Source: Eledone cirrhosa
Lineage: Eukaryota
Direction of reading: 5' to 3'
Assembly (NCBI GenBank): GCA_964016885.1
Contig: OZ024754.1
Location: 23,870,001-23,934,000, forward strand
DNA length: 64,000 nucleotides
The position numbers were made by a program, and so were the translations under genes. Shown here piece after piece: positions 1 to 64,000 of this stretch. Within the stretch, counting starts at the first letter, position 1; each line of letters begins with the position of its first letter. Under the pieces are notes generated by a model. That model worked only from the letters and a program-made list of their open reading frames with translations, made no database searches and was not told the origin of the DNA.

Positions 1-3000
1 GTCTAAGTTTAAAACTTTGTGTTGGGCTTTAAGTCTAAGTCTAAGGCTTGGGGTTGGGGTTGTGTCTAAGTCTAAGTTTTGGTGTTGGGGTTTAAGTCTA
101 AGTCTTATGCCTGTGGTTGGGGTTCAAGTCTAAGTCTAACTCTTGCGCTTGAGCTTCAAGTCTAATTCTAAAGCTTGGGCTTGGTGGTAATTCTAAGTCT
201 AAGTCTTGTGGTTGGTGTTTAAATCTACGTCTAAGGCTTGGGGTATAAATCTAAGTCTAAAGCTTAATGTTTGGGTTTAAATATAAGTCTAAGGCTTCGG
301 GTTGGGGATTAAGTCTAAGTCTAAGACTTTGTGTTGGGGTTTAAGACTTACTCTAAGTCTTGGTGTTGGGGATTATGTCTATGTTTAAGGCTTTGGGTTG
401 TGGTTTAAGTCTAAGTCTAAGGCTTGTGGTTGGGATTTAAGTTTAAGTCTAAGGCTAAGAGATGGTTTTTAAGTCTAAATCTAAGGCTCGTGGTTGGGGT
501 TTAAATCTAAGTCTAAGTCTTGTGGTTGTGGTTTAAATCTAAGGATGGGTGTTGTGGTTTAAGGCTAAGGCTATTGCTTGTGTTTGGGGTTTATGTCTAA
601 GTCTAAGGCATGGGGTTTGGGTTTAAGTCTATGTCTAATGCTTGGGGTTGGGGTTGGGGTCTAAGGCTTTGGGTCGGAGTTTAATTCTAACTCTAAAGAT
701 TGGGGTTGGGGTCAGGCTTTAAGTTTAAGGCTTGGGGTTGGGGTTTAAGTCTAAGTCTCAGGATTGGGATTGGGCTTTCAAATCTAAGTCTAAGGCTTGT
801 GGTTGGGGTTATCGTCTAATCTAAGGCTTGGGGTTAGGGTTTAAGTGTGACGCTTGGGTTTGGGGTTTAAGTCTAAGTCTAAGGCTAGGAGTTGGCATCA
901 AATCTAAGTCTAACCTTTGGGGTTGGTGTTTAAGTCTAAGTCTAAGTTTAGAGTTTAAGTAAAAGGCTTGGGGTTAGGATTTAGGTGTAAGCTTTGTGTT
1001 GGGGTTTAACTCTACGCCTAAGGCTTGAGGTTGGAATTTAAGTCTAAGTCTAAGTTTAAGTTTACGTCTAAGGCTAGGGGTTGGGGCTTAGTCTAAGTCT
1101 TAGGGTTGGGTTTAAGTCTAAGTCTGAGGCTTGTGGTTGGGGTTTCAGTCTAAGTCTAAGGCTTGGGTTTGTGGTTTAAGTCTAAGTCTAAGGGTTGGTG
1201 TTAGGATTTAAGTCTAAGGCTTGGGGTTTAGGTTTAATTCTAACGCTTGGGGTTGGGGATCAAGTATATGTCTAAGGTTTGGTGTTGGGGTTTAAGTCTA
1301 AGTCTAAGGCTTTGGGTTGGTCTTTAAGTCTACGTCTAAGGCTTGGGTTGGGCTTTAAGTCTAAGTCTAAGTCTTGGGGTTGGGGTTTAAGTCTAAGTCT
1401 AAGGATTTGGTTACAGGTTTCTTGGGGATGAGGTTTAAATCTATGTCTAAAGTTTGGCGTTGGGGTTTAAGTCCATGTCTAAGGCTTGGGGTTGGGGATT
1501 AAATCTATGTCTTAGTTTTTGTGTTGTGGTTTAAGTCTAAGTCTAAGTCCTGGGAGTGAGGTGTAAATCTAAGTCTAAGGCTTGGGGTTGGGGTTTAAGT
1601 CTAAATCTAAGGCTTGGGTTGCGGTTTAAGTCTAAGTCTAATGCTTTGGGTTGGGGTTTAAGTTTACGTGTTGGGCTAAAGCTTGGGGTTGGCGTTAGGT
1701 TTTAAATCTAAGTCTAATGCTAGTGGTTTAGGTTTAAGTCTACGTCTATGTTTTGGGGTTGGGGTTTAAGTCTAAGTCTAAGGCTTTGGGTTGTGCTTTA
1801 AGTCTCAGTCTAAGGCTTGTGGTTGGGGTTTAAGTCTAAGGTTATGGCTTTGTGTTGAGGTTTAAGTTTAAGTCTAAGGCTTGGGGTTGGGGTTTATGTC
1901 TAAGTCTAAGTTTTGGGGTTGGGGTTTAAGTCTAAGGCTTATGCTTGTGGTTGGGGTTCACGTCTAAGTCTAACGCTTGCGCTTGGGCTTCAAGTCTAAT
2001 TCTAATGCTTGGGCTTGGGGTTCGGTTTTAAGTCTAAATCTAAGTCTTGTGGTTGGGGTTTCAGTCTAAGTCTAAGGCTTGGGTTTGTGGTTTAGGTCTA
2101 AGTCTAAGGGTTGGTGTTAGGATTTACGTCTAAGGCTTGGGGTTTGAGTTTAATTATAAGGCTTGGAGTTAGGGTTTAAGTCTAAGTCTAACGCTTGGGG
2201 TTGGGGTTCAAGTATATGTCTAAGGTTTGGGGTTGGGGTTTAAGTCTAAGTCTAAGGCTTTGGGTTGGGCTTTAAGTCTAAGTCTAAGTCTTGGGTTGGG
2301 GTTTAAGTCTAAGTCTAAGGCTTTGTGTTGAGGTTTATGTTTAAGTCTAAGGCTTGGGGTCGGAGTTTATGTCTAAGTCTAAGTTTTGGGGTTGGGGTTT
2401 AAGTCTAAGTCTTATGCTTGTGGTTGGGGTTCAAGTCTAAGTCTAACGCTTGCGCTTGGGCTTCAAGTCTAACTCTAAGTCTTGGGGTGTAATTCTAAGT
2501 CTAAAGCTTAATGTTTTGGTTTAAGTCTAAGTCTAAGGCTTCGGTTTGGGGATTAAGTCTAAATCTAAGACTTGGTGTTGGGGTTTAAGTCTAACTCTAA
2601 GGCTTGGTGTTGGGGATTATGTCTATGTTTAAGGCTTTGGGTTGTGGTTTAAGTCTAAGTCTAAGGCTGGGGTTGGTATTTAAATCTAAGTCTAAGGCTT
2701 GGGGTCGAGGTTTAAGTCTAAGTCTAAGGCTAGGAGTTGGGTTTTAAGTCTAAATCTAAGGCTCGGGGTTGGGGTTTATGTCTAAGTCAAAGTCTTGTGG
2801 TTGGGGTTTAAATCTAAGGATTGGTGTTGGGGTTTAAGGCTAAGTCTAATGCTTGTGGTTGGGGTTTGTGTCTAAGTCTAAGGCATGGGTTTGGGTTTAA
2901 GTCTATGTCTAATGCTTGGGGTTGGGGTTGGGGTCTAAGGCTTTAGGATGGAGTTTAATTCTAACTCTAAAGATTGGGGTTGTCGTCAGGCTTTAAGTCT

Positions 3001-6000
3001 AAGGCTTGTGGTTGGGGTTTAAGTCTAAGTCTCAGGATTGGGATTGGGGTTTCAAATCTAAGTCTAAGGCTTGTGGTTGGGGTTATTGTCTAATCTAAGG
3101 CTTGGGGTTAAGGTTTAAGTCTATGTCTAAAGTTTGGGGTTACGGTTTAATTCTAAGTCTAAGGGTTGGGGTTTATGTCTAAGTCTGAGGCTTGGGGTTG
3201 GGGTTTAAGTCTAAGTCTAAGGCTAGGAGTTGGCGTTCAAATCTAAGTCTAACCTTTGGGGTTGGGATTTAAATCTAAGTCTAAGTTTAGAGTTTAAGTC
3301 AAAGGCTTGGTGCTAGGATTTAGGTGTAAGCTTTGTCTTGAGGTTTAGCTCTACGCCTAAGGCTTGAGGTTGGAGTTTAAGTCTAAGTCTAAGTTTAAGT
3401 TTACGTCTAAGGCTAGGGGTTGGGCTTTAGTCTAAGTCTTAGGGTTGGGTTTTAAGTCTAAGTCTGAGGCTTGGTGTTGCGGTTTAAGTCTAAGTCTAAG
3501 GCTTGTGGTTGAGGTTTAAGTCTAAATCCTGGGGTTCGGGTTTAAGTCTAAGTCTAAGTCTTGTGGTTGAGGGTTTCAGTCTAAGTCTAAGGCTTGGGTT
3601 TGTGGTTTAAGTCTAAGTCTAAGGGTTGGTGTTAGGACTTAAATCTAACACTTGGGGTTTGGGTTTAATTCTAAGGCTTGGAGTTGGGGTTTAAGTCTAA
3701 GTCTAACGCTTGGGGTTGGGGTTCAAGTATATGTCTAAGTTTTGGGGTTGGGGTTTAAGTCTAAGTCTAAGGCTTTGGTTTGGGCCTTAAGTCTCAGTCT
3801 AAGGCTTGTGCTTGGGGTTTAAGTCTAAGTCTAAGTCTTGGGGTTGGGCTTTAAGTCTAAGTCTATGGCTTTGTGTTGAGGTTTAAGATTAAGTCTAAGG
3901 CTTGGTGTTGGGGGTTTATGTCTAAGTCTAAGTTTTGGGGTTGGGGTTAAAGTCTAAGACTTATGTTTGTGGTTGGGGTTCAAGTCTAAGTCTAACGCTT
4001 GCGCTTGGGCTTCAAGTCTAATTCTAAAGCTTGGGCTTGGTGGTGTAATTCTAATTCTAAGATTTGTGGTTGGGGTTTAAATCTACGTCTAAGTCTAAAG
4101 CTTAATGTTTGGGTATAAGTCTAAATCTAATGTTTGGTGTTGGGATTTAGGTCTATGTATAAGGCTATGGTTTGGTGTTTAAGTCTATGTCTAAGGCTTG
4201 GGTTTTGGTTTAAGTCTAAGACTTGGCTTACGGTTTAAGTCTAAGACTAAGAATTGGGGTTGAGGTTTAGGTCTAAGTGTCAGGATTGGGATTGGCATTT
4301 CAAATCTAAGTCTAAGGCTTGTGGTTGGGGTTATAGTCTAATCTAAGGCTTGGGGTTAGGGTTTAAGTCTAAGTCTAAAGTTTGGGGTTGGGGTTTAAGT
4401 CTAAGTCTAAGGGTTGGGGTTTATGTCTAAGTCTGAGGCTTGGAGTTGGGGTTTAAGTCTAAGTCTAAGGCTAGGAGTTGGCGTTCAAATCTACATCTAA
4501 CCTTTGGGGTTGGGGTTCAAGTCTAAAATCTAAGTTTAGAGTTTAAGTCAAAGGCTTGGGGTTAGGATTTAGGTGTAAGCTTTGTGTTGGGGTTTAACTC
4601 TACGCCTAAGGCTTGAGGTTGGAGTTTAAGTCTAAGTCTAAGTTTAAGTTTACGTCTAAGGCTAGGGGTTGGGGCTTAGTCTAAGTCTTGTGGTTGGGGT
4701 TTCAGTCTAAGTCTAAGGCTTGGGTTTGTGGTTTAGGTCTAAGTCTAAGGGTTGGTGTTAGGATTTACGTCTAAGGCTTGGGGTTTGGGTTTAATTATAA
4801 GGCTTGGAGTTGGGGTTTAAGTCTAAGTCTAACGCTTGTGGTTGGGGTTCAAGTATAATTCTAAGGTTTGCGGTTGGGGTTTAAGTCTAAGTCTAAGGCT
4901 TTGGGTTGGGCTTTAAGTCTAAGTCTAAGGCTTGGGTTGGGGTTTAAGTCTAAGTCTAAGGCTTTGTGTCGAGGTTTAAGTCTAAGTCTGAGACTTGGGG
5001 TTGGGGTTTAAGTCTAAGTCTAAGGCTTCTGGTTGGGGTTTAAGTCTAAGGCTTCGGTTTCGGGTTTAAGTCTAAGGCTTAGTGTTGGTTTAGGATTTAA
5101 GTCTAAGGCTTGGGGTTAGTGTTTAATTCTAAGGGTTGGTGTTGGGGTTTAAGTCTAAGTCTAATGCTAGTGGGTAGTTTTCAAGTCTAAGTCTAAAGTT
5201 TGGGGTTGGGGTTTAAGTATATGTCTACGGTTTGGGGTTGGGGTTTAAGTCTAAGTCTAAGGCTTTGGGTTGGGGTTTAAGTCTAAGTCTAAGGCTTGGG
5301 GCTGGGGTTTATGTTCTAAGTCTAAGTCTTGGGGTTGGTGTTTACGTCTAAGTCTAAGTCTTGGGGTTGGGGTTTAAGTCTAAGTTTAAGGCTTTGTGTT
5401 GAGGTTTAAGTTTAAGTCTAAGGCTTGGGGTTGGGGTTTATGTCTAAGTCTTATGCTTGTGGTTGGGGTTCAAGTCTAACTCTAACGGTTTCGCTTGGGC
5501 TTCAAGTCTAACTCTAACTCTTGGGCTTGGGTGTAATTCTAAGTCTAAGTCTTGTGGTTGGGGCTTAAATCTAGGTCTAAGGTCTGGGGTATAAGTCTAA
5601 GTCTAAAGCTTAATGTTTGGGTTTAAGTCAAAGTCTAAGACTTGGTGTTGGGGATTATGTCTATGTTTAAGGCTTTGGGTTGTGGTTTAAATCTAAGTCT
5701 AAGGCTGGGGTTGGTATTTAAATCTAAGTCTAAGGCTTGGGGTTGGGATTTAAGTTTAAGTCTAAGGCTAGGAGTTGGTTTTTAAGTCTAAATCTAAGGC
5801 TTGGGGTTGGGGTTTAAGTGAAGTATAAGTCTTGTCGTTGGGCTTTAAATCTAAGGATGGGTGTTGGGGGTTTAAGGCTAAGTCTAATGCTTGTGGTTGG
5901 GGTTTATGTCTAAGTCTAAGGCATGGGTATGTGTTTAAGTCTATGTCTAATGCTTGGGGTTGGGGTTGGGGTATAAGGCTTTGGATTGGAGTTTAATTCT

Positions 6001-6795
6001 AACTCTAAAGATTGGGGTTGGGGTCAGGCTTTAAGTCTAAGGCTTGGGGTTTGTGTTTATGTCTAAGTCTCAGGATTGGGATTGGGGTTTCAAATCTAAG
6101 TCTAAGGCTTGTGGTTGGGGTTATAGTCTAATCTAAGGCTTGGGGCTAGGGTTTAAGTCTAAGTCTAAAGTTTGGCGTTGGGGTTTAAGTCTAAGTCTAA
6201 GGGTTGGGGTTTATGTCTAAGTCTGAGGCTTGGGGTTGGGGTTTAAGTCCAAGTCTAAGGCTAGGAGTTGGCGTTCAAAACTAAGTCTAACCTTTGGGGT
6301 TGGGATTTAAGTCTAAGTTTAAGTTTAGAGTTTAAGTCAAAGGCTTGGGGTTAGGATTTAGGTGTAAGCTTTGTGTTGGGGTTTAACTCTACGCCTAAGG
6401 CTTGAGGTTGGAGTTTAAGTCTAAGTCTAAGTTTAAGTTTACGTCTAAGGCTAGGGGTTGGGGTTTAGTCTAAGTCTTAGGGTTGGGGTTTAAGTCTAAG
6501 TCTGAGGCTTGGGGTTGGGGTTTAAGTCTAAGTCTAAGGCTTGTGGTTGGGGTTTAAGTCTAAGGCTTGGGGTTCGGGTTTAAGTCTAAGGCTTGGGTTT
6601 GTGGTTGGCGTTTCAGTCTAAGTCTAAAGCTTGGTTTTGTGGTTTAAGTCTAAGTCTAAGGGTTGGTGTTCGTATTTAAGTCTAAGTTTTGGGGTTTGGG
6701 TTTAATTCTAAGCCTTGGAGTTGGGGTTTAAGTCTAAGTCTAACGCTTGGTGTTGGGGTTCAAGTATATAACTAAGGTTTGGGGTTGGGGTTCAA

Positions 6796-8598
6796 GTCTA
6801 AGTTTAAAACTTTGTGTTGGGCTTTAAGTCTAAGTCTAAGGCTTGGGGTTGGGGGTTGTGTCTAAGTCTAAGTTTTGGTGTTGGGGTTTAAGTCTAAGTC
6901 TTATGCCTGTGGTTGGGGTTCAAGTCTAAGTCTAACTCTTGCGCTTGAGCTTCAAGTCTAATTCTAAAGCTTGGGCTTGGTGGTAATTCTAAGTCTAAGT
7001 CTTGTGGTTGGTGTTTAAATCTACGTCTAAGGCTTGGGGTATAAATCTAAGTCTAAAGCTTAATGTTTGGGTTTAAATATAAGTCTAAGGCTTCGGGTTG
7101 GGGATTAAGTCTAAGTCTAAGACTTTGTGTTGGGGTTTAAGACTTACTCTAAGTCTTGGTGTTGGGGATTATGTCTATGTTTAAGGCTTTGGGTTGTGGT
7201 TTAAGTCTAAGTCTAAGGCTGGGGTTGGTATTTAAGTCTAAGTCTAAGGCTTGTGGTTGGGATTTAAGTTTAAGTCTAAGGCTAAGAGATGGTTTTTAAG
7301 TCTAAATCTAAGGCTCGTGGTTGGGGTTTAAATCTAAGTCTAAGTCTTGTGGTTGTGGTTTAAATCTAAGGATGGGTGTTGTGGTTTAAGGCTAAGGCTA
7401 TTGCTTGTGTTTGGGGTTTATGTCTAAGTCTAAGGCATGGGGTTTGGGTTTAAGTCTATGTCTAATGCTTGGGGTTGGGGTTGGGGTCTAAGGCTTTGGG
7501 TCGGAGTTTAATTCTAACTCTAAAGATTGGGGTTGGGGTCAGGCTTTAAGTTTAAGGCTTGGGGTTGGGGTTTAAGTCTAAGTCTCAGGATTGGGATTGG
7601 GCTTTCAAATCTAAGTCTAAGGCTTGTGGTTGGGGTTATCGTCTAATCTAAGGCTTGGGGTTAGGGTTTAAGTGTGACGCTTGGGTTTGGGGTTTAAGTC
7701 TAAGTCTAAGGCTAGGAGTTGGCATCAAATCTAAGTCTAACCTTTGGGGTTGGTGTTTAAGTCTAAGTCTAAGTTTAGAGTTTAAGTCAAAGGCTTGGGG
7801 TTAGGATTTAGGTGTAAGCTTTGTGTTGGGGTTTAACTCTACGCCTAAGGCTTGAGGTTGGAATTTAAGTCTAAGTCTAAGTTTAAGTTTACGTCTAAGG
7901 CTAGGGGTTGGGGCTTAGTCTAAGTCTTAGGGTTGGGTTTAAGTCTAAGTCTGAGGCTTGTGGTTGGGGTTTCAGTCTAAGTCTAAGGCTTGGGTTTGTG
8001 GTTTAAGTCTAAGTCTAAGGGTTGGTGTTAGGATTTAAGTCTAAGGCTTGGGGTTTAGGTTTAATTCTAACGCTTGGGGTTGGGGATCAAGTATATGTCT
8101 AAGGTTTGGTGTTGGGGTTTAAGTCTAAGTCTAAGGCTTTGGGTTGGTCTTTAAGTCTACGTCTAAGGCTTGGGTTGGGCTTTAAGTCTAAGTCTAAGTC
8201 TTGGGGTTGGGGTTTAAGTCTAAGTCTAAGGATTTGGTTACAGGTTTCTTGGGGATGAGGTTTAAATCTATGTCTAAAGTTTGGCGTTGGGGTTTAAGTC
8301 CATGTCTAAGGCTTGGGGTTGGGGATTAAATCTATGTCTTAGTTTTTGTGTTGTGGTTTAAGTCTAAGTCTAAGTCCTGGGAGTGAGGTGTAAATCTAAG
8401 TCTAAGGCTTGGGGTTGGGGTTTAAGTCTAAATCTAAGGCTTGGGTTGCGGTTTAAGTCTAAGTCTAATGCTTTGGGTTGGGGTTTAAGTTTACGTGTTG
8501 GGCTAAAGCTTGGGGTTGGCGTTAGGTTTTAAATCTAAGTCTAATGCTAGTGGTTTAGGTTTAAGTCTACGTCTATGTTTTGGGGTTGGGGTTTAAGT
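6796..8598 (+). repeat. Near-identical duplicate of 1-1771 (higher-order repeat)
   Basis: GTCTAAGTTTAAAACTTTGTGTTGGGC starts at 1 and at 6796; rare variants stay colinear; the offset moves from 6795 to 6827 by one extra 32-bp monomer near 7220. Confidence 0.9.
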
Positions 8599-11167
8599 GT
8601 ATGTCTAAGGCATGTGGTTTGGGTTTATGTCTAAGGCTTGTGGTTTGGGTTTAAATCTAAGGCTTGGAGTTGGGGTTTACTCTAAGTCTAAAGTTTGTGG
8701 TTGGAATTTAAGTCTAAATCTAAGTTTAAGTTTACGTCTAACTCTAAGGGTTGGGGTTTAAGTCTAAGTCTGAGGCTTGGGGTTGGGGTTCAAGTATAAG
8801 TCTAAGGCTAGGAGTTGGTGTTCACATCTAAGTGTAACCTTTGGAGTTGTGGTTTAAGTCTAAGTCTAAATCTTGCAGTTGGTGTTCAAGTCTAAGGCTT
8901 GGGGTTGCGGTTTAAGTCTAAGGCTTGGGGTTAGGGTTTAAGTGTAAGTGTAAGTTTAAGTTTATGTCTAAGGTTAGAGGTTGGGGTTTAGTCTAAGGGT
9001 TGGGGTTTAACTCTAAGTCTGAGGCTGCTTGGGGTTGGGGTTTAAGTCTAAGGCTTGGGTTTAGGGTTTAAGTCTAAGTCTAAGTGTAGGGGTTTAAGTC
9101 AAATTCTAAGGCTTGTGGTTCGGGTTTAAGTCTAAGCCAAGGCTTGTGTTTGGGGTTTAAGTCTAGGTCGAAGGCTTGGTTTTGGGTTTTAAGTCTAATT
9201 CTAAGGGTTGGGGTTTGGGGTTTAAGTCTGAGTCTGAGGCTCGGGATTGGGGTTTAAATCTAAGTCTAAGTCTTGTGGATGGGTCTTGGGGTTTAAGGCT
9301 AAGTCTAATGCTTGTGGTTGGGGTTTATGTCTAAGTCTAAGGCATAGGGTTAGGGTTTAAGACTAAGTCTAAGGCTTGGGCTTGGGGTATAAGTCCAAGT
9401 CTAAGGATAAGGTTGGGCTTCGGGTTTAAATCTAAGGGTTGTGGTTAGGATTTAATTCTAAGGCTTGGAGTTGGGGTTTACGTCTAATTCTAAAGCTTGG
9501 GATCGGGGTTTAAGTCTAAGTCTAAGTCTTGGGGTTGGCGTTTAAGTCTAAGTCTTGGGGTTCGGGTTTAAGACTAAGTTTCAGGCTTGGGTTTCGGGTT
9601 TAAGTCTAATTCTAAGGCTTCGTGTTCTGCTTCAAGTCTAAGTCTGATTTTTGGTGTTGGGGTTTAAATCTAAGTCTAAGTCTAAGGCTTGGGTTTTGGG
9701 TTAGGCGTTAAGTCTAAGGCTTATAGTTGTGGTTTAAGTCTAAGTCTAAGGCTTGGGGTTAGTGTTTAAGTTTAAGTCTAAGGCTAGGAGTTGGTGTTTA
9801 AGTCAATGTCTAAGGCTTGGGGTTGGGATTTATGTCTAAGGCTTGTGGTTATGGTTTAATTCTGAGGCTTGGAGTTGGGGTTTAAGTCTAAGTCCAATGC
9901 TAGTGATTGGGGTTTAAGTCTAAGTCTAAGGCTTGGGTTTGGGGTTCAAGTCTAAGTCTAAGGATTAAGGTTGGGCTTTAAGTTTACGGGTTGGGCTAAG
10001 GCTTGGGGTTGGGGTTAGGTTGTAAGTCTAAAGTGTGTTATTAGGGTTTAATTCAAAGGAATGGGGTTGTGGTTTAAGTCAATGTCTAAGGCTTTGGGTT
10101 GTGGTTTAAGTCTATGTCTAAGGCCTGGGTTTGGTATTTAAATATAAGTCTAAGACTTGGGGATCGAGGTTTAAGTCTAAGTCTAAGGCTTGGTGTTGGG
10201 GTTTAATTCTAATTCTAAACCTTTGGTTTGGGGTTAGTGTCTAGGTCTAAGGCTTGAGGTTGGGGTTTAAGTCTAAGTCGAAGGCTTAGGGTTGGGGTGT
10301 AAGTCTAATTCTAAGCCTTTGGGTTGAGGTTTAAGTCTATGTCTAAGGTTTGGGGTTGGGTTTAAGTCTAAGTGTAAGGCTTGGGGTTGGGGTTTAAGTA
10401 TAAGTCTAGAGCTTCGATTATGGGTTTAAGTCTAATTCTAAGGATTTGGGTAAGTTTTCTTGGGGTTGAGGTTTAAATCTGTCTAAAGTTTGGCTTGGGG
10501 TGTAAGTCTAAATCTAAGGCATGGGGTTTGGGTTTAAGTCTAAGTCTAAGGCTTAGGGTTGGGGTTTAGGTCTATGTCTAAGGCTTTGTGTTGGATTTAA
10601 GTCTAAGTGTAAGGCTTGGGGTTGGGGTTTAAATGTAAGTCTAAAGCTTCGGTTATGGGTTTAAGTCTAATTCTAAGGATTTGGTTACAGGTTTCTTGGG
10701 GATGAGGTTTAAATCTATGTCTAAAGTTTGGCGTTGGGGTTTAAGTCCATGTCTAAGGCTTGGGGTTGGGGATTAAATCTATGTCTTAGTGTTTGTGTTG
10801 TGGTTTAAGTCTAAGTCTAAGTCCTGGGAGTGAGGTGTAAATCTAAGTCTAAGGCTTGGGGTTGGGGTTTAAGTCTAAATCTAAGGCTTGGGTTGCGGTT
10901 TAAGTCTAAGTCTAATGCTTTGGGTTGAGGTTTAAGTTTAAGTGTTGGGCTAAAGCTTGGGGTTGGCGTTAGGTTTTAAATCTAAGTCTAATGCTAGTGG
11001 TTTAGGTTTAAGTCTACGTCTATGTTTTGGGGTTGGGTTTAAGTGTATGTCTAAGGCATGTGGTTGGGGTTTAAGTCTAAGGCTTGTGGTTTGGGTTTAA
11101 ATCTAAGGCTTGGAGTTGGGGTTTACTCTAAGTCTAAAGTTTGTGGTTGGGATTTAAGTCTAAATCT

Positions 11168-14100
11168 AAGTTTAAGTTTACGTCTAACTCTAAGGGTTGG
11201 GGTTTAAGTCTAAGTCTGAGGCTTGGGGTTGGGGTTTAAGTATAAGTCTAAGGCTAGGAGTTGGTGTTCAAATCTAAGTGTAACCTTTGGAGTTGTGGTT
11301 TAAGTCTAAGTCTAAATCTTGCAGTTGGTGTTCAAGTCTAAGGCTTGGTGTTGCGGTTTAAGTCTAAGGCTTGGGGTTAGGGTTTAAGTGTAAGTGTAAG
11401 TTTAAGTTTATGTCTAAGGTTAGAGGTTGGGGTTTAGTCTAAGGGTTGGGGTTTAACTCTAAGTCTGAGGCTTGGGGTTGGGGTTTAAGTCTAGGTCGAA
11501 GGCTTGGTTTTGGGTTTTAAGTCTAATTCTAACGGTTGGGGTTTGGGGTTTAAGTCTGAGTCTGAGGCTCGGGATTGGGGTTTAAATCTAAGTCTAAGTC
11601 TTGTGGTTGAGGTTTAAATCTAAGGATGGGTGTTGGGGTTTAAGGCTAAGTCTAATGCTTGTGGTTGGGGTTTATGTCTAAGTCTAAGGCATAGGGTTAG
11701 GGTTTAAGACTAAGTCTAAGGCTTGGGCTTGGGGTATAAGTCCAAGTCTAAGGATAAGGTTGGGCTTCGGGTTTAAATCTAAGGGTTGTGGTTAGGATTT
11801 AATTGTAAGGCTTGGAGTTGGGGTTTACGTCTAATTCTAAAGCTTGGGTTCGGGGTTTAAGTCTAAGTCTAAGTCTTGGGGTTGGCGTTTAAGTCTAAGG
11901 CTTGGGGTTCGGGTTTAAGACTAAGTTTCAGGCTTGGGTTTCGGGTTTAAGTCTAATTCTAAGGCTTCGTGTTCTGCTTCAAGTCTAAGTCTGATTTTTG
12001 GTGTTGGGGTTTAAATCTAAGTCTAAGTCTAAGGCTTGGGTTTTGTGTTAGGCGTTAAGTCTAAGGCTTATAGTTGTGGTTTAAGTCTAAGTCTAAGGCT
12101 TGGGGTTAGTGTTTAAGTTTAAGTCTAAGGCTAGGAGTTGGTGTTTAAGTCAATGTCTAAGGCTTGGGGTTGGGATTTATGTCTAAGGCTTGTGGTATGG
12201 TTTAATTTTGAGGCTTGGAGTTGGGGTTTAAGTCTAAGTCCAATGCTAGTGATTGGGGTTTAAGTCTAAGTCTAAGGCTTGGGTTTGGGGTTCAAGTCTA
12301 AGTCTAAGGATTAAGGTTGGGCTTTAAGTTTACGGGTTGGGCTAAGGCTTGGGGTTGGGGTTAGGTTGTAAGTCTAAAGTGTGTTATTAGGGTTTAATTC
12401 AAAGGAATGGGGTTGTGGTTTAAGTCAATGTCTAAGGCTTTGGGTTGTGGTTTAAGTCTATGTCTAAGGCCTGGGTTTGGTATTTAAATATAAGTCTAAG
12501 ACTTGGGGATCGAGGTTTAAGTCTAAGTCTAAGGCTTGGTGTTGGGGTTTAATTCTAATTCTAAACCTTTGGTTTGGGGTTAGTGTCTAGGTCTAAGGCT
12601 TGAGGTTGGGGTTTAAGTCTAAGTCGAAGGCTTAGGGTTGGGGTGTAAGTCTAAGTCTAAGCCTTTGGGTTGAGGTTTAAGTCTATGTCTAAGGTTTGGG
12701 GTTAAGTTTAAGTTTACGTCTAACTCTAAGGGTTGGGGTTTAAGTCTAAGTCTGAGGCTTGGGGTTGGGGTTTAAGTATAAGTCTAAGGCTAGGAGTTGG
12801 TGTTCAAATCTAAGTGTAACCTTTGGAGTTGTGGTTTAAGTCTAAGTCTAAATCTTGCAGTTGGTGTTCAAGTCTAAGGCTTGGGGTTGCGGTTTAAGTC
12901 TAAGGCTTGGGTTAGGGTTTAAGTGTAAGTGTAAGTTTAAGTTTATGTCTAAGGCTAGAGGTTGGGGTTTAGTCTAAGGGTTGGGGTTTAACTCTAAGTC
13001 TGAGGCTTGGGTTTAGGGTTTAAGTCTAAGTCTAAGTTTAGGGGTTTAAGTCTAAGTCTAAGGCTGTGGTTTGGGGTTTAAGTCAAATTCTAAGGCTTGT
13101 GGTTCGAGTTTAAGTCTAAGTCTAAGGCTTGTGTTTGGGGTTTAAGTCTAGGTCGAAGGCTTGGTTTTGGGTTTTAAGTCTAATTCTAAGGGTTGGGGTT
13201 TTGGGTTTAAGTCTGAGTCTGAGGCTCGGGATTGGGTTTTAAATCTAAGTCTAAGTCTTGTGGTTGAGGTTTAAATCTAAGGATGGGTGTTGGGGTTTAA
13301 GGCTAAGTCTAATGCTTGTGGTTGGGGTTTATGTCTAAGTCTAAGGCATAGGGTTAGGGTTTAAGACTAAGTCTAAGGCTTGGGCTTGGGGTATAAGTCC
13401 AAGTCTAAGGATAAGGTTGGGCTTCGGGTTTAAATCTAAGGGTTGTGGTTAGGATTTAATTCTAAGGCTTGGAGTTGGGGTTTACGTCTAATTCTAAAGC
13501 TTGGGTTCGGGGTTTAAGTCTAAGTCTAAGTCTTGGGGTTGGCGTTTAAGTCTAAGGCTTGGGGTTCGGGTTTAAGACTAAGTTTCAGGCTTGGGTTTCG
13601 GGTTTAAGTCTAATTCTAAGGCTTCGTGTTCTGCTTCAAGTCTAAGTCTGATTTTTGGTGTTGGGGTTTAAATCTAAGTCTAAGTCTAAGGCTTGGGTTT
13701 TGTGTTAGGCGTTAAGTCTAAGGCTTATAGTTGTGGTTTAAGTCTAAGTCTAAGGCTTGGGGTTAGTGTTTAAGTTTAAGTCTAAGGCTAGGAGTTGGTG
13801 TTTAAGTCAATGTCTAAGGCTTGGGGTTGGGATTTATGTCTAAGGCTTGTGGTATGGTTTAATTTTGAGGCTTGGAGTTGGGGTTTAAGTCTAAGTCCAA
13901 TGCTAGTGATTGGGGTTTAAGTCTAAGTCTAAGGCTTGGGTTTGGGGTTCAAGTCTAAGTCTAAGGATTAAGGTTGGGCTTTAAGTTTACGGGTTGGGCT
14001 AAGGCTTGGGGTTGGGGTTAGGTTGTAAGTCTAAAGTGTGTTATTAGGGTTTAATTCAAAGGAATGGGGTTGTGGTTTAAGTCAATGTCTAAGGCTTTGG

Positions 14101-17080
14101 GTTGTGGTTTAAGTCTATGTCTAAGGCCTGGGTTTGGTATTTAAATATAAGTCTAAGACTTGGGGATCGAGGTTTAAGTCTAAGTCTAAGGCTTGGTGTT
14201 GGGGTTTAATTCTAATTCTAAACCTTTGGTTTGGGGTTAGTGTCTAGGTCTAAGGCTTGAGGTTGGGGTTTAAGTCTAAGTCGAAGGCCTAGGGTTGGGG
14301 TGTAAGTCTAAGTCTAAGCCTTTGGGTTGAGGTTTAAGTCTATGTCTAAGGTTTGGGGTTAAGTTTAAGTTTACGTCTAACTCTAAGGGTTGGGGTTTAA
14401 GTCTAAGTCTGAGGCTTGGGGTTGGGGTTTAAGTATAAGTCTAAGGCTAGGAGTTGGTGTTCAAATCTAAGTGTAACCTTTGGAGTTGTGGTTTAAGTCT
14501 AAGTCTAAATCTTGCAGTTGGTGTTCAAGTCTAAGGCTTGGGGTTGCGGTTTAAGTCTAAGGCTTGGGGTTAGGGTTTAAGTGTAAGTGTAAGTTTAAGT
14601 TTATGTCTAAGGCTAGAGGTTGGGGTTTAGTCTAAGGGTTGGGGTTTAACTCTAAGTCTGAGGCTTGGGTTTAGGGTTTAAGTCTAAGTCTAAGTTTAGG
14701 GGTTTAAGTCTAAGTCTAAGGCTGTGGTTTGGGGTTTAAGTCAAATTCTAAGGCTTGTGGTTCGAGTTTAAGTCTAAGTCTAAGGCTTGTGTTTGGGGTT
14801 TAAGTCTAGGTCGAAGGCTTGGTTTTGGGTTTTAAGTCTAATTCTAAGGGTTGGGGTTTTGGGTTTAAGTCTGAGTCTGAGGCTCGGGATTGGGTTTTAA
14901 ATCTAAGTCTAAGTCTTGTGGTTGAGGTTTAAATCTAAGGATGGGTGTTGGGGTTTAAGGCTAAGTCTAATGCTTGTGGTTGGGGTTTATGTCTAAGTCT
15001 AAGGCATAGGGTTAGGGTTTAAGACTAAGTCTAAGGCTTGGGCTTGGGGTATAAGTCCAAGTCTAAGGATAAGGTTGGGCTTCGGGTTTAAATCTAAGGG
15101 TTGTGGTTAGGATTTAATTCTAAGGCTTGGAGTTGGGGTTTACGTCTAATTCTAAAGCTTGGGTTCGGGGTTTAAGTCTAAGTCTAAGTCTTGGGGTTGG
15201 CGTTTAAGTCTAAGGCTTGGGGTTCGGGTTTAAGACTAAGTTTCAGGCTTGGGTTTCGGGTTTAAGTCTAATTCTAAGGCTTCGTGTTCTGCTTCAAGTC
15301 TAAGTCTGATTTTTGGTGTTGGGGTTTAAATCTAAGTCTAAGTCTAAGGCTTGGGTTTTGTGTTAGGCGTTAAGTCTAAGGCTTATAGTTGTGGTTTAAG
15401 TCTAAGTCTAAGGCTTGGGGTTAGTGTTTAAGTTTAAGTCTAAGGCTAGGAGTTGGTGTTTAAGTCAATGTCTAAGGCTTGGGGTTGGGATTTATGTCTA
15501 AGGCTTGTGGTATGGTTTAATTTTGAGGCTTGGAGTTGGGGTTTAAGTCTAAGTCCAATGCTAGTGATTGGGGTTTAAGTCTAAGTCTAAGGCTTGGGTT
15601 TGGGGTTCAAGTCTAAGTCTAAGGATTAAGGTTGGGCTTTAAGTTTACGGGTTGGGCTAAGGCTTGGGGTTGGGGTTAGGTTGTAAGTCTAAAGTGTGTT
15701 ATTAGGGTTTAATTCAAAGGAATGGGGTTGTGGTTTAAGTCAATGTCTAAGGCTTTGGGTTGTGGTTTAAGTCTATGTCTAAGGCCTGGGTTTGGTATTT
15801 AAATATAAGTCTAAGACTTGGGGATCGAGGTTTAAGTCTAAGTCTAAGGCTTGGTGTTGGGGTTTAATTCTAATTCTAAACCTTTGGTTTGGGGTTAGTG
15901 TCTAGGTCTAAGGCTTGAGGTTGGGGTTTAAGTCTAAGTCGAAGGCCTAGGGTTGGGGTGTAAGTCTAAGTCTAAGCCTTTGGGTTGAGGTTTAAGTCTA
16001 TGTCTAAGGTTTGGGGTTAAGTTTAAGTTTACGTCTAACTCTAAGGGTTGGGGTTTAAGTCTAAGTCTGAGGCTTGGGGTTGGGGTTTAAGTATAAGTCT
16101 AAGGCTAGGAGTTGGTGTTCAAATCTAAGTGTAACCTTTGGAGTTGTGGTTTAAGTCTAAGTCTAAATCTTGCAGTTGGTGTTCAAGTCTAAGGCTTGGG
16201 GTTGCGGTTTAAGTTTAAGGCTTGGGGTTAGGGTTTAAGTGTAAGTGTAAGTTTAAGTTTATGTCTAAGGCTAGAGGTTGGGGTTTAGTCTAAGGGTTGG
16301 GGTTTAACTCTAAGTCTGAGGCTTGGGTTTAGGGTTTAAGTCTAAGTCTAAGTTTAGGGGTTTAAGTCTAAGTCTAAGGCTGTGGTTTGGGGTTTAAGTC
16401 AAATTCTAAGGCTTGTGGTTCGAGTTTAAGTCTAAGTCTAAGGCTTGTGTTTGGGGTTTAAGTCTAGGTCGAAGGCTTGGTTTTGGGTTTTAAGTCTAAT
16501 TCTAAGGGTTGGGGTTTTGGGTTTAAGTCTGAGTCTGAGGCTCGTGATTGGGGTTTAAATCTAAGTCTAAGTCTTGTGGTTGAGGTTTAAATCTAAGGAT
16601 GGGTGTTGGGGTTTAAGGCTAAGTCTAATGCTTGTGGTTGGGGTTTATGTCTAAGTCTAAGGCATAGGGTTAGGGTTTAAGACTAAGTCTAAGGCTTGGG
16701 CTTGGGGTATAAGTCCAAGTCTAAGGATAAGGTTGGGCTTCGGGTTTAAATCTAAGGGTTGTGGTTAGGATTTAATTCTAAGGCTTGGAGTTGGGGTTTA
16801 CGTCTAATTCTAAAGCTTGGCTTTGGAGTTTAAGTGTAAGTCTAACTCTTGGGGTTGGCGTTTAAGTCTAAGTCTTGGGGTTCGGGTTTAAGTCTAAGTT
16901 TCAGGCTTGGGTTTCGGGTTTAAGTCTAATTCTAAGGCTTCGTGTTCTGCTTTAAGTCTAAGTCTGATTTTTGGTGTTGGGGTTTAAATCTAAGTCTAAG
17001 TCTAAGGCTTGGGTTTTGGGTTAGGCGTTAAGTCTAAGGCTTATAGTTGTGGTTTAAGTCTAAGTCTAAGGCTTGGGGTT
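11168..17080 (+). repeat. ~1657-bp higher-order tandem repeat (about 3.5 copies, plus an earlier copy from ~8722)
   Basis: The junction GGTTTGGGGTTAAGTTTAAGTTTACGTCTAACTC recurs at ~12701, 14358 and 16016 (periods 1657 and 1658) with shared rare variants such as ATTCAAAGGAATGG. Confidence 0.9.
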
Positions 17081-20000
17081 AGGGTTTAAGTCTAAGGCTT
17101 GGGGTTAAAGTTTAAGTCTAAGTCTAAGTTTAGGAGTTGGGGTTTAAGTTTATGTCTAAGGCTAGGAGTTGGGTTTTAGTCTAAGTCTAATGGTTGGGGT
17201 TTAAGTCTAAGCCTGAGGCTTGGGGTTGGGGTTTAACTCTTAGTCTAAGTCTTGTGGTTGAGGTTTAAATCTAAGTTTTAGGATTTAAATCAAAGGATGG
17301 GTGTTGGCCTTTAAGTCTAAGTCTAATGCTTGTTGTTGGGGTTTATCTCTAAGTCTTAGGCATGGGGTTACGGTTTAAGTCTAAGTCTAAGGCTTGCGGC
17401 TAGGGTTTAAGTCTAAGTCTAAGTTTAGGAGTTGGGGTTTAAGTTTACGTCTAAGGCTAGGAGTTGGGTTTTAGTCTAAGTCTAAGGGTTGGGGTTTAAG
17501 TCTAAGCCTGAGGCTTGGGGTTGGGGTTTAAATCTAAGTCTAAGTATTGTGGTTGAGGTTTAAATCTAAGTTTTAGGATTTAAATCAAAGGATGGGTGTT
17601 GGCCTTTAAGTCTAAGTCTAATGCTTGTTGTTGGGGTTTATCTTTAAGTCTTAGGCATGGGGTTACGGTTTAAGTCTAAATCTAAGGCTTGGGGTTAGGG
17701 TGTGCGTATAAATCTAATGCTTGGCGTCAGGGTTTAAGTCTAAGTCTAAGGCTTGGGCTTGGGGTATAAGTCTAAGTCTAAGGCTAATGTTGGAGTTCCG
17801 GTTTAAGTCTAAGGGTTGTGGTTAGGATTTAAATCTAAGGCTTGGAGTTGGGGTTTACGTCTAAATCTAAAGCTTGGGGTTGGGGTTTATGTCTATGTCT
17901 AAGGCTTGGTGTTGAAGTTTAAGACTAAGTGTAAGGCTTGTGGTTGGAGTTTAAGTCTATGTCTAAGGCTTGGTGTTGGGATTTGAGTTTATGTCTAAGG
18001 CTTTGGTTTTGGGTTTAAAGTCTAAGTCTAAGGTTTCGGAGTTGGTGTTAAAGCCTAAATCTAAGGCTTGGGGTTGGGGTTTAATCTAAGGCTTGGTGTT
18101 GGGTTTAAGACTACGGCTTGCGTTTATGATTTAATACTAAGTCTTGGGTTGGGGTTTATGTCTAACTCTAATGCTTGGTGTTTTGGCTTTAAGTATATGT
18201 CTAAGGCTTTGGTTTGTGGTTTAAGCCTAAATCTAACGGTTGGTTTAAGATTTAAGTCTAAGGTTTGGGGTTAGCGTTTAAGTTCAAGTGTCAGGATTGG
18301 GATTGGGGTTTAAATTCTAAGTCTAAGGCTTGTGGTTTAAGCCTAATCTAAGGCTTGGTATTAGAGTTTAAGTCTAAGTCTAAGGCTTGGGGTTGGGGTT
18401 TAAATCTAAGACTTGTGGTTTGGGTTTAAATCTAAGGCTTGCAGTTGGGGTTTACGTCTAAGTTTAAAGTTTGGGGTTGGGGTTTAAGTCTAAATCTAAG
18501 TTTAAGTTTACATCTAAGTCTAAGGTTTGGGGTTGGGGTATAAGTCTATGTCTAAGGCTTGGGGTTAGTGTTTAAGTCTAAGTCTAAGTTTAGGCGTTGG
18601 GGTTTAAGTCTAAGTCTAAGGCTGTGGTTTGGGGTTTAAGTCAAATTCTAAGGCTTGTGGTTCGGGTTTAAGTTTAAGGCTAAGGCTTGTGTTTGGGGTT
18701 TAAGTCTAGGTCGAAGGCTTGGTTTTGGGTTTTAAGTCTAATTCTAAGGGTTGGTGTTTGGGGTTTAAGTCTGAGTCTGAGGCTCGGGATTGGGGTTTAA
18801 ATCTAAGTCTAAGTCTTGTGGTTGAGGTTTAAATCTAAGGATGGGTGTTGGGGTTTAAGGCTAAGTCTAATGCTTGTGGTTGGGGTTTATGTCTAAGTCT
18901 AAGGTATAGGGTTAGGGTTTAAGACTAAGTCTAAGGCTTGGGCTTGGGGTATAAGTCCAAGTCTAAGGATAAGGTTGGGCTTCGGGTTTAAATCTAAGGG
19001 TTGTGGTTAGGATTTAATTCTAAGGCTTGGAGTTGGGGTTTACGTCTAATTCTAAATCTTGGGTTTGGGGTTTAAGTGTAAGTCTAACTCTTGGGGTTGG
19101 CGTTTAAGTCTAAGTCTTGGGGTTCGGGTTTAAGTCTAAGTTTCAGGCTTGGGTTTCGGGTTTAAGTCTAATTCTAAGGCTTCGTGTTCTGCTTTAAGTC
19201 TAAGTCTGATTTTTGGTGTTGGGGTTTAAATCTAAGTCTAAGTCTAAGGCTTGGGTTTTGGGTTAGGCGTTAAGTCTAAGGCTTATAGTTGTGGTTTAAG
19301 TCTAAGTCTAAGGCTTGGGGTTAGGGTTTAAGTCTAAGGCTTGGGGTTAGGGTTTAAGTCTAAGTCTAAGTTTAGGAGTTGGGGTTTAAGTTTACGTCTA
19401 AGGCTAGGAGTTGGGTTTTAGTCTAAGTCTAAGGGTTGGGGTTTAAGTCTAAGCCTGAGGCTTGGGGTTGGGATTTAACTCTAAGTCTAAGTCTTGTGGT
19501 TGAGGTTTAAATCTAAGTTTTAGGATTTAAATCAAAGGATGGGTGTTGGCCTTTAAGTCTAAGTCCAATGCTTGTTGTTGGGGTTTATCTCTAAGTCTTA
19601 GGCATGGGGTTACGGTTTAAGTCTAAGTCTAAGGCTTGGGGTTAGTGTGTGAGTATAAATCTAATGCTTGGCGTCAGGGTTTAAGTCTAAGTCTAAGGCT
19701 TGGGCTTGGGGTATAAGTCTAAGTCTAAGGCTAAGGTTGGAGTTCTGGTTTAAGTCTAAGGGTTGTGGTTAGGATTTAAATCTAAGTTTTGGAGTTGGGG
19801 TTTACGTCTAAATCTAAAGCTTGGGGTTGGGATTTATGTCTATGTCTAAGGCTTGGGGTTGAAGTTTAAGACTAAGTGTAAGGCTTGTGGTTGGAGTTTA
19901 AGTCTATGTCTAAGGCTTGGTGTTGGGATTTGAGTTTATGTCTAAGGCTTTGGTTTTGGGTTTAAAGTCTAAGTCTAAGGTTTGGGAGTTGGTGTTAAAG

Positions 20001-20531
20001 CCTAAATCTAAGGCTTGGGGTTGGGGTTTAATCTAAGGCTTGGTGTTGGGTTTAAGACTACGGCTTGCGTTTATGATTTAATACTAAGTCTTGGGTTGGG
20101 GTTTATGTCTAACTCTAATGCTTGGTGTTTTGGCTTTAAGTATATGTCTAAGGCTTTGGTTTGTGGTTTAAGCCTAAATCTAAGGGTTGGTTTAAGATTT
20201 AAGTCTAAGGCTTGGGGTTAGCGTTTAAGTTCAAGTATCAGGATTGGGATTGGGGTTTAAATTCTAAGTCTAAGGCTTGTGGTTTAAGCCTAATCTAAGG
20301 CTTGGTATTAGAGTTTAAGTCTAAGTCTAAGGCTTGGGGTTGGGGTTTAAGTCTAAGACTTGTAGTTTGGGTTTAAATCTAAGGCTTGAAGTTGGGGTTT
20401 ACGTCTAAGTTTAAAGTTTGGGGTTGGGGTTTAAGTCTAAATCTAAGTTTAAGTTTACATCTAAGTCTAAGGTTTGGGGTTGGGGTATAAGTCTATGTCT
20501 AAGGCTTGGGGTTAGTATTTAAGTCTAAGTC
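16379..20531 (+). repeat. Two-copy ~1947-bp higher-order repeat; the first copy has an internal ~295-bp duplication
   Basis: GCTGTGGTTTGGGGTTTAAGTCAAATTC at 16379 and 18621; twin spurious ORFs at 18068 and 20015 (offset 1947); internal repeat at ~17128 and ~17422. Confidence 0.85.
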
Positions 20532-23500
20532 TTGGGTTTGTGGTTTAAGTCTAAGTCTAAGAATTGGTGTTAGGATTTAAGTCTAAGGTTTGGGGTTAGG
20601 GTTTTAGTCTAAGGGTTGGATTTGGAGTTTAAGTCTAACTCTAAAGCTTTGGGAGGGCGTTTATATCTAAGTCTAAGGCTTGGGTTTGGGTTTTAAGTCT
20701 ACGTCTAAGGCTTGGGATCGGGATTTAAATCTATGTCTAAGGCTTGGATTTCGGGTTTAAGTCTAATTTTAAGGCTTCGTGTTCGGCTTTAAGTCTAAGT
20801 CTAAGGCTTATGGTTGGGGTTTAACTCTAAGACTAAGGCTTAGAGTTTAAGTCTAAGGTTTGGGGTTTGGGTTTAAGTCTAAGGCTTGTGGTTACGGTTT
20901 AAGTCTAAGGCTTGGTATTGGCTTTAAGTCTAAGTCTAATGCTAGTGGTTGAGGTTTAAGTCTAAATCTATGATTTGGGTTTTGGGTTTAAGTCTATGTC
21001 TAAGGCTAGGTGTTGGGGTTTAAGTCTAAGTCTAAGGCTTAGGGTTGGGGTTTAAATCTATGTCAAAGCGTTGGGGTTGGGGTTTAAGTCTAACTCTATT
21101 GCTTGGTGTTGTGTTTAAGTCTACGGCTTATGGTTTAATTCTAACGCTTGGAGTTGGGGTTTATGTCTATGTCTAATGCTAGTGGGTGTGGTTTAAGGCT
21201 TGGGTTTCCGGTTTAAGTCTAAGTCTGAGGCTTGGGGTTGGGGTTTAAGTCTAATGCTTGTGGTTGTGGTTTAAATCTAAGTCTAAGTCTTGTGGTTGGG
21301 GTTTAAGTCTAAGTCTAAGGGCTGGTTTAGGATTTAAGCCTAAGGCTTGGGGTTAGGCTTCAACTCTAAGTCTCAAGATTGGGATTGGGGTTTAAATTCG
21401 AAGTCTAAGACTTGGGATTGGGGTTTAAATCTAAGTCTCAGGCTTGGGTTTCGGGTTTAAGTCTAATTCTAAGGCTTCGTGTTCGGCTTTAAGTCAAAGT
21501 CTGATTTTTGGTGTTGGTGTTTAAATCTAAGTCTAAATCTAAGGCTTGGGGTTTGGGTTAGGCTTTAAGTCTGAGGCTTATAGTTGTGGTTTAAGTCTAA
21601 GTCTAAGGCTTGGGTTAGGGTTTAAGTCTAAGACTTAGGGTTAGGGTTTCAGTCTAAGTTTAAGTTTAGGGGTTGGGGTTTAAGTTTACGTCTAAGGCTA
21701 GGAGTTGGGTTTTAGTCTAAGTCTAAGTGTTGGGGTTTAAGTCTTAGCCTGAGGCTTGGGGTTTGGGTTTAAGTCTAGGTCTAAGGCTTGGGTTTGGGGT
21801 TTAAATCTAATGCTAAGGCTTTGGTATGGGCTTAAGTCTAAGTTTGGGGCTTGGGTTGGGGTTTAAGTCTAAGTCTAAGTTTTCTGGTTGGGGTTTAAAT
21901 CTAAGGGTTAGGATTTAAATCTATGGATGGGTGTTGGGTTTTAAGTCTAAGTCTAATGCTTGTGATTGGGGTTTATGTCTAAGTCTAAGGTATGGGGTTA
22001 CGGTTTAAGTCTAAGTCTAAGGCTTGGGGTTAGTGTGTGAGTATAAATCTAATGCTTGGCGTTAGGGGTTAAGTCTAAGTCTAAGGCTTGGGCTTGGGGT
22101 ATAAATCTAAGTCTGAGGTTAAGGTTGAAGTTCCCGTTTAAGTTTTAGAGTTGTGGTTAGGATTTAATTCTAAGGCTTGGAGTTGGGATTTACGTCTAAG
22201 TCTAAAGTTTGGGGTTGGGGTTTAAGTCTATGTCTAAGGCTTGGAGTTGGAGTTTAAGTCTAAGTTTAAGGCTATGGGTTGGGATGTAAGTCTACGTCTA
22301 AGGCTTGAGGTTGGGGTTTAATTTTACGTCTAAGTGTAGGCGTTGGGGTTTAAGTCTAAGTCTGAGGCTTGGGGTTGGGGTTTAAGTCTAAGTGTAAGGC
22401 TAAGGTTGGGGTTTAAGTCTAAGGCTTGGTGTTGGGTTTAAGTCTACGGCTTGTGGTTATGGTTTAATTCTAAGGCTTGGAGTTTGGCTTCAAGTCCAAG
22501 TCTAATGCTAGTGGGTGGGGTTCAAGTCTAATTCTAAGGCTTGGGGTTGGGTTTTAAGTCTAAATCTAAGGCTTATGTTTGGGGTTTAAATCTAAGTCTA
22601 AGGTTAGAGTTTAAGTCTAAGGCTTGGGGTTAGGGTTTAAGTCTAAGACTTGGAGTTGTGGTTTAAATCTAAGTCTAAAGTTTGGGGCTGGAATTTAAGT
22701 GTAAGCTTTGGGTTGGGGTTTATGTCTACGCCTAAGGCTTGATGTTTGGGTTTAAGTCTAAGGCTTATGTTTATGGTTTAATTCTATGGCTTTTAGTTGG
22801 GGATTACGTCTAATTCTAAAGCTTGGGGTTGGGGTTTAAGAATTAGACAAGGGCTTGATGTTGGGGTTTAAATCTATGTCTATGTCTTGGGGTTTAATCT
22901 AAGTCTGAGGCTTAAGGTTTGGGTGTAAGTCTAAGTCTAAGGCTTGGAGTTGGGGTTTGGGGTACGGGTTTAAGTCTAATTCTAAGGCTTGGGTTGGGGG
23001 TTTAAGTCTAAATCTAAGGCTTGGGGTAGGGTTTAAGTCTAAATTGAAAGCTTGGGGTTAGGGTGTATGTGTAAATCTAAGGCTTGGATTTAGAGTTTAC
23101 GTCTAAGTCTAAGGCTCGGGGTTGGGGTTAATGTCTAAGTCTAAGGCTTGGGGTTGGGGTTTAAGTCTAAGTCTAAGGCTTGGGTTGGGATTCAAGTTTA
23201 AGTCTAAGGCTAGGAGTTTGGGTTTAAATCTAGGTCTAAGGCTTGGGATTGGGGTTTAAATCTAAGTCTAAGTCTTGGTAGGGGGTTTAAGTCTAAGCCT
23301 AAGAATTGGGGTTTAAGTCTAGGTCTAAGGCTTGGGTTTGGGGTTTAAGCCTAATTCTAAGGCTTGGGGTTCGGGTTTAAATATAAGTCTGAGGCTTGGG
23401 GTTGGGATTTAAGTCTAAATCTAAGTCTTGTGGTTGGGGTTTAAATCTAAGGGTTAGGATTTAAATCTAAGTATGGGTGTTGGGGTTTGAGGCTAAATCT

Positions 23501-26500
23501 AATGCTTGTGGTTGGGGTTTATGTATAAGTCTAAGGCTTGGGGTTAGGGTGTGAGTATAAATCTAATGCTTGGCGTTAGGGCTTAAGTCTAATGCTTGGA
23601 GTTGTGGTTTAATTCTAACTCTAAGTTTAAGTTTACGTCTAAGGTTAGGGGTTGCGGTTTAAGTCTAAGTCTGGGGCTTGGGGTTGGGGTTTAAATCTAA
23701 GTCTAAGACTTTGGGTTGTGGTTTATGTCTAAGTCTAAGGCTTGGAGTTGGGGTTATGCTTTAAGCCTAAGGCTTGGGGGTTAGGGTTTAAATCTAAGTC
23801 TAAGGCTTGTAGTTGTGGTTCAAGTCTAACTCTAAGGCTTGGAGTTTGGGTTTAAGTCTAAATCTAAGGCTTATAATTGGGGTTTAAGTCTAAATCTAAG
23901 GCTTATAATTGGGGTTTAAGTCTAAGTCTACAACTTGGGATTAGGGTTTAAGTCTAAGTCTTGGGGTTAGGGTTTAAGTCTAAGTGTAAATTTACGTGTT
24001 GGGGTTTAAGTTTACTTGTAAGGCTAGCGGTTGTGGTTTAAGTCTAAGTCTAAGGCTTGGGATTAGGGTGTGAGTATAAATCTAATACTTGGCGTTAGGG
24101 TTCAAGTCTAACTCCAAGGCTTGGAGTTGGGGTTTACGTCTACGTCTAAGTCTTGAGGTTAGGGTTTAAGTCTAAGTCTTGGAGTTGGGGTTTAATTTTA
24201 CGTCTAAGTGTAGGCTTGGGGTTTAAGTAAGTGCAAGACTTGTGGTTGGGGTTTAAGTCTACGTCTAAGGCTTGGTGTTGGGATTTAAATCTATGTCCAG
24301 ACTTTGGTTTTGGGTTTAAGTCTAAGTAAAAGGTTTGGGAGTTGGTGTTTAAGCCTAAGTCTAAGGTTTGGGGTTGGGGTTTAAGTCTAAGGCTTGGTGT
24401 TGGGTTTAAGTCTAGGGCTTGTGGTTATGGTTTAATTCTAAGGCTTGGAGTTGTGGTTCAAGTCTAAGTCTAATGATTAGTGGGTAGGGTTCAAGTCTAA
24501 GTCTAAGGCTTGGGGTTGGGTTTTAAGTCTAAGTCTAAGGCTTATGGTTGGGGTTTAAATCTAAGTCTAAGGTTAGAGTTTAAGTCTAAGGCTTGGAGTT
24601 GTGGTTTAAGTCTAAGTCTAAGGCTTGGGGCTGGAGTTTAAGTGTAAGCTTTGGGTTGGGGTTTAAGTCTATGCCTAAAGCTTGAGCTTGGGGTTTAAGT
24701 CTAAGTCTAAGGCTTTGGGTTCGGGTTTAAGTCTAAGCTAAGGCTTGGGGTTGGGGTTAGGCTTTAAGTCTAAGGCTTGGGTTTAGGGTTTAAGTCTAAG
24801 TAAAAGGTTTGGGAGTTGGTGTTTAAGCCTAAGTCTAAGGCTTGGGGTTGGGGTTTAAGTCTAAGGCTTGGTGTTGGGTTTAAGTCTACGGCTTGTGGTT
24901 ATGGTTTAATTCTAAGGCTTGGAGTTGTGGTTCAAGTCTAAGTCTAATGCTAGTGGGTCGGGTTCAAGACTAAGTCTAAGGCTTGGGGTTGGGTTTTAAG
25001 TCTAAGTCTAAGGCTTATGGTTGGGGGTTAAATCTAAGGCTTGGGGTTGGGGTTTAAGTTTAAGTCTAAGGCTTGGGGTTGGGGTTTAAGTTTAAGTCTA
25101 AGGCTAGGGTTTGTGGTTTAAGTCTAAATCTAAGAGTTGGTGTTAGGATTTAAGTCTAAGGCTTGGGGTTAGGGTTTAAGTCTAAGGGTTGGATTTGGGG
25201 TTTAAGTCTCAGTCTAAGACTTGGGGGGGTTAGGTTGTAAGTCTAAAGCTTGTTATTAGGGTTTAATTCAAAGGCTTGGGGTTGGGGTTTAATTCTAAAT
25301 GTAAGGCTTTGGTTTGGGATTAGTGTCTACGTCTAAGGCTTGAGGTTGGGTTTTAAATCTAAGTCTAAGTCTTGGAGATGGGGTTTAAGTTTACTCCTAA
25401 GTTTGGTGTGTAAGTCTAAATCTAAGGCATGGGGTTGGGGTTAAAGTCTAAGTCTCACGATTAGGATTGGGGTTTAAGTCTAAGTCTAAGGCTTTGGGTT
25501 GAGGTTTAAATCTATGTCTAAGGCTTGGGGTTGAGGTTTATGTCTATGTCTAATGCATGGGGTTAGGGTTTAAGTCTATGTCTAATGCTTGGGATTTAAA
25601 TATATGTCCAGACTTTGGTTTTGGGTTTAAGTCTAAGTAAAAGGTTTGGGAGTTGGTGTTTAAGCCTAAGTCTAAGGCTTGGTGTTGGGGTTTAAGTCTA
25701 ATGCTTGGTGTTGGGTTTAAGTCTACGGCTTGTGGTTATGGTTTAATTCCAAGGCTTGGAGTTGTGGTTCAAGTCTAAGTCTAATGCTAGTGGGTGGTGT
25801 TCAAGTCTAAGTCTAAGGCTTGGGGTTGGGTTTTAAGTCTAAGTCTAAGGCTTATGGTTGGGGTTTAAATCTAAGTCTAAGGTTAGAGTTTAAGTCTAAG
25901 GCTTGGAGTTGTGGTTTAAGTCTAAGTCTAAGGCTTGGGGCTGGGGTTTAAGTGTAAGTTTTGGGTTGGGGTTTAAGTCTACGCCTAAGGCTTGAGGTTG
26001 TGGTTTAAATCTAAGTCTAAGGATATGGGTTGGGGTTTAAGTCTAAACTAAGGCTTGGGGTTGGTGTTAGGCTCTAAGTCTAAGGCCTGGGTTTAGGGTT
26101 TAAGTCTAAGTCTAAGGCTTGGGTTTGGGGTTTAAGTTTAAATCTAAGGATAGGAGTTGGGGTTCAAGTCTAAGTCTAAGGCTTGTGGTTGGGGTTTAAG
26201 TCTAAGTCTAAGGCTTATAGTTGGGGATTAAGTCTAAGTCTAAGGCTTGGGGTTAGGGTTTAAGTCTAAGGCTTGGGGTTAGCGTTTAAGTCTAACTCTA
26301 AGTTTAGGGGTTGGCGTTTAAGTTTACGTCTAAGGCTAGGGGTTGTGTTTTAAGTCTAAGTTTAAGGCTTGGCGTTTGGGTTTAAGTCTAAGGCTTGTGT
26401 TTATGGTTTAATTCTAAGGGTTGGTTTAGGATTTAAGTCTAAGACTTGGGGTTAGGGTTTAAGTTTAAGTCTCAAGATTGGGATTGGTGTTTAAATTCTA

Positions 26501-29500
26501 AGTCTAAGGCTTGTGTTTTAAGTCTAATCTAAGGCTTGTGATTAAGGTTTAAGTCTAACTCTAAGGCTTGGGGTTGGGGTTTAAGTCTAAGCCTTGTGGA
26601 TTGGGTTTAAATCTGACGCTTGGAGTTGGGGTTTACGTCTAAGTCTAAAGTTTGGGGTTGGGGTTTAAGTCTAAATCTAAGTTTAAGTTTCCGTCTAAGT
26701 CTAAGGGTTGGGGTTTAAGTCTAAGTCTGAGGCTTGGGGTTGGGGTTTAAGTCTAAGTCTAAGGCTAGGATTTTGGGTTAAAATCTAAGTCTAACCTTTG
26801 TTGTTGGGGTTTAAGTCTAAGTCTAAAGCCTGCAGTTGCGGTTCAAGTGTAAGGCTTGGGTTTGCGGTTTGGGTTTAAGTCTAAGGCTTGGGGTTGGGGT
26901 TTAAGTCTAAGTCTAAGTCTTGGGTTTGTGGGTTAAGTCTAAGTCTAAGAGTTGTTGTTAGGATTTAAGTCTAAGGCTTGGGGTTAGGGTTTAAGTCTAA
27001 GGTTGGATTTGGGGTTTAAGTCTAAGTCTAAGGCTTGGGGGGGCGTTTATATCTAAGTCTAAGGCTTGGGTTTGAGTTTTAAGTCTAAGGCTTGGTGTTC
27101 GGGTTTAAATCTATGTCAAAGGCTTGGATTTCGGGTTTAAGTCTAATATTGAGGCTTCGTGTTCTGCTTTAAGTCTAAGTCTGAGGCTTGGGGTTTGGGT
27201 TTAAATCTAAGACTTGGGGTCACGACTTAAGTCTAAGGCTTGGTGTTGGCTTTAAGTCTAAGTCTAAGTCTAAGTTAAGTCTAAGTCTAAGTCTAAGTTT
27301 GAGGTTTAAGTCTAAATCTATTATTTGGTGTTGGTGTCTAAGGCTAGGGGTTAGGGGTTTAAGTCTAAGTCTAAGGCTTAGGGTTGGGGTTTAAATCTAT
27401 GTCTAAGTGTTGGGGTTGGTGTTTAAGTCTAACTCTAAGGCTTGGTGTTGGATTTAAGTCTACGGCTTATGGTTTAATTCTAAGGCTTGGTGTTGGGGTT
27501 TATGGCTAAGTCTAATGCTAGCGGGTGGGGTTTTAGTCTAAGACTAAGAATTGGGGTTGGGGTTTAAGTCTAAGTCTAAGGCTTGTTGTTCCGGTTTAAG
27601 ACTAAGTCTAAGGCTTGGGGTTGGGGTTTAAGTCTAATGCTTGTAGTTCGGGTTTAAATCTAAGTCTAAGTCTTGTGGTTGGGGTTTAAGTGTAAGTCTC
27701 AGGGCTGGTTTAGGATATAAGTCTAAGGCTTGGGGTTTGGATTTAAGTCTAAGTCTCAGGATTGGGTTTGGGATTTAAATTCTAAGTCTAATGCTTGTGG
27801 TTTGGGTTTAAAACTAAAGCTTGGAGTTGGGATTTACTCTAAGTCTAAAGTTTGTGGTTGGGGTTTAAGGCTAAATCTAAGTTTAAGTTTACGTCTAACT
27901 CTAAGGTTTGGGTTTAAATCTAAGTCTATGGCTTGGTGTTGGGGATTATGTCTATGTCTAAGGCTTTGGGTTGTGGTTTAAGTGTAAGTCTAAGGCCTGG
28001 GGTTGGTATTTAAATCTAAGTTTAAGGCTTGGGGGTCGATGTTTAAGTCTAAATATAAGGCTTGGGGTTGGGGTTTAAGTTTAAGTCTAAGGCTAGGAGT
28101 TGTTGTTTAAGTCAAAATCTAAGGTTTGGGGTTGGGGTTTATGTCTAAGTCTTGTGGTTATGGTTTAATTCTAAGGCTTGGTGTTGGTGTTTAAGTCTAA
28201 GTCTAATGCTAGTGGTTGGGGTTTAAGTCTAAGTCTAAGGCTTGGGGTTCGGGTTCAAGTCTAAGTCTAAGGCTTGGAGTTGGGGTTTAAATCTATGTCT
28301 ATGGCTTGGGGTTTAAATCTAAGTCTAAGGCCTGGGGTTGGTATTTTAATCTAAGTCTAAGACTTGGGGATCGAGGTTTAAGTCTAAGTCTAAGGCTTGG
28401 GGTTGGGGTTTAATTCTAAATCTAAGGCTTTGGTTTCGGGCTAGTGTCTACGTCTAAGGCTTGAGGTTGGGGTTTAAATCTAAGTCTAATTCTTGGAGTT
28501 GGGGTTTAAGTGTAAGTCTAACGCTTGCGCTTGGGCTTCATGTCTAACTCTAAGGCTTGGGTTTGTGGATTAAGTCTAAGTCTAAGGCTTGTGGTTGGGG
28601 TTTAAATCTATGTCTAAGGCTTGGGCTTTAACTCTAAGTCTAAAGCTTAATGTTGGGGATTAACTCTATGTCTAAGGCTTAAGGTTGGGGATTAAGTCTA
28701 AGTCTAAGTCTTGGGGATCGAGGTTAAAGTCTAAGTCTAAGGCTTGGGGTTGGGGTTTAAATCTAAGTCTAAGTCTTGGAGTTGGAGTTTAAGTTTACTT
28801 CTAGGATTGGAATGTAAGTCTAAATTTAAGGCATGGGTTCTAAGTCTAACGCTTGCGCTTGGTCTTCAAGTCTAACTCTAAAGCTTGGGCTTGTGGTGTA
28901 ATTCTAAGTCTAAGACTTGTGGTTGGGGTTTAAATCTACGTTTAAGGCTTGGGGTTTAAGTCTAAGTCTAAAGCTTAATGTTTGGGTATAAGTCTAAGTC
29001 TAAGGCTTGGTGTTGGGATTTAGGTCTGTCTAAGGCTATAGTTTTGGGTTTAAGTCTAAGTCTAAGGATTGGGGTTTGGGTTTAAATCTAAGACTTGGGG
29101 TTACGGTTTAAGTCTAAGGCTTGGTTTTGGCTTTAAGTATAAGTCTAATGCTAGTGGGTGGGGTTTAAGTCTAAGACTAAGAATTGGGGTTGGGGTTTAA
29201 ATTCTAAGTCTAAAACTTATGGTTTAAGTCTAATCTAAGGCTTGGGATTAGGGGTTAAGTCTAAGTCTAAGGCTTGGCGTTGGGGTTTAAGTCTAAGGCT
29301 TGTGGTTTGGGTCTAAATCTAAGGCTTGGAGTTGGGGTTTGCGTCTAAGTCTGTAGTTTGGGGTTGGGATTTAAGTCTAAATCTAAGTTTAAGTTAACGT
29401 CTACGTCTAAGGGTTGTGGTTTAAGTCAAAGTCTGAGGCTTGGGGTTGGTGTTTAAGTCTAACTCTAAAGCTAGGAGTTGGGGTTCAAATCAAAGTCTAA

Positions 29501-32500
29501 CCTTTGTGGTTGGGGTTTAAGTCTAAGTCTAAAGCCTGCAGTTGGGGTTCAAGTCTAAGGCTTGGTGTTGGGGTTTAAGTGTAAGCTTTGGGTTGGGGTT
29601 TAAGTCTACGCCTAAGGCTTGAGGTTGGGGTTTAAGTCTAAATCTAAGTTTAAGTTTACGTCTAAGTCTAAGGGTTGGGGTTTAAGTCTAAGTCTGAGGC
29701 TTGAGGTTGGGGTATAAGTCTAAGTCTAAGACTTGGGGTTAGTGTTTAATACTAAGGTTTGGGGTTATGTTTTAAGTCTAAGTCTAAGTTTAGGGGTTGG
29801 GGTTTAAGTCTAAGTCTAAGCCTATGGGTTGGCGTTTATGTCTAAGTCTAAGGCTTGCGGATGGGGTTTAAGTCTAAGGCTTGGGGTTGGGGTTTAAGTC
29901 TAAGTCTAAGTCTTGGGCTTGTGGTTTACACGTAAGTCCAAGAGTTGGTGTTAGGATTTAAGTCTAAGGCTTGGGGTTATGTTTCATGTCTAAGGGTTGG
30001 ATTTGGGTTTTAAATCTAAGTCTAAGGCTTTGGGGCTGGCGTTTATGTCTAAGTCTAAGGCCTGGGTTTGGGGTCTAAGTCTAAGGCTTGGAGTTCGGGT
30101 TTAAGTCTAAGTCTAAGGCTTGGGATTGGGGTTTAAATCTATGTCTAAGGCTTGGATTTCGGGTTTAAGTCTATGTCTAAGGCTATAGTTTGGGGTTTAA
30201 GTATAAGGCTTGCGGTTACGGTTTAAGTCTAAGGCTTGGTGTTGGCTTTAAATCTAATTCTAATGCTAGTGGTTGAGGATTAAGTCTAATTCTATGATTT
30301 GGGATTGGGGTTTAAGTCTAACTCTAAGGCTTGGTGTTGGGTTTAAGTCTAAGGCTTGTGGTTTGGGTTTAAATCTAAGGCTTGGAGTTGGGGCTTACGT
30401 CTAGAGTCTAAAGTTTGGGGTTGGGGTTTCAGTCTAAATGTAAGTTTAAGTTTACGTCTAAATCTAAGGGTTGGGGTATAAGTCTAAGGCTGAGGCTTTG
30501 GGTTGGGGTTTAAGTCTAAGTCTAAGGCTAGAAGTTGGGATTCAAATCTAAGTCTAAATCTTGCAGTTGGTGCTCAATTCTAAGGCTTGGGTTGGGGTTT
30601 AAGTGTAAGCTATGGGTTGGGGTTTAAGTCTACGCCTATGGCTTGAGGTTGGGGTTTAAATCTAAGTGTAAGTTTAAGTTTACGTCTAAGGCTAGTGCTT
30701 GGGGTTTAGTCTAAGTTTAAGGGTTGGGGTTTAAGCCTAATCTGAGGCTTGGGATTGGGGTTTAAGTCTAAGTCTAATGCTGGGGGTTGGGTTTTAAGTC
30801 AAATTCTAAGGCTGGGGGATGGGGTTTAAGTCTAAGCCTAAGGCTTGGGGTTGGGGTTTAAGTCTAGGTCTAAGGCTTGGGTTTGGGTTTTAAGTCTAAT
30901 TCTAAGGGTTGCGGTTCGGGTTTAAGTCTAAGTCTGAGGCTTGGGGTTGGGGTTTAAGTCTAAGTCTAAGTCTTCTGGTTGGGGTTTAAATCTAAGGATG
31001 GGTGTTGGCGTTTAAGGCTAAGTCTAATGCTGGGGTTTGGGGTTTAAGTCTAAGGCTTGGGGTTCGGGTTTAAGTCTAAGTCTAAGGGTTGGTGTTAGGG
31101 TTTAATTCTAAGGCTTGGGGTTGGGGCTTAACTCTAAGTCTAAGGCTTGGGTTTGAGGTTTAAGTCTAGGTGTAAGTCTTGGATTTGGGGTTTAAGTCTA
31201 ATCCTAAGGCTTGGGGTTAGGGTTTAAGTCTAAGTCTGAGGCTTGGGGTTGGGATTTAAGTCTAAATTTAAGGCTTGTGGTTGGGGTTTAAGTCTAAGTC
31301 TAAGGCATGTGGTTGGGGTTTAAGTCTAAGGCTTGGGGTTCGGGTTTAAGTCTAAGTCTAAGTCTTGTGGTTGGCGTTTCAGTCTAAGGCTTGAGTTTGT
31401 GGTTTAAGTCTAAGTCTAAGGGTTGGTGTTAGGATTTAAGTCTAAGGCTTGGGATTTGGGTTTAATTCTAAGGCTTGGAGTTGGGGTTTAAGTCTAAGTC
31501 TAACGCTTGGGGTTGGGGTTCAAGTATATGTCTAAGTTTTGGGGTTGGGGTTTAAGTCTAAGTCTAAGGCTTTGGGTTGGGCTTTAAGTCTCAGTCTAAG
31601 GCTTGGGGTTGAGGTTTAAGTCTAAGTCTAAGTCATGGGGTTGGGGTTTAAGTCTAAGTCTATGGCTTTGTGTTGAGGTTTAAGTTTAAGTCTAAGGCTT
31701 GGGCTTGTGGTTAATGTCTAAGTCTAAGTTTTGGGGTTGGGGTTTAAGTCTAAGTCTTATGCTTGTGGTTGGGGTTCAAGTATAAGTCTAACGCTTGCGC
31801 TTGGTCTTCAAGTCTTAATCTAAAGCTTGGGCTTGTGGTGTAATTCTAAGTCTAAGACTTGTGGTTGGTGTTTAAATCTACGTTTAAGGCTTTGGGTTTA
31901 AGTCTAAGTCTAAAGCTTAATGTTTGGGTATAAGTCTAAGTCTAAGGCTTGGTGTTGGGATTTAGGTCGGGTTTAAGTCTAAGTCTGAGGCTTTGGGTTG
32001 CGGTTTAAGTCTAAGTCAAAGTCTTGTGATTGGCGTTTAAATCTAAGGATGAGTGTTGGGGTTTAAGGCTAAGTCTAATGCTTGTGGTTGGGGTTTATGT
32101 CTAAGTCTAAGGCATGGGGTTAGGGTTTAAGTCTAAGTCTAAGGCTTGGGGTTAGGGTGTGAGTATAAAACTAATGCTTGACGTTAGACTTTAAGTCTAA
32201 GTCTAAGGCTTGGGCTTGGGGTATAAGTCTAAGTCTAAGGCTAAGGTTGGGGTTCGGGTTTAAGTCTAAGGGTTGTGGTTAGGATTTAATTCTAAGGCTT
32301 GGAGTTGGGTTTACGTCTAATTCTAAATCTTGGTGTTGGGGTTTAAATCTATGTCTAAGGCTTGGGGTTGGAGTTAAGTCTAATGCTTGGGGTTCGGGTT
32401 TAAGTCTAAATCTAAGGCTTGGGATTGGGGTTTGAAACTAAGTCTCAGGCTTTGGTTTCGGGTTTAAGTCTAATTCTAAGGCTTCGGGTTCGGATTTAAG

Positions 32501-35500
32501 TCTAAGTCTGATTATTGGTGTTGGGGTTTAAATCTAAGGCTTGGGGTTAGGATGTAAGTGTAAGTCTAAGGCTGGAGGTTGGGGTTTAACTCTACGCCTA
32601 AGGCTTGAAGTTGGAGTTTAAGTCTAAGTCTAAGGTTGGGGTTTAAGTCTAAGGCTTGGGGTTCGGGTTTAAGTCTAAGTCTAAGGGTTGGTGTTAGGGT
32701 TTAATTCTAAGGCTTGGGGTTGGGGTTTAAATCTAAGTCTAAGGCTTGGGGTTGGAATTTAAGTTTAAGTCTAAGACTAGTAGTTTGGGTATCAGTTTAA
32801 GCCTAAGGCTTGGGGTTGGGTTTAAGTCTAGGAGTAAGTCTTGGATTTGGGGTTTATGTCTAATCCTAAGGCTTGGGGTTAGGGTTTAAGTCTAAGTCTA
32901 ATGCTTGAGGTTGGGGTTGGGGTCTAAGGCTTTGGGTTGGAGTTTAATTCTAACTCTAAAGATTGGGGTTGGGGTCAGGCTTTAAGTCTAAGGCTTGGGG
33001 TTAGGGTTTAAGTCTAAGTCTCAGGATTGGGATTGGGGTTTCAAATCTAAGTCTAAGGCTTGTGGTTGGGCTTATAGTCTAATCTAAGGCTTGGGGTTAG
33101 GGTTTAAGTCTAAGTCTAAAGTTTGGGGTTGGGTTTAAGTCTAAGTCTAAGGGTTGGGGTTTATGTCTACTCTGAGGCTTGGGGTTGGGGTTTAAATCTA
33201 AGTCTAAGGCTAGGAGTTGGCATTCAAATCTAAGTTTAACCTTTGGGGTTGGGGTTTAAGTCTAAGTCTAAGTTTAGAGTTTAAGTCAAAGATGGGGTTA
33301 GGATTTATATGTAAGCTTTGTGTTGTGGTTTAACTCTACGCCTTAGGCTTGAGGTTGGAGTTTAAGTCTAAGTCTAAGTTTAAGTTTACGTCTAAGTCTT
33401 AGGGTTGGGGTTTAAGTCTAAGTTTAAGGCTTGTGGTTGGGGTTTAAGTCTAAGGCTTGGGGTTCGGGTTTAAGTCTAAGTCTAAGGCTTGTGGTTGGGG
33501 TTTCAGTCTAAGTCTAAGGCTTGGGTTTGTGGTTTAAGTCTAAGTCTAAGGGTTGGTGTTAGGACTTAAGTCTAAGGCTTGGGATTTGGGTTTAATTCTA
33601 AGGCTTGGAGTTGGGGTTTAAGTCTAAGTCTAAAGCTTAATGTTTGGGTTTACGTCTAAGTCTAAGGCTTCGGGTTTGGGATTAAGTCTAAGTCTAAGGT
33701 TTGGGGTTGGGGTTTAAGTCTAAGTCTAAGGCTTGGGGTTGGGGCTTAAGTCTAAGTCTAAGTCTTGGGGTTGGTGTTTAAGTCTAAGTCTAAGGCTTGG
33801 TGTTGGGGTTTAAGTCTAAGTCTAAGGCTTGGGGTAGGGGTTAGGCTTTAACTCTAAGGCTTGGGATTGGGGTTTAAGTTTAAGTCTAAGGCTAGGAGTT
33901 GGGGTTCAAGTCTAAGACTAAGGCTTGGGGTTGGGGTTTAAGTCTAAGTCGAAGGCTTATAGTTTGGGTTTAAGTCTAAATCTAAGGCTAGGGGTTAGGG
34001 TTCATAGGTCTAAGGCTTGGGGTTAGGGTTTAAGTCTAAGGCTTGTGTTTATGGTTTAATTCTAAGTGATTACGTGATTACGTCTAATTCTAAAGCTTGG
34101 GGTTGGGGTTTAAATCTTAGACTAGGGCTTGATGTTGGGGTTTAAATCTATGTCTATATCTTGGGGTTTAAGTCTAAGTCTGAGGCCTAAGGTTTGGGTT
34201 TAAGTCTAAGTCTAAAGCCTGGGGTTGGGGTTTGGGGTACGGGTTTAAGTCTAATTCTAAGGCTTGGGTTTGGGGTTTAAGTTTATGTCTCAGGCTTGGG
34301 ATTGGGGTTTAAATCTAAGTCTAAAGCTTTGGGGGAGATTAAGTCTAAGCCTAAGGCTTGGGTTTGGGGTTTAAGTCTAATTCTAAGGCTTTGGGTTTGG
34401 GTTTAAGTCTAAGTCTGAGGCTTGGGTTGGTGTTTAAGTCTAAGTCTAAGTCTTGTGGTTGGGGTTTAAATCTAAGGGTTAGGATTTAAATCTAAGGATG
34501 GGTGTTGGGGTTTAAGGCTAAGTCTAATGCTTGTGGTTGGGGGTTTATGTCTAAGTCTAATGCATGGTGTTACGGTTTAAGTCTAAGTCTAAGTCTAGGT
34601 TAGGGTATGAGTATAAATCTAATGCTTGGCGTTAGGGTTTAAGTCTAAGTCTAAGGCTTGGGCTTGGGGTATAAGTCTAAGTCTAAGGCTAAGGTTGGGG
34701 TTCGGGTTTATGTCTAAGAGTTGTGGTTAGGATTTACTTCTAAGGCTTGGTGTTGAGGTTTAAGTCTAAGTCTAAGGCTTTGGGTTGAGGTTTAAGTCTA
34801 TGTCTAAGGCTTGGGGTTGGGGTTTAAATCTAAGTCTAAGGTTCGGGTTTGTGGTTTAAGTCTAACTCTAAGGCTTGGTGTTGGGTTTAAGTCTACGGCT
34901 TGTGGTTATGGTTTAATTCTAAGGCTTGGAGTTGGGGTTTATGTCTAACTCTAATGCTAGTGGGTGGGGTTTAAGTCTAAGTCTAAGGCTTGGGGTTGGG
35001 TTTTATGTCTAAGTCTAAGGCTTATGGTTGGGGTTTAGGTCTAAGTCTAAGGTTAGAGTTTAAATCTAAAGCTTGTGGTTAGGATTTAAGTCTAAGTCTA
35101 ACTTTAAGTTTACGTCTAAGGCTAGGGGTTGAGGTTTAGTATAACCTAAAGTTTGGGGTTTAAGTCTAAGTCTAAGGCTTGGATTTGGAGTTTAAGTCTA
35201 AGTGTAAGGCTGGGGGTTGGGGTTTAAGTCTAAGTCTAAGCCATTGGGTTGGCGTCTATGTCTAAGTCTAAGGCTTGGGGTTGGGGTTTAAGTCTGAGTC
35301 TAAGGCTTGGGGTTGGGATTTAAATTTAAGTCTAAGGCTAGGAGTTTGGGTTTAAGTCTTACTCTTAGGCTTGTGGTTGTGGTTTAAGTTTAAGTCTCAG
35401 GCTTGGGATTGGGGTTTAAATGTAAGTCTAAGGCTTGGGGTGGGGCTTTAAGTCTAAATCTAAGGCTTGGGTTTGGGGTTTAAGTCTAATTTTAAGGCTT

Positions 35501-37259
35501 GGGGTTAGGGTGTGAGTATAAATCTAATGCTTGGCGTTTAGGTTTAAGTCTAAGTCTAAGGGTAATGTGTTTAAGTCTAAGGGTTGTGGTTAGGATTTAA
35601 TTCTAAGGCTCGGTGTTGGGGTTTACGTCTAAGTCTAAAACTTGGGGTTTAAGTGTATGTCTAAGGCTTGGGGTTGGAGTTTAAGTCTAAGTCTAAGGCT
35701 TTGGGTTGGGGTTTAAGTCTATGTCCTGGAGTTGGGATTTAATTTTATATCTAAGGGTAGGGGTTGGGTTTTAAATCTAGTTTTTAAGTCTAAGGTTTGG
35801 TGTTAGGATTTAAGTCTACGGCTTGTGGTTATGGTTTAATTCTTAGGCTTGGAGTTGGGGTTTATGTTCAATCTAAGAATTTGGGTTGGGGTTTAGGTCT
35901 AAGTCTAAGGCTTGGGGTTCGGGTTTAAGTCTAAGTCTATGGCTTGGGTTGGGGTTTAAGTCTAAGACTTGGTGTTCTGGTTTAAGTCTAAGTCTGTCTT
36001 GTGGTTTGGGTTTAAGTCTAAGTCTAAGGCATGGATTTGTGGTTTAAGTCTAAGTCTTAAGTTTGGTGTTAGGATTTAAGTCTAAGGCTTGGGGTTACGG
36101 TTTAATTCTAAGGCTTGGTGTTGTGGATTAAGTCTAAGTCTAAGTGTTGGGGTTGGGGTTTAAATCTAAGTCTAAAGCTTGGGGTTGGGGTTTAAGTCTA
36201 AGTGTAAGGCTTGTGGTTGGTGTTTAAGTCTATGTCTAAGGCTTGGTGTTGGGATTTAAGTCTATGTCTAAGGCTTTGGTTTTGGGTTTAAGTCTATGTC
36301 TAAGGTTTGGAGGTTGGTGTTTAAGCCTAAATCTAAGGCTTGGTGTTGGGGTTTAAGCCTAAGGCTTGGGGTTAGGGTTTAAGTCTAATGCTTGGAGTTG
36401 TGGTTTAAGTCTAAGTCTAAGTTTAAGTTTACGCGTAAGGTTAGGGGTTGGGGTTTAAATCTAAGTCTGAGGCTTGGGGTTGGGGGGTTTAAATCTAAGT
36501 CTAAGGCTTTGGTTTTGGGTTTAAGTCTAGTCTAAGGTTTGGGGGTTGGTGTTTAAGCCTAAGTCTAAGGCTTGGTGTTGGGGTTTAAGCCTAAGGCTTG
36601 GGGTTAGGGTTTAAGTCTAATGCTTGGAGTTGTGGTTTAAGTCTAAGTCTAAGTTTAAGTTTACGTGTAAGGTTAAGGGTTGGGGTTTAAATCTAAGTCT
36701 GAGGCTTGGGGTTGGTGTTTAAATCTAAGTCTAAGGCTTTGGGTTGGGGTTTAAGTCTAAGTCTAAGGCTTGGGGTTGTGGTTACGCTTTAAGTCTAAGG
36801 CTTGTGGTTAGGTTTTAAGTCTATGTCTAAGGCGTGTGGTTGGGGTTTAGATCTAAGCCTAGGGCTTGGTGTTGGGGTTTGGGGTACGGGTTTAATTCTA
36901 ATTCTAAGGCTTGAGGTTGGGGTTTAAGTCTAAATCTAAGGCACGGCTTTGTGGTTTAAGTCTAAGTCTAAAGCTTGGGGTTAGGTTTTAAGTCTATGTC
37001 TAAGGCTTGTGGTTGGGGTTTAGGTCTAAGCCTAGGGCTTGGTGTTGGGGTTTGGGGTACGGGTTTAATTCTAATTCTAAGGCCTGGATTTGGGGTTTAA
37101 GTCTAAGTCTAAGGCTAAGTGTTGGGGTTTAAATAAATCCTAGGCTTGGGGATGGCGTTTATGTCTAAGTCTAAGGCTTTGGGTTGGCGTTTAAGTCTAC
37201 GGCTTGTGGTTATGGTTTAATTCAAAGGCTTGTGGTTATGGTTTAATTCAAAGGCTAAA

Positions 37260-37285
37260 CCTAACCCTAACCCTAACCCTAACCC
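37260..37285 (-). repeat. Short perfect telomeric tract (CCCTAA)3 plus partial units at the inversion breakpoint
   Basis: CCTAACCCTAACCCTAACCCTAACCC read directly. Confidence 0.9.
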
Positions 37286-40200
37286 CAGCCTCAAGCCTTA
37301 GGCGTACACTTAAACCCAAACCCAAAGCTTACACTTAAACCCCAACCCCAAGCATTAGACTTAGACTTAAACCACAACTCCAAACATTAGATTTAAACCC
37401 TAACCACAAGCCTTCGACTTAAACTCTAACCTTATATTTAGACTTGAACCCCACACACTAGCATTAGACTTAGACTTGAATCCCAACTCCAAGCCTTTGA
37501 ATTAAACCATAACCACAAGCAGTAGAGTTAAACCCAACACCAAGCCTTAGAGTTTGACTTAAACCCCAACCCCAAGCCTTAGACTTAGACTTAAACGCCA
37601 ACCCAAAGCCTTAGACTTAGACATAAACGCCAAACTAAAGCCTTAGACTTAGATTTAAACCTCAACCCTTAGCCTTAGACTTAGACTTAAACACCAAATC
37701 CAAGCCTTAGACTTAAACCTTAACACCAACCCTTATACTTAGTCTTAAACCACAAAACCAAGCCTTAGTCTTACTCTTAAACCCAACCTCAAGCCTTAGA
37801 ATTAGACTTAAATCCGTACCCCAAACCCCAACACCAAGCCTTAGACTTAAACCCAAACCTTAAGCCTCAGACTTAGACTTAAACCCCAAGACATATGCAT
37901 AGATTTAAACCCCAACATCAAGACCTAGTCTAAGATTTAAACCCCAACCCCAAGCTTTAGAATTAGACGTAATCCCCAACTACAAGCCTTAGAATTAAAT
38001 CATAAACACAAGCCTTAGACTTAAACCCAAAAGCCAAGCATTAGACTTAGACTTAAACCACAACCCCTAGCCTTAGATGTAAACTTAAACCCCAAACCGT
38101 AAAATTAGACTGAGACTTAAATCCTAACCCCAAGCCTTAGACTTAAACCCTAATCCCAAGTCGTAGACATAGACTTAAACCCCAATTATAAGCCTTAGAC
38201 TTAGACTTAAACACAAACACCAAGATTTAGAGTTAGACATGAACCTCAACTCCTAGCCTTAGAATAAAACTTAAACCCCAACCACAAGCCTTATATTTAG
38301 ACTTAAACCCTAACCACAAGCCTTAGACTTAGATCTAATCCCCAAGCCCAAACCTCAGACTTAGACTTAAACCCCAACACTTAGACTTAGACTAAACCCC
38401 AACCCCTAACCTTAGACTTAGACTTAAACTTCTACTTAGACTTAAACCACAACTCCAAGCATTAGACTTAAAACCTAACCCCAAGCCTTAGGCTTAAACT
38501 CTAACCTTAGACTTAAACTTAATCCCTAACCAAAAGCCCTAGATTTAGAGTTGAATCCTACCCTCTAGCATTAGACATAGACTTAAACTCCAACACCAAG
38601 CCTTAGACTTAAACCGTAACCCCAAGCCTTAGACTTAAACTCCAACACCAAGCCTTAAACTTAGGCTTAAACACCAACCCTCAAACCTTAGACTTAGACT
38701 TAAACCCAAAACCAAAGGTTTAGACATAGACTTAAATCCCCACACCAAGCCTTAGACATAGACTTAAACCCCAACCACAAGCCTTACACTTAGACTTAAA
38801 CCCCAACCCCAAGCCTTAATCTTAGATTTAAACCCCAACCTCAAGCCTCAGACTTAAATCCGAACCCGAAGCCTTAGCATTAGACTTAAACCCTAAAACC
38901 AAGCCTGAGACTTAGATTTAAACCCCACTCCCAAGCCTTAGACTTTGACTTAAAGCCGAACTCGAAGCCTTAGCATTAGACTTAAACCCGAACCCCAAGC
39001 CTTAGACTTTAACGCCAACCCCAAGCCTTAGACTTAGATATAAACCCCAAACCCAAGCCTTTGACTTAGATTTAAACCCCAACACTTAGACTTAGACTTA
39101 AACCCCAAATCCAAGCCTTAGACTTAGACTTAAACCCCAACCCAAAGCCTTAGACTTAGACTTTAACTACAACCCCAAGCTTTAGACATAGACTTAAACC
39201 CCAAGTTTAGACTTAGATGTAAACCCCAACTCTAAGCCTTATAACTAAATCCTAACCACAACCCTTAGACTTAAACCCATTAGCCTTAGACTTAGACTTA
39301 TACCCCAAGCACAAGCCTTAGACTTAGACTTAAACCCTAACGCCAAGCATTAGATTTATACTCACACCCGAACTACGAGCCTTAGAATTAGACTTAAACC
39401 CTACCCCAAGCCTTAACCTTAGACATAAACCCAAACACCAACCCTTAGATTTAGACTTAAACCCCAAACCCAAGCCTTAGAATTAGACTTAAACGCGTAC
39501 CCCAAACCCCAAATCCAAGCCTTAGATTTAGACTTATACCCCAAGACATAGACATAGATTTAAACCACAACATCAAGCCCTAGTCTAATACTTAAACCCC
39601 AACCCCAAGCTTTAGACTTAGACGTAATCCCCAACTACAAGCCTTAGAATTAAACCATAAACACAAGCCTTAGACTTAAACCCAAACGCCAAGCCTTAGA
39701 CTTAGACTTAAACCACAACCCCTAGCCTTAGACGTAAACTTAAACCCCAACTTTTAATATTAGACTTGACTTAAACCCTAACCCCAAGTCTTAGATTTAA
39801 ACTTAAACCCCAATCCCAAGCCTTAGACTTAGACTTAAACACCAACCCCAAGCCGCAGACTTAGACTTAAACCCCAACCCTTAGACTTAGACTAAACTCC
39901 AACCTCTAGCATTAGACGAAAACTTAAACTTAGACTTAGATTTAAACCCCAACCTCAAGCCTTAAAACCAAACCCCAAGCCTTAGACTTAGACTTGAACC
40001 CCACCCACTAGCATTAGACTTAAACTTGAATCCCAACTCCAATCCTTTGAATTAAACCTTAACCACAAGCCGTAGACTTAAATCTTAATACCAACCCTTA
40101 TACTTAGACTTAAACTACAAGCCCAAGCCTTAGACTTAGACTTAAACCCCAACCACAAGCCTTAGACTTAGACTTAAATCCTAACACCAAGCCTTAGACT

Positions 40201-41800
40201 TAGACTTAAACCCCAACCCCAATTCTTAGACTTAGACTTATACCCACCCACTAGCATTATACTTCAAACCTTAGAATTAAACCATAACCACAAGCCGTAG
40301 ACTTAAACCCAACACCAAACCTTAGAATTAGCCTTAAACCCAAACCCCAAACCTTAGACATTGATTTAAACCCAAACACTAAGCCTTAGACTTAGACTTA
40401 AACCCCAACCACAAGCCTTAGACATACACTTAAACCCCAACCCCAAAACATAGACTTAGACTTAAACCTCAACCACTAGCATTAGACTGAGACTTAAAAC
40501 CTAACCCCAAGCCTTAGCAAAACGCGTAAACTTAAACCCCAACCCAAAGCCTTAGACTTAGACTTAAACACCAACCCAAGCCTTAGATTTAGACTTAAAC
40601 CCCAACAGACTTAACTTAGACAGATTTAAACGCCAACCCCAAAACTTAGAGTTAAACTTAAACTCCAACCCCAAGCCTTAGACTCAGATTTACACCTCAA
40701 CCCAGGACATAGACTTAGACTTAAACCACAACCCAACAACTTAGACATAGTTTTAATCCCCAACCCCAAGCCTTAGACATAGACGTAAACCCCAACCCCA
40801 AACTTTAGACATAGATTTAAACCTCAACCCCAAGAAACCTCTACCCAAATCCTTAGAATTAGACATAAATCCAAAAGCGAAGGTTTAGACTTACACTTAA
40901 ACCCCAACCCCAAGCCTTAGACTTAGACTTAAACCTCAACCCAAAGCCTTAGACTTAGACTTAAACCACAACCCTAAGCCTTAGATTAGACTTAAACCCC
41001 AACCCCATGCCTTAGATTTAGACTTACACCCAGCCCCTTACCTTAGAAGTAAAATTAAACCGCAACTCCACGACTTAGACTTAGACTTAAACCCCAACCT
41101 CACGCCTTAGACGTAGACACTAACTGCAAACCAAAGCCTTAGACTTAGAATTAAACTACAAACCCAAGCCTTAGACTTAGATTAAATCTCGATCCCCAAG
41201 TCTTAGACTTAGATTTAAATACAAACCACAGGCCTTAGACTTAGACTTAAACCACAACACAAAGCCTTTGAATTAAACCCTAATAACAAGCTTTAGACTT
41301 ACAACCTAACCCCAAACCCAAGCCTTAGCTCAACCCATAGACTTAAATCCCAACACAAAGCCTTAGACTTAGACTTAAACCCCAATCCCAAGCCTTAGAC
41401 ATAGACTTAAACCCCAATGCCAAGTTCAGACATCGATATAAAACCCAACCACAAGCCTTAGACTTCGATTTAAACCCCAACCTTAAGACTTAGACTTAGA
41501 TTTAAACCCCAAGCCATAGACATAGATTTAAACCCCAACTCCAAGCCTTAGACTTAGACTTGAACCCCAACCCCAAGCCTTAGACTTAGAATTAAACCCC
41601 AACCACTAGCATTAGACTTAGTCTTAAACCCCAACTCCAAGCCTCAGAATTGAAACATAACCCCAAGCCTTAGACTTTGACTTAAACACCAACTCATGGC
41701 CTTAGACTTCAACTTAAACCCCAACACCAAACCTTAGACTTAGACTTAAACCCAAGCCTTAGACTTAGATTTAAATACCAACCCCAGGCCTTAGACTTAG

Positions 41801-42120
41801 ACTTAAACGCCAACCCAAAGCCTTAGACTTAGACTTAAAACCCAACCACAAGCATAAGACTTAGACTTAAACCCCAAGCACAAGGCTTAGCGTTAGACAT
41901 GAAGCCCAAGCGCAAGCCTTAGACTTATACTTGAACCCCAACCACAAGCATAAGACTTAGACTTAAACGCCAACCCAAAGCCTTAGACTTAGACTTAAAA
42001 CCCAACCACAAGCATAAGACTTAGACTTAAACCCCAAGCACAAGGCTTAGCGTTAGACATGAAGCCCAAGCGCAAGCCTTAGACTTAGACTTGAACCCCA
42101 ACCACAAGCATAAGACTTAG
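41801..42120 (-). repeat. 160-bp (5 x 32) tandem duplication inside the inverted block
   Basis: ACTTAAACGCCAACCCAAAG at 41801 and 41961 with near-identical continuation. Confidence 0.85.
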
Positions 42121-42569
42121 ACTTAAACCACAACTCCAAGCCTTAGGCTTTGACTTAAACCCCCACCTCAAGCCTTAGACTTAGATTTAAACCCCAATCC
42201 CAAGCCTGAGACTTAAACTTAAACCCCAACCCTACGCCTTAGACTTAGACTTAAACCCAAACTCCTAGCCTTAGACTTAAACTTAAATCCCAACCCCAAG
42301 CCTTAGACATAGACTTAAACCCCAACCCCCAGCCTTAGCCTTTGACTTAAACCCCAACCCCCAGACTTAGACTTAGACTTAAACCCCAAATCCAAGCCTT
42401 AGACTTAGATTTAAACCCCAACCCCTAGCCTTAGACGTAAAGTTAAACCCCAATCCAAAGCTTACACTTAAACCACAACTCCAAGCTTTAGACATAAACC
42501 TTAACCCCAAGCCTTAGACTTAAATTCTAACGCCAACCCTTAGACTTAGACTTAAACCACAAACCCAAG

Positions 42570-45500
42570 TCTAAGGGTTGGAGTTGGGGTTTAAGTCTAA
42601 CTCTAAGGCTTGGTGTTGGGTGTAAGTCTACGGCTTGTGGTTATGGTTTAATTCTAAGGCTTGGAGTTGGGGTTTATGTCTAAGTCTAAGGCTTGGGGTT
42701 GGGGTTTAAGTCTAAGGCGTGGAGTTCGGGTTTAAGTCTAAGTCTAAGTCTTGTGGTTGGGGTTTAAGTCTAAGTCTAAGGCTTGGGTTTGTGGTTTAAG
42801 TCTAAGTCTAAGTGTTGGTTTAGGATTTAAGTCTAAGTCTAAGGTTAGGGTTTAACTTTAAGGCTTGGAGTTGGGGTTTAAGTCTAAATCTAACGCTTGG
42901 GGTTGGGATTCATGTATATCTCTAACGCTTGGGGTTGGGGTTTAAATCTAAGTCTAAGGCTTTAGGTTGGGCTTTAAGTCTAAGGCTTGAGGTTGCGGTT
43001 TAAGTCTAAGTCTAAGTCTTGTGGTTGGGGTTTAAGTTTAAGTCTAAGGCTTTGTGTTGAGGTTTAAGTTTAAGTCTAAGGCTTCGGGTTGGGGTTTAAG
43101 TCTAAGTAGAAGTTTTGTGGTTGGGGTTTAAGTCTAAGTCTTATGCTTGTGTTTGGGGTTCAAGTCTAAGTTTAACGCTTGCGCTTGGGCTTCAAATCTA
43201 ACTCTAAGGTTGGGCTTGGGTTTAAGTCTACGGCTTGTGGTTAAGGTTTAATTCTAAGGCTTGGAGTTGGGGTTTAAGTCTAAGTCTAATGCTAGTGGGT
43301 GGGGTTCAAGTCTAAGTCTAAGGCTTGGCGTGGGGTTTTAAATCTAATTCTAAGGCGTAAGCTTTGGGTTGGGGTTTAAGTCTACGCCTAATGCTTGAGG
43401 TTGGGGTTTAAGTCTAAGTCTAAGTTTAAGTTTAAGTCTAAGTCTAGGGGTTGGGGTTTAGTCTAAGTCTAAGGACTGTGGTTTAAGTCTAAGTCTGCAG
43501 CTTGGGGTTGGTGTTTAAGTCTAAGTATAAGGCTTTGGGTTGGGGTTTAAGTCTAAGGCTTGGAGTTGGGGTTAGGCTTTAAGTCTAAGGCTAGGAGTTG
43601 GGGTTGAAATCTAAGTCTAAGGCTTGGGGTTGGGGTTTAAGTCTAAGTGTAAGGCTTATAGTTGGGGTTTAAGTCTAAGGTTTGTGTTTATGGTTTAATT
43701 CTAAGATTTGTAGTTGGGGATTACGTCTAGTTCTAAAGCTTGGGGTTGGGGTTTATGTCTTAGTCTAAGGCTTGAGGTTCGGTTTTAAATATATGTCTAT
43801 GTCTTGGGGTTTACGTCTAAGTCTAAGGCTAGGGGTTGGGGTTTAAGTCTAAGTCTAAGCCTTTGGGTTGGCGTTTATGTCTAAGTCTAAGACTTGGGAT
43901 TGGGGTTTAAGTCTAAGTCTTGTGATTGGGCTTTAAGTCTATGTGGTTTAAGTCTAATTCTAAGGCTTGTGGTTGGGATTAGGCTTTAAGTCTAAGGCTT
44001 GGGGTTAGTGTTTAAATCTAAGTCTAAGGCTTGGCCTTGGGGTTTAAGTTTATGTCTAAGGCTAGGAGATGGTGTTCAAGTCTAAGTCTAAGGCTTGGGG
44101 TTGGGGTTCAAGTCTAAGTCTAAGACTTATAGTTGGGGTTTAAGTCTAAGGCTTGGTGTTGGGATTTAAGTCTATGTCTAAAGCTATGGTTTGGCTTTAA
44201 GACTAAGTCTAGTGCTAATGGTGGAGGTTTAAATCTAAGACTTTGTTTTGGGTTCGGGTTTAAGTCTATGTCTAAGGCTTGGGGTTGGCATTTAAATCTA
44301 TGTCTAATGGTTGGGGTTGGGGTTTAACTCTAGGCTTCGTGTTGGGTTTAATTCTAAGACTTGGAGTTGGGGTGTATGTCTAATGGGGTGTAAGTCTAAT
44401 GCTAGTGGGTGGGGTTTAAGTCTAAGAATTAGAATTGGTGGTTGGGGTTTAAGTCTAAGTCTAAGACTTGTGGTTCGGGTTTAAGTCTAAGTCTAAGTCT
44501 TGTGGTTTGGGTTTCAGTCTAAGTCTAAGGGTTGGTTTAGGATTTAAGTCTAAGGCTTGGGGTTAGGGTTTAATTCTAAGGCTTGGAGTTGTGGTTTATG
44601 TCTAAGTCTAATGCTAGTGGGTGGGGTTTAAGTCTAAGAATTAGAATTGGTTGTTGGGGTTTAAGTCTAAGACTAAGGCTTTAGGTTGGACTTTAAGTCT
44701 AAGTCTAAGCTTGGGGTTGGGGTTTAAGTCTAAGTCTAAGGCTTGAGTTTGGGGTTTAAGTCTAAGTCTTGGAGTTGGTGTTTAAATTTACGTCTAAGTG
44801 TAGGGGTTGGGGTTTAAGTCTAAGTCTAAGGCTGGGTTTTGTGGTTTAAGTCTAAGTCTAAGGGTTGAAGTTAGGATTTAAGTCTAAGGCTTGGGGTTAG
44901 GTTTTAAGTCTACGGTTTGGATTTAGGGTTTAAGTCTAAGTCTAAGGCTAAGGGTTGGGGTTTAAATCTACGTCTAAGACTTTGGGGTGGCGTTTAAGTC
45001 TAAGTCTAAGGTTTGGGGGTTGGGGTTTAAATCTATGTCTAAGCGTTGGGGTCGGGGTTTAAGTCTAACTCTAAGGCTCGGTGTTGGGTTTAAGTCTACG
45101 GCTTGGGGTTATGGTTTAATTCGAAGGCTTGGAGTTGGGGTTTAAGTGTAAGTCTAATACTAGTAGGTGGGCTTCAAGTCTAAGTCTAAGCCTTGCGGTT
45201 GGGGTGTAAGTCTAAGTCTAAGGTGAGAGTATAAGCCTAATTCTTGGGGTTAGGATTTAAGTCTAATGCTTGGAGTTGTGGTTTAAGTCTAAGACTAAGT
45301 ATAATTTTACGTCTAAGTGTAGGGGTTGGGGTTTAAGTCTAAGTCTAAGGCTTGGGGTTAGGGTTTAAGTCTAAGGTTTGGATTTAGGGTTTAAGTCTAA
45401 GTCTAAGGCTAAGGGTTGGGGTTTAAATCTACGTCTAAGGCTTTGGGGTGGCGTTTAAGTCTAAGTCTAAGGTTTGGGGGTTGGTGTTTAAGCCTAAGTC

Positions 45501-46343
45501 TAAGGCTTAGGTTGGGGTTTAAATCTAAGGCTTCGGATTACGGTTTAAGTCTAAGGCTTGGTGTTACAGTTTAAGTCTAAGTCTAAGGCTAGTGGTTGAG
45601 GTTTAAGTGTAAATCTATGATTTGGGGTTGGGGTTTAAATCTATGTTTAAGGCTTGGAGTTGGGGTTTATGTCTAAGTCTAAGGCTTAGGGTTGGGGTTT
45701 AAATCTATGTCTAAGGGTTGGGGTTGGCATTTAAGTCTAACTCTAAGGCTTGGTGTTGGGTATAAGTCTACGGCTTGTGGTTATGTTTTAATTCTAAGGC
45801 TTCGAGTTGGGGTTTAAGTATAAGTCTAATACTAGTGGGTGGGGTTCAAGTCTAAGCCTAAGGCTTGGGGTTGGGGTTTAAGTCTAAGTCTAAGGCTTAT
45901 GTTTGGGGTGTAAGTCTAAGTCTAAGGTTTGAGTTTAAGCCTAAGTCTTGGGGTTAGGATTTAAGTCTAATGCTTGGGGTTGGGGTCTAAGTCTATGTCT
46001 AAAGCTTGGGGTTGGGGTTTAAGTCTAAGTCTAAGGCTTAGGGTTGGGGTTTAAATCTATGTCTAAGGCTTTGGGTTGGAGTTTAAGTCTAACTCTAAGG
46101 CTTGGTGTTGGGTTTAAGTTTACGGCTTGTGGTTATGGTTTAATTTTAAGGCTTGGAGTTGGGTTTTATGTCTAAGTCTAATACTAGTGGGTGGGGTTTA
46201 AGTCGAAGACTAAGAATTGTGGTTAGGGTTTAAGTCTAAGGCTAAGGCTTGGGGTTCGGATTTAATTCTAAGTCTAAGGCTTGGCGTTGGGGTTTAAGTC
46301 TAAGTCTAAGTCTTGTGGTTAGGGTTTAAGCCTAACTCTAAGG
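42570..46343 (+). repeat. Telomere-like satellite, G-rich strand on +
   Basis: Same 32-bp consensus resumes. Confidence 0.97.
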
Positions 46344-46734
46344 TAGGACCGTAGTGCGCATGCGCCAAGTTTGGACAGCAGTGCGCATGCGCAGTACGGT
46401 CCGACCTTAGCGCATGCGCACTACGGTCCAACCTTCGCGCATGCGCACTTTGGTGCAACCTTATTGCATGCGCAGTGCTGTCCAACCTTCGCGCATGCGC
46501 TGTGCGGTCCGACCTTCGCGCATGTGCACTACGGTCCAACCTTAGCGCATGCGCAGTGCTGTCCAAACTTGGGGCATGCGCAGCACGGTCCAGCCTTCGC
46601 GCATGCACAGTACGGTCCAACCTTCGCGCATGCGCAGTGCGGTCCAACCTTCGCGCATGCGCACTACGGTCGAAACTCGAAACCAATTTCGTTTCGTTTG
46701 GTTTTTTAGGTTCCCCGGTTTCGTTTCGTTTTTT
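46340..46734. repeat. CpG-rich module 1 (left-truncated): 27-28-bp GCGCATGCGC repeats ending in a TTTCG-rich cap
   Basis: Units GGTCCAACCTTCGCGCATGCGCACTAC; the right end is the reverse complement of the left end of modules 4-6. Confidence 0.9.
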
Positions 46735-47485
46735 AAATTAAATTAAATTAAATTAAATTAAATTAAATTAAATTAAATTAAATTAAAATAAATTAAATTA
46801 AATTAAATTAAATTAAATTAAATTAAATTAAATTAAATTAAACTAAATTAAATTAAAATGAATTAAATTAATTAATTAATTAATTAATTAATAAAATAAA
46901 TTAAAATAAAATAAAATAAAATAAATGAAATAAAATAAAATAAAATAAAATAAAATAAAATAAAATAAAATAAAATAAAATAAAATAAATTAAAATAAAA
47001 TAAAATAAAATAAAATAAAATAAAATAAAATAAAATAAATTAAATTAAATTAAATTAAATTAAATTAATTTAAATTAATTAATTATATTAATTAATTAAA
47101 TAATTATTTAATTTAATTTATTTTATTTTATTTTAATTTATTTTAATTTATTTTAATTAATTTAATTAATTAATTAAATAATTTGAATTTAATTTAATTC
47201 ATTAATCAATTAAATTAATTAATTAATTAATTAAATTAATTAAAATAAATTAAAATAAAATAAAATAAAATAAAATAAATAAAATAAAATAATTAATTAA
47301 GTAATTAATTAAATAAAATAAAAATAAAATAAAATGAAATAAAATAAAATAAAATAAAATAAAATAAAATAAAATAAAATAAAATAAAATAAAATAAGTT
47401 TAATTAATTAATTTAATTAATTTAATTTATTTTAATTTAATTTAATTTAATTTAATTTAATTTAATTTAATTTAATTTAATTTAA
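46735..47485. repeat. A/T spacer 1 of (TTAAA)n, (TAAAA)n, (TTAA)n and (TTTAA)n
   Basis: Almost no G/C over 750 bp. Confidence 0.95.
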
Positions 47486-48108
47486 TACCCGGAAATAACC
47501 GGAAATACCCGGAAATACCCGGAAATACCCGGAAACATACGGAAATAGCCCACTGCGCACTGCGCATGCGCCAAGGTTGGACATCACTGCGCATGGGGTG
47601 CCTATAAAACCAAACCAAACCAAACGAAATCGGGGAACATAAAAAACAAACGAAACGAAACCGGGGAAGCTAAAGAACTGAAACGAGACGAAACCGGAGA
47701 ACCTAAAAAACAAAAGAAACGAAACTGGTTTCGAGGTTGGACCATAGTGCGCATGCGCGAAGGTTGGACCGTAGTGCGCATGCGCTAAGGTTGGACCGTA
47801 CTGCGCATGGGCACTGCTGTCCAAACTTGGCGCATGCGCAGTGCGGTCCCACCTTCGCGCATGCGCAGTACTGTTTCGTTTGTTTTTTTTTATGTTCCCC
47901 TGTTTGGTTTCGTTTGGTTTTTTAGATTCGCCGGTTTGGTTTGGTTTGGTTTTTTAGGTACCCCGATTTCGTTTCGTTTTTTAAATTAAATTACGGTCCA
48001 ACCTTAGCGCATGTGCAGTGCTGTCCAACTTGGCGCATACGCAGTGCGCAGTGGGCTATTTCCGGGTGTTTGCGCGTATTTCCGAGTATTTCCGGTTATT
48101 TCCGGATA
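47486..48108. mobile_element. Module 2: fold-back/MITE-like unit with ~100-bp imperfect terminal inverted repeats
   Basis: Begins TACCCGGAAATAACCGGAAAT...AATAGCCCACTGCGCACTGCG and ends CGCAGTGCGCAGTGGGCTATT...ATTTCCGGTTATTTCCGGATA, flanked by TTAA on both sides; mobility is inferred, no transposase is present. Confidence 0.55.
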
Positions 48109-48806
48109 TTAAATTAAATTAAATTAAATTAAATTAAATTAAATTAAACTAAATTAAATTAAAATGAATTAAATTAATTAATTAATTAATTAATTAATAA
48201 AATAAAATAAAATAAAATAAAATAAAATAAATGAAATAAAATAAAATAAAATAAAATAAAATAAAATAAAATAAAATAAAATAAAATAAAATAAATTAAA
48301 ATAAAATAAAATAAAATAAAATAAAATAAAATAAAATAAAATAAAATAAAATAAAATAAATTAAATTAAATTAAATTAAATTAAATTAATTTAAATTAAT
48401 TAATTATATTAATTAATTAAATAATTATTTAATTTAATTTATTTTATTTTATTTTAATTTATTTTAATTTATTTTAATTAATTTAATTAATTAATTAAAT
48501 AATTTGAATTTAATTTAATTCATTAATCAATTAAATTAATTAATTAATTAATTAAATTAATTAAAATAAATTAAAATAAAATAAAATAAAATAAAATAAA
48601 TAAAATAAAATAATTAATTAAGTAATTAATTAAATAAAATAAAAATAAAATAAAATGAAATAAAATAAAATAAAATAAAATAAAATAAAATAAAATAAAA
48701 TAAAATAAAATAAAATAAGTTTAATTAATTAATTTAATTAATTTAATTTATTTTAATTTAATTTAATTTAATTTAATTTAATTTAATTTAATTTAATTTA
48801 ATTTAA
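48109..48806. repeat. A/T spacer 2, copy of spacer 1
   Basis: Same irregularities as spacer 1 (AAACTAAATT, AATTTGAATT, ATTCATTAATCAAT). Confidence 0.95.
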
Positions 48807-49430
48807 TACCCGGAAATAACCGGAAATACCCGGAAATACCCGGAAATACCCGGAAACATACGGAAATAGCCCACTGCGCACTGCGCATGCGCCAAGGTTG
48901 GACATCACTGCGCATGGGGTGCCTATAAAACCAAACCAAACCAAACGAAATCGGGGAACATAAAAAACAAACGAAACGAAACCGGGGAAGCTAAAGAACT
49001 GAAACGAGACGAAACCGGAGAACCTAAAAAACCAAAAGAAACGAAACTGGTTTCGAGGTTGGACCATAGTGCGCATGCGCGAAGGTTGGACCGTAGTGCG
49101 CATGCGCTAAGGTTGGACCGTACTGCGCATGGGCACTGCTGTCCAAGCTTGGCGCATGCGCAGTGCGGTCCCACCTTCGCGCATGCGCAGTACTGTTTCG
49201 TTTGGTTTTTTTTATGTTCCCCTGTTTGGTTTCGTTTGGTTTTTTAGATTCGCCGGTTTGGTTTGGTTTGGTTTTTTAGGTACCCCGATTTCGTTTCGTT
49301 TTTTAAATTAAATTACGGTCCAACCTTAGCGCATGCGCAGTGCTGTCCAACTTGGCGCATACGCAGTGCGCAGTGGGCTATTTCCGGGTGTTTGCGCGTA
49401 TTTCCGAGTATTTCCGGTTATTTCCGGATA
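48807..49430. mobile_element. Module 3: near-identical tandem copy of module 2 (offset 1321 bp)
   Basis: Direct comparison shows only a few substitutions and indels. Confidence 0.55.
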
Positions 49431-49862
49431 TTAAATTAAATTAAATTAAATTAAATTAAATTAATTTAATTAATTAATTAACTAATTAATTAAATTTATT
49501 CTATTTTATTTTATTTTATTTTATTTTATTTTATTTTATTTTATTTTATTTTATTTTATTTTATTTTATTTTATTTTATTTTATTTTATTTTATTTTATT
49601 TTATTTTATTTTATTTTTTTTTATTTATTATATTTTATTTTATTTTTTATTTTATTTTATTTTATTAATTGATTAATTAATTAATTAATTATTTAATTAA
49701 ATTAATTAAATTTATTTTTATTTATTATATTTTATTTTTTATTTTATTTTATTTTATTAATTGATTAATTAATTAATTAATTATTTTACTTCATTTAAAT
49801 TTAATTTAATTTAAATTAATTTAATTTAATTTAATTTAATTTAATTTAATTTAATTTAATTT

Positions 49863-50222
49863 AAAAAACGAAAGGAAATCAGGGAACCTAAAAAACCGAA
49901 ATGCGCCGAAACGGGGGAACCTAAAAAACTAAACCAAACGAAACTGGTTTCGAGGTTGGACCGTAGTGGGCATGCGCGAAGGTTAGACAGTACTGCGCAT
50001 GCGCGAAGGTCGGACTGCACTTCGGATGCGCCAAGTTGTGACAGCACTGCGCATGCGCAGTAATGTCCTACCTTAGCGCATGCGCACTACGGTCCAACCT
50101 TCGCGCATGCGCACTATGGTCCAACCTTAGCGCATGCGCAGTGCTGTCCAACATTGAATCATGCGCAGTGCGCAGTGGGCTATTTCCGGGTGTTTCCTGG
50201 TAATTCCGGTTATTTCCGGGTA
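49863..50222. repeat. Module 4: CGAAA-rich left cap, 27-bp repeats with an internal symmetry centre, (TATTTCCGGG)n right cap
   Basis: Read directly; flanked by A/T spacers 49431-49862 and 50223-50488. Confidence 0.9.
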
Positions 50223-50488
50223 TTAAATTAATTAAATTAATTAATTAATTCATTAATTAATCAAATTAATTTTATTTTATTTTATTTTATTTTATTTTAT
50301 TTTATTTTATTTTATTTTATTTTATTTTATTTTATTTTATTTTATTTTATTTTATTTTATTTTATTTTTATTTTATTTTATTTTATTTTATTTTATTTTA
50401 TTTTATTTTATTTTATTTTATTAATTGATTAATTAATTAATTAATTATTTTAATTCATTTAAATTTAATTTAATTTAATTTAATTTAT

Positions 50489-50819
50489 AAAACGAAACGA
50501 AATCGGGGTACTTAAAAAACCAAACGAAACGAAACCGGGAAACCTAAAAAACCTAAACCAAACGAAACTGGTTTCGAGGTTGTATCGTAATGCGCATGTG
50601 CGAAGGTTGGACCGTACTGCGCATGTGCGAAGGTCGGACAACACTGCGCATGCGCCAAGTTTGGACAGCACTGCGCATGCGCAGTAAGGTCCAACGTTAG
50701 CGCATGCGCACTATGGTCCAACCTTAGCGCATGCGCAGTGCTGTCCAATATTGAATCATGCGCAGTGCGCAGTGGGCTATTTCCGGGTGTTTCCTGGTAA
50801 TTCCGGTTATTTCCGGGTA
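50489..50819. repeat. Module 5, same layout as module 4
   Basis: Shares the private variant ATTGAATCATGCGCAGTGCGC with module 4; followed by A/T spacer 50820-51748. Confidence 0.9.
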
Positions 50820-51748
50820 TTAAATTAATTAAATTAATTAATTAATTAATTAATTAATCAAATTTATTTTATTTTATTTTATTTTATTTTATTTTATTTT
50901 ATTTTATTTTATTTTATTTTATTTTATTTTATTTTATTTTTATTTTATTTAATTAATTAATTATTTAATTAATTAATTAATTAATTATTTTATTCAATCT
51001 AATTCATTTTATTTTATTTTATTTATTTTAATTGATTAATTAATTAATTTAATTGATTAATTAATTAAATTAAATTTAAATTAATTAATTAATTTAATTA
51101 AATTTAAATTAATTAATTAATTAATTAATTTAATTAAATTTAAATTAATTAATTAATTAATTAAATTAATTTAAATAAAATAAAATAAAATAAAATAAAT
51201 TAAATGAAATTAAATAATTCATTAATTAATTAATTAATTAATTTAAATTAAGTCAATTTAATTTAATTTGATTTAATTTATTTTATTTTATTTTTATTTT
51301 ATTTAATTAATTAATTAATTATTTTATTTTGTTTATTTTATATTATTTTATTATATTTTATTTTATTTTAATTAATTAATTAATTAAAATTTAATTTAAT
51401 TAATTAAATAAATTAATTAATTAATTTAATTAAATTTAAATTAATTAATTAATTAATTAAATTAATTAAAATAAATTAAAATAAAATAAAATAAATTAAA
51501 TTAAAGAATTAACTAATTAATTAATTAATTAATTATTTAAATAATTTATTAATTAAATTTATTTTATTTTATTTTATTTTATTTTATTAATTAACTAATT
51601 AATTAATTAATTATGTTAATTCAATTTAATTTAATTTAATTTAATTTAATTTAATTTTAATTTAATTTAATTTAATTTAATATAATTTAATTTAATTTAA
51701 TTTAATTTAATTTAAAATAATTTAATTTAATTTAATTTAATTTAATTT

Positions 51749-52200
51749 AAAAAACGAAACGAAACCGAGGAACCTAAAAAAACCGAAACGAGACGAAACC
51801 GGAGAACCTAGAAAACCAAACGAAACGAAACTGGTTTCGAGGTTGGACCGTAGTGCGCATGCGCGAAGGTTGGACCGTACTGCCCGTGCGCGAAGGTCGG
51901 ACCACACAGCGCAAGTGCCAAGTTTGGGCAGCACTGCGCATGCGCAGTACGGTCCAACGTTAGCGCACGCGTACTACGGTCCAACCTTTGCGCATGCCCA
52001 CTATCGTCCAACCTTAGCGCATGCGCAGTGCTGTCCAACCTTCGCGCATGCGCTGTGCGGTCCGACAATCGCGCATGCGCACTACGGTCCAACCTTAACG
52101 CATGCGCAGTGCTGTCCAACTTTGGCGCATGCGCAGTGCGCAGTGGGCTATTTCGGGGTGTTTCCTGGTATTTCCGGGTATTTCCGGTTATTTCCGGGTA
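51749..52200. repeat. Module 6, same layout with more 27-bp units
   Basis: 51915-52135 is colinear with 46363-46580 of module 1; followed by A/T spacer 52201-52599. Confidence 0.9.
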
Positions 52201-52599
52201 TTAAATTAAATTAAATTAAATTAATTAATTACTTTATTTATTTATTAAATTTATTTTATTTTATTTTATTTTATTTTATTTATTTTTATTTAATTTAATT
52301 AATTAATTAATTAATTAATTATTTTATTTTATTTATTTTATTTTTATTTTATTTTATTTTATTTTATTTTATTTTATTTTATTTTATTTTATTTTATTTT
52401 ATTTTATTTTAATTAATTTAATTAATTACTTAATTAATTAATTTAAATTTAATTTAATTAATTAATTTAATTGATTAATTAATTAAATTTAATTTAATTA
52501 ATTAATTAATTAATTTAATTAATTAAAATAAAATAAAATAAATTAAATTAAATTAATTAATTAATAAGTTAATTTAAATTAATTTAATTTAATTTAATT

Positions 52600-53880
52600 T
52601 AACCCTAACCCTAACCCAAACCCAAACCCTAACGCAAACCCTAACCCTAACCCTAACCCAAACCCTATCCCTAACCCTAACCCTAACCCAAACCCTATCC
52701 CTAACCCTAACCCAAACCAAACCTTAATTTAACCCCAACCCAAGAACTAACCCAAACCCTAAACCTAACCCTAACTTTAACCCTAATCCTTAACCTAACA
52801 CTAACATAAACATTAACACTAAACATTACCCTAACCCTAACCCAAACCCAAACCCTAACACAAACCCTAACCCTAACCCTAACCGTAACACTAACCCTAA
52901 ACATAACATTAACCCTAAACATAACCAAACCCAAATCAAAACCCAAATCCTAACACTAACCCAAACCCTAACCCTAACCTTAAACCTATCACTAACCCCA
53001 AATCTAACACTAACCCAAATCCTAACCTAACCCTAAACATAACCCTAACTCTAACCCTAACCCAAACCCTAATCGTAACCCTAACCCAAACCCTAACCCA
53101 AACCCAGACCCAAACCCTAACCGTAACCGTAACCCTAACCCAAAATCAAACCCTAATCCTAAACCTAACCCGAACCCTAACCCAAACCAAAACCCTTACC
53201 CTAACCCTAACCCTAACCCTTACCCTAAGCCTAATCCAAACCCTAATCCTAAACCTAACACTAACCGTAACCCTAACCCTAATCCAAAACATAACCCTAA
53301 CCTTAACTCTAAACCTAACTCAAACCCTAACCCAAACCCAAACCCTAACCCTAACGCTAACGCTAACCCAAAACTTAAACCTAATCCAAACCCTAACCCT
53401 AAAACAAACCCAAACCCTAACCCTAACCCTATCACTAACCCCAAACCTAACCCTAACCCTAACCCTAACCCCAACCCTAACCCTAAACCCAACCTTAACC
53501 CTAACCCTAAACCTAACTCTAACCCCAGCTTTAACCCCAACTCTAACCCTAACCCTAACCCCAAACCTAACCCTAACCGTATACCTAACCCTAACCCTAA
53601 ACCTAAACCTAACCCAAACCCAAACCCTAACCGTAACCCTAACCCTATCCCAACCCCTAACCCTAACACAAACCCAAACCCTAACCCTAACCCTAACCCT
53701 AACCCAAATCCCAAACCTAACACTAACCGTAACACTAACTTTAACTCCAACCCCAACACTAACCCCAACTCCAACCCCAACTCCAACCCCAACCCCAACC
53801 CCAACCCCAACCCCAAAACTAACCCTAGCCCTAAACCTAACCCTAACCGTAACCCTAACCCCAACCATAACCCTAACCAT
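52600..53880 (-). repeat. Degenerate interstitial telomeric array (CCCTAA)n, ~1.28 kb
   Basis: Hexamer register kept with CCCTAA dominant and CCCAAA, ACCTAA, CCGTAA, CCCCAA variants. Confidence 0.95.
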
Positions 53881-55219
53881 AAGGTTGGGGTTGAGGTTTA
53901 AGTTTAAGACTAAGGCTTGGGGTTGGGGTTTATGTCTAAGTCTAAATTTTGTGGTTGGGGTTTAAGTCTAAGTCTTATGCTTGTGGTTGGGGTTCAAGTC
54001 TAAGTCTAACGCTTCGGCTTCGGGTGTAATTCTAAATCTAAGGCTTGTGGTTGGGGTTTAAATCTACGTCTAAGGCTTGGGGTTTAAGTCTACGTCTAAA
54101 GCTTCATGCTTGGGTTTTAGTCTAAGTCGAAGGCTTCGGGTTAGTGATTAAGTCTAAGTCTAAGACTTGGTGTTGGGGTTTAAGTCTAACTCTAAGGCTT
54201 GGTGTTGGGGATTATGTCTATGTGTAAGGCTTTGGGTTGTGGTTTAAGTCTAAGTCTAAGTCTTGGGGTTGGGGTTTAAGTTTAAGTCTTAGGCTAGGAG
54301 TTGGTGTTTAAATCTAAATCTAAGGATTGGGGTTGGGGTTTAAGTCTAAGTCTAAGTCTTGTGGTTGGGGTTTAAATCTAAGGATGGGTGTTGGGGTTTC
54401 AGCCTAGGTCTAATGCTTGTGGTTGGGGTTTATGTCTAAGTCTAAGGCATGGGGTTTGGGTTTAAGTCTATGTCTAATGCTTGGGGCTGGGTTGGGGTCT
54501 AAGGCTTTGGGTTTGAGTTTAATTCTAACTCTAAAGATTGGGGTTGGGGTCAGGCTTTAAGTCTAAGGCTTGTGGTTAGGGTTTAAGTCTAAGTCTCAGG
54601 ATTGGGATTGGGGTTTCAAATCTAAGTCTAAGGGTTGGGGTTTATGTCTAAGTCTAAGTTTAGAGTTTAAGTCATAGGCTTGGGGTTAGGATTTAGGTGT
54701 TAGCTTTGTGTTGGGGTTTAACTCTACGCCTAAGGCTTGAGGTTGGAGTTTAAGTCTAAGTCTAAGTTTAAGTTTACGTCTAAGGCTAGGGTTTGGGGTT
54801 TAGTCTAAGTCTTAGGGTTGGGGTTTAAGTCTAAGTCTGAGGCTTGGGTTTGGGGTTTAAGTCTAAGTCTAAGGCTTGTGGTTGGGGTTTAAGTTTAAGG
54901 CTTGTGGTTCGGGTTTATGTCTAAGTCTAAGTCTTGTGTTTGGGGTTTCAGTCTAAGTCTAATGCTTGGGTTTGTGGTTTAAGTCTAAGTCTAAAGGTTG
55001 GTGTTAGGATTTAAGTCTAAGGCTTGGGGTTTGGGTTTAATTCTAAGGCTTGGAGGTGGGGTTTAAGTCTAAGTCTAAAGCTTAATGTTTGGGTTTAAGT
55101 TTAAGTCTAAGGCTTCGGGTTGGGGATTAAGTCTAAGTCTAAGACTTGGTGTTGGGGTTTAAGTCTAACTCTAAGGCTTGGTGTTGGGGATTATGTCTAT
55201 GCCTAAGGCTTTGGGTTGT

Positions 55220-55221
<2 letters not shown>
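53881..55221 (+). repeat. Telomere-like 32-bp satellite, related to the units at ~2330-3700
   Basis: Shares markers GTCAGGCTTTAAG (54549) and CTCTACGCCTAAGG with the window start. Confidence 0.95.

Positions 55222-55287
<66 letters not shown>
55222..55287. repeat. (TA)n microsatellite, left target flank of the Penelope-like element
   Basis: Perfect TA run. Confidence 0.98.
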
Positions 55288-55290
<3 letters not shown>

Positions 55291-57650
55291 GACGATTGAT
55301 TATTCCTTCATTGCATTTATTGATAGGTGACGCGCGTTTCGCCTCTGATCAGCTCAAGGTTCGATCTATATCGATCCTACCCGACTCAATAATTCGCAGC
55401 TCGACGGATCCTCTTAAAATGCCATAAGAAAATGAAATACATGCTATATGGTAAAGTCAGAGATTCAAGAGTTTGACAAAATGAGTTGTTTTGATAGGTG
55501 GGAAGGATCAAGGCGATGTACTGGCCTGTAGTGTATATGGGAGTGGGTGTAATGGTGAGATGTTGGTGACGGTCGGTGGATGAGATGGGCTGTGGTGTGG
55601 TGGTGGTTGGTTGGCCTTGGCGTGTAGAGTATGTGGGGGTGGGTGTGATGATATGGTGGTGGTTATGGTTGCTTATTGGGATGGACTGTGGTATGAGGTT
55701 AGTGGATTGTCAGTAGACGGGTTGACGTGTGTGTGGGGGTGTGGTATTGGTGCCGTTGTTTATGGGTAGCGGCGTTTGTGGTGGTGTGGTGGATGTATTG
55801 GTGGCGTCAAGGTCCTTACCTAGATACATAGCTAGACGCTCTTCGTCCGACAGATACTTTGTATATACGTATTCGTACACACATATATGTATATATGTGC
55901 ACACATATTGTTGTATAAACACACCCACCACAAAACACATACGCACATCCTTGCACACACATATCGACACACGCTCACACACAGCCATATGTATATGTAC
56001 ACACATGTATGTGCGTGCGCGCATGCGGACACGAATATAGAGAGTGGGGGAGTATCGGTGGGGGTGGCGAACGACAGAGATGGGGGAAGGTGAGAGGCAA
56101 TGTAGAAGGTGTTTTACATATATACATACACATACATATACCCATACACACATATGGGTATGGGTACATGGACTCACAGTCACGTATACAACATATACAC
56201 ATACACACTCACACACACGTATACTCACATATATATATACACATACATATATTTATATATACACACACATGTACAGACAACACACAGATATACACGCACA
56301 TATACACGTACATGCACATACATGAGCTCACCTACACATACAGTCAGATGCACCCATATATATATATGTAGACGTACACATATACACACATACATACACA
56401 TACGTATAGACACACACATACGCATACACATATACATATATATACAGATATATATATACACACACATATACACATGTATACACATGTGTTCACATACACA
56501 CACACACATACATACAACTATGCGTACACGCACGCACACTTATATGTCCGTATGTGTAAAAATACTTACACACAGACACACACAATATTGTTGGTTGGAG
56601 TGGATGTATGTGTTGTCGGTGTTGATGAAGTATGGAGTTGTGTTTTGTGGTGGTGGTGGTGGAGCAGGTGGAGTTGTGAGGGACAAAAATATATATACAG
56701 GATCGAATACTGGTTAAAAGGTGACATGGGGAACGCGGGGGAGAAGCGTTTATGGACGTACGGCGATGTGTGTTGTGGACATGGTGATGGTGGTGGTGCT
56801 GGGGTGATATGTTCGACAAGATGATTACATGATCAGAGGTTACGGTGTGTTATAGGGTAAGGCAGACGGGCGGTGGGGGGTATATAATACAGTCGATCTG
56901 GGAGCGAGGGGTGATATGTGTTGATGATGTTAATGATAATGATTGTTGAAGTATTTGGATGTATCTCGTGGTGGCGGTGGTTGTGTGTGCGTGCGACAAT
57001 ACAATTACAGGGTCGAATTTAGCGTGGGGTTGTATGTTAGGGTAGACAGAGGGAACATGGGGGGTTGAGGTTGTAGGTGTGTATGGTAGACATATGACGA
57101 TGTGTGGTGTGGTGGTGGTGGCGATGGTGTGATATGATCGACATTGTATTTACAAGGTCCCTTGTCATTGTGGATTGCAAGGTAATACGTATCATAGGAG
57201 ACCGATCTTATACGATGTTGCAATGATGAGGTGTGTATGTTGATGTGAATTTTGGTGGTGGTGATGGTGATGTGTGCGGCATTATATACAAATGCGGGCT
57301 TAGAAATGGTTACATGGGGTACAATACAATAAGTTCATTGAGATGGGCGATGGTGAGACGGGGTATAGGTGGTTATTAATATGGTGTGTTATGGTTAGTG
57401 TGATTTTTGGTGTGGGCTATGTATGCGGAATGATATACAAAATATGGGCTTACATATGGTTAAATGCAATACAATAAAATAAGATAATGTAAAGTAAGAT
57501 TAGAATTAAAATTCGTTGAGATGGGCGATGGTGATACGGGGCAGATGTGGTTATTATTATGGTGGGTCATGGTTAGAGCGTGGCCCTCCCGCGAATGTTT
57601 GTGCAGAAATGGTGTTCATCCTCGTGTGTCTGCAATTGACAATTATGTCC
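55287..57650 (-). repeat. Inverted 5'-truncated copy of the element's 3' end (equivalent to 60416-62160 plus ~620 bp absent from the forward copy)
   Basis: AAAGGACGATTGAT (55287) is the reverse complement of 62147-62160; AATTATGTCC (57641-57650) is the reverse complement of 60416-60425; extra segment at ~56140-56762. Confidence 0.95.
55317..55392 (-). ncRNA. Hammerhead-like motif with deleted core, inverted copy
   Basis: Reverse complement of 62055-62130. Confidence 0.6.
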
Positions 57651-57915
57651 ATGTATTTCATTTTCTCATAGCATTTTAAGAGGGTCCGTCGAGCTGCGGA
57701 TTATTGAGTCGGGTAGGATCAAACCTTGAGCTGATCAGAGGCGAAACGCGCGTCACCTATCAATAAATGCAATGAAGGAATAATCAATCGTCCTTTTTAT
57801 CCTTTCTATATATTACACTCTGTATAGCTCTACACCTCATCACAGAAGTGAACCTAGACATCGAGTGCTCTCCCGGGTGAACCTGTAGTAACTCCTAGTT
57901 ACACCGCCTGGATAT
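57650..57915 (+). repeat. 5' pseudo-LTR
   Basis: Direct repeat of 62004-62246 with a 33-bp insertion (57828-57860) and a 10-bp deletion. Confidence 0.9.
57701..57766 (+). ncRNA. Hammerhead-like motif in the 5' pLTR (core further mutated, CAA instead of CGA)
   Basis: TTATTGA..TAGG / CCTA-TCAATAA stem I, CCTTGA/TCAGAGG stem II, CGAAACGCGCGTC. Confidence 0.5.
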
Positions 57916-57953
57916 TTTGCTCCTTTCTTTCTCGAGCGCTTACATGGAACACC

Positions 57954-60509
57954 ATGGAATTGTTCTACAATATTTCCTCCCTAAAAAACATTCCTATACC
58001 TTCGGAAGATGTCTACATGGACCTATTACTAAAGCAGACTAATAATTTCATCAGGAGGATCTGTTGAAGGGCCTACCACTACAACAGGAGGGCCCCTGGA
58101 TCAATTGACAATTCCACCAACCACATAAAAAGACTTTTCAAATCAACGAAAAACCCACCGCACAACCCACTCCTTGAGGAATTTGAGAGCAGGATCATTA
58201 CCATGATCCGGACAATTAGATTCAGAAAACCACCGCGAAACCCTGACAGAAGTGCATTCCTGTCCGGGCTCGCCTCAACCTTAAAAAAGATAAAAAATAG
58301 CACTGTAATTATTGTACCAGCGGATAAAACTGGAAACCTATATAATTTAGAGTACAAAACCTACAACAAATGCATTACAAACGAAATCTCTAAAATATAC
58401 AAAACATCAACACGAGAAAACCTAGCACACATAAAAAAACAGGCGAAAACAATATTGACCTAACTGAGTATTGACGACAGGACCTTTCCTTACAACCCTA
58501 GGACACTGAGACTATCCATTAAAGACCATAAACCGGATTTCCAGTTAAAACTACCGGTCAGGCTCATAGCCCCTTCCAAATCGGACCTTGGTAGACTTAG
58601 CAAATCAATCATTGACCGAATTTTACCTGAACTTAAGATTAGAACTAAACTCAGCCTATGGTCTTGTACAAAGGAGGTAATAGACTGGTTTTGTGCCATT
58701 GAAACTAAGTCGAATGTTCGATTAGTCCAATTGGACATTACGAACTACTACGCATCTATATCCCCAATCATCCTTAACAAGGCACTGATCTCAGCCATGA
58801 ACAGATCAAGCCTCACTAGAAGAGAAGTAGACATAATAATAACAGCTAGGAAAACTTTACTAGAATTCGACGGAAGACTATGGGAACGACAGAATAGACC
58901 AGATAGCTTCGACATCACCATGGGATCGACTGACTCTGCACAGGTTACAGATGTAGTAGGCATATAATTCCTAAACATATTAACAGACGAGATCCCCTCC
59001 TTGGGCGGTGGCTTATACCAGGATGATGCCCTACTATTGACCCGTGGACTTAATAACAGCCAATTAAATAGAATACTCAAACGACTTAGGTACATCTTTA
59101 AGACCCAAGGTTTAGCAGTAGAAATTGAACCTAACAATAGGACAGTTAACGTTTTAGACGTCACCCTAGAATTACACTCAGGCCTCTACCGTCCATACCA
59201 CAAACCTAATGAAAATCTTAGATACGTCAATAGACACCCCAACCACCCTAGGAGCATAATTAACTCTATAGTTAAAAGCGTCTCCAACAGAGTGTCCACA
59301 CTGTCGGCTAATGAAAACATCTTCAAGCAGCACGCGGAATACTACGACTCCGCACTTATAAACGCTGGTTATACTGAGAAGATTTCTTACATCGACCCAA
59401 ATAGAACCGTAACATAGCTAAACATAGCAGGACCCTTAGAAACGAACTTAGAAGAAACCTCCACACCTAGGACACACAATAACCTTAGACGCTCCATAGC
59501 CGGCAGCGCAGACAGCACCACACATAACTGTCTAGGAGATAAAGCCATACTCTCCAGCCCCAATAACAACTCCGACTATCGCACACGTTTGCGTACCAAT
59601 AGAGACAAGGGACATAACGCCAATAGATTACCTGGAACCTATTTGAAACATACGCCTGACCAAAACACACACAAACTACCACCCAACCACAAAAACCTCA
59701 CTAAACAACGCATAAACCGAAGTAGACCTGTCACGTGGTATAACCCCCCTATTCTATACACGTCGCCACTAACATACCGGGAATCTTTTCCAGGGCTCTC
59801 GAACAATCTTTTCCACACACACACACATACCACAAGCTCTTCAATAGACACACCGTAAAATTCTCTTTCTCCACAGCACCAAACCTAGGCCACACAATAG
59901 CACACACTAATAGGGCAAAAATACGCAAACACATGGTTTCCCCTCAACAAACCACCACCACAACCCAGAACGAAACCACACACACAACACAACACAACAA
60001 CCCACACACCGCATGACACCAACCGCCATCGTGCAACCACACCGGTTATACCCAAATACAACTGCAAAAAACGAGCTGAATGCCCACTAAACGGGGAGTG
60101 CCTCGTTAAGAATATTGTTTACCGGTGTGATGTCACAACCGGCAATAAGGAGTACTCATATATAGGTGCGACATCCACTACGTTTAAGGAGCGCTGGTAT
60201 AACCACAACAGCTCCTTCAAACATAGATTGAAACGACCCCAAACAAAACTGGCCGACTTGATCTGGGACCTCAAGGACAGGAATATTGAACCCCAGATTT
60301 CGTGGTCAGTAAAAATGCGCGTGGCATATATCCCCAGTGACAGAAACCACTGCAGATTATGCCTGGCTGAGGCGGCGGAAATAATTAAATTAAATTCCGC
60401 CATAATCTATAGGTCGGACATAATTGTCAATTGCAGACACACGAGGATGAACACCTTTTCTGCACAAACATTCGCGGGAGGGCCACGCACGAACCATGAC
60501 CCACCATAA
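57954..60509 (+). pseudogene. Disrupted Penelope-like reverse transcriptase + C-terminal GIY-YIG endonuclease (~850 aa)
   Basis: Manual translation gives SLKNIPIPS, IRRIC*RA, PADKTGNLY, IKDHKPDF, VRLIAPSKSDLG, LDITNYYASI, FDITMGSTDSAQV, GLYQDD, VNVLDVTL, SNHP-like HPNHP, WYNPP/YS, KLFNRHTVKFSFS, YNCKKRAECPLNGEC, NIVY..YIG..FKERWYNH, CRLCLAE and NCRH. Stops at 58065, 58461, 58965 and 59415; frameshifts at ~59747 and within ~59935-60010. Confidence 0.93.
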
Positions 60510-62003
60510 TAATAACCACATCTGCCCCGTATCACCATCGCCCATCTCAACGAATTTTAATTCTAATCTTACTTTACTTTATCTTATTTTATTGTATTGC
60601 ATTTAACCATATGTAAGCCCGTATTTTGTATATCATTCCGCATACATAACCCACACCAAAAATCACACTAGCCATGACACACCATATTAATAACCACCTA
60701 TACCCCGTCTCACCATCGCCCATCTCGATGAACTTATTGTATTGTACCCCATGTAACCATTTCTAAGCCCGCATTTGTATATAATGCCGCACACATCACC
60801 ATCACCACCACCAAAATTCACATCAACATACACACCTCATCATTGCAACATCGTATAAGATCGGTCTCCGATGATACGTTTTACCTTGCAATCCACAATG
60901 ACAAGGGACCTTGTAAATACAATGTCGATAATATCACGCCATCGACACCTCCACCACACCACTCATCGTCATATGTCTACTATATACACCTACAACCTCA
61001 TCCCCCCCATGTTCCCTCTGTCTACCCTAACCTACAACCCTACGCTAAATTCGACCCTGTAATTGTACTGTCGCACGCACACACAACCACCGCCACCACT
61101 AGATACATCCAAATACTTCAACAATCATTATCATTAACATCATGAACACATATCACCCCACGCTCCCAGATCGACTGTATTATATACGCCCCACCCCCCG
61201 TCTGCCTTACCCTATAACACACTGTAACCTCTGATCATGTAATCATCTTGTCGAACATATCACCCCAGCACCACCACCATCACCATGTCCACAACACACA
61301 TCGCACATATGTATGTGTATGTATATATGTAAAACACCTTCTACATCACCTCTCACCTTCCCTCCATCTCTGTCGTTCGCCACCCCCACCGATACTCCCC
61401 CACTCTCTATATTCGTGCCCGCATGCGCGCACGCACGTACATGTGTGTACATATACATATGGCTGTGTGTGAGCGTGTGTCGATATGTGTGGGCAAGGAT
61501 GTGCGTATGTGTTTTGTGGTGGGTGTGTTTATACAACAATATGTGTGCACATATATACATATATGTGTGTACGAATACGTATATACAAAGTATCCGTCAG
61601 ACGAAGAGCGTCTAGCTATGTATCTAGGTAAGGACCTTGACGCCACCAATACATCCACCACACCACCACAAACGCCGCTACCCATAAACAACGGCACCAA
61701 TACCACACCCCCACACACACGTCAACCCGTCTACTGACAATCCACTAACCTCATACCACAGTCCATCCCAATAAGCAACCATAACCACCACCATATCATC
61801 ACACCCACCCCCACATACTCTACACGCCGAGGCCAACCCACCACCACCACACCACAGCCCATCTCATCCACCGACCGTCACCAACATCTCACCATTACAC
61901 CCACTCCCATATACACTACAGGCCAGTACATCGCCTTGATCCTTCCAACCAATCAAAACAACTCATTTTGTCAAACTCTTGAATCTCTGACTTTACCATA
62001 TAG

Positions 62004-62246
62004 CATGTATTTCATTTTCTTATGGCATTTTAAGAGGATCCGTCGAGCTGCGGATTATTGAGTCGGGTAGGATCGATATAGATCGAACCTTGAGCTAATC
62101 AGAGGCGAAACGCGCGTCACCTATCAATAAATGCAATGAAGGAATAATCAATCGTCCTTTTTATCCTTTCTATATATTACACTCTGTATAGTCGAGTGCT
62201 CTCCCGGGTGAACCTGCAGTAACTCCTAGTTACACCCCCTCGATAT
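62004..62246 (+). repeat. 3' pseudo-LTR, with AATAAA at ~62126, merging into (TA)n via GATAT
   Basis: Direct repeat of 57650-57915. Confidence 0.9.
62055..62130 (+). ncRNA. Type I hammerhead-like motif with CUGANGA reduced to CGA
   Basis: ATAGAT-CGA-ACCTTGA GCTAA TCAGAGGC-GAAA-CGCGC-GTC-ACCTAT; palindromic stem III as in dimeric PLE hammerheads; outer TTATTGA/TCAATAA helix. Confidence 0.6.
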
Positions 62247-62310
62247 ATATATATATATATCTGTATATATATATATATGTATATATATATGTATATATAT
62301 ATATATATAT

Positions 62311-62386
<76 letters not shown>

Positions 62387-62410
62387 ATATATATATATAT
62401 GTATATATGT
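62243..62410. repeat. Interrupted (TA)n microsatellite
   Basis: TA runs with TG interruptions. Confidence 0.97.
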
Positions 62411-63016
62411 CAGGTCACCAGTTGGTGCTACTGGTAACATGTATCCCAGTACAACCTGTCTCATAGTCGGGTCGTTGGCGGCTAAACTGGCAACCCCACC
62501 AAGGTTTCTTGGTGAGGAGGGTGACTTTGGACATCCTGCAGGACTAAAAACAAAACCTGTCAAAGGGCAAAGGAGCTCTTAAGAATCAATGGCCATCCAA
62601 AATCACCGGGAGAGATGACCCCTTAGCCTTTGTCAAGGCAGAATTCTAGGAGAAGGAAAACTCTGATATAACACCTGCAACCCTGATGGTATCCAATGAT
62701 GTTGACTTGTTCTTCTTTTTGGTAAATATCATCTTGGTTAAGAGAGTGGGACTGGCTTTGTGCAGTGCCTTTGCTCACTATAAAAGCTTCACGGCACAGG
62801 CATTGCTTTATATCTGGAGATCTCTCTGCACTTGTCGTCACATGGTACCATGGGCCCAGCACTATGTGTCAATAATTGTCACAAGTGAAGTGTTTCTACC
62901 AGAGTTTTCAAGTCGCTGGCTGGACTAAAAAGTCACATTCGTTCAGCGCATCGGTAGGGGTTCTCCTACATGGATATAAAGTAGTGGCCGTACTCGAAAA
63001 CGAGTTGACAGCTGCC
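62411..63016 (+). mobile_element. Probable non-autonomous, internally deleted RTE-clade LINE derivative (5' UTR joined to the ORF end and 3' UTR)
   Basis: 62886-62957 encodes [22 protein letters not shown]-stop, a decayed CxxC..H..H finger like RTE ORF C-termini; 3' stem-loop ACTCG-AAAA-CGAGT (62992-63005) precedes a (TA)n tail; GGAGAAGGAAAACTCTGAT (62649) resembles RTE 5' UTRs from memory, unverified. Confidence 0.5.
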
Positions 63017-63260
<244 letters not shown>

Positions 63261-63264
63261 GCAC

Positions 63265-64000
63265 GCATAAGTTTAGCAGACGCTTATTATAGCGCTTGCT
63301 TTGTTCGTTTGTCAACAAACTGAACAGCCTGAATTTATGCCATACGGTGTTAAGGCAACCACGTCACCTTTTTGTTCAACACTGACACAGGAACGATGTA
63401 CTAGTTTCAAGCTTGTTAGCTATCATCAGCACCGTTTACCCATCTGCCAGATAGTTGAACGTTCGAAAGTATATACTTTCCTTATGAAAATTAACGGCTG
63501 AGCAGCCTAATTTGCATATTGAGTGAGTTAAATCGGTCAGGCATACCGAAAACGATAAGTTGAAAAAAATGAAAACGAAACGAAAATGAAAACTGTACGT
63601 CTGTATACATATATGTATGTACGTATACATACATACTTACATTTAAGTAAGTGCCATACTAAGAGTGAGAAATGAAATTTCGTTTTTCGTTTTCATTTTT
63701 TTCAACTTATCGTTTTCGGTATGCCTGACCGATTTAACTCACTCAATATGCAAATTAGGCTGCTCAGCCGTTAATTTTCATAAGGAAAGTATATACTTTC
63801 GAACGTTCAACTATCTGGCAGATGGGTAAACGGTGCTGATGATAGCTAACAAGCTTGAAACTAGTACATCGTTCCTGTGTCAGTGTTTAACAAAAAGGTG
63901 ACGTGGTTGCCTTAACACCGTATGGCATAAATTCAGGCTGTTCAGTTTGTTGACAAACGAACAAAGCAAGCGCTATAATAAGCGTCTGCTAAACTGATGC
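63265..64000. repeat. Long near-perfect inverted repeat: arms 63265-63585 and 63678-64000, ~92-bp spacer, running off the window
   Basis: GTTTAGCAGACGCTTATTATAGCGCTTGC.. is mirrored by ..GCAAGCGCTATAATAAGCGTCTGCTAAAC; only two substitutions and one short indel noticed. Confidence 0.95.

What the first reader, a model, noticed from the sequence alone, without database searches (positions are those of the whole stretch)
62055..62130. Hammerhead-like RNA missing four nucleotides of the catalytic core, in three copies
Seen: stem I (ATAGAT/ACCTAT, or TAGG/CCTA, with an outer TTATTGA/TCAATAA helix beyond a bulge), CGA in place of CUGANGA, stem II CCTTGA/TCAGAGG, GAAA, a palindromic CGCGCG stem III and a GTC cleavage triplet, followed by AATAAA. 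Established: PLE pLTRs carry minimal type I hammerheads that work as dimers; I recall core-deleted versions being noted for Hydra-clade PLEs without a demonstrated function. Retention of all helices suggests a new ribozyme variant, a trans-complemented dimer or a non-catalytic RT-recognition or priming structure.
Basis: partly seen in the sequence, partly recalled or inferred. Interest (0 to 1): 0.7.

Follow-up and report, generated by a model that had tools for sequence, protein, structure and literature searches.

The report
Core-mutated, long-armed retrotransposon hammerhead
The motif is the back half of a long-armed hammerhead ribozyme at the ends of a Penelope-like jumping gene; its core is not deleted but carries two letter changes that likely cripple self-cutting, yet this youngest branch made over a thousand copies, a likely natural test of whether such elements need to cut their RNA.

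Summary
The sequence and three copies are real; the '4-nt core deletion' is a misreading. It is separated from GAAA by a 60-nt stem II. The motif is the type I hammerhead in the pseudo-LTRs of a Hydra-type Penelope-like element (57650-62246, inverted partial copy 55271-57650). Related subfamilies carry canonical CUGANGA (625 matches) or CCGACGA (573). The window's CCGUCGA (U4C plus A6U; 1,002 matches) marks the youngest, nested lineage. Published mutagenesis predicts low activity for CUGA-turn double mutants, and one PLE inserts without hammerhead cleavage in vitro. Most likely this lineage transposes from uncut RNA and keeps the fold as a scaffold; cleavage was not tested. No core-deleted Hydra hammerheads appear in the passages and table I read of Craig 2021. 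This scan noted the same long-armed family (U4C form) earlier in this genome (e1-10322281); the fixed second change, A6U, is the addition here. New variant of a known kind; modest interest.

The parts
62031..62130 (+). Type I hammerhead motif, copy B (3' pLTR), whole extent
   Evidence: Covariance model R1 106.4 bits; this copy is in the training alignment; pair counts
62036..62039 (+). Stem I 5' strand (family GGGU; this copy GGAU, a private G>A at 62038 that breaks one pair)
   Evidence: GGU/ACC 64, AGU/ACU 7 of 104 copies; 90% paired; private change
62040..62046 (+). Core C3-A9 = CCGUCGA (U4C and A6U against canonical CUGANGA; C3, G5, G8, A9 kept)
   Evidence: Same position holds CTGACGA / CCGACGA in sister subfamilies
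62047..62106 (+). 60-nt stem II: basal helix 62047-62056 with 62097-62106 (G10.1-C11.1), middle helix 62063-62067 with 62089-62093, top hairpin 62073-62077 with 62082-62086
   Evidence: 85-95% paired per helix, C-G/U-A switch at 62051-62102 in 23 copies; folds as a rod when isolated in 6 of 7 representative copies
62107..62118 (+). G12-A13-A14, self-complementary stem III ACGCGCGU, cleavage triplet GUC (C17 = 62118)
   Evidence: No change among five subfamily majorities, but this stretch was a search anchor; self-duplex -13.3 kcal/mol predicted
62119..62134 (+). Stem I 3' strand ACCU and predicted distal extension (AAAUGC 62129-62134 with GCAUUU 62025-62030)
   Evidence: Folds; flank duplex matrix
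57677..57766 (+). Copy A in the 5' pLTR; core 57686-57692; 10-nt loss in the top hairpin of stem II
55317..55416 (-). Copy C in the inverted partial copy; core 55400-55394
57903..60509 (+). Broken RT + GIY-YIG ORF of a Hydra-type Penelope-like element (7 internal stops)
   Evidence: 84.6% identical by tblastn to an 861-aa open frame of the same subfamily in L299
57650..57915 (+). 5' pseudo-LTR
   Evidence: Direct repeat of 62004-62246
62004..62246 (+). 3' pseudo-LTR with tail; ends at a (TA)n tract
55271..57650 (-). Inverted, 5'-truncated copy of 60416-62177 joined to the 5' pLTR; outer end in a (TA)n tract at about 55222-55286
   Evidence: 96.7% and 97.8% identity; the arrangement described for PLEs in PMC8557442 Fig. 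2 legend

Best explanation
The motif is the 3' half of a type I hammerhead with a 60-nt stem II in the pseudo-LTR of a Hydra-type Penelope-like retrotransposon; its full-length core carries two substitutions (U4C, A6U) that likely leave it unable, or barely able, to cut, and the lineage likely transposes from uncut RNA while keeping the fold as a predicted binding scaffold for its own protein. Shown: position and letters of the core, the conserved helices, the element, the nested order of subfamilies, the copy numbers, and read-through of the GUC site in genomic copies. Inferred from published mutagenesis: loss of cleavage. Inferred from conservation only: a structural role. Ancestral copies would cleave after GUC as dimers through the ACGCGCGU palindrome.
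For: Fold: 90.3% of cells paired, 40 cells with both sides changed against 19.1 in shuffles (0/500), slid controls 22-45%. Core series: CTGANGAG 625, CCGACGAG 573, CCGTCGAG 1,002, CTGTCGAG 49 matches, controls 0, 0, 0, 1. Tree of 115 copies with the core removed: CCGTCGA copies nest within CCGACGA copies, which nest within CTGACGA copies. Samples anchored 3' of the site: median divergence 0.025 (27 in-frame of 30) against 0.082 (14 in-frame of 30). An 861-aa open frame exists in the same subfamily. A sister family (43% protein identity) has canonical CTGAAGA. Roberts 2023 (PMC9901934, passages): all single and double mutants of the CUGA turn had low activity except the C3-G8 swap. Perreault 2011 (PMC3088659): U4C considerably lowers activity in vitro; A6C is slow. 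[quoted passage not shown] 30 of 30 youngest-subfamily copies run through the GUC site. The top of stem II is 0.90 identical across subfamilies against 0.76-0.83 for the 3' flank, in 60 copies chosen without a filter on stem II.
Against: No cleavage or binding was measured. G5, G8, A9, G12 and C17 are all kept. U4C alone still supports viroid infection, A6C is rescued by Mn2+ (PMC7151607), and a PLE hammerhead is protein-assisted, so residual activity is possible. RNAalifold gave no consensus structure for the 103 copies. The hammerhead fold is not the free minimum: 6-9 kcal/mol above it with stem III left open; stem II base-pair probabilities are 0.03-0.44. Pair-type counts do not beat shuffles (140/500 and 56/500), and copies share ancestry, so the covariation is a few events. 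Read-through of the site is also the rule in canonical-core copies (27 of 30), so it does not single out this lineage. The oldest-looking group S1 is mostly CCGACGA (24 of 34), so U4C arose twice or reverted; the tree has only a midpoint root. Template switching can also keep stems complementary (L335).
Confidence: 0.6

Rival explanations
1. Neutral relic: the ribozyme is dispensable and the whole motif is decaying; the remaining structure reflects short time, chance and template-switch repair of quasi-palindromes rather than selection.
For: 2 of 7 core columns differ among subfamily majorities against 21 of 93 other columns. Frequent fold-back junctions inside the motif (L041, L051, L072, L335). 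Naiads amplify without canonical HHRs (PMC8557442).
Against: Only 1 of 31 columns of the stem II top differs among subfamily majorities (partly forced by my filter), and it stays more conserved than the flank without that filter (53 of 60 copies; copies are not independent). The youngest subfamily's 5' flank pairs best with its own 3' flank (-13.0 against -4.7 to -10.4 kcal/mol; 4 of 300 shuffles).
Confidence: 0.22
2. Active variant: CCGUCGA still cleaves at a useful rate as a dimer, helped by the long stem II, the extended stem I or the element's protein.
For: Catalytic G8 and G12, the C3-G8 pair, G5, GUC and the palindrome are kept; stem I was extended after A6U arose. U4C recurs in other families of this genome (L302, L304). 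Protein-assisted cleavage in PAc.
Against: No rescue among CUGA-turn double mutants in a full pairwise scan of another hammerhead. PLE minimal hammerheads are slow even with a canonical core (PMC4209133).
Confidence: 0.14
3. One reading: a hammerhead lacking four core nucleotides, with stem I ATAGAT/ACCTAT or TAGG/CCTA and stem II CCTTGA/TCAGAGG.
For: The outer helix appears in the minimum-energy fold of 62050-62135. The version with the outer helix beats shuffles on cells paired and cells with both sides changed (0/500 each).
Against: 66.3% and 70.3% paired against 90.3%; the first version shows no excess over shuffles (247/500); absent from copy A; a full core lies upstream; the shuffle excess comes from columns 39-40 with 91-92, which are unpaired in 39 and 62 of 103 copies.
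Confidence: 0.02

Closest known systems
Minimal type I hammerheads of metazoan Penelope-like elements (Cervera and de la Pena 2014, PMC4209133; read parts 1-2 of 4)
   Same: In both pLTRs; short proximal stem I; G10.1-C11.1; small palindromic stem III that suits dimers
   Different: Stem II is 60 nt against 7-8 bp; no extra nucleotide between A9 and G10.1; core U4C + A6U, where the parts read report U3-A8 as the core variant
Hammerheads of Hydra-clade PLEs (Craig et al. 2021, PMC8557442; passages, section 11, supplement parts 1-2 of 59)
   Same: Near the 3' end of a DKT / CxCx5C, CCHH-less, (TA)n-inserting element
   Different: All 26 listed rows have ctgaNga cores and stem II of 3-7 bp with 3-10 nt loops; this element is about 4.6 kb against mostly under 3 kb
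PAc (Poseidon, Anolis) hammerhead (Frangieh et al. 2024, PMC11167929; passages; author name recalled)
   Same: pLTR hammerhead upstream of the element's 3' ends; genomic copies made from unprocessed RNA
   Different: PAc has an active, protein-assisted core; its dead mutants were engineered and tested in vitro, whereas here a mutated core is fixed in a lineage that spread in vivo
Natural core variants U4C (viroid) and A6C (phage Bcep176) (PMC3088659 section 8 and passages; PMC7151607 passages)
   Same: Same two positions of the CUGA turn; reduced activity
   Different: Single changes, and C rather than U at position 6; here both positions are changed together

Membership tests
Type I hammerhead ribozyme | Three helices around a junction in type I order | tested here: met
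   stem I 90%, stem II 85-95%, stem III 97% paired
Type I hammerhead ribozyme | Core C3-U4-G5-A6-N7-G8-A9 | tested here: not met
   CCGUCGA in all three window copies; met in 625 sister matches
Type I hammerhead ribozyme | G12-A13-A14, A15.1-U16.1, NUH triplet | tested here: met
   GAAA...GUC at 62107-62118
Type I hammerhead ribozyme | Rfam Hammerhead_1 gathering score | tested here: not met
   12.3 bits against 34, E 7.4; no hammerhead hit in the whole-window scan
Type I hammerhead ribozyme | Self-cleavage after C17 | not testable with these tools
   Needs an in vitro assay
PLE minimal hammerhead | In pLTRs flanking an RT + GIY-YIG ORF; palindromic stem III | tested here: met
Hydra-clade PLE | DKT motif, CxCx5C linker, no CCHH, CxxC and CxH near the end of EN | tested here: met
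   Read by eye in the L299 open frame against section 11 of PMC8557442; the window copy has Y at the first linker C
Hydra-clade PLE | N-terminal RWK motif | tested here: inconclusive
   LWR in this family, RWK in the aligned sister family
Hydra-clade PLE | Insertion into (TA)n | tested here: met
   Both ends in the window and many loci
Hydra-clade PLE | RT phylogeny groups with Hydra | not tested
   No reference proteins were on hand; Pfam gave no relevant hit
   7-nt core present; no such class in the text and table read

The most novel reading that the evidence does not exclude
The CCGUCGA core is a working natural double variant: the 60-nt stem II, the rebuilt stem I and the element's own protein rescue a CUGA turn that a complete pairwise mutagenesis found unrescuable, making this a protein-dependent hammerhead with a new core.
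Probability: 0.12. Interest if true: 0.72.

Novelty: new variant of a known kind. Interest (0 to 1): 0.36.

Why it matters
Why Penelope-like elements carry hammerheads is open. One element inserts without cleavage in vitro. Here a lineage with a likely crippled core spread to at least 1,002 copies and is the youngest of its family, which would be in vivo support that cleavage is dispensable. Three natural, near-identical versions (CUGACGA, CCGACGA, CCGUCGA) give a ready assay series. Long stems II and changed cores also escape Rfam, so such motifs are likely under-counted.

Tried and rejected
(1) My own first parse, a CUGAUCA core (G8C) with a one-pair stem II, was rejected: it has no stem I, and CTGATCAG is the 3' strand of stem II. 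(2) Metagenome scan for that parse: 118 loci, nearly all chance matches in GC-rich DNA; one (L092) looks like a canonical minimal hammerhead. This used the only scan, so no relatives from other species were obtained. (3) RNAalifold on 103 copies gave no structure. (4) Pfam found nothing relevant in four proteins. (5) No RNA holder listed; contigs of three runs of one sample showed no GT..AG joint and cannot show ends, so splicing and cleavage are untested. (6) Lunse et al. 2017 is not held; seen only as cited in PMC6765202. It and its supplements may list long-stem or core variants of PLE hammerheads. The supplements of PMC4209133 and PMC9901934 were not read. (7) Literature searches gave no paper on core-deleted PLE hammerheads or on a natural U4C + A6U core; one search returned one paper, with 0 occurrences of A6U. 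These searches cover open-access text only. (8) 5' ends at the cleavage site: 0 of 30 youngest-subfamily copies; 2 of 30 older-type copies, sharing the same flank and so one event, plus one inversion joint about 3 nt upstream; too few to read. (9) Rows dropped: 146 anchored copies were cut to 104 distinct, in-register ones; 103 were aligned (one with a 3' deletion left out, L001 replaced by the identical window copy). Divergence from the first 30 loci is biased low because they were best hits to the window; I relied instead.

Full report
Observation. The stretch has two more copies: 57677-57766 (+), lacking 10 nt, and 55317-55416 (-). Rfam finds no hammerhead in the window and only 12.3 bits locally. 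The genome holds 2,387 matches to an anchored pattern and none to its reversed control.

Context. The copies lie in the pseudo-LTRs (57650-57915, 62004-62246) of a Penelope-like element with a broken RT + GIY-YIG frame (57903-60509, 7 internal stops). An inverted partial copy (55271-57650) is attached upstream, and both ends lie in (TA)n. An 861-aa open frame of the same subfamily exists elsewhere (L299). By eye it has DKT, CxCx5C, no CCHH, CxxC and CxH, the marks of Hydra elements in Craig et al. 2021; RWK reads LWR here. No protein tree was made.

The core is not deleted. Diverged copies show CTGACGA about 60 nt upstream of GAAA, preceded by GGT, which pairs with ACC after GTC. In the window that position (62040-62046) reads CCGTCGA. 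The 60 nt between core and GAAA form stem II. On 103 aligned copies this fold is 90.3% paired, with 40 cells changed on both sides against 19.1 in shuffles; slid controls give 22-45%. Stem I switches GGU/ACC to AGU/ACU (64 and 7 of 104); stem II switches C-G to U-A in 23 copies. The first shows no excess over shuffles; the second does, but from pairs broken in 39 and 62 of 103 copies. Against my fold: RNAalifold returned nothing, counts of pair types did not beat shuffles, related copies inflate the counts, and the fold lies 6-9 kcal/mol above the free minimum when stem III is left open.

History of the core. Exact patterns give CTGANGAG 625, CCGACGAG 573, CCGTCGAG 1,002 and CTGTCGAG 49 matches; these are lower bounds. 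In a tree of 115 copies built without the core, CCGTCGA copies nest in CCGACGA copies, which nest in CTGACGA copies; a separate group (S1) is mostly CCGACGA, so U4C arose twice or reverted, and the root is only a midpoint. Sampled by their 3' side, the window's subfamily diverges by a median of 0.025 (27 in-frame of 30), the older type by 0.082 (14 of 30). A sister family at 43% protein identity has canonical CTGAAGA. Two other families in this genome also have C at position 4. The window's own copies carry further private changes, including a broken stem I pair in copies B and C.

Likely working. Ancestral copies fit the known PLE minimal hammerhead, which cleaves slowly as a dimer (PMC4209133); ACGCGCGU is self-complementary. 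U4 and A6 belong to the CUGA turn. In a complete pairwise scan all single and double mutants there had low activity except the C3-G8 swap (PMC9901934). U4C lowers activity in vitro but allows viroid infection; A6C is slow in Mg2+ and rescued by Mn2+. I found no data on A6U with U4C. In the one PLE reconstituted in vitro, hammerhead mutants insert normally and cleavage needs the protein (PMC11167929). All 30 of 30 sampled young copies run through the GUC site, as do 27 of 30 older ones. I infer a lineage that transposes from uncut RNA with a crippled core.

Why the fold persists. The top of stem II is 0.90 identical across subfamilies against 0.76-0.83 for the 3' flank, higher in 53 of 60 copies chosen without a stem II filter; copies are not independent. 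The young subfamily's 5' flank pairs best with its own 3' flank, though young copies are least decayed, an older 5' flank pairs as well with S4 (-13.4), and template switching can do the same (L335). A scaffold role is therefore plausible but unshown.

Comparison and verdict. It works like, and descends from, a PLE type I hammerhead; the window's version fails the core test, so it is filed as a core-mutated variant. Core-deleted Hydra hammerheads were not found: 26 of 26 Hydra rows in File S2 have full cores. Lunse et al. 2017 could not be read. Earlier notes of this scan describe the same family in its U4C form and similar long arms in other genomes; I had reached the reading before that look-up. 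Papers seen: PMC8557442 passages, section 11, supplement parts 1-2; PMC4209133 parts 1-2 of 4; PMC3088659 section 8 and passages; PMC6765202, PMC7151607, PMC6155905, PMC9901934, PMC11167929 passages; bioRxiv 10.64898/2026.07.22.740005 part 1 of 5. Hammerhead numbering is the standard one, recalled. Interest 0.36.

Noticed in passing
window 63265-64000: A separate inverted repeat with a canonical minimal hammerhead (CTGATGA core at 63836 on +, mirror copy near 63399-63429 on -); the same motif recurs every 466 nt in L310, like a retrozyme.
   Followed up: partly
L300:2913-5594, L301, L303: A sister Hydra-type family with 893-894 aa open frames and a canonical CTGAAGA hammerhead with a 26-nt stem II.
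   Followed up: partly
L302:1903 and L304:1570: Unrelated hammerheads with C at core position 4 (CCGATGA, CCGAAGA), so U4C recurs in this genome.
   Followed up: no
L312:6414-6515: Unrelated hammerhead with a canonical core and an 81-nt stem II.
   Followed up: no
window 62010-62025 and 61626-61634: Pyrimidine tract ending in AG just before stem I in the family (G in this copy) and a donor-like AG/GTAAGG upstream; a possible pLTR intron as in Drosophila Penelope. No RNA data to test it.
   Followed up: partly
L335:1397-1421 and L041, L051, L072: Fold-back junctions inside the motif; in L335 the sequence upstream of stem I is the reverse complement of the 3' flank.
   Followed up: no
window 62190: The 3' pLTR lacks 33 nt present in the 5' pLTR and in other copies.
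   Followed up: no
window 1-55220: Mostly a 26/32-nt satellite with a TAGGGT-type array near 52900-53900 and GC-rich hairpin repeats near 47500, 49100 and 51900.
   Followed up: no
L299:6383-9001: A different, long RT-like open frame with an asparagine-rich insert begins just after the element.
   Followed up: no
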